Source: Alistipes sp.
GTDB lineage: Bacteria; Bacteroidota; Bacteroidia; Bacteroidales; Rikenellaceae
DNA length: 44,294 nt
Direction: 5' to 3'
Assembly: GCA_017555545.1 (NCBI GenBank)
Contig: JAFZGE010000017.1
Span: 1 to 44,294, forward strand
Shown here piece by piece: positions 1 to 44,294 of this stretch (positions are counted from its first letter, which is position 1; the number at the start of each line of letters is the position of its first letter). The notes under the pieces are model-generated. The model did no database searches, had not been told where the DNA came from, and saw only the letters and a program-made list of their open reading frames with translations. Both the position numbers and the translations under genes were made by a program.

Positions 1-689
1 AAGTTGTACTTAGACTCTACAGAAGCCTTCTGGAGGTCATCCTGCTGAGCGAGTAACTCTACATATCGCTTCTTAGCGAATGCGGGCAACAAGATCCAGC
101 GACGTACATCCTCAGGACGGCTGATCTCGTTCTGCTTGCGGGGCTCCTCAGTTACGTTAACAACGGCGCGAGAGTGAGCCATACGTGTAGTTACACGCAT
201 CAAAACGGGCAACTTGACAGCCTCAGAGAGCTCGAAAGCTGCACAAGTCATGTCGTAAGCCTCCTGCTGTGATGAGGGCTCGAAGATAGGCATCAAAGCG
301 AACTTACCATAGAAGCGTGAGTCCTGCTCGTTCTGTGATGAGTGCATAGATGGGTCGTCAGCAGCAACAACTACCAAACCACCATTAACACCGGTCATTG
401 CTGAGTTAACGAATGGGTCAGCTGCAACGTTCATACCCACGTGCTTCATACACACGAGGGCGCGCTTACCCATGTAAGACATACCGAGAGCACCCTCCAT
501 AGCGGTCTTCTCGTTAGTAGCCCAACGGCAGCAGATCTTATTCTCTGCATCGCCGCGCTTCTCCTCGCGGAGCTGAATGAATTCTGTAATTTCGGTTGAA
601 GGCGTTCCAGGATAAGCATAGACACCCGATAGACCAGAGTCGATAGCGGCCTGAGCGATAGCCTCGTCACCGAGAAGTAGTTTTCTCAT
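1..689 (-). CDS. iorA: Indolepyruvate ferredoxin oxidoreductase alpha subunit, 5' part (runs off the window edge)
   Basis: Not in the ORF track because it is truncated. Manual translation from ATG at 689 gives MRKLLLGDEAIAQAAIDSGLSGVYAYPGTPSTEITE..., with later MKHVGMNVAADPF and DDPSMHSSQNEQDSR motifs typical of IorA. Confidence 0.9.
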   Translation of the reverse strand, partial: MRKLLLGDEAIAQAAIDSGLSGVYAYPGTPSTEITEFIQLREEKRGDAENKICCRWATNEKTAMEGALGMSYMGKRALVCMKHVGMNVAADPFVNSAMTGVNGGLVVVAADDPSMHSSQNEQDSRFYGKFALMPIFEPSSQQEAYDMTCAAFELSEAVKLPVLMRVTTRMAHSRAVVNVTEEPRKQNEISRPEDVRRWILLPAFAKKRYVELLAQQDDLQKASVESKYN

Positions 690-747
690 AATTAGTATAG
701 GTTTTAGGTTTGTGATCTATTTTGGTTAAAGCGCTATTACGCATCTT

Positions 748-755
748 CAAAGTTA
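748..755 (-). promoter_or_regulatory. Bacteroidetes sigma-A -7 box (TAACTTTG) for iorA
   Basis: Matches TAnnTTTG about 60 nt upstream of the iorA ATG, in an AT-rich gap. Confidence 0.6.
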
Positions 756-827
756 AGCAAAATTTTTCAAACAACGAAATATTTTTATCGGTTTCTTTTT
801 TTAAGAGATGGACACCTCTTCTAAGCA

Positions 828-913
828 AAGGATCCAAAGGGTTCGAAAGAGTTCGAAGGGCTCAAAATGGTTTTTCCTTTTGAGCCTTTTAGACACCTTC
901 TAAACCTTTAATC
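828..913. repeat. Degenerate palindromic element built from ~10-nt units
   Basis: agggttcgaa/agagttcgaa/gggctcaaaa is followed by mirrored ttttgagcct/tttagacacc/ttctaaacct. The central stem is gggctcaaaa...ttttgagcct. Confidence 0.4.
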
Positions 914-920
914 ACACAAC

Positions 921-955
921 AAAAAAGAGGAACACAGTAATAACTGCATCCCTCT
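921..955 (-). terminator. Intrinsic terminator after upp
   Basis: Minus strand reads agagggatgcag-ttatta-ctgtgttcctct followed by a T run. Confidence 0.7.
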
Positions 956-980
956 GAAATTTATTGTTCCAAGCGCTTGA

Positions 981-1634
981 TTATAGCTTTACGCCATATG
1001 CCAAGTCACCCGCATCGCCAATACCTGGAACGATATATGATTTCGACGTAAGCTCCTCATCTACAACAGCACACCACAACGTACACTTCTCCGAATTACA
1101 ATGGCGCTTAACATAGTCTACACCCTCCTCCGAAGCAAAGACTGCAGCAAAGTGCGTATGGTCAGGCTCGCCAGCACGACGTATCAAAGCATCGTAGACA
1201 AGCATCAACGATGTACCCGTCGAGAGCATGGGGTCAACCAAGATAAGCGTCTTGCCCGAGAGCGATGAGGTAGCGACATACTCCACATCGATAATGAACG
1301 AGCCATCGGGGCGGCTCTTACGATATGCCGACACAAAGCCGCTCTCTGCATCATCAAAGTAGTTGAGGAAACCCTGATGGAAGGGCAATCCCGCACGCAG
1401 AATGGTAGCCACAACAACCTTGTCCGAGATCTCCTCAACAGCTGCAACGCCGAGGGGTGTTTCCACCATGCGCGTCTTATAGTTGAGCTTCTTAGATATC
1501 TCGTATGCCATAATCTCACCCACACGCTCCATGTTACGACGGAAGCGCATAGAGTCATTCTGCACACCCTTCTCACGCATCTGCGAGAGGAACTTATTGA
1601 GAATCGTATTCTCCTGGTTGAGTATCTTTACCAT
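981..1634 (-). CDS. upp: Uracil phosphoribosyltransferase
   Basis: ILRAGLPFHQG, PRPP-binding LVDPMLSTG and C-terminal YIVPGIGDAGD motifs. Confidence 0.96.
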   Translation of the reverse strand: MVKILNQENTILNKFLSQMREKGVQNDSMRFRRNMERVGEIMAYEISKKLNYKTRMVETPLGVAAVEEISDKVVVATILRAGLPFHQGFLNYFDDAESGFVSAYRKSRPDGSFIIDVEYVATSSLSGKTLILVDPMLSTGTSLMLVYDALIRRAGEPDHTHFAAVFASEEGVDYVKRHCNSEKCTLWCAVVDEELTSKSYIVPGIGDAGDLAYGVKL

Positions 1635-1661
1635 ATCCGCAAAATATTGGTTTATAACACT

Positions 1662-2894
1662 TTAGTACAAGAAGTTATTGAAAGGATAGCGTCCCGCATG
1701 AATCTCACGCACCATGCCGTAGAGATCCGATCGGAGCTTATCCACACCCATCTTCTCGCGTGCCGAGATAAAGATGCAAGGCGTATTTGCCTTAGCAATC
1801 CAACTCTTCTTCATGTCATCGAGCGACAAGTTCTCCTTCGTTACTGGAGTGAGGTCATCCTCCTCCTTTGGAGTATATGTGTAGGCGTCGATCTTGTTGA
1901 AGACCAAAAACGTAGGTTTATCACCAGCACCGATGTCTGCAAGGGTCTGCTTAACAACAGCAATCTGATCCTCGAAGCCTGGGTGCGAGATATCAACAAC
2001 ATGTAGCAATAAGTCTGCCTCACGCACCTCATCCAACGTCGACTTAAACGACTCAATAAGCTCTGTGGGGAGCTTACGGATGAAACCTACGGTGTCGGAC
2101 ATAAGGAATGGGAGATTATCGAACACCACCTTACGCACTGTTGTGTCGAGTGTTGCAAAGAGCTTATTCTCAGCAAACACCTCACTCTTGGAGAGCAAGT
2201 TCATAAGCGTAGACTTACCAACGTTGGTATATCCCACCAATGCCACGCGCACCATCTGACCACGATTTGAGCGCTGCACCGCCATCTGACGGTCAATCTT
2301 TTTAAGATCCTCCTTAAGCTTAGAGATACGGTTGCGCACGATACGGCGGTCTGTCTCGATCTCACGCTCACCCGCACCACCACGAGTACCTGTACCACCT
2401 CGCTGACGCTCAAGGTGCGTCCACAAACCTGCGAGGCGTGGCAACATATACTCATGCTGCGCCAACTCCACCTGCGTCTTTGCGTATGCTGTCTGCGCAC
2501 GCGACATGAAGATATCGAGAATCAAGCGCGTACGATCCATGATACGACAGGGCATAACCTGCTCGATGTTGCGTGTCTGCGCTGGTGAGAGCTCATCATC
2601 GAAGATAGCCACGTCGATCTCGTTCTCCTTGCACCACTCGGCAATCTCCTCAAGCTTACCAGGACCTACATAGATCTTTGATAGTGGCTGTGGCAGACGC
2701 TGTGTGAAGCGCTTGACGCTGCGTATGTTTACAGTCTCGGCAAGGAACTCCAACTCATCGAGATACTCGATTGCCGTAGCGGGGTTTTGGCTATCACGAA
2801 TTACGGCTACGAGCACCGCACGTGTTTCGCGCTCCTCGACAGTAGGCAGGGGCTCCTCGCGGCGCTGCTTTATGCTTACCTTATCCTCTTTCAT
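1662..2894 (-). CDS. hflX: GTPase HflX
   Basis: GYTNVGKS P-loop, LFATLDTT, DTVGFI, NKID and GAGEREIETDRR motifs. Confidence 0.97.
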   Translation of the reverse strand: MKEDKVSIKQRREEPLPTVEERETRAVLVAVIRDSQNPATAIEYLDELEFLAETVNIRSVKRFTQRLPQPLSKIYVGPGKLEEIAEWCKENEIDVAIFDDELSPAQTRNIEQVMPCRIMDRTRLILDIFMSRAQTAYAKTQVELAQHEYMLPRLAGLWTHLERQRGGTGTRGGAGEREIETDRRIVRNRISKLKEDLKKIDRQMAVQRSNRGQMVRVALVGYTNVGKSTLMNLLSKSEVFAENKLFATLDTTVRKVVFDNLPFLMSDTVGFIRKLPTELIESFKSTLDEVREADLLLHVVDISHPGFEDQIAVVKQTLADIGAGDKPTFLVFNKIDAYTYTPKEEDDLTPVTKENLSLDDMKKSWIAKANTPCIFISAREKMGVDKLRSDLYGMVREIHAGRYPFNNFLY

Positions 2895-2919
2895 CTATTA
2901 TCTATACCTTATATATAAT

Positions 2920-2957
2920 AAGTAACGCACGACAACATACCCGTTCGTGCGTTACTT
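2920..2957. terminator. Hairpin/terminator between tonB and hflX
   Basis: Perfect 13-bp inverted repeat aagtaacgcacga / tcgtgcgttactt. Confidence 0.6.
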
Positions 2958-2982
2958 GTGTTACTTGATTCAACGATTCTCG

Positions 2983-3684
2983 TTAGTTCTGGATCGCGAA
3001 CTTTACGGGCAATGTGAATGAAACCTTTACAGCCTTACCACGCTGCTTACCAGGCTTCCAACCCTTCTTGAGCTTGTTAGCCTCCTGAAGAACTGCGATT
3101 GTAGCATCCGAGAGAGTCTTATCGGGTGACTGAAGCACCTTGAAGTTTGTCATCTTACCATCGGGGCCTACAACGAACTGGATAACTACGTTACCCTGGA
3201 TACCGTTCTCGAGAGCGATCTGAGGATACTTAACGTGTGACTGAACCCAGTTACGGAACTCGGGAAGACCACCACCCTGGAATGTAGGCATCTCCTCTAC
3301 AGTTACGAAGATCTCCTCCTCCTCGATCTCCTCTTCCTTCTCCTCGATTACGATATCGAAGTCGTCGAAGTCATCAGCATCATCAGTAAACACGATGTTT
3401 GTCTCGATCTTCTGGTCGTTAGACACGATGTTAAGCACGTCTGTTACAACCTGTGCCTGTGCCTTCTGGGGCTGTACCTCGGGCTCAGGAATATCCTGGC
3501 GAGTGTTATCAATCTGCTCTACCTCTGTAGTCTCAGCCTTAGGAGGTGTATACTCTGCATTGATCTGTTTAGAGTGAATTGAAAGTGCGACGCCTGTTAC
3601 ACCCAAAGCGATCGCGAGACCCAAAAGCAAGAATACGATTCTGTACGATTGAAGGTTTACGTTTGGAGATTTTTTAACTTCCAT
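2983..3684 (-). CDS. tonB: Energy transducer TonB
   Basis: N-terminal MEVKKSP plus a TM helix, an acidic linker, and a TonB C-terminal domain (EEMPTFQGG, KYPQIALENGIQGNVVIQFVV, WKPGKQRGKAVKVSFTLPVKF). Confidence 0.93.
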   Translation of the reverse strand: MEVKKSPNVNLQSYRIVFLLLGLAIALGVTGVALSIHSKQINAEYTPPKAETTEVEQIDNTRQDIPEPEVQPQKAQAQVVTDVLNIVSNDQKIETNIVFTDDADDFDDFDIVIEEKEEEIEEEEIFVTVEEMPTFQGGGLPEFRNWVQSHVKYPQIALENGIQGNVVIQFVVGPDGKMTNFKVLQSPDKTLSDATIAVLQEANKLKKGWKPGKQRGKAVKVSFTLPVKFAIQN

Positions 3685-3724
3685 GTAATTATATTTTTTT
3701 AGTTTTTAATTACTTACCCATGTT

Positions 3725-3810
3725 GCAGCGCCCAATTCTTCGCAGCAGGCGAGCCATTGCCTCACCCCACAACTGCGCTCTCGGGCACCGCGTACGCGCA
3801 TTATGTGCGC
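3725..3810 (-). ncRNA. Candidate structured 5' leader of tonB
   Basis: GC-rich island between the -7 box (3822-3829) and the tonB ATG. On the minus strand it folds into a three-segment 24-bp stem with 6 G-U pairs, plus a small 5-bp hairpin. Confidence 0.5.
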
Positions 3811-3821
3811 ACTACACTATG

Positions 3822-3890
3822 CAAAGATATATATAAAATTCCAAAAAAACTCATTTTAGACTGAAAAATGTTTAATTTTTATTAATTTTG
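3822..3890. promoter_or_regulatory. Divergent promoters for tonB (-) and rlmN (+)
   Basis: TATCTTTG on the minus strand at 3822-3829 and TAATTTTG on the plus strand at 3883-3890. Confidence 0.6.
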
Positions 3891-3915
3891 TAATCGGAAA
3901 TGTTACTGACGCCCT

Positions 3916-4944
3916 ATGACAAAGAATATAAAGCCCTGCCTTTATGGCATGTCACTCGATGAGTTGAAGAGTCTGTGCAAGGATCTTGAGTTGCCCCAGT
4001 TTGCTGCCAAGCAGATTGCCGGATGGCTATATACGCGCTTCGTGACCGACATCGACGCTATGACAAACCTCTCGAAGGTTGCCCGCGAGCGCCTCAAGGA
4101 GCGTTGTGACCTCGGACTCTCGGCACCCCTCAAGGTGTCGACATCGACCGATGGCACAAAGAAGTACCTCTTCCGCACCTCGGAGGGCGAGTATATAGAG
4201 TCGGCACTCATCCCCGATGGTGAGCGCATGACGCTCTGCGTATCGTCGCAGGCGGGCTGCAAAATGGGTTGTAAGTTCTGCGCTACAGGCCGCATGGGTT
4301 TTAGACACCATCTCCCTGCTACTGAGATAATTAACCAGATACTATCTATCCCCGAGCGCGACAAGCTCACCAACCTTGTGTTTATGGGCATGGGCGAGCC
4401 CCTCGACAATATCGACAACCTTATGCGCACTCTCGATATCCTCACCTCGGAGTGGGGCATGGCGTGGTCGCCTACGCGCATCACCGTCTCTACCGCTGGT
4501 GTTGCCAAGACCCTACCTCGTCTCTTGGATGAGTCGAAGGTGCATATCGCCGTGTCGCTACATAACCCCTTCCCCGAGGAGCGCAAGGAGATTATGCCTA
4601 TCGAGAACGCATACTCTATTAAAGAGGTGTGCGACATCTTGCGTCGCTACGACTTCACCCACCAGCGCCGTGTGTCGTTCGAGTATATCGTCTTGGAGGG
4701 CATGAACTGCTCGTTCCGTCATATCAAGGAGCTATCACGTTTGCTCGACGGCATCAAGTGTCGCATCAACCTTATCCGCTTCCACAAGATTCCCGACTCG
4801 CCATTCTTCTCGCCTGACCTTGAGAAGATTATCGAGTTCCGCGATACGCTAACCAAGCGTGGCATACAGACCACCCTGCGCGCATCGCGTGGCGAGGATA
4901 TCGAGGCGGCATGCGGACTACTATCAACTGCTGAAAATAAGTAA
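3916..4944 (+). CDS. rlmN: 23S rRNA (adenine(2503)-C2)-methyltransferase RlmN
   Basis: CVSSQAGCKMGCKFC radical SAM motif, FMGMGEP and RGEDIEAACG. Confidence 0.97.
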   Translation: MTKNIKPCLYGMSLDELKSLCKDLELPQFAAKQIAGWLYTRFVTDIDAMTNLSKVARERLKERCDLGLSAPLKVSTSTDGTKKYLFRTSEGEYIESALIPDGERMTLCVSSQAGCKMGCKFCATGRMGFRHHLPATEIINQILSIPERDKLTNLVFMGMGEPLDNIDNLMRTLDILTSEWGMAWSPTRITVSTAGVAKTLPRLLDESKVHIAVSLHNPFPEERKEIMPIENAYSIKEVCDILRRYDFTHQRRVSFEYIVLEGMNCSFRHIKELSRLLDGIKCRINLIRFHKIPDSPFFSPDLEKIIEFRDTLTKRGIQTTLRASRGEDIEAACGLLSTAENK

Positions 4945-4946
4945 TC

Positions 4947-7007
4947 ATGAGAAGGTTGATACTGATATTCAGCGCATTGCTGATTAGCCTTAATGCTTTG
5001 GCTGATGGTCGTAGTGTTACGGTCAGCACGTCGTTTGATGGTGCTACCATCACTCTTGATTGGAGTGATGGCACACTCCGTTGGTCAGCCTCAAGCTACG
5101 CCAATTACCAACTTATAGCACCGTCGCGCCTAAAGATGGAGACCTCACAAGGAGTGTGGGGTGAGAATGTTGGCGAGGCTACAGTGCGAGAGTACTCAAC
5201 AGAGGAGTATAGCGGTGCCATCGTTGAATTTGATGCCTTTGCCGTTGAACTTCGAGCCTACGAGCAATATAATTTAGGCGTTGCATACCGTTTTATTTCA
5301 AAGGTCAAGGGTGATTATACTGTTATCGACGAGTTGGCCGAATTTGCGTTTAAGGGCGATGAGATGGCATGGATACCCTATACCAACTTCCGACCTGATG
5401 CCACTTCGGACTATGCCACTCAATACGAGACATCTTTTGAGAACACCTACACCAAAACCGCAATCAAGGATATAGACCCTCGCAGGCTGATATTTACCCC
5501 TGCTGTTGTAGATTGCGTCAATAAGCAAACTGGTCAGGTGATGGTGGCTATTGTTGAGTCTAACCTCGAGGACTATCCAGGTATGTTCCTATCGAATCGC
5601 GATCAGGATAATATCATCGATACGGAATTTGCCCATGTACCTGACAAAGTAGAGCAGGGTGGATATAATATGTTACAGGGCATCGTTAAGAGCCGTAAGC
5701 CATATATTGCCGAGTGCTCGGGCGAGCGCACCTTCCCTTGGCGAGGAGTGATTATCGGAAGTGGTAGCTGGAACTCCTTAGCAAACAACAACCTCGTGTG
5801 GGAGCTTGCTGACGAGTGCCGCTTGGAGGATACCTCGTGGATTAAGCCCGGCAAGGTAGCCTGGGAGTGGTGGAACGACTGGGGTTTGGAGGGTGTAGAC
5901 TTCAAGCCTGGTATCAACAACGAGACCTATAAATATTATATCGACTTCGCCTCACGCTACGGCATCGAGTATGTTATTTTGGACGAGGGTTGGTCGGTAA
6001 ATCTCGCTGCCGACCTTATGCAAGCAGTGCCCGAGATTGACATCAAGGAGTTGGTCGACTACGCTGCAGAGCGCAATGTAGGTATTATCCTCTGGGCGGG
6101 ATATTGGGCATTAAACAAAGACATCGAGGGCTTGTGTAAGCACTACTCCGAGATGGGTGTTAAGGGCTGGAAGGTCGACTTCCTTGACCGCGACGACCAG
6201 GAGATGGTGGAGTTTGTTTACGACTTGGCGGAGACAGCAGCAAAGTACCATATGCTCGTTGATTATCACAGTGTTTACAAGCCTACGGGCCTCAACAAAA
6301 CATACCCCAATGCCATTAATTTTGAGGGTGTTCACGGCCTTGAGACAATGAAGTGGCTCGGCAGGGAGCACGACCAGATAACCTACGACGTGACTATTCC
6401 ATTTATCCGCGCTGTGGCGGGTCCTATGGACTACACCCCTGGTGCTATGCATAACGCACCGCGCGACGAGTACTACCCCGACTACTCACGCCCCATGAGT
6501 CAGGGCACACGCTGCCACCAGTTGGCGATGTATGTGGTATACAATCAACCACTTGCCATGCTCTGTGACTCGCCCACGAACTACGAAAAAGAACCCGAGT
6601 TTACCGAGTTCCTCGCCGAAATACCTACGGTGTGGGATGAGTGGGACGCCATAGAGGGTGTAATTGGTGAGTATATAGTAGTACGCTGCGTCAAGGGTAA
6701 CGATCTCTATTACGCTGGTCTTAACGGCAATACTGAGCGTGATATAACTATCAATTTTGGGTTTGTTGGTTGCGGGGCAGACCAATTGCATTATGGCGAC
6801 ATAGATGTTTATAAAGATAAACTCGCTAGCTCTACTGGTTATAAGCATGTGCGAATAGAGACCAATGGAAGTCGTAATATTATTGGAAATAATTTCCCGG
6901 AAAAACTGACGATACGAATGACTCCAGGAGGTGGATTTGTAATTAAGACACACCGTCGCACCATGAAAGACCTACAACAATCAACTTTTATAGAATGGAC
7001 AAAGTAA
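4947..7007 (+). CDS. Glycoside hydrolase family 97 protein (alpha-glucosidase/galactosidase-like), secreted
   Basis: Signal peptide, then WIKPGKVAWEWW, YIDFAS.YGIEYVILDEGW, GVKGWKVDF, NFEGVHGLE, GPMDYTPG and TRCHQLAMYVV motifs. Confidence 0.92.
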   Translation: MRRLILIFSALLISLNALADGRSVTVSTSFDGATITLDWSDGTLRWSASSYANYQLIAPSRLKMETSQGVWGENVGEATVREYSTEEYSGAIVEFDAFAVELRAYEQYNLGVAYRFISKVKGDYTVIDELAEFAFKGDEMAWIPYTNFRPDATSDYATQYETSFENTYTKTAIKDIDPRRLIFTPAVVDCVNKQTGQVMVAIVESNLEDYPGMFLSNRDQDNIIDTEFAHVPDKVEQGGYNMLQGIVKSRKPYIAECSGERTFPWRGVIIGSGSWNSLANNNLVWELADECRLEDTSWIKPGKVAWEWWNDWGLEGVDFKPGINNETYKYYIDFASRYGIEYVILDEGWSVNLAADLMQAVPEIDIKELVDYAAERNVGIILWAGYWALNKDIEGLCKHYSEMGVKGWKVDFLDRDDQEMVEFVYDLAETAAKYHMLVDYHSVYKPTGLNKTYPNAINFEGVHGLETMKWLGREHDQITYDVTIPFIRAVAGPMDYTPGAMHNAPRDEYYPDYSRPMSQGTRCHQLAMYVVYNQPLAMLCDSPTNYEKEPEFTEFLAEIPTVWDEWDAIEGVIGEYIVVRCVKGNDLYYAGLNGNTERDITINFGFVGCGADQLHYGDIDVYKDKLASSTGYKHVRIETNGSRNIIGNNFPEKLTIRMTPGGGFVIKTHRRTMKDLQQSTFIEWTK

Positions 7008-9241
7008 TAACATCCATATTTGCACTTTTACTCTCATGTGCCACGCTCTCGGCGCAGGAGAGAGATTACACCGAGTGGGTAGACCCATTTATCGGCACTG
7101 CCGACTACTCGGCTACGCACCCAGGCGCTGTTGTGCCCCACGGCATGATGGCGGCTGTGCCATTTAATGTTACAGGCTCGGAGCTCAACCGCTTCGACAA
7201 GGATAACCGCTGGTGGTCAACACCTTACGACATACGCAACAAGTATAGCGTGGGCTTTGCGCATGGCGCGTTGAGTGGCGTAGGATGTCCCGAATTGGGC
7301 GCTATTATCACCATGGCGACAACGGGCACAGCAGAGGCAGACCGCACAAAGCGCGGCTCGACATATAGCAACGAGGTGGCTACACCTGGCTACTACGCAA
7401 CAACCTTCGACCAGTTCGCCGTGCGTGCTGAGGCAACTGCCACAGAGCGCGCATCGGTCGAGCGCTACACCTTCACCGAGGGTGGCGAGGCTAACATCAT
7501 CGTCGACCTTGGCACAGCACTCTCCAACGAGTCGGGAGCGATGCTTCGTCGCGTGAGCAACACCGAGGTCGAGGGAATGCGCCTTTTGGGCACCTTCTGC
7601 TATACCAATCAGGCCGTCTTCCCCATCTACTTCGTCGTGCGCATCTCGCACCCTGCCCAGGATATAAACTACTGGAAGTTGCAACCCGAGATGACGGGCA
7701 TAGAGGCGGCATGGTCGGGCGATAGTGGCGAGTATAAACTATATAAAAACTACGCGCGCGAGATTATGGGCGACGATATAGGCGCTATCTTCAAGCTCGG
7801 CAATGTCGAGCCAGGCACCGAGGTAGTGGTTAAGGTCGGCATATCGTATGTCTCGATAGAGAATGCACGCAAAAATCTCGATGCCGAGGTTGGTACGCGC
7901 GACTTCGACAGCGTGCGCGAGGCTGCCAAGGCAAAGTGGAACGATGCCCTCGGTCGCATACGCGTGGCGGGTGGCTCAGATGACGACCGCACAATCTTCT
8001 ACACCGCGCTCTACCACTCTCTACTACACCCCAACCTCGTTAGCGATGTAAATGGCGAGTACCCCGCAATGGAGTCGGGTGCTACAGGTGTGGCTGTAGG
8101 CTACGACCGATATACAGTATTCTCACTTTGGGACACCTACCGAAATGTGCATCAGTTGCTTACGCTCGTATATCCCGAGGTGCAGACAGATATGATACGC
8201 TCTATGGTCGCCATGAGTCAGGAGTGGGGCTGGTTACCACGCTGGGAGCTCTACGGCCGCGAGACATTTACTATGGAGGGCGACCCTGCAATACCCGTGA
8301 TTGTCGATAGCTACCTCAAGGGCCTGCGCGACTTCGACATCGAGGCCGCATACGATGCTATGAAGCGCTCGGCAACGACAGAGGGTAAGCACAACGCCAT
8401 CCGCCCCGATATCGACCCATATATCGAACATGGCTATATCCCCGTGGGTCTCTTTGCGCAAGATATGTCGGGCGACAACTCCGTGTCACACGCCTTGGAG
8501 TACTACGTGGCAGACAACGCTCTTGCCGCCTTTGCACGCGAGATGGGCGACGAGGCATTTGCCCAGGAGATGAAAAAGAGAGCCGCTGGCTGGCACAACT
8601 ACTACTCTAAGGCTGATGGTGCTATGCGTCCCATTGGCGAGGATGGCAACTACATCGGTGAGTTCGACCCCGCGGCTGGTGCAAACTTCTCGAATACCAT
8701 CGGCTTCCATGAGGGCAGCTCATGGAACTACACCTTCTTCGTGCCCCACGACATCGAGGGGTTGATGAGGGCTATGGGTGGCTCTAAGCGCTTTGTAAGT
8801 AAGTTGCAGTGGGTATTCGACAATGGCCACTACGACCCAACAAACGAGCCCGATATCGCCTACCCCTACCTCTTCAGCCGCGTCAGGGGCGAGGAGTGGC
8901 GCACACAGCGACTTGTCAAGGAGTTGCTCAACGCAAACTACACCACGACGCCCGATGGTCTGCCTGGCAACGACGACACTGGCACGATGTCTACATGGGC
9001 GGTGTTCTCGATGTTGGGCATCTACCCCGACTGCCCCGGCGAGCCATATTACACCATCACTACCCCACGCTTCGAGCGCGCAGAGATAGACACCGAGCAT
9101 GGCACGATAGTGATTACCACCGAGGGCGAGGGCGACTATATTAACGACATACGTCTCGGCACAAAGAGCGCAGGCTACCACATCTCACACGCCGACCTCG
9201 TTAAGGCAAAGGAGTTGAAACTAAAATTAAAATCAAAATAA
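6995..9241 (+). CDS. GH92 family alpha-mannosidase-like glycoside hydrolase
   Basis: VDPFIGT, PGAVVPHGM, SGVGCP, FSLWDTYR, NEPD and GLPGNDDTGTMSTW motifs, with a signal peptide. Confidence 0.94.
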   Translation: MDKVITSIFALLLSCATLSAQERDYTEWVDPFIGTADYSATHPGAVVPHGMMAAVPFNVTGSELNRFDKDNRWWSTPYDIRNKYSVGFAHGALSGVGCPELGAIITMATTGTAEADRTKRGSTYSNEVATPGYYATTFDQFAVRAEATATERASVERYTFTEGGEANIIVDLGTALSNESGAMLRRVSNTEVEGMRLLGTFCYTNQAVFPIYFVVRISHPAQDINYWKLQPEMTGIEAAWSGDSGEYKLYKNYAREIMGDDIGAIFKLGNVEPGTEVVVKVGISYVSIENARKNLDAEVGTRDFDSVREAAKAKWNDALGRIRVAGGSDDDRTIFYTALYHSLLHPNLVSDVNGEYPAMESGATGVAVGYDRYTVFSLWDTYRNVHQLLTLVYPEVQTDMIRSMVAMSQEWGWLPRWELYGRETFTMEGDPAIPVIVDSYLKGLRDFDIEAAYDAMKRSATTEGKHNAIRPDIDPYIEHGYIPVGLFAQDMSGDNSVSHALEYYVADNALAAFAREMGDEAFAQEMKKRAAGWHNYYSKADGAMRPIGEDGNYIGEFDPAAGANFSNTIGFHEGSSWNYTFFVPHDIEGLMRAMGGSKRFVSKLQWVFDNGHYDPTNEPDIAYPYLFSRVRGEEWRTQRLVKELLNANYTTTPDGLPGNDDTGTMSTWAVFSMLGIYPDCPGEPYYTITTPRFERAEIDTEHGTIVITTEGEGDYINDIRLGTKSAGYHISHADLVKAKELKLKLKSK

Positions 9242-9242
9242 G

Positions 9243-11429
9243 ATGAAGACAACAAAACTACTTACTGCGCTTTTGGCGCTTGCGGCTCTCGTTGGCTGCG
9301 CGACAGAGGCTCCCAATGCCACAGACTACGCGGCAAAGGTAAACCCCAAAATTGGTTCTGGTGGTCATGGTCACGTATTCGTGGGTGCTAACGTACCCTT
9401 CGGCATGACACAGGTGGGTCCCACAAGCATCACCCAGGAGTGGGACTGGTGCTCAGGTTACCACGACTCGGAGAATAGCGTAATCGGCTTCTCGCACACC
9501 CACCTTTCAGGCACTGGCTGTGGCGACTTGTTCGATGTTACGCTCATGCCCGTTATGGGAGAGGTGGAGTATGGCCGTGGCCGTCTTGGCGACTACACTA
9601 CAGGCTTCTGGAGCGAGGCAGACCGCTCTAAGGAGATTGTTGAGCCAGGTTACTACTCTGTGCCCCTCACACGCTACGACATCCTTGCCGAGATGACAGC
9701 AACGGAGCGTGGCGGCTTGCACCGCTACACCTTCCCAGAGGGTGAGGATGCATCTATCATCCTCGACCTTGTGCATGGTGGTTGCTTCGACCGCCCTGAG
9801 GATCTATTCGCTGAGGCTGTTAGCGACACACGCGTTATCGGTCGCCGCCACAGCTGGGGTTGGTCAAATAACCAGAAGGTGTACTTCGTAATCGAGTTCT
9901 CGAAGCCCTTCACAGCTTTCGAGCCTATTGGCGAGTATGGCTTCTACTACCGCATACACTTCGATACAACAGCGGGCGAGCAGATTGGCGTTAAGGTGGC
10001 CCTCTCTTCAACAAGCCCCGAGGGTGCTGAGCTCAACTTCAACGCCGAGGTTGCAGACATCGACTTCGACACAGCACGCAAGGTGGCCTACGACAAGTGG
10101 AACAAGGAGATCTCAAAGATTCGCATCGAGGGAGCATCAGCAGTTGAGGAGGAAATTTTCTATACTGCGATGTATCACATGTATGTTGCTCCATCGTTGT
10201 TCTCAGACGTAGACCGCACATATCGTGGTGCAGACAATGTTGTACACCCCGACCCAGGTCACGACACCTATACAACATTCTCATTGTGGGATACTTACCG
10301 TGCTAAGTTGCCTCTAATGACAATCACTCATCCCGAGCTAATGGATGATGTTACCAACACCATGATCAACATCTGCGAGGAGCAGGGCTTCCTCCCCATC
10401 TGGCACTTGTGGGGTTGGGATAATGGTTGTATGGTAGGCTCTCCAGGTATCATCGCCGTATCGGATGCTGTGGCTAAGGATATCGAGGGCATCGACCAGG
10501 AGCGCGCATGGAAGGCTATCTACACCTCAGCAATGAAGGATATGCGCGGTGGTAAGTATCGCAAGGCTTTCGGCTATATGCCTAACGACCTCCAGGGCGA
10601 GTCTATCGCACACGACATGGAGTTTGCTATTGCCGATGCTGCTGCTGCAACCGTAGCCGAGAAGCTCGGCAAGGAGGAGGCTGAGTACCTCGCAACTCGC
10701 AGCCACTCTTGGACTAACTACTACGACCACACCACAGGCTTCATCCGTGGCAAGTCATCTACTGGCGAGTGGCGCGAGGACTTTAACCCATATAACGCAT
10801 CGCGCATCGCGAACGAGTATTGTGAGGGTAACGCATGGCAGTACCTTTGGCTTGTACCCCACGATCTCGACCTCTTGGAGCAGTATATGGGTGGTCGCGA
10901 GACAACTATCGCACGCCTCGACGAGCTCTTCACTACCGACTCTAAGATGGAGGGTGAGGATGTAACACCCGATATCTCAGGTCTTATCGGTCAGTATGTT
11001 CACGGCAACGAGCCCAGCCACCATATCATCTACTTCTACACGATGTTGGGTGAGCCATGGAAGGCAGCCGACCGTCTCTACGAGGTTATGGCGACTATGT
11101 ACTCTAACCAGCCCGACGGTCTCTCAGGCAACGAGGATGTTGGTCAGATGTCTGCATGGTACGTTATGACAACTCTTGGTTTCTACCCCGTAGAGCCCGC
11201 ATCCAAGCAGTATGTTTTGGGTGTGCCTATGGTTGACGCAGCGGAGGTTGATGTCGAGGGCGGCATCTTCCGTGTTGAGCGCGTAGGCTACAGCGAGGAG
11301 AACCGCTACGTTCAGAGCGTGGAGCTCAACGGCAAGGCTCTCGACCGCTACTACATCACTCACGAGGAGATTATCGCGGGTGGCACGCTCAAGTTCCACA
11401 TGGGCGCAGAAAAGAGCGTTTGGTACTAA
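9243..11429 (+). CDS. GH92 family alpha-mannosidase-like glycoside hydrolase, lipoprotein
   Basis: Lipobox LVGC, then GANVPFGM, GFSHTHLSGTGC, FSLWDTYRA, EGNAWQY, QYVHGNEPSHH and GNEDVGQMSAWY. Confidence 0.95.
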   Translation: MKTTKLLTALLALAALVGCATEAPNATDYAAKVNPKIGSGGHGHVFVGANVPFGMTQVGPTSITQEWDWCSGYHDSENSVIGFSHTHLSGTGCGDLFDVTLMPVMGEVEYGRGRLGDYTTGFWSEADRSKEIVEPGYYSVPLTRYDILAEMTATERGGLHRYTFPEGEDASIILDLVHGGCFDRPEDLFAEAVSDTRVIGRRHSWGWSNNQKVYFVIEFSKPFTAFEPIGEYGFYYRIHFDTTAGEQIGVKVALSSTSPEGAELNFNAEVADIDFDTARKVAYDKWNKEISKIRIEGASAVEEEIFYTAMYHMYVAPSLFSDVDRTYRGADNVVHPDPGHDTYTTFSLWDTYRAKLPLMTITHPELMDDVTNTMINICEEQGFLPIWHLWGWDNGCMVGSPGIIAVSDAVAKDIEGIDQERAWKAIYTSAMKDMRGGKYRKAFGYMPNDLQGESIAHDMEFAIADAAAATVAEKLGKEEAEYLATRSHSWTNYYDHTTGFIRGKSSTGEWREDFNPYNASRIANEYCEGNAWQYLWLVPHDLDLLEQYMGGRETTIARLDELFTTDSKMEGEDVTPDISGLIGQYVHGNEPSHHIIYFYTMLGEPWKAADRLYEVMATMYSNQPDGLSGNEDVGQMSAWYVMTTLGFYPVEPASKQYVLGVPMVDAAEVDVEGGIFRVERVGYSEENRYVQSVELNGKALDRYYITHEEIIAGGTLKFHMGAEKSVWY

Positions 11430-11432
11430 TTG

Positions 11433-11480
11433 TGGGCTCCCGCAAATGGTTTAACAACAACTATTTGCGGGTTACCCATT
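11433..11480 (+). terminator. Hairpin terminator after the GH92 genes
   Basis: cccgcaaatggtt / aactatttgcggg stem directly after the stop codon. Confidence 0.6.
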
Positions 11481-11521
11481 AAAATAACCGTTAAAAATTG
11501 CTAGATTTGGGCGAAAGTTTG

Positions 11522-11529
11522 TACATTTG
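11522..11529 (+). promoter_or_regulatory. -7 box (TACATTTG) for the YitT gene
   Basis: TAnnTTTG match with TTG about 21 nt upstream. Confidence 0.55.
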
Positions 11530-11604
11530 CCCCAAATTTAACACGGAAATTTTAATATTAGTTTATAAACTATTAGCCTTATTTTTACTAAATTCTGAAT
11601 TGAT

Positions 11605-12621
11605 ATGGGTGTAAAAATCTCTTCTCGTTCGATTCTTTCTGGCATCAAGGAGTATCTTTTGATGACCTTTGGTATGTTCTGCTACGCCTTCGGCTGGCAG
11701 ATGTGCGTACTTCCCGCAGGCGGTATGGGTGGTGGTGCTGCCGGTTTGGCAACACTTATCAACGCCGTTCTCTCAAGCGCATTTCCTGGCTCGGAGTTCA
11801 TCGCCAACTTCGTTACCATCGGTAACTTGATCTTTGTGATCAACTGCATCCTTCTTATCCTCGGCGTTATGATCGTAGGTTGGAAGTTCGGTATCAAGAC
11901 TCTATACTGCATCTTGATGATGTCTGTGATGTTCAACGTTGTAAGCTTCATGCCTGCTGACACCATGGTTAAGATGGTGATGGGCGTTGACTCATGGCGT
12001 ATCCTTTTGGTTGCTATGGGTGCTGCATCTTGCGGTGTTGGTATCGCGGTATCATTCATGCAGGGTGGCTCAACTGGTGGTACAGATATCGTTGCAATGA
12101 TTATCAACAAGTTCCGTACTGTAAGCTACGGTAAGGTGTTGATCATGACTGACTTCGGCATCCTTATTGGCTCACTCTTCCTCACTACCACCGTAAACAT
12201 GGTACCTGCTGAGTACAATCCTTCTGCAGAGCATCTTATCGAGGCTGTATCTATCACGCCTCTCCACCCCGAGGCATTTGCACGTATGATTTACGGTTTC
12301 ATGATGATTGCAGTTATCGGTTACACGGTAGACTTGGTACAGTCTGGTAACCAGCAGTCTAACCAGATTATGATCTTCTGTAAGGACTACGAGGGTATGG
12401 CTGAGATGATCAACAGCAAGGCTAACCGCGGCGCTACACTTATCGACGCTATGGGTTGGTACTCAAAGACTCCTTCAAAGGCTGTTATGGTTGTTTGCCG
12501 TAAGCGCGACACATCTACAATCTTGAAGTTCGTACGCGAGCAGGATCCTAACGCATTTATCACCGTAGGCTCAGTAATGGGTGTTTACGGTCAGGGCTTC
12601 GACGCCTTGAACAAGCTCTAA
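11605..12621 (+). CDS. YitT family membrane protein (DUF2179 C-terminus)
   Basis: Multiple TM helices, GGSTGGTDIVA motif, and C-terminal RGATL...GWYS...DPNAFI...VYGQGF. Confidence 0.9.
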   Translation: MGVKISSRSILSGIKEYLLMTFGMFCYAFGWQMCVLPAGGMGGGAAGLATLINAVLSSAFPGSEFIANFVTIGNLIFVINCILLILGVMIVGWKFGIKTLYCILMMSVMFNVVSFMPADTMVKMVMGVDSWRILLVAMGAASCGVGIAVSFMQGGSTGGTDIVAMIINKFRTVSYGKVLIMTDFGILIGSLFLTTTVNMVPAEYNPSAEHLIEAVSITPLHPEAFARMIYGFMMIAVIGYTVDLVQSGNQQSNQIMIFCKDYEGMAEMINSKANRGATLIDAMGWYSKTPSKAVMVVCRKRDTSTILKFVREQDPNAFITVGSVMGVYGQGFDALNKL

Positions 12622-12642
12622 TAGAGCATTGTATAACAGTAA

Positions 12643-12836
12643 AAGGGAGGTTTTATAAATTAGTTCGAGGCGATTGTGAAGATTATTTCGAGGATATTTT
12701 TCAGCTCTTCTGAAGGCGCAATGCGAGCATTGTAACTGAAGAAAGATGAGAAAGAGCCCGAAATAAATTCAAAAGCGCCCGAAACAAAACACCCAATGCT
12801 GCGAATACATATACACTAATTTATAAAACATTCCTT
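12643..12836. mobile_element. MITE-like non-autonomous element / long palindromic repeat
   Basis: 22-bp terminal inverted repeats matching at 20/22 (aagggaggttttataaattagt / actaatttataaaacattcctt), nested internal inverted segments, and no ORF. Confidence 0.6.
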
Positions 12837-12850
12837 AAACCACTGCTGCC

Positions 12851-15103
12851 ATGCTCTACGCACAGGTAGTTCTCCCGCTGGCACAGCCAATGTACACCTT
12901 TTCGGTGGATGAGGCATTGGGTGTGGGCTTGGGTGACGCCGTAGTCGTACAGTTTGGCAGCAGTCGTTATTATACGGGCATCGTATGGTGCATTACGGCT
13001 GAGAAGCCCGACTACCCACGCATCAAGCCCATCCTCAAAAAGCTATACTCTGCACCCCTCGTTACCCCCGAGGCACAACGCCTCTGGGAGTGGATTGCGG
13101 AGTATTATATGTGTACCATTGGCGAGGTTATGCGCGTTGCGCTACCCGCCTTGGCCAAGCCATCAGCTACGACACTCACCGAGCTCGATGAGCGTAGCAT
13201 AGAGTCCCCCACCGAGACATTTATTACTCTTGCCGAGGAGCTGCGCAGCGAGGAGAGCCTCACAACATACGTCGCTAAGCACTCGCGCAAGGCTCCCCGC
13301 CGCACCGAGACCATGGATCGCATTGCCGCACTCGCCATAGAGCGCGGAGGCATCGACGGCTTCGTACCACGCCGCCTCGTGGATGCTGAGACGGTGCATA
13401 TTGCTGAGCTCAAGCGCCGCGGTCTCATCGAACTACGCGAAGCCCCCATCGAGGCTACAAACAACAAAAACGACTTCCTCCTTCCGACACTCTCCGAGGC
13501 GCAGCAACGTGCCCTCGAGGCCATTGACCGAGGCCATGAGAGTGGTAAGGTAGCACTCCTGCATGGTGTAACGGGCTCAGGTAAGACCGAGATATACGTA
13601 CACCTCATTGCCCGCACCCTCGCCGAGGGTCGCGACGCCCTTGTCCTTGTCCCCGAGATTGTCATAACCTCACAGCTTGTCGAGCGCCTTGAACGCATCT
13701 TCGAGGGTCGCACAACAACCTACCACTCACGCCTCACACCCCTACGCCGTGGCGAGACATTCCTCCGCCTAGCATCATCTACGGGTGGCGAACTAATCGT
13801 GGGCGTGCGCTCGGCGATATTCCTGCCGATGAAGCGCCCAGGCCTTATCGTTGTGGATGAGGAGCACGATGCAAACTACAAGCAAACCGACCCCACACCC
13901 CGCTACAACGCCCGCGACATGGCCGTTGTGATGAGCCGTATATATGGCGTAAACGTGGTGCTCGGTAGCGCCACACCCTCGTTGGAGAGCCTCGTTAATG
14001 CTACATCGGGCAAGTATGCCTACGTGGAACTTACGGAGCGCTGGGGCGAGGCTATGCTCCCCGAGATTATCATTTCGGATACCATACGCGCCGTGAAGCG
14101 CAACGAGCGCAAGACACATTTCAACCTCGAGTTGTTGCAGAATATAAACAGATCGCTCGTGGCTGGCGAACAGGCCATTCTCTTTCAGAATCGCCGTGGC
14201 TATGCCCCCTATATACAGTGTCGCACGTGTGGTTACTCGCCACGCTGCCCACATTGCAACGTGACGCTCACACGCCACAAGGCCACTGACCGCATGGAGT
14301 GCCACTATTGTGGTTACAACATGCCCGCACCCAAGATGTGCCCCAACTGCGAAGTGCAGGACATGGCACTCATGGGCTTCGGCACAGAGAAGGTTGCCGA
14401 GGAGATTGCACGCCTTATGCCCGAGGCACGTATCGAGCGCCTTGATGGCGACACCTCAACCTCGGAGCGAGCATTCAAGCGCATCGTAACACGCTTCGAT
14501 AATGGCGAGGCAGACATCCTCGTAGGCACACAGATCCTTACTAAGGGTTTTGACTTTGGAGGAGTTACTACTGTCGGCATCCTCAATGCTGACAATTTGT
14601 TGACCATGCCCGACTTCCGCGCCTCGGAGCGCGCCTTCCAGCTTATGATGCAGGTTGCAGGCCGCGCAGGCAGACGCAACGACCGTGGCCGTGTAGTGAT
14701 ACAGACATCGCAACCCAAGCACCCCGTGATACGCTTCGTAGCCTCGGGAGACTACCACGCCATGGCAAACAGCGAGCTTATGGAGCGCAAGGCATTCGGC
14801 TATCCGCCCTACTCGCACCTTATACGCCTACTTATGCGCCACGAGGACTACAACCTACTGCACCATGCGGCACACGCCCTCGCAAACGTGATGCGCAAGA
14901 AGTTTGGCGCAAGAGTGATGGGTCCCGTATCCGCAGCGCTGGAGATGCTACGCGGTGAGCACCGTGCCGAGATACTCCTAAAAATTGAGTCGGGAGCATC
15001 TATGCAACGTGCGCGCACGCTACTCCGCGAGGCAATAACCGCCGTGGAGAGCGATGCCAAGTATAAAACCGTAAAGATATCTATCGATGTCGATGCTCTA
15101 TAG
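12851..15103 (+). CDS. priA: Primosomal protein N' (replication restart helicase)
   Basis: LLHGVTGSGKTEIY, VDEEHD.NYKQ, GSATPSLES, NRRGYAP, four CxxC pairs and QVAGRAGR. Confidence 0.97.
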   Translation: MLYAQVVLPLAQPMYTFSVDEALGVGLGDAVVVQFGSSRYYTGIVWCITAEKPDYPRIKPILKKLYSAPLVTPEAQRLWEWIAEYYMCTIGEVMRVALPALAKPSATTLTELDERSIESPTETFITLAEELRSEESLTTYVAKHSRKAPRRTETMDRIAALAIERGGIDGFVPRRLVDAETVHIAELKRRGLIELREAPIEATNNKNDFLLPTLSEAQQRALEAIDRGHESGKVALLHGVTGSGKTEIYVHLIARTLAEGRDALVLVPEIVITSQLVERLERIFEGRTTTYHSRLTPLRRGETFLRLASSTGGELIVGVRSAIFLPMKRPGLIVVDEEHDANYKQTDPTPRYNARDMAVVMSRIYGVNVVLGSATPSLESLVNATSGKYAYVELTERWGEAMLPEIIISDTIRAVKRNERKTHFNLELLQNINRSLVAGEQAILFQNRRGYAPYIQCRTCGYSPRCPHCNVTLTRHKATDRMECHYCGYNMPAPKMCPNCEVQDMALMGFGTEKVAEEIARLMPEARIERLDGDTSTSERAFKRIVTRFDNGEADILVGTQILTKGFDFGGVTTVGILNADNLLTMPDFRASERAFQLMMQVAGRAGRRNDRGRVVIQTSQPKHPVIRFVASGDYHAMANSELMERKAFGYPPYSHLIRLLMRHEDYNLLHHAAHALANVMRKKFGARVMGPVSAALEMLRGEHRAEILLKIESGASMQRARTLLREAITAVESDAKYKTVKISIDVDAL

Positions 15104-15809
15104 TGCATATCGAGCTATACGCTCACTGCTCTTCGCCCAGGAGTGCATGGTGTGTGGCGAGCATGTCGATGACGCCATGCACGGCATCTGCATAAAATGC
15201 CGCTTCGACATACCTCTGACCAACTACTGGCACAAAGAGGAAAATCCCGTCAAAGAGAAATTCGCAGGTCTTGTTCCCATCGAGCAGGGCTCATCCTTCA
15301 TATTCTATGCCGGCGACAGCCTTTGGCGCACCATGGTACACCGCTTCAAGTATGGCGGTGAGTGGCAGATAGCCTACAACATGGGACGCTGGTATGGCGC
15401 AGAGCTCAAGGCTTCGGGACTATACGACGACATCGACATTATCATCCCTGTACCTCTACACCCCATAAAACTCCTTAAGCGCGGTTACAACCAATCTACA
15501 TATCTCGCCGAGGGTATGGCAAAGAACCTCGGCACGAAGGTAGATACACGCGCAGCACGCCGCATACGTAACAACCCGTCACAAGCACGACGTGGAGCAC
15601 GCGACCGCTGGGAGAATGTCGATGAACTATTCCGCATCGTGCGACCAGAGAGACTACGCGGCAAGCACATCCTCGTTGTTGACGACGTGCTCACCTCGGG
15701 TGCTACGCTCACCACATTCCTCAAGGAGATTATGCGCGCCGTACCCGACTGCCGCATATCCATTGCTACGCTTGCCGTAACCAAGCATATCACACCTCTG
15801 GGCAAGTAA
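15087..15809 (+). CDS. comF: ComF family protein (zinc ribbon + PRTase domain)
   Basis: N-terminal CxxC...CxxC, PVPLH...RGYNQS and LVVDDVLTSGAT. An alternative start exists at 15093. Confidence 0.9.
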   Translation: MSMLYSAYRAIRSLLFAQECMVCGEHVDDAMHGICIKCRFDIPLTNYWHKEENPVKEKFAGLVPIEQGSSFIFYAGDSLWRTMVHRFKYGGEWQIAYNMGRWYGAELKASGLYDDIDIIIPVPLHPIKLLKRGYNQSTYLAEGMAKNLGTKVDTRAARRIRNNPSQARRGARDRWENVDELFRIVRPERLRGKHILVVDDVLTSGATLTTFLKEIMRAVPDCRISIATLAVTKHITPLGK

Positions 15810-15871
15810 TTTTGCTTCGGCATAACCACCATACGATAATTTTCGCTATCTTTACACAAAATTATGGGGTT

Positions 15872-16972
15872 ATGGTAATTGAGGATCTCGCTTTACTCTT
15901 TATTCGTGGGCTGGGCAGCCGCGGTATTGTCCACCTTATCGAGCACTTCGGCTCTGCCGAGGCGATATTTCGTGCGCCCCTGAATACCCTTGTCAACGAG
16001 ACTAAGCTACGCAAGGATGTAGCCGAGCGCATCGTGGCGAAGGAGGGCATGCACGATGCAGAGCGCGAGATCGAGTATTGCCGTAAGAACCAGATTATCG
16101 CCATCGCAGCGACCGATGACGACTACCCCGAGGCTCTGCGCGAGACATCCGATCGCCCTCACGTACTCTTCGTCAAGGGCAACCTCAAGGCACTACACAT
16201 GCGTACGTTATCTATGGTAGGCACGCGCGAGGCGACACCCTCGGGCATACTCGCCGTGGATAAGATCGTGGGTGGCCTCGCAACGCAGATATCCGACCTC
16301 TGCATTGTAAGCGGCCTTGCATATGGCATCGACAGCGCCTGCCACCGCTCGGCACTCACACACAATGCGACCACCGTAGCCGTTGTGGCAGATACACTCC
16401 CCAATGTCAGTCCCGCACCCAACCGCAACCTCGCAGATGAGATACTCCGTCAGGGTGGTGCACTTGTCTCGGAACTACACAGCCAGTCGAAGCAGAACGG
16501 GCAACTCTTCATCGCCCGCAACCGCATAATCGCAGCACTCAGCATGGGCACTATCGTTGTCGAATCGCCCGCATCGGGAGGTTCACTCGCCACAGCCGAC
16601 ATCGCCGACAGTTATGGTCGCACCGTTATGGCTATACCTGGTCGTGCAACCGACACCCAGTCATTCGGCTCGAACAACCTCATTCGCTGCGGCAAGGCAC
16701 GCCTTATTCTAACTGCGAACGACGTTATTGAGGATATGGGTTGGGATATAACACAGCCTGTAGAGGAGGTATGCGAGGCATCACCCCTAGACAGCCTCCC
16801 CCCCAATGAGCAACTCATATATAAGGCCTTCGATAATGCTGCGACGCTCGATTGGACGGGCATAATTGCCGAGACGGGTCTCACACTTGGCGAACTTGCG
16901 ATGGCACTTATGGATATGGAACTCAAGGGCGTTATACGCAGCCTCCCAGGCAAGCGCTACGAGCGCATATAA
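15872..16972 (+). CDS. dprA: DNA-processing protein DprA
   Basis: MVGTREAT, IVSGLAYGIDSACH, FIARNRIIAALS, VVES..SGGSLATA and a C-terminal winged helix. ATG at 15872 is preferred over the upstream TTG. Confidence 0.95.
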   Translation: MVIEDLALLFIRGLGSRGIVHLIEHFGSAEAIFRAPLNTLVNETKLRKDVAERIVAKEGMHDAEREIEYCRKNQIIAIAATDDDYPEALRETSDRPHVLFVKGNLKALHMRTLSMVGTREATPSGILAVDKIVGGLATQISDLCIVSGLAYGIDSACHRSALTHNATTVAVVADTLPNVSPAPNRNLADEILRQGGALVSELHSQSKQNGQLFIARNRIIAALSMGTIVVESPASGGSLATADIADSYGRTVMAIPGRATDTQSFGSNNLIRCGKARLILTANDVIEDMGWDITQPVEEVCEASPLDSLPPNEQLIYKAFDNAATLDWTGIIAETGLTLGELAMALMDMELKGVIRSLPGKRYERI

Positions 16973-16996
16973 CACTAACAATCAAGACAATACTCT

Positions 16997-17773
16997 ATGA
17001 TAGACACACACTCACATATCTATGCTGAGGAGTTTGACGCAGACCGCACAGAGGCACTCGCACGCGCCAAAGAGGCGGGCGTGGAGCTTCTGATTCTCCC
17101 CGATATCGACTCCGAGAGTCGCCCCCGCATGCTTGAACTCGCAGCAGCCAACCCCGACTACTGCCACGCCATGGCGGGTCTCCACCCCACCTCGGTGAAC
17201 GATAATCCACGCTGGCGCGAGGAGCTCGATGCCGTAGAGAGCCTGCTGCGCGAGCCCCCTATGTCGTTGTGTGGCGTGGGTGAGATAGGCCTCGACCTCT
17301 ATTGGAGCCAGGACTTTTATCGCCAGCAGCGCGAGGTACTCCACGCACAGATTGAGTTGGCACTACAATACAATAAGCCCGTTGTCATCCACACCCGCTC
17401 GGCATACGATGAGATGGAGGATGTCCTTGCAACATATCGTGGCCGCGGACTCAGAGGCGTGCTTCACGCCTACGCCGACTCTGCGGAGCGTGCGCTGAAG
17501 TTTGCCAAGATGGGCGAGATATATTTGGGTGTTGGTGGCGTCGTTACGTTTAAGAATGCAGGTCTAGATAAGGAGGTAGCACAGCTCCCCGTGGAGTTGC
17601 TATTGCTTGAGACCGACTGTCCCTACCTCACCCCTGTGCCCCACCGTGGCAAGCGCAACGAATCGGCCTATGTTGAGCACGTCTGCCGCAAGGTTGCAGA
17701 GCTGCACAATACGACATTTGACCATGTCGACAAGCTCACAACCGCAACGGCAAAGGCACTCTTTTCACTCTAA
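16997..17773 (+). CDS. TatD family hydrolase
   Basis: MIDTHSH, GLHP, GEIGLD, VIHTR and LLETDCPYL.P.PHRGKRNE. Confidence 0.95.
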   Translation: MIDTHSHIYAEEFDADRTEALARAKEAGVELLILPDIDSESRPRMLELAAANPDYCHAMAGLHPTSVNDNPRWREELDAVESLLREPPMSLCGVGEIGLDLYWSQDFYRQQREVLHAQIELALQYNKPVVIHTRSAYDEMEDVLATYRGRGLRGVLHAYADSAERALKFAKMGEIYLGVGGVVTFKNAGLDKEVAQLPVELLLLETDCPYLTPVPHRGKRNESAYVEHVCRKVAELHNTTFDHVDKLTTATAKALFSL

Positions 17774-17865
17774 AAGAGGGGGATGATCTTTCACTCGGCG
17801 AAACATTTTTTTGCATAAAAGCGAAAAAAAATGGCAAAAGTCGCTTGAGTATGGCAAATTTTGCC

Positions 17866-17873
17866 TACCTTTG
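17866..17873 (+). promoter_or_regulatory. -7 box (TACCTTTG) for ansA
   Basis: TAnnTTTG match lying inside the ORF-track N-terminal extension, which argues for a later start codon. Confidence 0.6.
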
Positions 17874-17913
17874 TAAAGATATGTGGTGCATAAAAGCCCA
17901 CAACCCTTCAGCT

Positions 17914-18951
17914 ATGAAGAGATCTTCGATTTTGATTATATATACCGGAGGAACAATCGGTATGAAGACAGACGAGGCGACTGGCGCACTCGTTCCATTC
18001 GACTTTAGCGGAATTTATGAGGAGTTCCCCTCGCTCAAACGCCTCAAGGTTGACCTCGAGGTTTTGACCATAAAACCTCCTATCGACTCATCTAATGTAT
18101 CGGTAGAGAACTGGGTGGACATGGCACGTCTAATCCGCGACAACTACTCTAAATACGATGGCTTTGTCGTGCTACATGGCACAGACACAATGTCTTACTC
18201 TGCAGCAGCACTCAGCTTCATGCTCGAGAACCTCGCCAAGCCCGTCATCTTCACAGGTAGCCAGATTCCTATCGGCATCCTACGTACCGACGGTCGCGAG
18301 AACCTCATCACAGCAATCGAGATTGCTGGTGCACGCAACGAGGAGGGCAACCCCATCGTACCCGAGGTAGCACTCTACTTCCAGAACAAATTGATGCGCG
18401 GCAACCGCACCACAAAGCATAGCGCCGAGGCACTCAACGCCTTTGCGTCGTTCAACTATCATGCCCTTGCCGACGTGGGTGTGAGCATCCAGTACAACAC
18501 ACAGTACATCGCTCCATACGCCCCCGACTTCTCGGATGAATTCCGCATCAGCGAGTCGTTGTGCAACGACGTCATCGTGGTTAAGCTCTTCCCAGGCATC
18601 CGCCCCTCAACACTCCGCGCAATGCTTATCGACAGCGGCGTGCGTGGCGTTGTGCTTGAGACCTACGGCGCGGGTAACGCTCCCACATCGGAGTGGTTCG
18701 TTGAGTTGGTGAAGGAGGCTGTCACCAAGGGTGTCATCGTGGTGAACGTTTCGCAGTGCAAGGATGGCGCTGTTCAAATGCATTTGTACGAGACTGGATT
18801 GGCATTGCAGGAGGCTGGCGTAGTGTCGGGTCACGACATGACAATCGAGGCTGCGGTGACAAAACTTATGTACGTTTTAGGCAAAAATTTGCCACTTTCG
18901 GAAACACTCAATTTGATGCGCCGCCCGCTACGTGGTGAATTTACTCTGTAA
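17914..18951 (+). CDS. ansA: Type I L-asparaginase
   Basis: IYTGGTIGM, IDSSN, LHGTDTMSY, TGSQIP and ETYGAGNAP. Start moved to ATG 17914. Confidence 0.93.
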   Translation: MKRSSILIIYTGGTIGMKTDEATGALVPFDFSGIYEEFPSLKRLKVDLEVLTIKPPIDSSNVSVENWVDMARLIRDNYSKYDGFVVLHGTDTMSYSAAALSFMLENLAKPVIFTGSQIPIGILRTDGRENLITAIEIAGARNEEGNPIVPEVALYFQNKLMRGNRTTKHSAEALNAFASFNYHALADVGVSIQYNTQYIAPYAPDFSDEFRISESLCNDVIVVKLFPGIRPSTLRAMLIDSGVRGVVLETYGAGNAPTSEWFVELVKEAVTKGVIVVNVSQCKDGAVQMHLYETGLALQEAGVVSGHDMTIEAAVTKLMYVLGKNLPLSETLNLMRRPLRGEFTL

Positions 18952-19209
18952 GAGCGTTGGAATTTCGGAAAATAATCCGTATATTTCGCACTGATAAACA
19001 CCAAAAATGCGGGGCGATTCACACAGGATTTAGCCGCATTATGGTCGTAATAATTTGATTGACACACAGTTTCGCACCAATATTAGGGTCACAAATAGCC
19101 CAAAAAGGCAAAAAATAGGGACATGTGCACCAGATGAAAAACGAGTTTACGAACAAAAACATAGAGAAAACAACTACTAAAAATTACAAATTTTAACTAT
19201 CAAAACACT

Positions 19210-20001
19210 ATGAAAAAATTATTTTTGGTTTTGGCAGCTGCTACTCTCTCATTCGGCGCTGCTTACGCACAGGATGCAAACGAGGAGCCCGCACAGGAGG
19301 CTGCCGTTGAGCAGGTTGCTGAGGCAACTGCTGAGGACGTTGACGCTGAGGAGGCAGAGTTGCAGGGTGAGCCCATGCACTTCGCTCTTTTGAAGAAGTT
19401 CCTCGAGGGTGGTTGGGGCTGGATGCTCTTGCCTTTGGTTTGCTTGATTCTTGGTATGGCTATCGCTGTTGAGCGTATCCTCTTCCTTGCTTTGTCAAAG
19501 ATCAACACTAAGAAGTTCATCGCTCGCGTTGAGGAGATTCTTAACGCTGAGGGCGTTGAGGCTGCTAAGGCATACTGCCGTAACACTCGCGGTCCCGTTG
19601 CTTCAATCTTCTACCAGGGTCTTATGCGCTACGATCAGGGCATCGAGTCTGTAGAGAAGGCTGTTGTATCTTACGGTTCAGTTCAGCAGGGTAACATGGA
19701 GAGCGGTCTTTCATGGATCTCATTGTGCATCGCACTTGCTCCATCACTCGGCTTCATGGGTACCGTTGTTGGTATGATCCAGGCATTCGATGATATCCAG
19801 GCTCAGGCTACTATCTCTCCCGCAGTCGTTGCAGGTGGTATCAAGGTGGCTCTTTTGACTACAATGCTCGGTCTTATCGCTGCTGTTATTCTTCAGATCT
19901 TCTTCAACTACATCCTTGCTCAGATCGAGGCTCAGGTTGTTAAGATGGAGGATAGCTCAATCCAGTTGATTGATATGCTCTCAGCATACAACAAGCGCTA
20001 A
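19210..20001 (+). CDS. exbB: MotA/TolQ/ExbB proton channel protein
   Basis: Signal peptide, FLEGG, APSLGFMGTVVGMIQAFD and VAGGIKVALLTT. Confidence 0.93.
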   Translation: MKKLFLVLAAATLSFGAAYAQDANEEPAQEAAVEQVAEATAEDVDAEEAELQGEPMHFALLKKFLEGGWGWMLLPLVCLILGMAIAVERILFLALSKINTKKFIARVEEILNAEGVEAAKAYCRNTRGPVASIFYQGLMRYDQGIESVEKAVVSYGSVQQGNMESGLSWISLCIALAPSLGFMGTVVGMIQAFDDIQAQATISPAVVAGGIKVALLTTMLGLIAAVILQIFFNYILAQIEAQVVKMEDSSIQLIDMLSAYNKR

Positions 20002-20035
20002 TTAAGACCAACTTACTTTAAGAAGAATTTTTATT

Positions 20036-20965
20036 ATGAAAGTATTTAGAATCATAGTCAGTATTCTCCTTGCTGTTGGTTCTGTAGCGGCAGTTGGATT
20101 GGCTGTAATGAATGGTATGAAGGCTCCTGAGTCTTCAAAGATTACCAACAGCACTCCTCTCGTTCAGAATGTTGCAACAGTAGATGAGGGTATTGAGAAG
20201 TTGGGCGAGGTCTTCGCTGGCCAGATTGGCGAGGACATGCTCACTGAGGAGGCCATCGTTGAGGAGCAGGCTAAGCTCGATCGCACTGTGAACGAGTTTA
20301 TCCCCGCATACGAGGCTAAGGTAGCTGCTAAGGAGGATCGTTACAACGCTGCACAGGCTGAGATCGCTCAGCTCGGCGAGCTTAAGAGCCTCAACGCTAA
20401 GCAGAAGAAGCAGCTCAAGGACGCAGAGGCTGTTGTAGCTGACTACAAGGCAACTGCTGACACTCTCAACATCTACAAGACTAACGTAGAGATCATGGAG
20501 GATAACATCGCTGCATCTAAGCTCGCTAACGAGAACGCTAAGATCGACGGTGAGAACGCTGCGGCTTTGGCTAAGTCAGTAAGCAACACTATCTACTGGT
20601 GCTATGCTTTGTTCGCAATCATCCTCGTTATCGCTGTATTCAGCGCATGCGCAGACCTCTTCATCAGCTTCGCACAAAACTGGAAGAAGGCTCTTATCAA
20701 GTTGGTTGTAGGCGTTGCTATCGTTGGTATCATCTATGTTGTTGCAAACTACTTCGTAGGCACACACGGCTGGCTCGAGGGCAACACATTGAAGGATGCT
20801 GCTGGTTACGACCTTGGTCTTGGTACTGATCCTGCAACTCGCCAGGTATTCGGTGCATCAGACTATATCAAGGCTGATTTCGGTCTCATCGTTTGCTACA
20901 TCGTAGCAGGTGCTGCTGTATTGTCAGCTGTAATCTCAGTAGTTATTGGTTTCTTTAAGAAGTAG
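20036..20965 (+). CDS. Hypothetical membrane protein in the exbB-exbD operon with a long predicted coiled-coil loop
   Basis: One N-terminal TM, about 150 aa of A/E/K-rich helical sequence, then three hydrophobic segments. Codon usage matches the neighbours and the gap to exbD is 3 nt. Confidence 0.8.
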   Translation: MKVFRIIVSILLAVGSVAAVGLAVMNGMKAPESSKITNSTPLVQNVATVDEGIEKLGEVFAGQIGEDMLTEEAIVEEQAKLDRTVNEFIPAYEAKVAAKEDRYNAAQAEIAQLGELKSLNAKQKKQLKDAEAVVADYKATADTLNIYKTNVEIMEDNIAASKLANENAKIDGENAAALAKSVSNTIYWCYALFAIILVIAVFSACADLFISFAQNWKKALIKLVVGVAIVGIIYVVANYFVGTHGWLEGNTLKDAAGYDLGLGTDPATRQVFGASDYIKADFGLIVCYIVAGAAVLSAVISVVIGFFKK

Positions 20966-20968
20966 TGT

Positions 20969-21565
20969 ATGGCTAGAGCGAAGAAAAAGGCTGGAGAGAT
21001 TAACTCTAGCTCAATGGCGGATATTTCATTCTTGCTGTTGATATTCTTCTTGGTGACCACTACGATGGATGTCGACACAGGTATGAAGCGTACGCTTCCG
21101 CCCTGGATTGACCCTACAGAGCAGCAGAACGATGTTGATGTAAATGAGCGTAACGTACTTAAGGTAAACGTATCTCGTAACGGTAGTATCATGGTTGGTA
21201 CTGAGGAGTATCGTTCAAACGACCTTAAGCGTTCGGCAGGTCACTCACGTCTTTCACGTGAGGTGTACCACTTCCTCGTAGACGCGGACAAGTCTAACAA
21301 GAAGGCTACCGAGATCGAGGGCGCTACATATGACATTAGCGAAGGTCTTGTTTCTCTTAAGGCAGATAACGAGTCAAAGTATAAGATCTATCTTCAGGTG
21401 CAGGATGAGCTTACTCACGCCTTCAACCTCTACCGCGATGATATCTCACGCGCGGTATATGGTGTAGGTTACAATGAGCTTGATGACATCCAGGCAGGTA
21501 ACATCCGCAAGGCTGTTCCTATGAAGATATCTGAGGCAGAACCTAACGATCAAACAAAGAAGTAA
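20969..21565 (+). CDS. exbD: Biopolymer transporter ExbD
   Basis: EINSSSMADISFLLLIFFLVTTTM and C-terminal PMKISEAEP. Confidence 0.92.
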   Translation: MARAKKKAGEINSSSMADISFLLLIFFLVTTTMDVDTGMKRTLPPWIDPTEQQNDVDVNERNVLKVNVSRNGSIMVGTEEYRSNDLKRSAGHSRLSREVYHFLVDADKSNKKATEIEGATYDISEGLVSLKADNESKYKIYLQVQDELTHAFNLYRDDISRAVYGVGYNELDDIQAGNIRKAVPMKISEAEPNDQTKK

Positions 21566-21567
21566 TT

Positions 21568-22020
21568 ATGGCAGTAATGGCAAAAAAGGGCAAGCGTGAA
21601 GTGCCCGCTATGTCGACCTCTTCACTTCCCGATATCGTGTTCATGTTGCTCTTCTTCTTCATGGCAGCAACTACAATGCGTGAGGTTGATCCGTTGGTAA
21701 AGGTTCAGATGCCCCAGGCTAATGAGATCACTGAGCTCGACAAGAAGAATCTTGTAAACATCTGGATGGGTAAGCCCATGAACGCCGCTAAGGGCGAGGA
21801 TGCGTTGAAGATTCAGCTTAACGATAAGACCCAGGAGGTTGAGGATATTCGTAACTTTATCAGCGCAACAACTGCAACTAAGGGCGTTAGCCCCAAGGAG
21901 ATTGTGGTTAACTTGCGTGTTGATAAGGAGGCAACAGTTGGTAAGCTTACTGCAGTTAAGCAGGAGCTCCGTAAGGCTGATGCGTTGAGTATCTCTTATG
22001 CAGCAATGCAGGCGGAGTAA
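21568..22020 (+). CDS. exbD: Biopolymer transporter ExbD (second copy)
   Basis: STSSLPDIVFMLLFFFM, and LRVDKE...VKQELRKA..L.ISY. Confidence 0.92.
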   Translation: MAVMAKKGKREVPAMSTSSLPDIVFMLLFFFMAATTMREVDPLVKVQMPQANEITELDKKNLVNIWMGKPMNAAKGEDALKIQLNDKTQEVEDIRNFISATTATKGVSPKEIVVNLRVDKEATVGKLTAVKQELRKADALSISYAAMQAE

Positions 22021-22038
22021 TCCGTAACCTAAATATGT

Positions 22039-22078
22039 AAGAAAATAGGCTATCCACCACGGATAGCCTATTTCTTTA
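22039..22078. terminator. Bidirectional intrinsic terminator
   Basis: aaataggctatcc-acca-cggatagcctattt hairpin between convergent genes. Confidence 0.8.
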
Positions 22079-22105
22079 TTCGTAATGATTAATTAGTAGC
22101 GCTTG

Positions 22106-22582
22106 TTATAGTTCATCCTCGGTGAGGAAGGGCCGGAAGTAAAACTCCTCCTTTGAACGCTCCTCGCTGAAGGTGAAATAGAGACACTCTACCTCTGTTG
22201 CGCGCTCACCCTTACCATTTGTTATCTCAATCGCTACGCGCACAAGGTTGCGACGCTTCTCCACTATGCTTGCACGTAGCGTTATAGCGCCATCACTTAT
22301 AAGCACGGGGCGCAAGTACTTTACCTCCATCTTTGAGGTCACGCCACCCACCTGCAGCTTGCGGAATATCACCCAGCTTGCTATCTCATCTGCTAGCGTT
22401 GCCTGAATGCCTCCATGCAGCGTGTTGTTCCAACCCTGAAACTCTATGCGGGGTGTCCATACTGATACCACATTCTCGCCATCCTCATAAAACTCCATAC
22501 GGAGACCTCTATCGTTGTGTGGGGCACAGCCGAAGCAGCCATAACCCTCTACATCCAACCAGGGATTTACTATTCGTTTCAT
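22106..22582 (-). CDS. PaaI family thioesterase (hotdog fold)
   Basis: CFGC..N..GL, QGW...LHGGIQATLADE and VKYLRPV. Confidence 0.9.
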   Translation of the reverse strand: MKRIVNPWLDVEGYGCFGCAPHNDRGLRMEFYEDGENVVSVWTPRIEFQGWNNTLHGGIQATLADEIASWVIFRKLQVGGVTSKMEVKYLRPVLISDGAITLRASIVEKRRNLVRVAIEITNGKGERATEVECLYFTFSEERSKEEFYFRPFLTEDEL

Positions 22583-22604
22583 CGCTTATAGATATTTATT
22601 AGGG

Positions 22605-22632
22605 CGAAGTTATAAAAAATATTATAACTTTG
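22605..22632. promoter_or_regulatory. Back-to-back divergent promoters
   Basis: TAACTTTG (+) at 22625-22632, only 8 nt before ATG 22641, and TAACTTCG (-) at 22605-22612. Confidence 0.5.
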
Positions 22633-22640
22633 TAGTACTG

Positions 22641-25094
22641 ATGAGGAGATTTATACTATACCTTGCCCTATGTGTCGCTGCCCTGCTTCAGCCATGGCAG
22701 AGGGTCGCTGCGCAAGAGTATGAGGCGTTGGACTATAGGGATTTCAAGTTTTACAAAGAGGAGGATAACGACATATCGCTCTGGGCTGGCCTCAACGACT
22801 CACTCATCACAGAGCCTCAAACGCGCAGTTACACACCCAACTCACGCTATGCCCTATCCTATGCCACAAGCAGATACCGCGGTGAGCCTCTTTCGGAGAG
22901 CCGCAGCCTCTTTGGCAATACCGTAGTAGACTACACCACCCTACGCACTCTTAAGGCGCTGGGATACGCCACAAACGAGCAAAACGGCATCTCTCGCGCA
23001 CAACTATCAGGCTCAACAAATCAGACTACAGCGATACTATCGGGAGCCGAGTCACGCCTCTACGAGCGACAATCGCTATATGCCGATCTCTCGGGTCGCA
23101 ACTACCTCATAGGCATCAACCATCGCGGCGTATATAGCATCGACAAATACGGTGTGCCGCTTAAGGAGGGCTGGATGATTATGGACTACGCACGCGTGCG
23201 CACGGGACGCGATTTATATGTAGAGGGTGTATTCACAAATGCAGTAGATATTGCCGTAGGCGCATCGTATAATGGCCGCAACGACAAACTGGATATCGCA
23301 ATATCACTTCCATGGTCTCAGCGAGGTCTTCGCCAGGCTTCTACAGAGGAGGCCTACACACTTACGCACAACAAGCTATATAACCCCACATGGGGCATGC
23401 AGAATGGCAAGGTGCGCAACTCGCGCGTGGCAACATCGCTCCGCCCCGAGGTTATTGCAATGTGGCAGCGCAGAGTGACCGCCGTTACCGACCTTACACT
23501 CACGGCAAACGCCTATTTCGAGCGACGAGGAGCATCTACTTTATCGTGGTTCGACGCCCCAACTGCAGCTCCCGACAACTATAAATATATGCCATCATAC
23601 TACTCTGATGATGAACGCGTTATCGTTGAAAGGGCATGGTCGACAAACGACCTGCACTACACCCAAATCGACTGGGACAGACTCTACCTCACTAACTCAG
23701 TTCAGCAGGATGGTGCAGCGCGCTATGCCGTGACACTACGCCGCTCGAACATCTCACATATTGCCATAAATGCGGGGCTAAAGAGTCGTGTTGGCATCGT
23801 TACGCTCAACTATGGTGCAGAGCTAGGTGGCGACAGCGAACGTGAGTTTAGGGTGATGGATGACCTGCTTGGTGCAACGCACATTCGCGACATAGACTAC
23901 TACATAATGGATGATGCAAGCTACTCGCACCTAACGGATAATAACCTCCGCAACCCCAACAACATTGTCAACGAGGGCGACCGCTATGGATATGACTATC
24001 GCCTCAGCCGCATTGGTCTAAAACTCTATGCTACGGCGGAGTGGAGTCTCTCCAATTTCGACTTCGCGGTGGGTGCGCAGATGATGCCTGAACTCATTTG
24101 GCGACGCGGATATTTCGAGAAAGAACTCTTTGCTGGGAAGGCCTCGTTTGGTCGCTCACAAAGCATTACGCTAACGCCCGCAATGATTAACGCGTCATGC
24201 CGATATAGTATTGATAATCATAACATAAGCGCAACACTGATGTTGGGTGCAAACACGCCCGATGCCGATGATTTATTCATGCAACCGCAGTACAATAATC
24301 GCATAGTCAACACACCCGAACTTGCTACCACAATATCATCGGAAATCACATACTCCTACACCGCGAAACGCTTCCGCGCCACGGCTGCCATATACCTCAA
24401 CTCCACTACTCGCGAGATAGACGTAGTGCGCTATTATGATGACCTTGCGGGCGAATATTCCGACGCCGTGGTTAGTGGCATCGGCCGCATCCGCTATGGT
24501 ATTGAGGCTACGGCGAGAGCCTCATGGTCACGCTATTTTAGCTCATCTTTTGCCCTCAACCTTGCGCAATATCGCTACCACAGAAACCCCACTGTAAACA
24601 TATTCACAGATAACGATAACATTCTGATTGCTAAAACCATATCCGCGATGCGCGGACACCATATTGGAGCACCTGAGATATCTCTATACGGCGATATCTG
24701 CTTCAGGCATAACGGATGGATGGCACGCGCTTCGGTGCAGTATTGGGCACTCAGCTACGTAACGCCATCAGTGATGCGACGTACAGAACGAGTGCTCTCT
24801 TACACCGCCTCAAACGAGGAGACCGAGGCACTGCGATTTCAGCAGCGCCTACCCGATGCTGCCACCATCGACATCGCCCTTTCCAAGTATTTTACGCTAA
24901 CCGAGGAGACATCGCTTGGCATACAATTCACAGCACGCAACATCCTGGGTAGCAACGTGGTATATAGTGCCTATGAGGAGAACCGTATCTCGCTCCGCAG
25001 AGTGGGTAGCCGCACCGATGTTACACCCTTTGCCAACCGCCTTAGCTACGCCTACCCACGCCTCTTCTCACTCTCGGTGTCGTTGCGCTTTTAG
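22641..25094 (+). CDS. Outer-membrane beta-barrel protein, TonB-dependent-receptor-like (divergent)
   Basis: Signal peptide, amphipathic strands rich in Tyr/Trp, C-terminal ...SLSVSLRF Bam signature, and YNPTWGMQNGKVRN / DDLLGA motifs I associate with a Bacteroidetes TBDR subfamily. Confidence 0.7.
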   Translation: MRRFILYLALCVAALLQPWQRVAAQEYEALDYRDFKFYKEEDNDISLWAGLNDSLITEPQTRSYTPNSRYALSYATSRYRGEPLSESRSLFGNTVVDYTTLRTLKALGYATNEQNGISRAQLSGSTNQTTAILSGAESRLYERQSLYADLSGRNYLIGINHRGVYSIDKYGVPLKEGWMIMDYARVRTGRDLYVEGVFTNAVDIAVGASYNGRNDKLDIAISLPWSQRGLRQASTEEAYTLTHNKLYNPTWGMQNGKVRNSRVATSLRPEVIAMWQRRVTAVTDLTLTANAYFERRGASTLSWFDAPTAAPDNYKYMPSYYSDDERVIVERAWSTNDLHYTQIDWDRLYLTNSVQQDGAARYAVTLRRSNISHIAINAGLKSRVGIVTLNYGAELGGDSEREFRVMDDLLGATHIRDIDYYIMDDASYSHLTDNNLRNPNNIVNEGDRYGYDYRLSRIGLKLYATAEWSLSNFDFAVGAQMMPELIWRRGYFEKELFAGKASFGRSQSITLTPAMINASCRYSIDNHNISATLMLGANTPDADDLFMQPQYNNRIVNTPELATTISSEITYSYTAKRFRATAAIYLNSTTREIDVVRYYDDLAGEYSDAVVSGIGRIRYGIEATARASWSRYFSSSFALNLAQYRYHRNPTVNIFTDNDNILIAKTISAMRGHHIGAPEISLYGDICFRHNGWMARASVQYWALSYVTPSVMRRTERVLSYTASNEETEALRFQQRLPDAATIDIALSKYFTLTEETSLGIQFTARNILGSNVVYSAYEENRISLRRVGSRTDVTPFANRLSYAYPRLFSLSVSLRF

Positions 25095-25190
25095 ATGAAT
25101 TTATCTCGCTTTGGTAAACTTTTAGCTTAGCGCTTTTATGTTTACTGATTTTTTTGTATCTTTACCCCGATATATATACTATAACTGAAA

Positions 25191-26705
25191 ATGAGTTGTA
25201 ATAAGAGACATATTCCAGATATTGGTCGTGGTTGCACATTCTGTGACTGCGGCGATGAGATTGAGGCACACGCATCAGAGGGTTGCTACAAGCTTCACGA
25301 GACCGACTGGCTCGAGGAGTATCCCAACAACATCCCTACAGACATCTTCGAGGTACGCTTCAAGAACACACGTCGCTCATACTACCAGAATGTGAATAAT
25401 CTTGAGCTTAAGCGTGGCGACATCGTTGCTGTAGAGGCTCAGCCAGGCCACGACATCGGCATCATCTCGCTCACGGGCGATATGGTGGCGAAGCAGATGC
25501 GCCGTGTAGGCTTCAACCCACACAATGGCGAATTCAAGAAGATCTATCGCAAGGCACGCCCCTACGACATCGAGCGTTGGCAGGAGGCTATAGCATTGGA
25601 GCACGAGACTATGATTGCCTCGCGCCAGATTGCTGCTGACATGGGCCTCAACATGAAGATTGGCGACGTGGAGTACCAGGGCGACAAGCTCAAGGCTATC
25701 TTCTACTACATCGCCGATGAGCGTGTCGACTTCCGCGAGCTTATCAAGGTCTTTGCCGAGCGTTTCCACATCCGCATCGAGATGAAGCAGATTGGTGCAC
25801 GTCAGGAGGCGGGACGCATTGGCGGTATTGGTGCATGTGGCCGTGAGCTATGCTGTGCATCGTGGATCTCGAGCTTCTCGAGTGTAACAACGAACGCTGC
25901 ACGCATGCAGGAGATCTCGCTCAACCCCCAGAAGTTGGCAGGTCAGTGCTCTAAGTTGAAGTGCTGCCTCATGTACGAGTACGACGTATATGCCGATGCA
26001 CGCCGCACCATCCCCCGCTTGCGCGAGCCATTGCAGACACTCGATGGCGAGTGGTTCTTGGTTAAGATCGACCCCTTGGCAGGCACTATGAGTTTCTCTA
26101 CCAGCAAGGGCACAATGGCAAACCTCACTACGCTACCCATCAGCCGCGTAAGAGAGATTATCGCCCTCAACCGTGCTGGCGAGAAGGCCGAGACACTTAT
26201 TGGCGAGGGTGATGAGACACGCGTAGAGGAGCCAACATACCGTAGCCAGGAGGATAGCATCACACGCTTCGACAATAAGACTAAGCGCAATAAGCGTAAT
26301 AAGCGCCGTGGTGGCCGCGACAAGGGCGAGAGCCAGGAGGCGGCAGCGGAGCAGACAGCACCCGCAGAGGCTCCAGCACCCGAGGCCAAGGAGGACAAAG
26401 AGCCCAAGGCAGAGGAGACACAGCAGGGTGGCGAGCGTCGTGAGCGCAGAGACCGTCGCGATCGCCGTGACCGTCGTGAGCGTCGCAACAATGGCGAAGG
26501 CAGCGAGAATCGTGAGCCACGCGAGCGTAAGGAGAGTGCTCCAGAGGCAGCTCCACAGGGTGAGAACACAGAGGCATCGAACAACGAGCGCCCCGAGCGT
26601 GGCGAGCGTAACGACCGCCGCCGTCATCACCACCGTGGTCGCCGCAATGGTGGAGAGCGTCGCGAGCGCAATGGCGAGAACAACAACAATAAATCGAACG
26701 AGTAG
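25191..26705 (+). CDS. ricT: PSP1/RicT (YaaT-like) Fe-S regulatory protein with long R/E-rich tail
   Basis: EVRFKN, FYYIADERVDFRELIK, IG.RQEA...GGIGACGRELCC and KLAGQCSKLKCCL.YE. Confidence 0.9.
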   Translation: MSCNKRHIPDIGRGCTFCDCGDEIEAHASEGCYKLHETDWLEEYPNNIPTDIFEVRFKNTRRSYYQNVNNLELKRGDIVAVEAQPGHDIGIISLTGDMVAKQMRRVGFNPHNGEFKKIYRKARPYDIERWQEAIALEHETMIASRQIAADMGLNMKIGDVEYQGDKLKAIFYYIADERVDFRELIKVFAERFHIRIEMKQIGARQEAGRIGGIGACGRELCCASWISSFSSVTTNAARMQEISLNPQKLAGQCSKLKCCLMYEYDVYADARRTIPRLREPLQTLDGEWFLVKIDPLAGTMSFSTSKGTMANLTTLPISRVREIIALNRAGEKAETLIGEGDETRVEEPTYRSQEDSITRFDNKTKRNKRNKRRGGRDKGESQEAAAEQTAPAEAPAPEAKEDKEPKAEETQQGGERRERRDRRDRRDRRERRNNGEGSENREPRERKESAPEAAPQGENTEASNNERPERGERNDRRRHHHRGRRNGGERRERNGENNNNKSNE

Positions 26706-26708
26706 CCG

Positions 26709-27146
26709 ATGCGACGCCTTATATTCCTAGCATTGGTCGCAATGAGCATGCTTGCTGTAGCATGTAACGAGCAGCGCCATAGCGTCGATATGCACGACAT
26801 GCAGAGATGCACATGGAGCGGTGCCGAGGAGTTTGTTTACCAGAACACCGACTCGCTCTCGAAGCGCGACATATCGATTGTCGTGCGCTACGGCTCGGAC
26901 TATGTTGCCGACTCGGTGAGCCTACGCATCTTGGCGATATCGCCCGACTCGATGGTAACGGAGGAGCCCTTCACACTCCGCATACCACGCATCAAGGAGG
27001 TGCGCCCCGAGGAGCAGACGTTCCTCTACCGCAAGGATGCCGTTTTGGGCAGATGTGGTGCATATAAGTTCCGCATCACACCCGACACCATCATCGAGGG
27101 TGTAAGCTCTATCGGCATCATGATAGGAGAGCCTGAAGTTAAGTAG
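26709..27146 (+). CDS. gldH: GldH-like lipoprotein
   Basis: Lipobox AVAC, G.YKFRI...GVSSIG C-terminus, and the position directly after PSP1/RicT that is usual for gldH in Bacteroidetes. Confidence 0.7.
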   Translation: MRRLIFLALVAMSMLAVACNEQRHSVDMHDMQRCTWSGAEEFVYQNTDSLSKRDISIVVRYGSDYVADSVSLRILAISPDSMVTEEPFTLRIPRIKEVRPEEQTFLYRKDAVLGRCGAYKFRITPDTIIEGVSSIGIMIGEPEVK

Positions 27147-27168
27147 ATAGAAGTTAAAATAGTACCCC

Positions 27169-27921
27169 ATGGGAAAAGATAAATTAAGAAAATTTGCTGA
27201 GAACCTCACGTTCAAGTGCATGGTGCAGCCCGAGTTTGATGACATCTTCCACAAGGACCACCCTCTAAAGGGTCGCTGGCACGAGGATTTCTTCCACAAC
27301 AACAACCCCATCATCCTTGAGTTGGGCTGTGGCCGTGGCGAGTATACCGTAGCCTTGGCAGAGCGCAACCCCGACAAGAACTACATCGGCATCGACATCA
27401 AGGGTGCACGTATGTGGCGCGGTGCAAAGACAGCTACGGAGCGTGGCATGGAGAATGTGGGCTTCGTGCGCACACGCATCGAGTTCATCCTCTCGTTCTT
27501 TGCTCCAGGCGAGATTGCGGAGATCTGGATCACCTTCCCCGACCCACAGCTTAAGAGCCGACGCGCGAAGAAGCGCCTCACATCCCCACTCTTCCTTGCC
27601 GACTACAAGAAGATGTTGGCCGAGGATGGCGTAATCAACCTCAAGACCGACTCTAAGCATTTGTATGCCTACACCGCAGCCGTTATCGAGCGCTTGGGTC
27701 TCAATGTCGAGGTGCAGAACGATGATATCTACGGCTCGGGATATGCCGATGAGGTGCTCTCTGTAAAGACCGCATACGAGACAAAGTTCGTGGCAATGGG
27801 TCTCCCCATCACCTACACACGCTTCGGCTTGGGCAACTGCACCGAGTTTGAGTTCTTCGAGTGGGAGGGCGATGAGGCATTGGAGAAGGATGCCGAGGAG
27901 AATAGAACAAAGGCCTTTTAG
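27169..27921 (+). CDS. trmB: tRNA (guanine-N7)-methyltransferase
   Basis: LELGCGRGEY, GIDIKGAR, IWITFPDP, LKTDS and T.YE.KF. Confidence 0.96.
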   Translation: MGKDKLRKFAENLTFKCMVQPEFDDIFHKDHPLKGRWHEDFFHNNNPIILELGCGRGEYTVALAERNPDKNYIGIDIKGARMWRGAKTATERGMENVGFVRTRIEFILSFFAPGEIAEIWITFPDPQLKSRRAKKRLTSPLFLADYKKMLAEDGVINLKTDSKHLYAYTAAVIERLGLNVEVQNDDIYGSGYADEVLSVKTAYETKFVAMGLPITYTRFGLGNCTEFEFFEWEGDEALEKDAEENRTKAF

Positions 27922-27936
27922 CATATAACTACTATT

Positions 27937-29358
27937 ATGGGAAAGAGAAGAAAGGATTACCCCCTTATTGAGGGACTACATATCACAACCCTTGCTGCCG
28001 AGGGCAAGGCTATGGGTAAGGTTGACAACCAGGTTGTCTTTGTAGCTATGGCTGTGCCTGGTGACGTGGTGGACGTGCAGATTCGCAAGCACCACCGCCG
28101 ATATATGGAGGGCACCGTAGTGCGCTTCGTGGAGAAGTCACCACTACGCGTCGAGCCATTCTGTGAGCACTTTGGCGTGTGTGGCGGCTGTAAGTGGCAG
28201 AGCCTCCCCTATGAGGAGCAGCTCAAGCAGAAGACCACACAGGTTGAGGATCAGCTCGTGCGCATCGGACACCTCGAGATTCCCGAGGTGCGCCCATGTC
28301 TCGGTTCGGAGCGTACACGCGAGTACCGCAATAAGCTCGAGTTCACCTTTGCCGACAAGCGCTGGTTGACATACGAGGAGATTGCCGAGGCTGGCGACAT
28401 CGCATCTACCCCCGCTGTGGGCTTCCACATCCCTGGCTGCTTCGACAAGGTCTTAGATATTAACCGTTGCCACCTTCAGGTAGACATCTCGAACCGCATT
28501 CGCCTTGCAACAAAGGCATTCTGCATTGAGAATGGCTACACATTCCATAATGCCCGCCTACACGAGGGTCTTATGCGCACGATGGTCATCCGCACAGCCT
28601 CTACGGGCGAGATTATGGTCATCGTAGTATTCAACGAGAACGACACAGAGCGCATCAACGCCCTTATGTCGCACCTTAAGAACGAGTTCCCGGAGATCAC
28701 ATCGCTCATCTACATGATCAACGAGAAGTGGAACGACTCACTCGGCGACCGCGAGCCTATCTGCTTTGCAGGTAAGGATCACATCATCGAGGAGATGGAG
28801 GGTCTCAAGTTCAAGGTGGGTCCCAAGTCGTTCTACCAGACAAACTCGGAGCAGGCATACGAGCTCTACAAAGTCACACGCGACTTTGCCGACCTTAAGC
28901 CCACAGATGTGCTCTACGACCTCTACACAGGCACTGGTACCATCGCAAACTTCTGCGCACGTCGTGCCGCAAAGGTTGTGGGTGTTGAGTATGTACCCGA
29001 GGCTATTGAGGATGCGAAGATTAACTCTCAGATCAACGGCATCGAGAACACCGTCTTCTATGCTGGCGACATGAAGGATGTTATGAGCGATGAGTTTATC
29101 GCACGCAACGGCCGCCCCGATGTCATCATCCTCGATCCACCACGTGCAGGTGTCGATGAGCGCGTATTGGACGTCATCAAGCGCGCAGCACCCGAGCGCA
29201 TGGTCTACGTAAGCTGCAACCCCTCAACTCAGGCGCGCGACCTAGCTCTGCTTGCCGAGATGTACGAGATTCTCGCTGTGCAGCCCGTTGACATGTTCCC
29301 ACATACACACCATGTGGAGAATGTCGTGAAGTTGCGTAAGCGCACCCTCGCGGAGTAA
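27937..29358 (+). CDS. rlmD: 23S rRNA (uracil(1939)-C5)-methyltransferase RlmD
   Basis: TRAM domain, CEHFGVCGGC, SFYQTN, DLYTGTG, LDPPRAG, YVSCNP and VDMFPHT.HVE. Confidence 0.95.
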   Translation: MGKRRKDYPLIEGLHITTLAAEGKAMGKVDNQVVFVAMAVPGDVVDVQIRKHHRRYMEGTVVRFVEKSPLRVEPFCEHFGVCGGCKWQSLPYEEQLKQKTTQVEDQLVRIGHLEIPEVRPCLGSERTREYRNKLEFTFADKRWLTYEEIAEAGDIASTPAVGFHIPGCFDKVLDINRCHLQVDISNRIRLATKAFCIENGYTFHNARLHEGLMRTMVIRTASTGEIMVIVVFNENDTERINALMSHLKNEFPEITSLIYMINEKWNDSLGDREPICFAGKDHIIEEMEGLKFKVGPKSFYQTNSEQAYELYKVTRDFADLKPTDVLYDLYTGTGTIANFCARRAAKVVGVEYVPEAIEDAKINSQINGIENTVFYAGDMKDVMSDEFIARNGRPDVIILDPPRAGVDERVLDVIKRAAPERMVYVSCNPSTQARDLALLAEMYEILAVQPVDMFPHTHHVENVVKLRKRTLAE

Positions 29359-29407
29359 TCCGCATGCCCCGTAGACCCGTAGGTCACACCCAAACTTAAA
29401 TATAAAT

Positions 29408-31051
29408 ATGTACACATATTTTATTATAACACTTGCCGTCGTCGTTATTATGTCGGCGGCAAGTTTCTTAGTAGGCCGTCGCAGTCGCCCCATGAATGTC
29501 GACGCAGCAAAGTGTCTAGACCTTGAGGCACAGTTGGCAGATAGCAAGGTGCAGATAGCAAAGGGCGAGGAGCGCCTCGAGGCACTACGCGCCGAGGCCA
29601 CTACCCTACGCTCGGAGCGCGACATCGAGCGCACATCGCGCCAGCACCTCGAGGAGCAGCTAACGACCTTGAAGAGCGAGGCACGCGAGACCCTCGAGAA
29701 GCAGGCGGCATCACTCAAGGAGGTGCACGCCGAGCAGATTGCACACCTTCGCGAGGAGCAGACAAAGCAGACTACATCACTCAAGGAGGTGCACGCCGAG
29801 CAGATTGCACACCTTCGCGAGGAGCAGCAACGCCAGATGGATGAGTTCAAGGCACTAAACAAGAAGCAACTCAACGAGCAGCTTGAGCTTATCCGCGAGC
29901 AGATGCGCACCACCTCTGAGACTGTGCTTAAGGCACGCGAGGAGGAGCTCGGTGAGCGCAACGTGGAGCAGGTATCAAAGATTGTTGACCCATTGCGCCA
30001 GAGCCTTAAGCAGATGCAGGAGGCGCTCAACACAACAAACAAGGAGCACAACGAGACCATGACGCGCCTCGATGCCACCATCCAGGCGAATATGAAGAAT
30101 AGCCGCGACCTCGGTGAGACCGCCGAGCGCCTCACACGTGCCCTTGTGGGTGAGGTTAAGGTGCAGGGTAACTTCGGCGAGCTCAAGCTACGCCAGCTCC
30201 TCGAAGACCTGGGACTCAAGGAGGGCGAGCAGTACTCTACGCAGGAGTCGTTGAAGGATGAGTTCGGGGCAAGCGTCAAAGATGATGAGGATAAGGGTCT
30301 TATCCCCGACTTCGTGCTCCACTTCCCCAACAACCGCGACGTTATCGTGGACTCGAAGGTCAACATCAAGGCATATACCGATTACATAAACACTGGCAAC
30401 GAGAGCGAGGAGGCTGCAAAGTGTAGATCACAGTACTGCGCCGAGCATATCGCCGCGGTGCGCCGTCAGGTCGACTTGCTTGCCAAGAAGGACTACACAA
30501 AATATCTCAAGACGGGCTACTCGAAGCTCAACTTCGTGATTATGTATATGCATAACGAGGGCGCGCTCAACCTCGCGCTGATGAACGACAGCAGCCTCTG
30601 GAAGTATGCCTACGACAAGGGTGTACTCATCCTTGGTCCTCAGACTATGTATATGAACTTGCGCATCTTGGAGCTTATGTGGACACAGAGCCGCCAGCTG
30701 GGCAACCAGAAGAAGATTGTAGAGACTGCCGAGGAGATGATCAAGCGTACTCAGATCTTCGCCGAGCGCTTCAACGAGGTGGAGAAGTTCCTGAAGAAGA
30801 CTACAGATGCAGTAACAGATCTCAAGAAGTCGACGGCGAATGAGAAACAAAGCATCATCACCTCAGCTACGAAGCTCATCAAGCTCGGCCTCAAGGAGGA
30901 TAAGAATCACGTGAAGATCTCATCGTTCTATGTCGAGGAGGATGCCGTGCAGATGATTGGCGAGCTCGATGCCGAGAGCGAGTCTGTAGGTCAAATGGCC
31001 GTCGTACCCGAGGGTGAAGATGAGGCGGTTGAAAAAAAGTATAGAAATTAG
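29408..31051 (+). CDS. rmuC: DNA recombination protein RmuC
   Basis: N-terminal TM, long coiled coil, QGNFGEL.L, and PD...IVDSK nuclease-like motif. Confidence 0.92.
   Translation: MYTYFIITLAVVVIMSAASFLVGRRSRPMNVDAAKCLDLEAQLADSKVQIAKGEERLEALRAEATTLRSERDIERTSRQHLEEQLTTLKSEARETLEKQAASLKEVHAEQIAHLREEQTKQTTSLKEVHAEQIAHLREEQQRQMDEFKALNKKQLNEQLELIREQMRTTSETVLKAREEELGERNVEQVSKIVDPLRQSLKQMQEALNTTNKEHNETMTRLDATIQANMKNSRDLGETAERLTRALVGEVKVQGNFGELKLRQLLEDLGLKEGEQYSTQESLKDEFGASVKDDEDKGLIPDFVLHFPNNRDVIVDSKVNIKAYTDYINTGNESEEAAKCRSQYCAEHIAAVRRQVDLLAKKDYTKYLKTGYSKLNFVIMYMHNEGALNLALMNDSSLWKYAYDKGVLILGPQTMYMNLRILELMWTQSRQLGNQKKIVETAEEMIKRTQIFAERFNEVEKFLKKTTDAVTDLKKSTANEKQSIITSATKLIKLGLKEDKNHVKISSFYVEEDAVQMIGELDAESESVGQMAVVPEGEDEAVEKKYRN
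29709..29827 (+). repeat. In-frame tandem duplication in rmuC (66-bp period)
   Basis: 53 bp identical at 29709-29761 and 29775-29827, encoding SLKEVHAEQIAHLREEQ twice. Confidence 0.95.
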
Positions 31052-31166
31052 TTAAAAATATTTTGATTATATCCTTATATCAGCGTGCAATTTACCGCAC
31101 TATATCGGCGAGCATAGCAACTGCATAACACACTGATAAACAGAGTATAATCAATCAATAAAACTG

Positions 31167-31212
31167 GAGGGGAATATATAGTTTTGCGCGATGCAAAGCA
31201 TATATTTCCCTC
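31167..31212 (+). terminator. Long hairpin, probable terminator downstream of rmuC
   Basis: gaggggaatatat.gttttgc-gcgat-gcaaagc.atatatttccctc followed by a T-rich tract. Confidence 0.6.
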
Positions 31213-31251
31213 TTTATAATTTTTGCTTATGACGCTATAAGTATTTTTAGC

Positions 31252-31282
31252 TTGCAATATTAGATTTCTTGCCATATATTTG
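31252..31282 (+). promoter_or_regulatory. Promoter with no downstream CDS
   Basis: TTG at 31252-31254 and TATATTTG at 31275-31282 with a 20-nt spacer. Confidence 0.6.
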
Positions 31283-31287
31283 CACCA

Positions 31288-31528
31288 GAAACAAATAGAA
31301 ATAACTAAAAATAAGTTAAAAAAGGTTAGAGCGAAAACGAGAATCCCGCTAATAATTAAGAGTTAATGAGAGCCGGATTTTCACCCACCAGGGCGCAAGG
31401 ATAGCACATAAGGCTATTGCCCCGAGGGTTGCAAGTGATATGAGATTTTATGGTGTAAAAAGTTAATAATTGTTTGTGTCCATTGTGTGAGGGCCGTCTG
31501 CTGTGACAGTAAGACGGCCCAATTTTTT
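31288..31528 (+). ncRNA. Candidate stand-alone small RNA (~240 nt)
   Basis: Bounded by a promoter and a terminator (gggccgtct...agacggccc-aatttttt). It has an internal multi-stem and only 8-12-codon ATG ORFs. Confidence 0.5.
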
Positions 31529-31540
31529 ATTCCTTCCAAC

Positions 31541-31571
31541 AAAAAAAGGACTGCCCAAAAAGGACAGTCCT
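31541..31571 (-). terminator. Intrinsic terminator after ridA
   Basis: Minus strand reads aggactgtcc-ttttt-gggcagtcct followed by a T run. Confidence 0.8.
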
Positions 31572-31594
31572 CAGTTTTGCAGTATCGCTCTAAA

Positions 31595-31969
31595 TTACTT
31601 GATAGCGATAGCGTCGATCTCAACACGTGCGCCCATAGGCAATGCTGCAACCTGGTAGCAGATACGTGCGGGCTTGTCGCCTGTGAAGAACTCAGCGTAG
31701 ATAGCGTTCATTGCTGCGAAATCAGCGATGTCAGCCAACAATACTGTAGTCTTTGCTACGTTATCAAATGTGTAACCAGCCTCCTCGAGGATGTAACCGA
31801 GGTTTGTGAGAGCCTGACGTGTCTGAGCCTCTACGCCCTCTGCCATAACGCCTGTTGCGCCGTCGATGGGCAACTGACCAGAGATATAGAGTGTTGCGTC
31901 GTGTGCGATAGCCTGTGAGTAGGGACCTACAGCCTTAGGAGCCTTAGGTGAAGCGATAACTTTTTTCAT
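31595..31969 (-). CDS. ridA: RidA family enamine/imine deaminase
   Basis: AP.AVGPYSQA, YISGQLP, F.AMNAIY..FF, PAR and LP.GARVEIDAIA. Confidence 0.93.
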   Translation of the reverse strand: MKKVIASPKAPKAVGPYSQAIAHDATLYISGQLPIDGATGVMAEGVEAQTRQALTNLGYILEEAGYTFDNVAKTTVLLADIADFAAMNAIYAEFFTGDKPARICYQVAALPMGARVEIDAIAIK

Positions 31970-31998
31970 TGTCTTTATAAGTTTTAGTTGTTTTGTAT

Positions 31999-32017
31999 TA
32001 TCTTTGTTGCAAAGATA
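31999..32017. promoter_or_regulatory. Overlapping face-to-face -7 boxes for META (+) and ridA (-)
   Basis: Palindrome TATCTTTG-ttg-CAAAGATA. Confidence 0.6.
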
Positions 32018-32038
32018 ACGATAATTTGGAATAATGTT

Positions 32039-32470
32039 ATGAAACGCACGATTTTATTTTCATTCGCACTACTCTTTTCACTCATCCTCGCTGTGGGCTG
32101 TTGCGACTGTCGCAAGCGCAGCAAGCTGGAGAAACCGCTGCTCGGTACCACATGGCAGCTCATCCAGCTTATGGGTCAGGAGGTAGTTGCAAAGGGTGAT
32201 ACCTATACCATCTGCTTCAGCGAGAATGGCACTGCAGCAGGTGCAGGTGACTGCAATCGCTTTACTGCGACATATAGTGTTGATAAGACCCGCGCACTCG
32301 ACATCGCAAACCTCGGTTCAACACGCCGCTACTGCGAGAATCACGCTATGGAGAGCGCCTACTACGATATGCTCGAGGGTGTCACACACTACGAGATGGA
32401 TGGCGACAACATGATTCTATTGCGCAACGGCACGCTTGTAGGCATTATGAACGCCGTAGAGCTGCAATAG
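32039..32470 (+). CDS. META domain lipoprotein (HslJ-like)
   Basis: Lipobox AVGC, L.GT.WQL, G.GDCNRF.A.Y and STRRYC. ATG 32039 is preferred. Confidence 0.88.
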   Translation: MKRTILFSFALLFSLILAVGCCDCRKRSKLEKPLLGTTWQLIQLMGQEVVAKGDTYTICFSENGTAAGAGDCNRFTATYSVDKTRALDIANLGSTRRYCENHAMESAYYDMLEGVTHYEMDGDNMILLRNGTLVGIMNAVELQ

Positions 32471-32493
32471 GCATAATATCAACCACAAAAGTT

Positions 32494-32520
32494 AAGGGGC
32501 ATCCGTTTGGATGCCCCTTG
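32494..32520. terminator. Bidirectional terminator
   Basis: aaggggcatcc-gttt-ggatgcccctt between convergent genes. Confidence 0.85.
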
Positions 32521-32543
32521 TTTTGTTGTTGTGAATATTTAGA

Positions 32544-34589
32544 CTACAACCAACCACCGCGATCGTTGTTCTCGCGGGCGATGATGAGATACTCCTTCTC
32601 TACAATCTTACCACTCATATCGGGGACATACTCATCCTTCGGACAACCAGCATAATAACGCAGTTTTATCTTGCCGATGCCTGGTTTTCGGCAGACGAAG
32701 TAGACCTCGTGCTCTCCAAAGCGATTAACCTTATCTATGCCGAGGCGCTTCTGAGTCTCTTTGTCTATCTCAAAGTCAAGAATCTTAATGCCGAGTTTGC
32801 CATCGCTGATGGTCTCGTTGATGTTGATATAGGTGGATGTATTGAGTGATGCAGCTACTCTCTTTAAGCCGTGCATGCCCGATACTGCGTAGAGCGCATC
32901 CACCATGCCGATGCCCATCTTACCACGATAGTCATCCAACACTATCTGCGACACCTTGCCCCTATAGGTATAGACCGTTTTAGAGCCGTAAAGGCGATGG
33001 TCAATATCACTTACCGACGAGCAGATTATATCGTAGAGGTCGTCGTTCGTGAGGCGTATGCCGTGGTCTACGGCCGAGGATAGTGCCAACGCTGCAACGC
33101 CCGAGACATATGGGCACGCCATAGATGTTCCTGTCATATAGGCATAGTCTGAGCCATAGGTGGTCTTTCCATTATTGTAAACATCGGGGGTCTCGCTTGG
33201 TACGGTGGAGAGTATCGCGCCATTAGGGTTTAACACGCCATCGACATACTCAAAGTCGCCACCTGGGGCTGCGATGTTGCAACCGTAGTGGTAGTTTGTA
33301 TATCCCGTAGGCAGACCATCGGGGGCATAGGCTGATACCGATATAAATTGGTTATAGGCACCTGGGTAGCATGTATAGTTAAGACCCTCGTTACCCGCAG
33401 CAAATATTGCCACACCGCCATCCATCACCTCATTGTCGCTACACTCAACAAAATACTTAATGGCCTCAATCAACGCCTTACCCGTATTCTTCTCATATCC
33501 CGAGTCGCTAATCCACGAAAGTGGCTGACCCCACGAGCATTGCAGTATCGCAGCGCCCATATCTGCGGCATACTCGATACCTGCAGCAATTCTGGTATTG
33601 TCTGCTCCAAGACTCTCCTGAAATATCTGCACAGACATTATGCGCACGCCGTCGCCATTGCCCGAGCCTCCTGCGATGCTCGAGATACCCTCGCCATTGT
33701 TGTTTACCGCAGCAATGATGCCCGCAACATGAGTTCCGTGACCCACATCACCAGTATAGTTGCCCTCGGAGTCATATCTGCGATTATTCCACGATATATT
33801 GCCATTAAGCTCAATGGTGTTTACGCCATAGATGTCATCAATATAGCCATTGCCATCATCATCGACACCCTCAACACCATTCAACTCTGCTGTATTAGTC
33901 CACATATTGGCTGCAAGGTCGGGATGAGTGTATTTAACACCCTCGTCAACAACCGCAACTACGACCTTTGGATTTCCCGTAGCATATTTCCACGCCTCAT
34001 ATGCGTTGATATCCGCCCCCGCATAGGCGGTGCTAAATATCTCGCTACTACCCTCGTTGTGCAATCCCCATTGCAGAGGGAGCATAGGGTCGTTGAAAGG
34101 CTCACTATCCGAGCGCGTTACTGGCAGGCTCTCCACAGGCACAACATTTACCTCGGGGCGTACAAATTCCATTGCATACTCCACGCGCTCCACCTCCTTC
34201 ATCGCAGCATAACGCTGGGCAACGCTCTCCACGGGAGTATCCTCCGCAAACTCAATGACAAACCAACGGTGCATACCTCGCTCACGCTTCTTGTCGGCAT
34301 TTATAGCCATATTAAAGACGGGGCGAACACTCTCCACGCCCAACTCCGCGGCCACTGCATCCATTGCAACAACACCCGCGCGCGTGGGCGATGAGGCGTT
34401 GTGCCACGCATTGGCAGTAGCATCATCGACATAGATAATCAACTCTCCGCTTAGCGCCCCATCGGCGTTTCCAATGATTTTATTTGCGGGTTTGGTCGTG
34501 GGCGTTGGCTCAAACTTGGGGTCTTTGACGCACGACACCACCAACGCGCCACACAACACGGCGAATACTATATTATGAAATGTTCTCAT
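32544..34589 (-). CDS. S8 family (subtilisin-like) serine peptidase, lipoprotein
   Basis: Lipobox VVSC, an N-terminal prodomain, catalytic VAVVDEG, GHGTHVAG and GTSMACP, and oxyanion FAAGN. Start moved to ATG 34589. Confidence 0.94.
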   Translation of the reverse strand: MRTFHNIVFAVLCGALVVSCVKDPKFEPTPTTKPANKIIGNADGALSGELIIYVDDATANAWHNASSPTRAGVVAMDAVAAELGVESVRPVFNMAINADKKRERGMHRWFVIEFAEDTPVESVAQRYAAMKEVERVEYAMEFVRPEVNVVPVESLPVTRSDSEPFNDPMLPLQWGLHNEGSSEIFSTAYAGADINAYEAWKYATGNPKVVVAVVDEGVKYTHPDLAANMWTNTAELNGVEGVDDDGNGYIDDIYGVNTIELNGNISWNNRRYDSEGNYTGDVGHGTHVAGIIAAVNNNGEGISSIAGGSGNGDGVRIMSVQIFQESLGADNTRIAAGIEYAADMGAAILQCSWGQPLSWISDSGYEKNTGKALIEAIKYFVECSDNEVMDGGVAIFAAGNEGLNYTCYPGAYNQFISVSAYAPDGLPTGYTNYHYGCNIAAPGGDFEYVDGVLNPNGAILSTVPSETPDVYNNGKTTYGSDYAYMTGTSMACPYVSGVAALALSSAVDHGIRLTNDDLYDIICSSVSDIDHRLYGSKTVYTYRGKVSQIVLDDYRGKMGIGMVDALYAVSGMHGLKRVAASLNTSTYININETISDGKLGIKILDFEIDKETQKRLGIDKVNRFGEHEVYFVCRKPGIGKIKLRYYAGCPKDEYVPDMSGKIVEKEYLIIARENNDRGGWL

Positions 34590-34602
34590 AGACACAGATT
34601 TT

Positions 34603-36378
34603 TTACAGTGCATTTAGACACATTGCCTCGGGCGCTGGCTCCGCAGTTGGAGAGGCATTATAACCACCTTCGTAGTAGGCGAGCGCCTGGTCGTATATCT
34701 CGGCAAGGCGTGCCACATCCTCCGTAGAGGTAAGCACATTGTCGCGCGTAAAGAGATACTCCTCGGGGGATGCATAGAAGTCTACATCGCCATCCTCATC
34801 CATAACCAAAGCGTAGAGGCGACCTTTATGGTTATACTTAACCCAGAAATAGAAGTGGTTATAGGAGTAAGACTCGTGATTTCGGAGCATATCAATAATC
34901 TGCTCATCGCTCTTACCCCATGTTTCATCCTCAAAGAGGAATGTAGCGTATATCATGCGAGGCTCCTGGCTAAGGCTAACCGCGACACCTACGGCGCAAT
35001 AGTCATATAATTCATAGGACAGGTCGTAGCAATCGGCATACTTCACGGGGTCGTAGCGGTATAACGCAGTGGCATTGAACGGACCACATATCTCGACGCC
35101 CTCAATCTTGCAATCGGGCTCACGCTCTGGCTCAGTCCTGAACGGAATAGTTGTCATCTCGGATGTAGCAACCTCACCGTGGCAACCAAGACATACAACA
35201 TAATAGTCGGTGTCGGGTATAAGAGTGTAGTCCTCATAATTCGCATTGCCAAATCTGACATCATCATTCTTTACACACTGGTCAGCAATGCGTTGCTTTA
35301 ATAACTCCTTATCCCAGTCATTATACTCCGCTACAGGCATCACAACAGAGCAATATCCCTCCATATCGCTTGATGGCGTAACACCATATACCACTCTACG
35401 ACTATTAACCTCGCCAATCTCCACATCGAATGTTATATCAGAATCTTCGTAGATCGATGTGGTGAAGTATGTTGTATGCGGATATGAGACTAGCTGCACT
35501 ACACCATCTAAAACATCCATAGCATATATCACCAAGCAGTATTCGGTGTTTGCCTTAAGCTGAATACGCTTATCCTCAACATCGCCAGTAAGAGTGTTTG
35601 CCCTTAATAAAGCCTCAAGACCCTCTAAATCATTATAATTTATATAGCGTATAAATTCAAAGTGCCACAGTTGTTCGTAGTGATCAAACTGCTCGTCGGG
35701 AGTATATTTATCAATATCGTAGAACTCGTATGTGTCGTAGCCAATCTTACGCTCATAGAACGTATAGTAGTAGATACCATCCCAACCTTGTGGTTTAACA
35801 TCGAGCAAAATATCCGAGCCCATAACAGGATCTAAGGTTACATTTGTCTCGAACGACACATCCTTATTGAGTGCCGTACCCGTAGTCACAGCCTCATAAT
35901 AGACAGGCGTTGTTGCTCTAAAGTCGATTCTGTTGCCATTGGAGTAAGGCTCGAAACCAAGCACCACAATGCAATGTTGCGCGCCAGGCTGCAACATATT
36001 GCGCTCAAGTTCTATTCTACCCTTGCCACCAACATTACACTGCGTAATGAACTCTATGATATCAAGGTCATTATCACATGCATATTCAAGATATGGTTTT
36101 ACGCCAATATTCGTTAATGTAATATTTGGATCAGAAAATAAGTACTCAACCACATCCTCAATGCTATCCGATATTTGACATACTTGCGCCACATATATCA
36201 TATCCTTATCCTTGGGCGTGATGGTCGCCTTGACAGTTCCCGTGGTCACCTCCGTCACATCGATTACGAAGTCATCGCCCCTCTTGTTGGGCTGCTCCAC
36301 TCCAGGCTTATCCGTATTACACGACGCTGCAACACTCGCTATAATCAATGCCACCAGACCAAACAATACTCTTCTCAT
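34603..36378 (-). CDS. Hypothetical acidic lipoprotein with repeated beta-sandwich-like modules
   Basis: Lipobox AASC and repeated pattern F.(I/V).(V/I)..V.......(I/V)TP......Y and L.(P/A).T.Y..(V/I). ATG 36378 is preferred because the -7 box is at 36407-36414. Confidence 0.75.
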   Translation of the reverse strand: MRRVLFGLVALIIASVAASCNTDKPGVEQPNKRGDDFVIDVTEVTTGTVKATITPKDKDMIYVAQVCQISDSIEDVVEYLFSDPNITLTNIGVKPYLEYACDNDLDIIEFITQCNVGGKGRIELERNMLQPGAQHCIVVLGFEPYSNGNRIDFRATTPVYYEAVTTGTALNKDVSFETNVTLDPVMGSDILLDVKPQGWDGIYYYTFYERKIGYDTYEFYDIDKYTPDEQFDHYEQLWHFEFIRYINYNDLEGLEALLRANTLTGDVEDKRIQLKANTEYCLVIYAMDVLDGVVQLVSYPHTTYFTTSIYEDSDITFDVEIGEVNSRRVVYGVTPSSDMEGYCSVVMPVAEYNDWDKELLKQRIADQCVKNDDVRFGNANYEDYTLIPDTDYYVVCLGCHGEVATSEMTTIPFRTEPEREPDCKIEGVEICGPFNATALYRYDPVKYADCYDLSYELYDYCAVGVAVSLSQEPRMIYATFLFEDETWGKSDEQIIDMLRNHESYSYNHFYFWVKYNHKGRLYALVMDEDGDVDFYASPEEYLFTRDNVLTSTEDVARLAEIYDQALAYYEGGYNASPTAEPAPEAMCLNAL

Positions 36379-36406
36379 AACTATATATTTATTATATTTC
36401 ACTTCA

Positions 36407-36437
36407 CAAATTTACCCCCCCCCATCAAATTTCCAAA
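36407..36437 (-). promoter_or_regulatory. Promoter with a G9 homopolymer in the -33/-7 spacer
   Basis: Minus strand has TTTG (36434-36437), a 19-nt spacer containing G9 (36415-36423), then TAAATTTG (36407-36414). Confidence 0.6.
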
Positions 36438-36517
36438 CTTTTTGTTAAGAAATTGACGGTAGGGGGTAATATTTCTGCATATTACATTAATATGCAAGGA
36501 TACAACTATCTCTTTGC

Positions 36518-37594
36518 CTACTTCGTTAGGCGGTGGTAGTGGCAGAGGAGAAGATTCTCGTCGTCATCGTAGAGGTGCATGCCGTTGCCCTCGCAGTATT
36601 GCCACATCTTACAGTCGGCGCACTTGCCCTTCTTCGCCCATGAGCGGTTGCGGAACTTCTCGAAGCGGTTTTGCCACACATCCCAGAAGTTATCCTTATA
36701 TATATTACCTTGCGTGAAGTTGGCACGCACGCTGGTACAGCCCGAGATATCGCCATTGACACGGATAGAGGCGGTACCCACACCTGCGTAGCACTCGAAT
36801 GGGTTGGTGCGCACACGCAACTCATAGCCTGCGAGGAAGCCCTCACAGCCGTATGCTGCCTTCACGCGACCCTCCTTGCGGCACTTCTCGATGAACTGCA
36901 TAAGGTAGGTGAACTCCTCGTTGTTTAGCTGCAGCGTGGGGTCTGTTGCGGCACGACCAACAGGGAAGATGGTGAACAATCGCCAGCGACGTACGCCGAG
37001 TGAGTAGAGGAACTCTTTGAACTCCTCAAGGCGTGGTAGAAGGGCTGGAGTCACGCATGTCACAACATCTGATGCAAGTTCCTTATCTGCCGAAATCATG
37101 CGCACAGCCTCCACGGCGCGTGCAAAGCTATCCTTATTCTGGCGGATATGGTAGTGGTGCTCCTCGAAGCCATCAAGCGAGACGGTGATAGAGTGCAAGC
37201 CCGCACGGATGAGCGAGTCGAGCCTCTGACGCGAGAGCGCCATGCCGTTAGTCACCATGCCCCAAGGGTAGCCACGGCGATATAGGTTGATGCCTATCTC
37301 CTCGAGATCCTTGCGCACGAGCACCTCGCCACCCGAGAGGATAATTAAAACCTTATGTGGGTCGACATTGGGCGTAATCTCGTTGTCCAACACGCGGAAG
37401 AAATCCTTTGCGGGCATGTCGGTGAGCGTGGTGTCCACCTTGCAGTCACTACCGCAGTGGCGGCACTGCAGGTTACAGCGAAGGGTACACTCCCAGAACA
37501 GAGTATTTAAGATGTGCTCGTCACGGCGTATCTGGCGTAGTTTTTTGAATAGCTTCAACGCCATCCACTGGCGTAGTCCAAGTCGTTTTCCCAT
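36518..37594 (-). CDS. Radical SAM/SPASM enzyme A, rSAM/lipoprotein-system type (TIGR04133-like)
   Basis: FWECTLRCNLQCRHCGS, SGGE, VTNG, SLDG, and SPASM CYAG...GDISGC...GNI...CADCKMWQYC. It sits next to TIGR04134-like lipoproteins. Confidence 0.88.
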   Translation of the reverse strand: MGKRLGLRQWMALKLFKKLRQIRRDEHILNTLFWECTLRCNLQCRHCGSDCKVDTTLTDMPAKDFFRVLDNEITPNVDPHKVLIILSGGEVLVRKDLEEIGINLYRRGYPWGMVTNGMALSRQRLDSLIRAGLHSITVSLDGFEEHHYHIRQNKDSFARAVEAVRMISADKELASDVVTCVTPALLPRLEEFKEFLYSLGVRRWRLFTIFPVGRAATDPTLQLNNEEFTYLMQFIEKCRKEGRVKAAYGCEGFLAGYELRVRTNPFECYAGVGTASIRVNGDISGCTSVRANFTQGNIYKDNFWDVWQNRFEKFRNRSWAKKGKCADCKMWQYCEGNGMHLYDDDENLLLCHYHRLTK

Positions 37595-37600
37595 AGTATC

Positions 37601-37786
37601 TTATTCGTTTTGTATTTCGTTGTTAACCTCCTCTGCGAGTGCCTCCTCAGCTGGCGCTTTCTCGCTATACTCCTCATGTAGGGGTGCATAGGCAGGTGCG
37701 GGGTATATCTGCTGGTCGCCCTCGGGCTCGCAACTTACGAATGTATAGCCTAACGCTACTAATCCAAAGAGTATCAATCGTTTCAT
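37601..37786 (-). CDS. 61-aa lipopeptide, candidate rSAM substrate
   Basis: MKRLILFGLVALGYTFVSC signal/lipobox, IYPAPAYAPL motif and an acidic tail. It fills the gap between the two rSAM genes (19- and 6-nt spacers). Confidence 0.8.
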   Translation of the reverse strand: MKRLILFGLVALGYTFVSCEPEGDQQIYPAPAYAPLHEEYSEKAPAEEALAEEVNNEIQNE

Positions 37787-37805
37787 AGTTCGTATCGTTT
37801 AAGGT

Positions 37806-38834
37806 TTATAAATCTAATACGGGGTCGGCAATGTCGAATGTGCCGTATAGCTGCTCCGAGGCTGCACGACAGCCTCCACGACAGCGCTGCCAGAGGTCGC
37901 ACTGGGCGCATCGCTCGGGCGTGGTGTCATAGATGCCATCATCGGTTGTGCGCCTGAGGATATCCTCGAGGTGCTCCTTGTGGATGTTTCCCAATACGCG
38001 TGGCGAGTGGTTGCAGAAGCGCACATCGCCGCGGTAGTTGATGGTCAAGGGGCGCGACTTGAGATCCGTTGTGCAATGCGTGAAGGTGATGTTGGGGTAA
38101 TCTGAGGGCGTGAGCACGCACATAGGTGTGCAGACGCCATTGTGGGCACGCATGCCCAGCTCGCCAAGTTTAGCGTTAGCACGGCGGAAGGCATCGCGCA
38201 ACTCGGCATGCGAGAGCGTTAGCTCTGCGGCGTACTTACGACCCAAACCACCGATATTAAAGCGGTTAAGCATTATTCTTTTGACCCCCATCGCGGCATA
38301 CATCTCCAGTGTAGACTCTATATCCGCCACATTCAGGCGGCTAAGGATAAAGACGGGCGTCAGCCAAGCGGGGTCGATGTCGGTTATACGCTTGGCACTC
38401 GCCATGGCGCGCTCCCATGAGCCCGCAAGCTGCGTTATGTGGTCGTGCACCTCCGCGCGGTCGGAGAGCAGCGGTATCTGCACTACGCCAACGCCAAGGT
38501 CTCTAATAATGTTGATGTCTTCTGCCTTGAGAAGTGTGCCGTTAGTCAGCAGGTTGACATTCGAGCCACCAATGCGCGCCTTGAGTATAAGGTCGTGGAT
38601 GCGGGGCATAAGCATCGGCTCGCCACCCGAGAACGATATGCTCGAGATATTGGCCTCGCGCTGCAAGCGTTTTAGCGTGCGGCGTGCCATGCGGAAGTCG
38701 GGCGCAGCAACGGGGCAAGGCTCTGCTCCACCCTTAAAGTGGTTGTAGCAGAACCTGCACGCCTGGTTACAGGCATCCGTGAGCTCGAAGACCATAAAGC
38801 CGAGCTCCATCTTTTTGCGTCGCGAGAAAAACAT
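37806..38834 (-). CDS. Radical SAM/SPASM enzyme B
   Basis: FELTDACNQACRFCYN, FSGGEP, LTNG, and SPASM C...GDVRFC...GNI...CAQCDLWQRCRGGC. Confidence 0.9.
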   Translation of the reverse strand: MFFSRRKKMELGFMVFELTDACNQACRFCYNHFKGGAEPCPVAAPDFRMARRTLKRLQREANISSISFSGGEPMLMPRIHDLILKARIGGSNVNLLTNGTLLKAEDINIIRDLGVGVVQIPLLSDRAEVHDHITQLAGSWERAMASAKRITDIDPAWLTPVFILSRLNVADIESTLEMYAAMGVKRIMLNRFNIGGLGRKYAAELTLSHAELRDAFRRANAKLGELGMRAHNGVCTPMCVLTPSDYPNITFTHCTTDLKSRPLTINYRGDVRFCNHSPRVLGNIHKEHLEDILRRTTDDGIYDTTPERCAQCDLWQRCRGGCRAASEQLYGTFDIADPVLDL

Positions 38835-38837
38835 AGG

Positions 38838-39350
38838 TTAATCTACAATAGAGACAAAGACGGAGTGTGGTGTCGAGTGCTCCTCTCCCTCATAATTCAC
38901 ATACTCCACGCACAACTTCGCCCTACCACGATAGTCGCCAGCATTAATTGTGAAAGATAGTAGGTTATCGCCATGCTCCACATTATACATCTCACTGCAA
39001 AGCACCCGATCCTCATCGTTGTCATCGCTTATCAACGATATTGTCACCTCCTCGCCAAACTCACACACATATTTAAGAACTACAATATCTCCATTGCGAA
39101 GCTCGCTATTGGCTACATTATTATTCCATCTGTGATAGTTAGATGGCGGGGGTGCAGGGTCGTAGCATGATGTCATAAATCCACCACCCTCGCAGGCTGT
39201 CGATGCCAATGCCGTAAGGCCAATCAGCATACCGCCAAGGCGATATTTTAAGCTTGTTGCGCGCTTACTTCTGCCACCGCTAAGGATAAGCCACAACGAC
39301 ACAGCTACGAATGCCATGCTAAGCGCTACTATAAGTATTGTTCGTTTCAT
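38838..39350 (-). CDS. Membrane-anchored hypothetical protein with TSCYDPAPPP motif, candidate substrate of rSAM B
   Basis: Two N-terminal hydrophobic segments, the second ending in lipobox-like STAC, then a Cys-Tyr-Pro-rich motif and a beta-rich domain. It ends 3 nt before rSAM B. Confidence 0.75.
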   Translation of the reverse strand: MKRTILIVALSMAFVAVSLWLILSGGRSKRATSLKYRLGGMLIGLTALASTACEGGGFMTSCYDPAPPPSNYHRWNNNVANSELRNGDIVVLKYVCEFGEEVTISLISDDNDEDRVLCSEMYNVEHGDNLLSFTINAGDYRGRAKLCVEYVNYEGEEHSTPHSVFVSIVD

Positions 39351-39389
39351 AGTGTTAGATTTTTCCGTTATTGAAAGGATGACGCATGT

Positions 39390-39749
39390 TTACTCCTCGC
39401 TGTTTACGCGCGTGAGTTCTATATCGCCGAGTTCGATTTGTGTGCCCGGTTCGCCAAAGGTGAATGACCTTTTTTCGAAGTCGCCACCATTAGCCTCGCC
39501 ATCGGTATCGGTCAATGCCAGCCAGGGCCTAGTGCCATAGATGTGGAAGCGGCCATTCTCATCCGTAGTGGTTCTGTTCTCGCCACAACGCGCCTCGATG
39601 CCCTCGATGGGCGTGCCACTCTCATCGACAACACGACCCGAAGCACCGAACTCCGCATTAAACTCAGTGTACTCAACGCCATAGCATGCGACGCATGTTA
39701 GCGTCATGCCAAATAGCGCAAATAGTCGTACTAATAGTTTGCCAGTCAT
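39390..39749 (-). CDS. rSAM-associated putative lipoprotein, paralog 4 (TIGR04134-like)
   Basis: Signal ending CVAC-YG, plus VVDESGTPIEGI and DTDGEANGGDF blocks. Confidence 0.85.
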   Translation of the reverse strand: MTGKLLVRLFALFGMTLTCVACYGVEYTEFNAEFGASGRVVDESGTPIEGIEARCGENRTTTDENGRFHIYGTRPWLALTDTDGEANGGDFEKRSFTFGEPGTQIELGDIELTRVNSEE

Positions 39750-39766
39750 AGTATTAAATTTTTAAT

Positions 39767-39805
39767 TGTCATTGCGAGGAATTGCGTGCAATTCCGTGGC
39801 AATCT
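39767..39805. repeat. REP-like palindromic element
   Basis: tgtcattgcgag-gaattgc-gt-gcaattc-cgtggcaatct resembles the widespread GTCATTGCGAG...GCAATC extragenic palindrome. Confidence 0.6.
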
Positions 39806-39813
39806 ACCTTTTG

Positions 39814-40269
39814 CTACTCCTCGGGAGTATCAGTGTTCTCCTCGCTCTTCTCCTTGAGCTTCATGGTCACAGTGCCCATATCGGCGGTGTAGGCGCCTTC
39901 GTACCAGTTACCATCGCCCTCCTCGGTCTGTATGAGGTTCTCAATCTTCACGGTGAGCGTCTCGAACTCACCGCCATTGGCCTCGCCATCGACATCGATA
40001 AACTGCATCTTTTGGTTTTGAGCACCAGGCCAGAAGTATCCGCCATAGGCATCGATATTACCCTCGTAGTCCGAGAAGCCAGTATTATACTCGAAGCGTC
40101 CACCATCCTCGGTGCGCACTTCGATACCCTGGATGGGGTTGCCCGCCTCATCCACAACACGCGCCTTGAGCGAGAAGCTAACAGTGGGACAACCATACTC
40201 CACCATACCAAAATGGTCGCAGCTTGCAAAGCCAAGCATAGCCATTAGTAGATATATAAGTCGTTTCAT
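39814..40269 (-). CDS. rSAM-associated putative lipoprotein, paralog 3 (TIGR04134-like)
   Basis: LGFASC lipobox, MVEYGCP, VVDEAGNPIQGI, DVDGEANGGEF and GDGNWYEG. Confidence 0.88.
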   Translation of the reverse strand: MKRLIYLLMAMLGFASCDHFGMVEYGCPTVSFSLKARVVDEAGNPIQGIEVRTEDGGRFEYNTGFSDYEGNIDAYGGYFWPGAQNQKMQFIDVDGEANGGEFETLTVKIENLIQTEEGDGNWYEGAYTADMGTVTMKLKEKSEENTDTPEE

Positions 40270-40272
40270 AGT

Positions 40273-40695
40273 TTATAGGTTTTTAAGTTTCATAGTTACC
40301 TTGCCGACGTTGACAACAGCGCTACCAACATATCCCCACTCGTCGGGCTTGTTGTTGATGCCTGTGAGCTGATCGCGGATATCAACAGTTACACTCTCAT
40401 ACTCGCCACCATTGTAGTCGCCATCAACATCCTCGAATACCACCTTGTGCAACTTATTGGGGTTGATGTGCACAAAGCCATAGTCTATTATGCCCTGATA
40501 GTCACTATATCCCGAGCGGCCATAGAAGGCGCTGCCCTCGGGGTATGAGTAGATGCCTTGTATTGGGTTACCCTCCTCATCGACAACCTCTGCGCAGAAG
40601 CTGAGCACATAGTATGGCTCACGCTTAGGCTCCTTCTCGCACGATGATAGCGCAAAGCTGCACACCACCATCGCCAACAGTATTAATCGTTTCAT
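40273..40695 (-). CDS. rSAM-associated putative lipoprotein, paralog 2
   Basis: LSSC lipobox, EPYY, VVDEEGNPIQGI and DVDGDYNGGEY. Confidence 0.85.
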   Translation of the reverse strand: MKRLILLAMVVCSFALSSCEKEPKREPYYVLSFCAEVVDEEGNPIQGIYSYPEGSAFYGRSGYSDYQGIIDYGFVHINPNKLHKVVFEDVDGDYNGGEYESVTVDIRDQLTGINNKPDEWGYVGSAVVNVGKVTMKLKNL

Positions 40696-40716
40696 TGCTG
40701 TACCTTATATATATTA

Positions 40717-41097
40717 TTACTTCTTCTCCAGTTTTACATCGACCACAAGGGTGTCTCCGTCTCTATGCTTCTCAGCCCGGCTCATATTGAGGTGCTTCTC
40801 TTCGAACTCACCGCCATTCTCCTCGCCATCGACATCCTTGAACTTCATCAACTGGATATCATCCTCCCACGACACTATGCAGTCGCCATTCTCATCGGTG
40901 TAACCAGCAGGCTCGACACTACCATTATATCCCGCCGAAACCTCGATGCCCTTGATAGCATTACCATCCTCATCCACTACATGAGCCTTGAGCTTCGTAG
41001 GTTTAGGGAGCAGTGGTGCATACATAGGCATGGGCTCATTAATAGAGGAGCAACTGAAACCGAGCGCCGCCAAAAACAGGTAAACTATCTTTTTCAT
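40717..41097 (-). CDS. rSAM-associated putative lipoprotein, paralog 1
   Basis: LGFSC lipobox, PMPMYAPL, VVDEDGNAIKGI and DVDGEENGGEF. ATG 41097 is preferred. Confidence 0.85.
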   Translation of the reverse strand: MKKIVYLFLAALGFSCSSINEPMPMYAPLLPKPTKLKAHVVDEDGNAIKGIEVSAGYNGSVEPAGYTDENGDCIVSWEDDIQLMKFKDVDGEENGGEFEEKHLNMSRAEKHRDGDTLVVDVKLEKK

Positions 41098-41152
41098 AAG
41101 CCACAAAAATAAATGTTGAACATTAGCCCCTAAATTGGGTTTTTCTCTACTG

Positions 41153-41184
41153 CAAATTTACGAAACAATATAGCCGTTACCAAA
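41153..41184 (-). promoter_or_regulatory. Promoter of the rSAM/lipoprotein operon
   Basis: TTTG (41181-41184), 20-nt spacer, TAAATTTG (41153-41160). Confidence 0.7.
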
Positions 41185-41219
41185 TTTTTTAGCCGTTTTT
41201 ATTTCCGCGACGCCTTCTA

Positions 41220-41341
41220 AAACATGCTGATAATCAAATAGTTACAAAATGCATTTTTGCGAGTTTTTCATAGTGCTGATAATCAAGCAGTTACGAATAT
41301 AATAAACCAACGCGTATAACTTATTGAAAATCAATATCATT
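41220..41341. repeat. Three phased dyad motifs (TAAC-N4-TGA-N3-TCA-N4-GTTA-like)
   Basis: tgctgataatcaaatagttac (41225-41245) and tgctgataatcaagcagttac (41274-41294) are 19/21 identical. A third, degenerate copy taacttattgaaaatcaa lies about 48 bp further on. Confidence 0.65.
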
Positions 41342-41395
41342 TTTAAGTCGTTAATTTATTTAGGGTTGATACTCCTCTATTCACGAAAAAAGAGT

Positions 41396-41403
41396 TACCT
41401 TTG
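41396..41403 (+). promoter_or_regulatory. -7 box (TACCTTTG) for ispG-recO
   Basis: TAnnTTTG match that overlaps the ORF-track TTG start, supporting ATG 41425. Confidence 0.65.
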
Positions 41404-41424
41404 CTACAAAACCGAAAAACATCT

Positions 41425-42909
41425 ATGAGTACAACACTAAAATATAGCCGTCGCGAGGCACATGAGGTGACATTTGGCGGTGTTAAAATCGGCTCAACAC
41501 ACCCCATTGCCGTGCAGTCTATGACCAACACGCCAACGGCTGATGTCGCCCTCTCCGTAGAGCAGACAAAGCGCATTGCCGAGGCGGGAGCAGAGATTGT
41601 GCGCCTCACAGCACAGGGCAAAAAGGAGGGCGAGGCACTCGGCCCTATCATGGAGCAGCTACGCAAAGAGGGCTGCAGTGCGGCCATCGTTGCCGACATC
41701 CACTTCACGCCCGAGATAGCGATGATGGCAGCCGAGGTGGTCGACAAGGTGCGCATCAACCCAGGTAATTTCCGCACCTCGAATGGCGAGTTGGAGCGAC
41801 TCATAGATATATGTCGCCGTCGTGGCGTGGCACTCCGCATAGGCGTAAACCATGGCTCGTTGGCAAAGCGCATATTCGATGAGTATGGCGACACCCCCGA
41901 GGGCATGGTAGCCTCGGCGATGGAGTTTTTGACTATGTGTCGCGAAGCGGACTTCCATAACGTAGTGGTGTCGATGAAGTCGAGCAATACGCGCGTAATG
42001 GTGCACGCATACCGTCTGCTTGTTGAGGCAATGAAGCGCGAGGGCATGACATACCCCCTACACCTCGGCGTAACCGAGGCGGGTGACGGCATCGAGGGTC
42101 GCATAAAGAGCGCCGTGGGCATTGGAGCACTGCTTGCCGATGGCATTGGCGACACCCTCCGCGTATCGCTCACCGAGGATCCCGAGAACGAGGTTCCCGT
42201 AGGTAGAATTATAGTCGACCACTTTGCAAAGCGCAGCGGTGAGTTTGAGGTGGCATCGCTCGAGAACTACTCACCCACAGCATTCAAGCCACGCACAACA
42301 GCCAAGCCCATCATACATAGCGAGATTAGCGAGGCTTACGACATCGTAGATGCCGTAAGCGCCAACCCCACGCACGAGTGGCGCGCCTCAATCCTCAACC
42401 GCACGGACAACCGCCCCGTGGTACTCCGCCGCCGATATGAGGAGAGTGACCCCACGCTTGTAGCGATATATGCCGCAGCAGACATGGGACAGCTGCTTAT
42501 CGATGGCTTGGCAGATGGTGTGTGGATTGACGCCCCAGCACTCGAGGCAAAGGTAGTTGAAGAGATTGAGCTTATCCTTTTGCAGGCATCGCGCTTGCGC
42601 TTCTCGCGCACTGAGTATATCGCCTGCCCAAGTTGCGGTCGCACGCTCTACGACATACAGTCTACACTCGCAGCAATCAAGGCACGCACATCGCACCTCA
42701 AGGACCTCAAGATTGGTGTTATGGGCTGCATCGTGAATGGCCCAGGCGAGATGGCAGATGCCGACTATGGCTACGTTGGCTCATCACCAGAGCATATCAC
42801 CCTCTACCGCGGCCGTGAGGTTGTGGAGCGTAACATCCACCAGTCGGAGGCTCTCGACCACCTTATCGAGATTATCAAGGCTGATGGCAAGTGGCACGAC
42901 CCCCAATAG
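41425..42909 (+). CDS. ispG: (E)-4-hydroxy-3-methylbut-2-enyl-diphosphate synthase
   Basis: VQSMTNT, VADIHF, RINPGN, RIGVNHGSL, PLHLGVTEAG, GIGDTLRVSL, ACPSCGR and VMGCIVNGPGE. Confidence 0.97.
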   Translation: MSTTLKYSRREAHEVTFGGVKIGSTHPIAVQSMTNTPTADVALSVEQTKRIAEAGAEIVRLTAQGKKEGEALGPIMEQLRKEGCSAAIVADIHFTPEIAMMAAEVVDKVRINPGNFRTSNGELERLIDICRRRGVALRIGVNHGSLAKRIFDEYGDTPEGMVASAMEFLTMCREADFHNVVVSMKSSNTRVMVHAYRLLVEAMKREGMTYPLHLGVTEAGDGIEGRIKSAVGIGALLADGIGDTLRVSLTEDPENEVPVGRIIVDHFAKRSGEFEVASLENYSPTAFKPRTTAKPIIHSEISEAYDIVDAVSANPTHEWRASILNRTDNRPVVLRRRYEESDPTLVAIYAAADMGQLLIDGLADGVWIDAPALEAKVVEEIELILLQASRLRFSRTEYIACPSCGRTLYDIQSTLAAIKARTSHLKDLKIGVMGCIVNGPGEMADADYGYVGSSPEHITLYRGREVVERNIHQSEALDHLIEIIKADGKWHDPQ

Positions 42910-42916
42910 GTAACAC

Positions 42917-43645
42917 ATGGCGCTGAAGTCATATAAAGCACGTGGCATCGTTCTCGGCACACTAAAGTATGGCGAGAAGGGGCTCATCGTGCATATGCTT
43001 ACCGACACTTTCGGCCGCCAGAGCTATATGATACAGGGCGTAAAGCCCTCGGCAAAGGGCTCGAAAATGGCACTCCTGCAGCCGATGTTTGCTGTGGAGT
43101 TCGAGGGTTTGCAATCATCGAAGATGTCTATGCACCGCATGAAGGATCTCGTGCCAGGCATAGTGTTGCAGTCTACCCCCTTCGACATCCGCAAGTCTAC
43201 GATGTCGCTATTTATGGCCGAGGTATTGTATCGCCTAGTGAGAGACAACGAGCCAGCACACGAGCTCTTCGACTTCGTATGGGGTTGCGTGGCGGCACTC
43301 GACGCCATAGATGAGGGCATAGCCAACTTCCACCTATGGTTTCTTGCCAACCTCAGTCGCCCGCTCGGTTTCTCGCCCGACAACGAGTATCAGGATGGCG
43401 CATGGCTCGATATGCGAGACGGACACTTCACACCCCACGCCCTGATACCAAGCATGGCACTAACGCCCGAGAATGCACGAATACTACACGATATGTTGGA
43501 GTGCGATGTGCGCTACCTCGCCGAAATTGGCCTCAACCGCACAGAGCGCGTGGAGTTCCTCGATGCCATGCTCAAATACTACGCCTACCACCTCGAATCT
43601 ATACGCGCGGTGGAGTCTATACGCATCCTGAGAGAGGTCTTCTAA
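42917..43645 (+). CDS. recO: DNA repair protein RecO
   Basis: GIVL...KYGE...IVH.LT..FGRQSY OB-fold N-terminus, F.AEVL, LGFSP and the Bacteroidetes-type C-terminus S..IL.EVF. Confidence 0.9.
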   Translation: MALKSYKARGIVLGTLKYGEKGLIVHMLTDTFGRQSYMIQGVKPSAKGSKMALLQPMFAVEFEGLQSSKMSMHRMKDLVPGIVLQSTPFDIRKSTMSLFMAEVLYRLVRDNEPAHELFDFVWGCVAALDAIDEGIANFHLWFLANLSRPLGFSPDNEYQDGAWLDMRDGHFTPHALIPSMALTPENARILHDMLECDVRYLAEIGLNRTERVEFLDAMLKYYAYHLESIRAVESIRILREVF

Positions 43646-43647
43646 CT

Positions 43648-43666
43648 TGTGCCACGATATGGCACA
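43648..43666. promoter_or_regulatory. Palindrome TGTGCCA-N5-TGGCACA, candidate operator
   Basis: Perfect 7-bp inverted repeat just upstream of a weak -7 box (GATATTTG) and the WYL gene ATG. Confidence 0.5.
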
Positions 43667-43699
43667 CAAAAAGGCGATATTTGCACCAAAACTTAGAGT

Positions 43700-44294
43700 A
43701 TGTCAGCAAAAAAGTTTAATAGATATGTGTGGCTCCTCGACCTTGTGGCGCGCCACAACGGCATTAGATTCAAGGATATAAGTCATGCATGGGAGCGCTC
43801 GGCACTTAACGACATCCCTGGCACGCCGCTGCCACGCCGCACATTCAACAACCACATCGCGGCGATAGAGGAGATGTTCGACATCAGCATCGTATGTCAG
43901 CGTCATGGCGGCTACCACTACGTACTTCAAAGCGCCGACGGAGGCGAACTATCCGAGACACAGCTACAACTGCTACGTCAAATGCGCCTGAGCAATGCGT
44001 TGGCGACAAACCCCAAACTCAACAAGCGCATAGTGCTCGACAAGAGCGTACTATACCGCCACCTGAACCCTATCTTGGAGGTGATGGAGGAGTCGCGATG
44101 TGTGAAGCTAAAATTCAGGCGTCCCGAGGAGGATCGTGTAATACGCCTCGAGTATATATTCGAACCCTACTTTATCAAGCAGTTTAAGAGCGACTGGTTT
44201 GTCATTGGTCGCTCAGTGGAGGAGAACATGATACGCATCTTCAACTTCCGACACTTCCACCCAATTGAGCCCCTCGAGATGACATTCAGCTACC
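43700..44294 (+). CDS. WYL-domain transcriptional regulator, 5' part (runs off the window edge)
   Basis: Not in the ORF track. Manual translation gives MSAKKFNRYVWLLDLV...IRFKDISHAW...LPRRTFNNHIAAIEEMFDISIVC (wHTH) and ...FEPYFIKQFKSDWFVIG (WYL-like). Confidence 0.85.
   Translation, partial: MSAKKFNRYVWLLDLVARHNGIRFKDISHAWERSALNDIPGTPLPRRTFNNHIAAIEEMFDISIVCQRHGGYHYVLQSADGGELSETQLQLLRQMRLSNALATNPKLNKRIVLDKSVLYRHLNPILEVMEESRCVKLKFRRPEEDRVIRLEYIFEPYFIKQFKSDWFVIGRSVEENMIRIFNFRHFHPIEPLEMTFSY

Follow-up and report, generated by a model that had tools for sequence, protein, structure and literature searches.

The Alistipes locus described here brings together in one operon two gene modules that are usually found apart. 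On balance, and with moderate confidence, we read this operon as a lineage-restricted merger of the two modules, each consisting of one radical SAM enzyme and of exported proteins, with a conserved tyrosine that the enzyme likely modifies ahead of export. The first, module 1, joins rSAM A, a relative of the splicease families, to small lipoproteins; in module 2, rSAM B and the SCYDP protein form a separate cassette, which mostly occurs without rSAM A nearby.

Organization of the operon

Along the minus strand of the 44,294-nucleotide stretch analyzed (the window), eight co-oriented genes follow each other in the order lp1, lp2, lp3, lp4, SCYDP, rSAM B, a 61-aa lipopeptide, and rSAM A, separated by 21, 3, 64, 39, 3, 19, and 6 nt. 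An earlier, sequence-only reading had described this order with gaps of 3 to 64 nt under one consensus promoter, and the coordinates agree with it: a Bacteroidota-type −33/−7 match, TTTG-N20-TAAATTTG, lies on the same strand at 41153-41184 (read from 41184 to 41153). The gene divergent from this match is presumably ispG-like. A generic sigma-70 scan, with 5 sites where 6.4 are expected, gave no excess over chance. As also stated at the outset, no gene for PqqD, a transporter, or a peptidase lies within the operon, and neither enzyme carries an RRE domain, Radical_SAM and SPASM being the only domain matches of both. A stand-alone PqqD is encoded elsewhere in the genome (contig C98), as are Lgt and LspA. 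Metatranscriptome contigs from one study, which carry no strand, level, or single-transcript information and are not counted here as evidence, cover 28 of 30 bins in run 1 and 21 of 30 in run 2; the two bins missing from the former are the flanking ones, which DNA runs cover. A subtilase lipoprotein encoded two genes downstream (32544-34613) was considered as a conserved target and rejected, since it does not appear among the downstream genes listed for related loci.

rSAM A and its lipoprotein partners

rSAM A (36518-37594) is a member of TIGR04133 (572.6 bits, cut-off 425), and the adjacent TIGR04134 lipoprotein expected of that family is present at the locus in the form of lp3 (87.4 bits, cut-off 39.8), so that the HMM search bears out the family pair named in the sequence-only reading. 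lp3 is the sole operon lipoprotein above the cut-off; lp1 (36.8 bits), lp2 (32.1 bits), and lp4 (29.6 bits) do not reach it and are, by BLAST, homologous to each other and to lp3. Of 201 genomes from the host's family, 86 have TIGR04133 above its cut-off, as does Bacteroides thetaiotaomicron in a control set. This genome holds a second TIGR04133 locus, whose site is of the V/L-M-Y-G-V type.

What the sequence-only reading overlooked are the target motifs of both modules and the kinship of rSAM A with spliceases. An X-Y-G motif, 1 to 40 residues past the lipobox Cys, is encoded by the gene directly upstream of TIGR04133 at 32 of 32 loci (the 30 best matches of a search plus Treponema and Parabacteroides plasmid records, mostly from one genus and not independent), against a background of 15 of 158 lipoprotein-like ORFs in this genome. 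The partners are otherwise diverse, ranging from unstructured 73-aa peptides up to 280-aa proteins. In two trees, TIGR04133, a member of TIGR04103 (which we take to be IPR026482), GDL/DUF1843 enzymes, and an Agathobacter enzyme form one clade, with support of 98/99 (46 rows) and 96/94 (22 rows); these trees contain uncharacterized splicease-family members only, PlpX and RhaX themselves being absent. YG or YA peptides are encoded beside most enzymes of the TIGR04133/TIGR04103/GDL-DUF1843 clade, and one clade member, from Tropicibacter, has no clear YG precursor. Because X-Tyr-Gly occurs in all of these upstream partners and rSAM A groups with splicease families, these sequence patterns suggest that rSAM A likely performs tyramine excision (−135.07 Da) at X-Y-G of small exported lipoproteins. 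The commonest Alistipes partner site, V/L-M-Y-G-V, closely resembles MYGVV, the proven splice site of PlpA3 and PcpA (PMC11414181 supplement).

The relationship is a distant one. rSAM A is about 25 to 28% identical to splicease-family proteins and scores far below the cut-offs of the named splicease HMMs (TIGR04103, 93.4 against 725; TIGR03913, 91.7 against 591.75), and its raw scores for TIGR04053 (117.8) and the AhbD/NirJ families (101 to 103) all exceed that for TIGR04103. A sequence search of the PDB returned distant radical SAM proteins and no splicease structure. Its SPASM-region cysteines are C250, 268, 286, 325, 328, 334, and 351; the splicease-family rows keep a SPASM Cys that rSAM A does not have, and Cys250 is extra. 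The SPASM cysteines of both enzymes had been called intact, but neither pattern is canonical: rSAM A is without the fourth Cys of CX2CX5CX3C and rSAM B without the terminal Cys.

Site conservation grades the five operon partners of this module. lp3 (39814-40269) has the site E-Y-G-C-P (Tyr25, 40192-40200). In the predicted structure this site falls in a linker of low confidence that precedes a transthyretin-like beta-sandwich, and YG is kept in 24 of 24 lp3-type proteins. lp4 (39390-39749) has C-Y-G (residues 22 to 24, 39678-39686), with the predicted lipid-anchor Cys as X; its 19 orthologues have YG (17) or YA (2). The TIGR04134-like lp1 (40717-41097) carries a Gly-to-Ala variant, M-Y-A-P (Tyr26), where its closest orthologue (locus L001) has MYGP, and the 61-aa lipopeptide (37601-37786), which is optional among relatives, carries A-Y-A-P (Tyr33), with YG in five and YA in three of eight orthologues. 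From this we infer that lp3 and lp4 are the best candidate substrates of rSAM A, and that the activity of the two Tyr-Ala variants, lp1 and the 61-aa peptide, is uncertain. lp2 (40273-40695), of the same fold family, has no YG ahead of its domain; YG is found in none of 12 orthologues, the target motif is absent from all 12 (one has a distal YA), and the signal motif described below is present in two. Of the six candidate substrates first proposed, lp2 is, by its sequence, probably a non-substrate paralogue.

An L-L-G-F-type motif occurs in the signal peptides of 28 of 32 TIGR04133 partners and in those of 7 among 158 other ORFs of lipoprotein type, for a pattern that was chosen after viewing the partners. 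This enrichment fits the earlier suggestion that the lipoprotein signal takes the role of a leader, the signal peptide of TIGR04133 partners doubling as such. Modification of the partners in the cytoplasm followed by Sec, Lgt, and LspA, as first proposed, stands as a probable reading, with the partners as substrates that are edited prior to their export. In this scheme, the lipoprotein would still be cytoplasmic and unprocessed when rSAM A binds its signal helix of the L-L-G-F type; Sec, Lgt, and LspA would then deliver a membrane-anchored protein with a ketoamide electrophile.

rSAM B and the Cys-Tyr partner

rSAM B (37806-38834), a radical SAM/SPASM enzyme, belongs to a Bacteroidales family that has no name and is only 22% identical to rSAM A, in keeping with the first impression of two very different enzymes. 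Its best HMM matches are under cut-off (GeoRSP, 103.7 against 400; PqqE, 88.6 against 381), as is its score for MftC (48 against 265), and the ESM Atlas matches for both rSAM B and SCYDP are unnamed Bacteroidota clusters only. It has an N-R-F stretch in common with MftC; its C terminus shows the GGC...DP pattern of PqqE and MftC, not the splicease tryptophan pattern. There are eight conserved cysteines in the SPASM region (C235, 239, 254, 274, 309, 312, 318, and 322). Both free trees place it outside the splicease clade, with joins that are long-branch and unsupported, and an AU test does not reject a clade of B plus spliceases (p = 0.278). Among 300 genomes of a phylum-level sample, no B orthologue was found outside Bacteroidales; the sample yielded one distant match (8.6e-66), with no CY neighbor in the flanks covered. 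Three distant matches of another search (L025-L027, 26 to 28% identity) were set aside as unrelated.

The SCYDP protein (38838-39350), the candidate substrate of rSAM B, consists of a two-helix hairpin leader (residues 2 to 51), a lipobox-like Cys53, Cys62-Tyr63 in a flexible linker, and an Ig-like domain. It is not paralogous to the lipoproteins, among which lp3 gives the best BLAST E value, 0.3; against the NF058595 lipo-invert tail it scores 15.4 bits (cut-off 37), with 2 of 18 relatives matching at 15 to 16 bits, and fold searches with the carrier domains returned generic beta-sandwiches that indicate no function. A CY protein with a hairpin leader lies directly upstream of B at 23 of 23 close loci (those with upstream DNA), at 17 of 17 loci from the family, and at 16 of 20 from the order, three sets that overlap in part, against a CY[DE] background of 7 in 790 long ORFs. 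Across 42 partners, Cys62-Tyr63 (39162-39167) and Met1 are the sole invariant residues; the residue after C-Y is mostly D, E, A, or K, so that the partners do not match X-Y-G. A partner profile has matches in 13 out of 300 genomes from the order, and B, whole or in pieces, is present in every one of the 13, a result that is partly circular given that the profile was built from B-linked proteins including the CY columns; the matches include unlinked copies and a seven-gene CY array. Co-folding, which covered this pair only, gave B with SCYDP residues 1 to 76 a score of 0.51 (best of three controls, 0.06), with at least 62% of contacts shared between runs and a partner pLDDT of at least 65. Among reference pairs, 116 of the 157 solved ones and 2 of the 215 mismatched ones reach the mark applied, 18 solved pairs and both mismatches doing so at 0.60 or below, and the model lends the pairing weak support.

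SCYDP is likely a substrate of rSAM B, modified at the invariant Cys-Tyr: rSAM B would recognize the extended hairpin signal and then act on that pair. Our first guess at the chemistry, put forward tentatively, is hydrogen abstraction at the Tyr C-beta and capture by the neighboring thiol, giving a −2 Da thioether. More broadly, and with slightly greater reserve, it is conceivable that rSAM B is the first example of a class of protein modification not described so far, in which a hairpin-extended signal peptide is a built-in leader and new radical chemistry takes place at Cys-Tyr of exported proteins, including TonB C-terminal-domain proteins, across Bacteroidales.

Probable independence of the modules and rival explanations

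The sequence-only reading took the operon for one expanded system of two enzymes and six substrates, and asked for a gene-neighborhood survey of each enzyme. For B this survey speaks against a single system: B adjoins A at 19 of 24 close Alistipes loci, at 1 of 17 family-wide, and at none of 20 order-wide. An integrated pathway, with A and B acting in sequence or sharing all six proteins, would suit the single promoter, the tight gaps, the retention of the joint operon with shuffled gene order at those 19 close loci, and the C-Y-G of lp4 (C-Y-A in two relatives), which fits both motifs. Yet B occurs with a CY partner and no adjacent A at 16 of 17 family loci and in 20 of 20 order genomes, TIGR04133 above cut-off is missing from 6 of the 20 order genomes with B, and no match to TIGR04133 is present in two B-containing genomes that are each a single contig; conversely, C-Y-G partners sit beside TIGR04133 at four loci (L053, L054, L057, and L060) with no B in the flanks covered. 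We therefore hold an integrated pathway to be improbable; since lp4 has both CY and YG, some cross-talk between the modules is conceivable. Still less credible is a reading in which the enzymes have small molecules as substrates and the partners are membrane proteins with an accessory or regulatory role. In the raw HMM lists, radical SAM families for heme and cofactors do reach the scores of peptide maturases, but the partners have only leader and Tyr motif in common, with an attached domain that is absent, transthyretin-like, Ig-like, or TonB C-terminal, which is the pattern of precursors, and short motif-bearing peptides are found in tandem arrays.

The remaining alternatives keep the two modules and concern their chemistry. 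For rSAM A, the long branch to the splicease families, the differing SPASM Cys pattern, the higher raw TIGR04053 and AhbD scores, and the natural YA sites of the operon would be compatible with non-splicing chemistry at the Tyr of Y-G (crosslinking, epimerization, or oxidation). We regard this as unlikely, as the YG motif and the tree position independently point to splicing, and YA and YM variants are also known in DUF1843 precursors beside splicease-family enzymes. As for rSAM B, there is a minor but appreciable chance that it is instead either a divergent second splicease, excising tyramine at Cys-Tyr with no need for Gly, or an anSME-like oxidase converting Cys to formylglycine. The splicease option, a minority share of the chemistries that we entertain, draws on the AU test and on a site architecture parallel to that of module 1 (leader helix, lipobox, and Tyr in a Pro-rich linker), but has against it the free trees and the motifs common with MftC and PqqE. 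The anSME-like option is more doubtful than either: the eight conserved cysteines could saturate auxiliary clusters, as they presumably do in anSME, but CYDP differs from the CxPxR-type motif found in the sulfatase substrates of anSME, and SCYDP is not a sulfatase.

Significance

TIGR04133 and TIGR04134 are widespread in gut Bacteroidales and have no assigned function in the literature searched. If true, a splicease role of rSAM A would extend backbone splicing to membrane-anchored proteins; spliced ketoamides are protease inhibitors (PMC11626197). The family of rSAM B has no name, but its candidate site is sharply defined, which makes new radical chemistry directly testable. The operon contains both enzyme-partner pairs together with internal controls, namely, one paralogue that lacks the motif, two variants with YA, and a CYG site fitting both motifs. 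It is thereby well suited to studying how signal peptides might encode enzyme specificity.

Comparison with known systems

The closest relatives of module 1 are the TIGR04133/TIGR04134 hypothetical equivalogs of NCBIfam, of which rSAM A and lp3 are members and lp1, lp2, and lp4 sub-cut-off paralogues; the operon differs in its four paralogues, its short lipopeptide, and the inserted, unrelated rSAM B cassette. In the literature searched, whose coverage excludes the Scott et al. 2022 survey of splicease types, no paper names TIGR04133, the sole mention of TIGR04134 concerns T9SS domains and is irrelevant, and nothing joins a splicease with a lipoprotein, rSAM/SPASM with a Cys-Tyr crosslink, or rSAM/SPASM with lipoprotein, Bacteroid*, PTM, and tyrosine combined; module 1 may already have been published. 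With the spliceases (PlpXY-PlpA, PcpXY-PcpA, binary RhaX-RhaA, RcsX, and RasX) module 1 shares an rSAM/SPASM enzyme, X-Y-G in the partner, and a common clade with TIGR04103 and GDL/DUF1843 enzymes, and with the binary ones also the lack of a Y/RRE gene. It differs in the low identity and SPASM Cys pattern of rSAM A, whose splicing activity is putative, and in its partners, which are Sec lipoproteins with folded domains, whereas those of spliceases are Nif11 or DUF1843 peptides. PlpX belongs to IPR026482 (PMC11002830). Spliceases of the binary type work through a leader helix and do without a Y protein (PMC11414181).

Module 2 comes closest to GeoRSP, PqqE, and MftC: the top HMM scores of rSAM B are those for GeoRSP and PqqE, and its local motifs are shared with MftC and PqqE; rSAM B is far under their cut-offs, its cassette has no PqqD, and its partner is an exported protein. 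PqqE and MftC act on a peptide Tyr, and the thioether of enteropeptin joins neighboring residues. Enteropeptin is a thiomorpholine sactipeptide (PMC13361665), and there is precedent for SPASM enzymes that crosslink Cys in proteins, QhpD with QhpC and CrpC with CrpA (PMC13692751). QhpD and CrpC both use an RRE and QhpD joins Cys to Asp or Glu, whereas rSAM B has no RRE and the invariant second residue of its candidate site is Tyr.

Results

The eight minus-strand genes of the operon (36518 to 41097), their order, their gaps of 3 to 64 nt and a Bacteroidota-type promoter match were all confirmed from the sequence, and the operon described by the sequence-only reading is real. The closest relatives are MAGs of Alistipes and Tidjanibacter, and the titles of many give ruminant gut as the origin. 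In run X9, one contig bridges the stretch that holds the gene for the 61-aa lipopeptide (37596 to 37812), so a strain without this gene exists; consistent with this junction, the gene is missing from several related loci. The genome encodes Lgt and LspA, and a domain search found no RRE in either of the two radical SAM/SPASM enzymes, rSAM A and rSAM B. A stand-alone PqqD-family gene lies unlinked to the operon (G000:C98:14880-15098), where a role in trans is conceivable. Downstream of the operon, same-strand genes at 32544 to 36402 encode two more lipoproteins, one of 599 aa that belongs to no family and one that is a subtilase (S8).

rSAM A belongs to TIGR04133 (572.6 bits against a cut-off of 425) and the lipoprotein lp3 to TIGR04134; lp1, lp2 and lp4 are paralogues of lp3 scoring below the TIGR04134 cut-off. 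The lipoprotein domain of lp1 to lp4 carries an invariant acidic loop, D-x-D-G-x-x-N-G-G (lp3 columns D92 to G100), possibly a metal (Ca) site.

TIGR04133 exceeded its cut-off in 86 of 201 genomes searched. In the 32 loci that we compared (the best-scoring 30 returned by the profile search plus two annotated plasmid records), every lipoprotein-like gene directly upstream of TIGR04133 encodes X-Tyr-Gly 1 to 40 residues past the lipobox Cys (32/32), a count that is a description and not an independent test because one genus dominates the set. For background, 15 of the 158 other lipoprotein-like ORFs in the window's genome have YG within 45 residues, and neither Y[GA]xP nor Y[GA]P occurs in any of them. 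The partners are otherwise little alike, many being domain-less peptides of 73 to 110 aa; an L-L-G-F-type signal-peptide motif, a pattern picked after the partners were inspected, occurs in 28/32 of them versus 7/158 others. Across related operons, YG is found in all 24 lp3-type proteins, in 17 of 19 lp4-type proteins (YA in the other 2) and in 5 of 8 short-peptide orthologues (YA in 3), and in none of 12 lp2-type proteins. Within the window, the lp4 site is C-Y-G, and lp1 (MYAP) and the 61-aa peptide (AYAP) carry Tyr-Ala variants. In the predicted structure of lp3, the site falls in a low-confidence linker (pLDDT 62 to 63) preceding a transthyretin-like sandwich; the best fold matches of the model include a SusC N-terminal extension.

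The common form in the genus is a two-gene unit, TIGR04133 plus lipoprotein, as at the second TIGR04133 gene of the genome (G000:C57:15610-17054; 64% identity with rSAM A), which follows a gene for a 111-aa domain-less lipoprotein with LMYGVPFP. Divergent TIGR04133-like enzymes near or under the cut-off (336 to 446 bits; G092:C12, G021:C3, G049:C35, G131:C17, G222:C143, G374:C27, G265:C20 and G234:C145) are possibly subfamilies with other partners.

rSAM B passed no family in the NCBIfam search, where its top scores were GeoRSP (103.7) and PqqE (88.6). The gene directly upstream of it encodes a SCYDP-like protein that carries a Cys-Tyr (CY) motif in all 23 close loci with upstream DNA (truncated L024 left out), in 17/17 loci of a 200-genome family sample overlapping the close set, and in 16/20 loci of a 300-genome order sample, the four misses being a contig edge, an enzyme fragment, an unrelated neighbor and a genome with two CY proteins on another contig. 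The only residues that never vary across 42 partners are Met1, Cys62 and Tyr63, and leader residues Phe14, Lys35 and Gly39 are almost as constant. The SCYDP model shows a two-helix hairpin (2 to 23 and 29 to 51), a flexible linker bearing the CY motif and an Ig-like domain of generic type. Elsewhere, partners either have no C-terminal part or end in a TonB C-terminal domain, and 5 of 18 scanned CY proteins matched TIGR01352, 4 over its cut-off. Lipidation is not the constant feature, since some partners lack the lipobox Cys. Matches to the partner profile occurred in 13 of 300 order genomes, all with rSAM B or its fragments, in a test that is partly circular; the matches include unlinked copies and the array of seven short CY proteins described below. 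Co-folding rSAM B with SCYDP residues 1 to 76 scored 0.51 versus 0.06 for the best of three controls, which gives the predicted pairing weak backing.

Among the fetched loci, six (L074, L080, L081, L082, L084 and L092) have hairpin-leader TonB C-terminal-domain proteins with at least one CY motif directly upstream of rSAM B. The CY partners L079:3069-3617, L083:421-981 and L085:937-1497 begin with a cleavable signal that is not of the lipobox type, with Gln after it, and carry another site, NTCYY or NTCYF, at the extreme C terminus. Locus L131 (G374:C13, ~117270 to 119300) holds a tandem run of seven CY proteins with hairpin leaders, all but one <100 aa, with rSAM B on another contig; it resembles an array of precursors that would be served in trans.

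Of the 24 close loci, 19 place rSAM B beside rSAM A (one is truncated, four are without), as do 1/17 family loci and 0/20 order genomes; six of these 20 have no TIGR04133 over cut-off, two of them single-contig assemblies. In joint operons the SCYDP-rSAM B pair remains adjacent, and the lipoproteins shift position around it. Because adjacency of the two enzymes is mostly limited to close loci and this pair stays intact, the joint operon is, judged from gene neighborhoods, a local merger of two modules. If the merger also matters functionally, the C-Y-G site of lp4 is one place where the modules could meet.

Discussion

For module 1, rSAM A with its lipoproteins, we consider tyramine splicing the probable chemistry. 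Excerpts of several sources (PMC11414181, PMC11626197, PMC9811515, PMC10849128; further, PMC10533398, PMC11002830 and PMC10885120) describe rSAM/SPASM spliceases that excise tyramine at XYG. PMC11414181 lists MYGVV among proven sites, to be compared with LMYGVP at the genome's second TIGR04133 locus, and states that in binary systems a leader helix activates the enzyme, which makes a Y protein unnecessary. In two ML trees whose splicease-family members are all uncharacterized, TIGR04133 groups with a Nostoc TIGR04103 member (853 bits) and with GDL/DUF1843, Agathobacter and Tropicibacter enzymes (support 98/99 with 46 rows, and 96/94 in a thinned 22-row tree with the two longest branches taken out). 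Peptides with LYG, PYG, MYG, LYA, MYA or MYM occur next to these enzymes; the neighborhood of the Tropicibacter enzyme held no clear precursor. In an Agathobacter rectalis record (L063), an unannotated 35-aa VMYG ORF directly precedes a splicease-clade rSAM gene, just upstream of 3531. On the other side, the splicease families share only 25 to 28% identity with rSAM A, their SPASM Cys pattern differs from that of rSAM A, and other families outscore them in its raw HMM list.

For rSAM B, a thioether between the Cys sulfur and a Tyr carbon is ranked above the other outcomes and is put forward tentatively; it is favored because Cys and Tyr are both invariant and because MftC and PqqE share local motifs with the enzyme. 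Its joins to PqqE or MftC in the trees are long-branch and flagged as unreliable by the tree tool. Splicing that does not depend on Gly seems rather unlikely. Neither unconstrained ML tree places rSAM B within the splicease clade; an AU test did not reject its placement there (p = 0.278). Some other outcome is about equally doubtful, and formylglycine formation would be less probable still.

With respect to known systems, module 1 is the already named TIGR04133/TIGR04134 pair, which has no assigned function and whose chemistry is likely of a known type; Scott et al. 2022, reportedly a broad splicease survey, may include it. Papers citing that work count, in excerpt, 27 characterized and 939 predicted splicease systems. 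The literature searched contained no paper on module 2 (rSAM B with its CY partner), and rSAM B, which carries no family name, is an undescribed enzyme family inside the operon.

What the first reader, a model, noticed from the sequence alone, without database searches (positions are those of the whole stretch)
37601..37786. Minimal 61-aa lipopeptide shares a PxPxYAPL motif with paralog 1 but lacks the folded domain
Seen: PAPAYAPL in this peptide and PMPMYAPL in the 40717-41097 lipoprotein, at similar distances from the lipobox Cys. The rest of the peptide is a low-complexity acidic tail. Inference: the motif is the recognition or modification unit, and this gene is a RiPP-like lipopeptide precursor coupled to rSAM A (6-nt gap). 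Gene callers could easily miss it.
Basis: partly seen in the sequence, partly recalled or inferred. Interest (0 to 1): 0.75.

Follow-up and report, generated by a model that had tools for sequence, protein, structure and literature searches.

The report
Mini-lipoprotein substrate of radical-SAM enzyme
This is a real, conserved 61-amino-acid gene of an Alistipes-like gut bacterium that encodes a predicted lipid-anchored peptide, a stripped-down member of a known but uncharacterised enzyme/lipoprotein cassette; it is predicted to dock into the neighbouring radical-SAM enzyme, which likely rewrites its backbone at one tyrosine before export.

Summary
The ORF is real. It has a lipobox Cys19 and Tyr33, lies 6 nt before rSAM A, is under purifying selection (dN/dS about 0.3), and short forms occur in 19 of 60 related Alistipes/Rikenellaceae loci. 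rSAM A is TIGR04133 and the neighbours are TIGR04134-type, so the cassette is a known, uncharacterised family. This scan already reported it, with the Tyr-Gly/splicease idea, on other DNA.

PxPxYAPL is present but is not the conserved unit. The family motif is x-Y-[G/A]-x-P-x-x-x-[F/Y], and most members read YG.

New here:
- a domain-less short class that the family model does not name;
- a Tyr-Ala variant, the only form in two whole cassettes;
- a model (0.87 vs best control 0.02) in which the signal peptide binds the enzyme's N-terminal extension and residues 27-41 contact the enzyme core.

rSAM A groups with the PlpX-type spliceases (99/98, small tree, 25-28% identity). The best reading is a lipid-anchored, spliceotide-like substrate edited at Tyr33. 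The chemistry is untested, the site is YA rather than the canonical YG, and near-identical strains lack the gene.

The parts
37601..37786 (-). 61-aa domain-less lipoprotein: signal peptide 1-18, lipobox Cys19, linker, motif A32-Y33-A34-P35 with Tyr40 at +7, acidic tail
37730..37786 (-). Signal peptide plus Cys19 (L-G-Y type), predicted to double as leader that binds the N-terminal extension of rSAM A
   Evidence: C19 invariant and L12/G13 at least 90% conserved in 40 short forms; contacts in model; lipidation inferred
37667..37702 (-). Motif region, residues 29-40, with invariant Tyr33 as the likely modification site
   Evidence: residues 27-41 contact the enzyme core
36518..37594 (-). rSAM A, TIGR04133 radical SAM/SPASM protein (358 aa), CxxxCxHCGS type; likely maturase of the peptide
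   Evidence: (572.6 bits, cut-off 425), tree
37806..38834 (-). rSAM B, unrelated radical SAM/SPASM protein (22% to rSAM A); accessory module paired with the 170-aa protein
38838..39350 (-). 170-aa membrane/lipoprotein-like protein with a C-Y-D motif; co-occurs with rSAM B in 32 of 32 loci
   Evidence: weak NF058595 hit (E 0.018)
39390..39749 (-). TIGR04134-like lipoprotein, CYG type
   Evidence: 29.6 bits, under cut-off 39.8
39814..40269 (-). TIGR04134 lipoprotein, EYGCP type
   Evidence: 87.4 bits, over cut-off
40273..40695 (-). TIGR04134-like lipoprotein lacking the YG motif (YYVL class)
   Evidence: 32.1 bits
40717..41097 (-). TIGR04134-like lipoprotein 'paralog 1', MYAPL, lacking the +7 aromatic
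   Evidence: 36.8 bits

Best explanation
The ORF encodes a conserved, domain-less member of the TIGR04133/TIGR04134 cassette: a predicted lipoprotein that likely binds rSAM A in the cytoplasm through its signal peptide and Tyr motif, is likely edited at Tyr33 by splicease-like tyramine excision, and would then be lipidated and displayed on the cell envelope. [quoted passage not shown] The short class would be the minimal form: anchor, editable site and acidic tail.
For: Gene: short forms in 19 of 60 close loci, 11 directly upstream of rSAM A with gaps of -1 to 9 nt; pooled dN/dS 0.31 over 28 non-independent pairs; 21 homologue clusters; 61 short clusters at 50% identity, 57 parsed with Y[G/A]; 6 clear cases with repeated motif copies. 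Only Cys19 and Tyr33 are invariant in 40 short forms. The +7 aromatic is kept without the folded domain in 13 of 16. A signal+motif profile finds rSAM A neighbours across the order: 13 of 21 hits, including the best 11. Complex model 0.87 vs best control 0.02; the mark was reached by 116 of 157 solved and 2 of 215 mismatched pairs; runs agree in at least 85% of contacts; partner pLDDT at least 65. rSAM A joins TIGR04103-, GDL- and HCGS-type enzymes at 99/98, apart from PqqE, MftC, NirJ, TIGR04053 and TIGR04347. Spliceases act on XYG (PMC11414181, PMC9811515), and the Plp splice tag GPIRPLYGLPI (PMC10533398 Table 1) matches the short-form consensus PMYGxP. YA as a live site: whole cassettes L072 and L075 hold only YA lipoproteins beside an intact rSAM A, and orthologues flip between YA and YG (L035, P0014).
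Against: No biochemistry exists for TIGR04133 in the searched library. The site is AYA, and every splice site in the papers I read is XYG. rSAM A is only 25-28% identical to the splicease-like proteins and scores 93.4 bits on TIGR04103 (cut-off 725), below AhbD/NirJ-type models. Shared invariant residues barely separate spliceases (45-54 of 93) from MftC (48), and only L38, G48 and E258 are diagnostic. The tree has 23 rows and long branches, and no experimentally proven splicease sequence was in it. The gene is absent from three genomes with 97-98% identical rSAM A (L032, L033, L057). The complex job lacked a control with an unrelated lipoprotein signal peptide, used my own alignments plus ligands (outside calibration), and did not report the Tyr33-SAM distance. 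There is no evidence of translation or lipidation.
Confidence: 0.42

Rival explanations
1. Substrate of rSAM A, but with different chemistry at the Tyr (for example a C-C or C-O crosslink to a nearby residue, decarboxylation or epimerisation) that rigidifies or tags the lipoprotein tether.
For: Substrate evidence as above. The enzyme is distant from the splicease-like group (25-28%), and YA sites depart from the XYG rule. SPASM enzymes commonly form aromatic crosslinks (established knowledge).
Against: The nearest functionally annotated neighbours in the tree are the PlpX-type enzymes. The motif context P-x-Y-G-x-P matches a known splice tag. Position +2 is variable, unlike a fixed crosslink partner.
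Confidence: 0.25
2. The short YA peptide binds rSAM A but is not converted. It acts as a decoy, activator (like the PlpY/leader helix) or unmodified variant, while YG paralogues are the true substrates.
For: YA in 9 of 57 short vs 1 of 42 long hits (Fisher p 0.04, but the profile was built from YA-rich rows). A separate activating helix is known for spliceases (PMC11414181). The model predicts binding only.
Against: YA also occurs in full-length members (7 of 54 of the CYG class). Two cassettes hold only YA members. Most short forms carry YG. A lipobox implies export away from the enzyme.
Confidence: 0.18
3. A truncated paralogue remnant, a by-product of duplication and deletion in a fast-shuffling cassette, with no function of its own.
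For: Absent in near-identical strains. 8 of 61 short hits keep a piece of the first beta strand and may be true truncations or contig-edge fragments. Different short forms resemble different long subtypes, which suggests repeated origin. No short form turned up among 21 hits in 200 other genomes of the order.
Against: dN/dS about 0.3 including the tail (0.40), with synonymous sites near saturation. The 60-61 aa length and C-terminal end are kept at 43-62% identity (L056, L037). There are dozens of distinct short clusters and repeated motifs.
Confidence: 0.1

Closest known systems
TIGR04133 (rSAM_w_lipo) / TIGR04134 (lipo_with_rSAM), NCBIfam hypothetical equivalogs
   Same: rSAM A passes the TIGR04133 cut-off. 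One neighbour passes TIGR04134 and three score just under. The peptide shares the family's signal peptide and Tyr motif and sits in the usual slot directly before the enzyme.
   Different: The peptide lacks the roughly 110-aa folded domain and has no TIGR04134 hit (23 of 40 short forms hit weakly, best E 8.9e-9). It has YA instead of YG. The cassette has four long paralogues and a second rSAM module.
Spliceotides / tyramine spliceases (PlpXY, PcpXY, RhaX, RcsX, RasX)
   Same: rSAM/SPASM enzyme of the neighbouring lineage; small precursor with an N-terminal helix and a P-x-Y-G-x-P-like site; no RRE gene, as in two-component systems (PMC11414181).
   Different: The leader is a lipoprotein signal peptide, so the product would stay lipid-anchored. 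The site here is AYA. Identity is 25-28%, far under the TIGR04103 cut-off. No reaction has been shown.
GDL-motif / DUF1843 peptide-associated rSAM (TIGR03913)
   Same: Same HCGS enzyme clade; clustered short peptides carrying xYG and xYA variants side by side.
   Different: DUF1843 peptides have the motif at the N-terminus and no signal peptide. Their chemistry was not found in the papers searched (listing only).

Membership tests
TIGR04133 (for rSAM A) | HMM score above curated cut-off 425 | tested here: met
   572.6 bits
TIGR04134 (for the 61-aa peptide) | HMM score above curated cut-off 39.8 | tested here: not met
   no hit at E up to 0.1 or 0.05
TIGR04134 (for the 61-aa peptide) | Lipoprotein signal peptide with lipobox Cys | tested here: met
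   sequence; Cys19 invariant; by pattern only, SignalP not available
TIGR04134 (for the 61-aa peptide) | Encoded next to a TIGR04133 enzyme | tested here: met
   6-nt gap
TIGR04134 (for the 61-aa peptide) | Folded Ig-like domain after the motif | tested here: not met
   21-aa acidic tail only; no Pfam hit, whereas paralogues hit Big_1 or CarboxypepD_reg weakly
Spliceotide | XYG target motif | tested here: not met
   this copy reads AYA; YG in orthologues L035, L037, P0014 and in 48 of 57 short forms
Spliceotide | Maturase of the PlpX splicease lineage | tested here: inconclusive
   joint clade 99/98, but 93.4 bits vs TIGR04103 cut-off 725 and few diagnostic residues; the equation of TIGR04103 with PlpX's IPR026482 is recalled, though the Nostoc locus shows Nif11 LYG precursor + enzyme + small ORF
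Spliceotide | Tyramine excision (-135 Da) giving a ketoamide | not testable with these tools
   needs co-expression and MS
RiPP precursor (general) | Leader bound by the maturase, core modified | tested here: inconclusive
   binding predicted; modification not shown
RiPP precursor (general) | Dedicated protease/exporter conserved in the cluster | tested here: not met
   the window's S8 peptidase has homologues in 0 of 60 related loci (49 with at least 3 kb downstream); signal peptidase II would serve instead (inference)

The most novel reading that the evidence does not exclude
Gut Alistipes use the lipoprotein signal peptide as a RiPP leader. A splicease-lineage enzyme cuts tyramine out of minimal 45-70 aa lipopeptides, at Tyr-Ala as well as Tyr-Gly sites, and the cell displays a swappable coat of lipid-anchored ketoamide protease inhibitors: a membrane-tethered class of spliceotides.
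Probability: 0.3. Interest if true: 0.82.

Novelty: new variant of a known kind. Interest (0 to 1): 0.52.

Why it matters
TIGR04133/TIGR04134 is widespread in gut Bacteroidales (29 of 36 sampled genomes of this genus carry the enzyme) and has no described chemistry in the library searched. A 61-aa natural substrate without the folded domain is the simplest reagent for finding that chemistry, and natural YA/YG orthologue pairs test the XYG rule directly. If tyramine splicing is confirmed, beta-amino-acid backbone editing would extend to cell-envelope lipoproteins of commensals, with a possible role against host or competitor proteases: spliced peptides inhibit elastase, chymotrypsin and cathepsin B, unspliced ones do not (PMC11626197, section 13). 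It would also give a single-component splicease with a wider site rule for protein labelling.

Tried and rejected
- PxPxYAPL as the conserved unit: rejected.
- Coupling to rSAM B: rejected; short forms occur without it, and rSAM B tracks the 170-aa protein.
- S8 peptidase or the 599-aa lipoprotein as cassette members: rejected; 0 and 3 of 60 loci.
- The tblastn hit of the peptide on contig C143 is signal peptide only, in a 740-aa protein.
- Expression: contigs of three RNA-labelled gut runs and one probable DNA run cover parts of the cassette. One 217-base contig spans the whole ORF, and one join skips the ORF as in strains lacking it. These are contigs, with no silent-stretch control laid, so they are not counted as evidence of transcription.
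- Promoter/terminator scan: at chance level (5 vs 6.8, 2 vs 4.0).
- Solved structures: no close relative of rSAM A (best E 1.1e-8).
- Invariant-residue count: barely separates spliceases from outgroups.
- Profile search of 200 genomes of the order: no short forms outside the own genome; all 21 hits lie in frames of 146 aa or more. This means not found with this query, not absence.
- Four giant repeat proteins among the 110 hits were dropped as spurious.
- Paper searches for TIGR04133 and for radical SAM + lipoprotein + tyramine + Bacteroid gave 0; one search gave nothing relevant.
- Two key papers known from recall (the 2022 Chem survey of spliceotide types and the 2011 in-silico rSAM family paper) are not held, so prior classification of TIGR04133 as a splicease type cannot be excluded.

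Full report
Observation. The 61-aa ORF at 37601-37786 (-) is as described: signal peptide, Cys19, PAPAYAPL, acidic tail, and 6 nt to the start of rSAM A. The paralogue at 40717-41097 has PMPMYAPL, with the Tyr at Cys+10 against Cys+14. The match is far beyond genome background, but both genes belong to one family, so the family is the proper null.

Context. The window is contig C51 of an 86% complete genome, whose nearest named relatives are Alistipes/Rikenellaceae MAGs. rSAM A is TIGR04133 (572.6 bits, cut-off 425). The four upstream lipoproteins hit TIGR04134 (87.4, 36.8, 32.1 and 29.6 bits, cut-off 39.8), and the peptide has no hit. rSAM B is 22% identical to rSAM A and travels with the 170-aa protein: 32 of 32 loci with that protein have rSAM B. 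The enzyme is found in 37 of 61 genomes searched, 29 of 36 in the genus. Earlier notes of this scan describe the same family on other DNA with the Tyr-Gly and tyramine-excision reading. I had noted the splicease idea before that look-up and treat those notes as leads, not support.

Is it a gene? Of 80 loci fetched, 60 have rSAM A at 70% identity or more. Of these, 19 carry 20 short lipoprotein ORFs of 45-67 aa, 11 of them directly upstream of rSAM A, and 6 of the 19 show no rSAM B in the fetched stretch. Pooled over 28 non-independent pairs among 8 sequences, pS is 0.64, pN 0.34 and dN/dS 0.31 (signal 0.27, motif region 0.30, tail 0.40). Gene callers do call it: 21 clusters at 77-97% identity, unnamed or 'hypothetical'. 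A profile of 20 short forms found 110 representatives at 50% clustering: 61 of 100 aa or less, 45 longer family-like proteins, and 4 giant repeat proteins that I dropped. Eight of the 61 may be truncations. Against indispensability, three genomes with 97-98% identical rSAM A lack the gene, and rSAM B runs straight into rSAM A there. In 200 other genomes of the order, all 21 hits were in long frames, so the short class looks concentrated in this genus as far as this query sees.

The motif. Among 187 distinct family proteins from the 60 loci, 157 have Y[G/A] shortly after the Cys: 144 YG and 13 YA. Pro is at +3 in 112, and PxPxY occurs in 10. The 30 without the motif are mostly a YYVL class. An aromatic residue at +7 is kept in 80 of 82, 54 of 54 and 13 of 16 members of the two long classes and the short class; the peptide has Tyr40 there and paralog 1 lacks it. 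In the 21 close homologues P(-4), P(-2), Y and E(+6) are invariant, while Leu(+3) is present in 9. In 40 short forms only Cys19 and Tyr33 are invariant, L12/G13 nearly so, and the consensus is PMYGxP. An L-G-[F/Y]-type signal is found in 56 of 61 short forms, against 18 of 150 pattern-called lipoproteins of the genome under a slightly stricter pattern. The signal+motif profile alone picks rSAM A neighbours in other families: 13 of 21 hits, including the best 11. Six short proteins clearly repeat the motif; the pattern counted 7. YA is a standing variant. Orthologues flip between YA and YG, and two cassettes bounded by unrelated genes on both sides (L072, L075) contain only YA lipoproteins with an intact rSAM A, although substrates elsewhere in those genomes were not excluded. 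YA looks enriched in short forms (9 of 57 vs 1 of 42, p 0.04), but the profile was biased towards it.

The enzyme's lineage. In a 23-row IQ-TREE tree, seven TIGR04133 proteins join a Nostoc TIGR04103 protein, two GDL/DUF1843-associated enzymes, a Tropicibacter and an Agathobacter protein at 99/98, apart from PqqE, MftC, NirJ, TIGR04053, TIGR04347 and rSAM B. All 12 share CxxxCxHCGS. The Nostoc locus has the layout of a type I spliceotide cluster with an LYGLP precursor. Caveats: identity is 25-28%, branches are long, no proven splicease was included, and invariant-residue sharing is 45-54 of 93 for that group against 48 for MftC. PlpX is IPR026482 and excises tyramine at Xaa-Tyr-Gly (PMC11002830, passages); that this equals TIGR04103 is recalled. 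Two-component spliceases use a leader helix as activator, and AlphaFold places XYG in the active site (PMC11414181, parts 1-2 of 4). The Plp tag GPIRPLYGLPI is in PMC10533398 Table 1 (passages). Spliced peptides inhibit serine/cysteine proteases and unspliced ones do not (PMC11626197: passages, abstract and section 13). PMC9811515 was seen as passages and PMC5080379 as abstract only (charge and position after the Cys govern surface export in Bacteroidetes). No supplements were read; those of the splicease papers may list Bacteroidota systems.

Binding model. rSAM A with peptide 1-45, SAM and a 4Fe-4S cluster scored 0.87 against a best control of 0.02. The mark was reached by 116 of 157 solved complexes and 2 of 215 mismatched pairs, counts that hold only roughly for this job; runs agree in at least 85% of contacts and partner pLDDT is at least 65. 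Peptide residues 1-17 touch enzyme residues 8-33, an N-terminal extension holding the invariant R8, L13 and L29. Residues 27-41 touch segments 79-87, 108-114, 134-137, 172-176, 203-207 and 249-288, which by my reading are the barrel core. Tyr40 packs on residues 80, 81, 108 and 110, which offers a reason for the conserved +7 aromatic. The model supports binding and does not show it. No close complex is solved, but distant rSAM-peptide complexes exist (recalled), and no lipoprotein-signal control was run.

Mechanism. Supported by sequence and conservation: the gene, its linkage to rSAM A, the motif. Predicted: binding of the pre-lipoprotein via signal helix and motif. Inferred: since rSAM A has no evident export signal and needs Fe-S clusters, modification happens before export, with the signal peptide serving as leader; the chemistry is most likely tyramine excision at Tyr33, giving a ketoamide from Ala32; lipidation, cleavage and surface display follow. 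Speculative: protease inhibition at the surface. Overall 0.42. Rivals are other chemistry (0.25), a non-converted decoy or activator (0.18), and a remnant (0.10).

Verdict. A real, ordinary-looking small gene that is the minimal variant of a known, uncharacterised system already flagged by this scan. Its added value is the short class, the YA variant and a testable signal-peptide-as-leader model. New variant of a known kind; interest 0.52.

Noticed in passing
L125:742-849 (+), Agathobacter rectalis plasmid NZ_CP143948.1: Unannotated 35-aa ORF with a GGAGG ribosome site and a PVMYG motif near its end, 81 nt before an HCGS-type radical SAM gene (WP_015515522.1) in the same clade, followed by an MFS transporter. 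Candidate spliceotide-like cluster in a gut Firmicute.
   Followed up: partly
G000 contig C57:15610-17054 (-); L090-L110: Second TIGR04133 paralogue (64%) paired with a single disordered, domain-less 90-230 aa lipoprotein bearing one or more MYGVP motifs; conserved across Alistipes.
   Followed up: partly
window 37806-39350 (-): rSAM B plus the 170-aa protein form a separate mobile module with a C-Y-D motif; 32 of 32 co-occurrence, no family model above cut-off.
   Followed up: partly
window 40273-40695 (-): A conserved paralogue class lacks YG and has YYVL instead (27 of 31 without the motif); its role is unexplained.
   Followed up: no
L115:1537-2237, L118:1647-2360: DUF1843 peptides next to GDL-type rSAM genes carry N-terminal xYG and xYA variants side by side.
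   Followed up: no
L072:2873-4255, L075:2601-3980 and several other loci: A roughly 460-aa exported, possibly beta-barrel protein is inserted inside the cassette in the YA-rich clade; roughly 205-aa genes sit in others.
   Followed up: no
window 32544-36402 (-): S8 subtilase lipoprotein and 599-aa lipoprotein downstream; both have many paralogues in the genome and are not conserved next to the cassette.
   Followed up: partly
L117:2098-3574: The TIGR04133/TIGR04134 pair also occurs in Treponema saccharophilum, outside Bacteroidota, next to an invertase gene.
   Followed up: no
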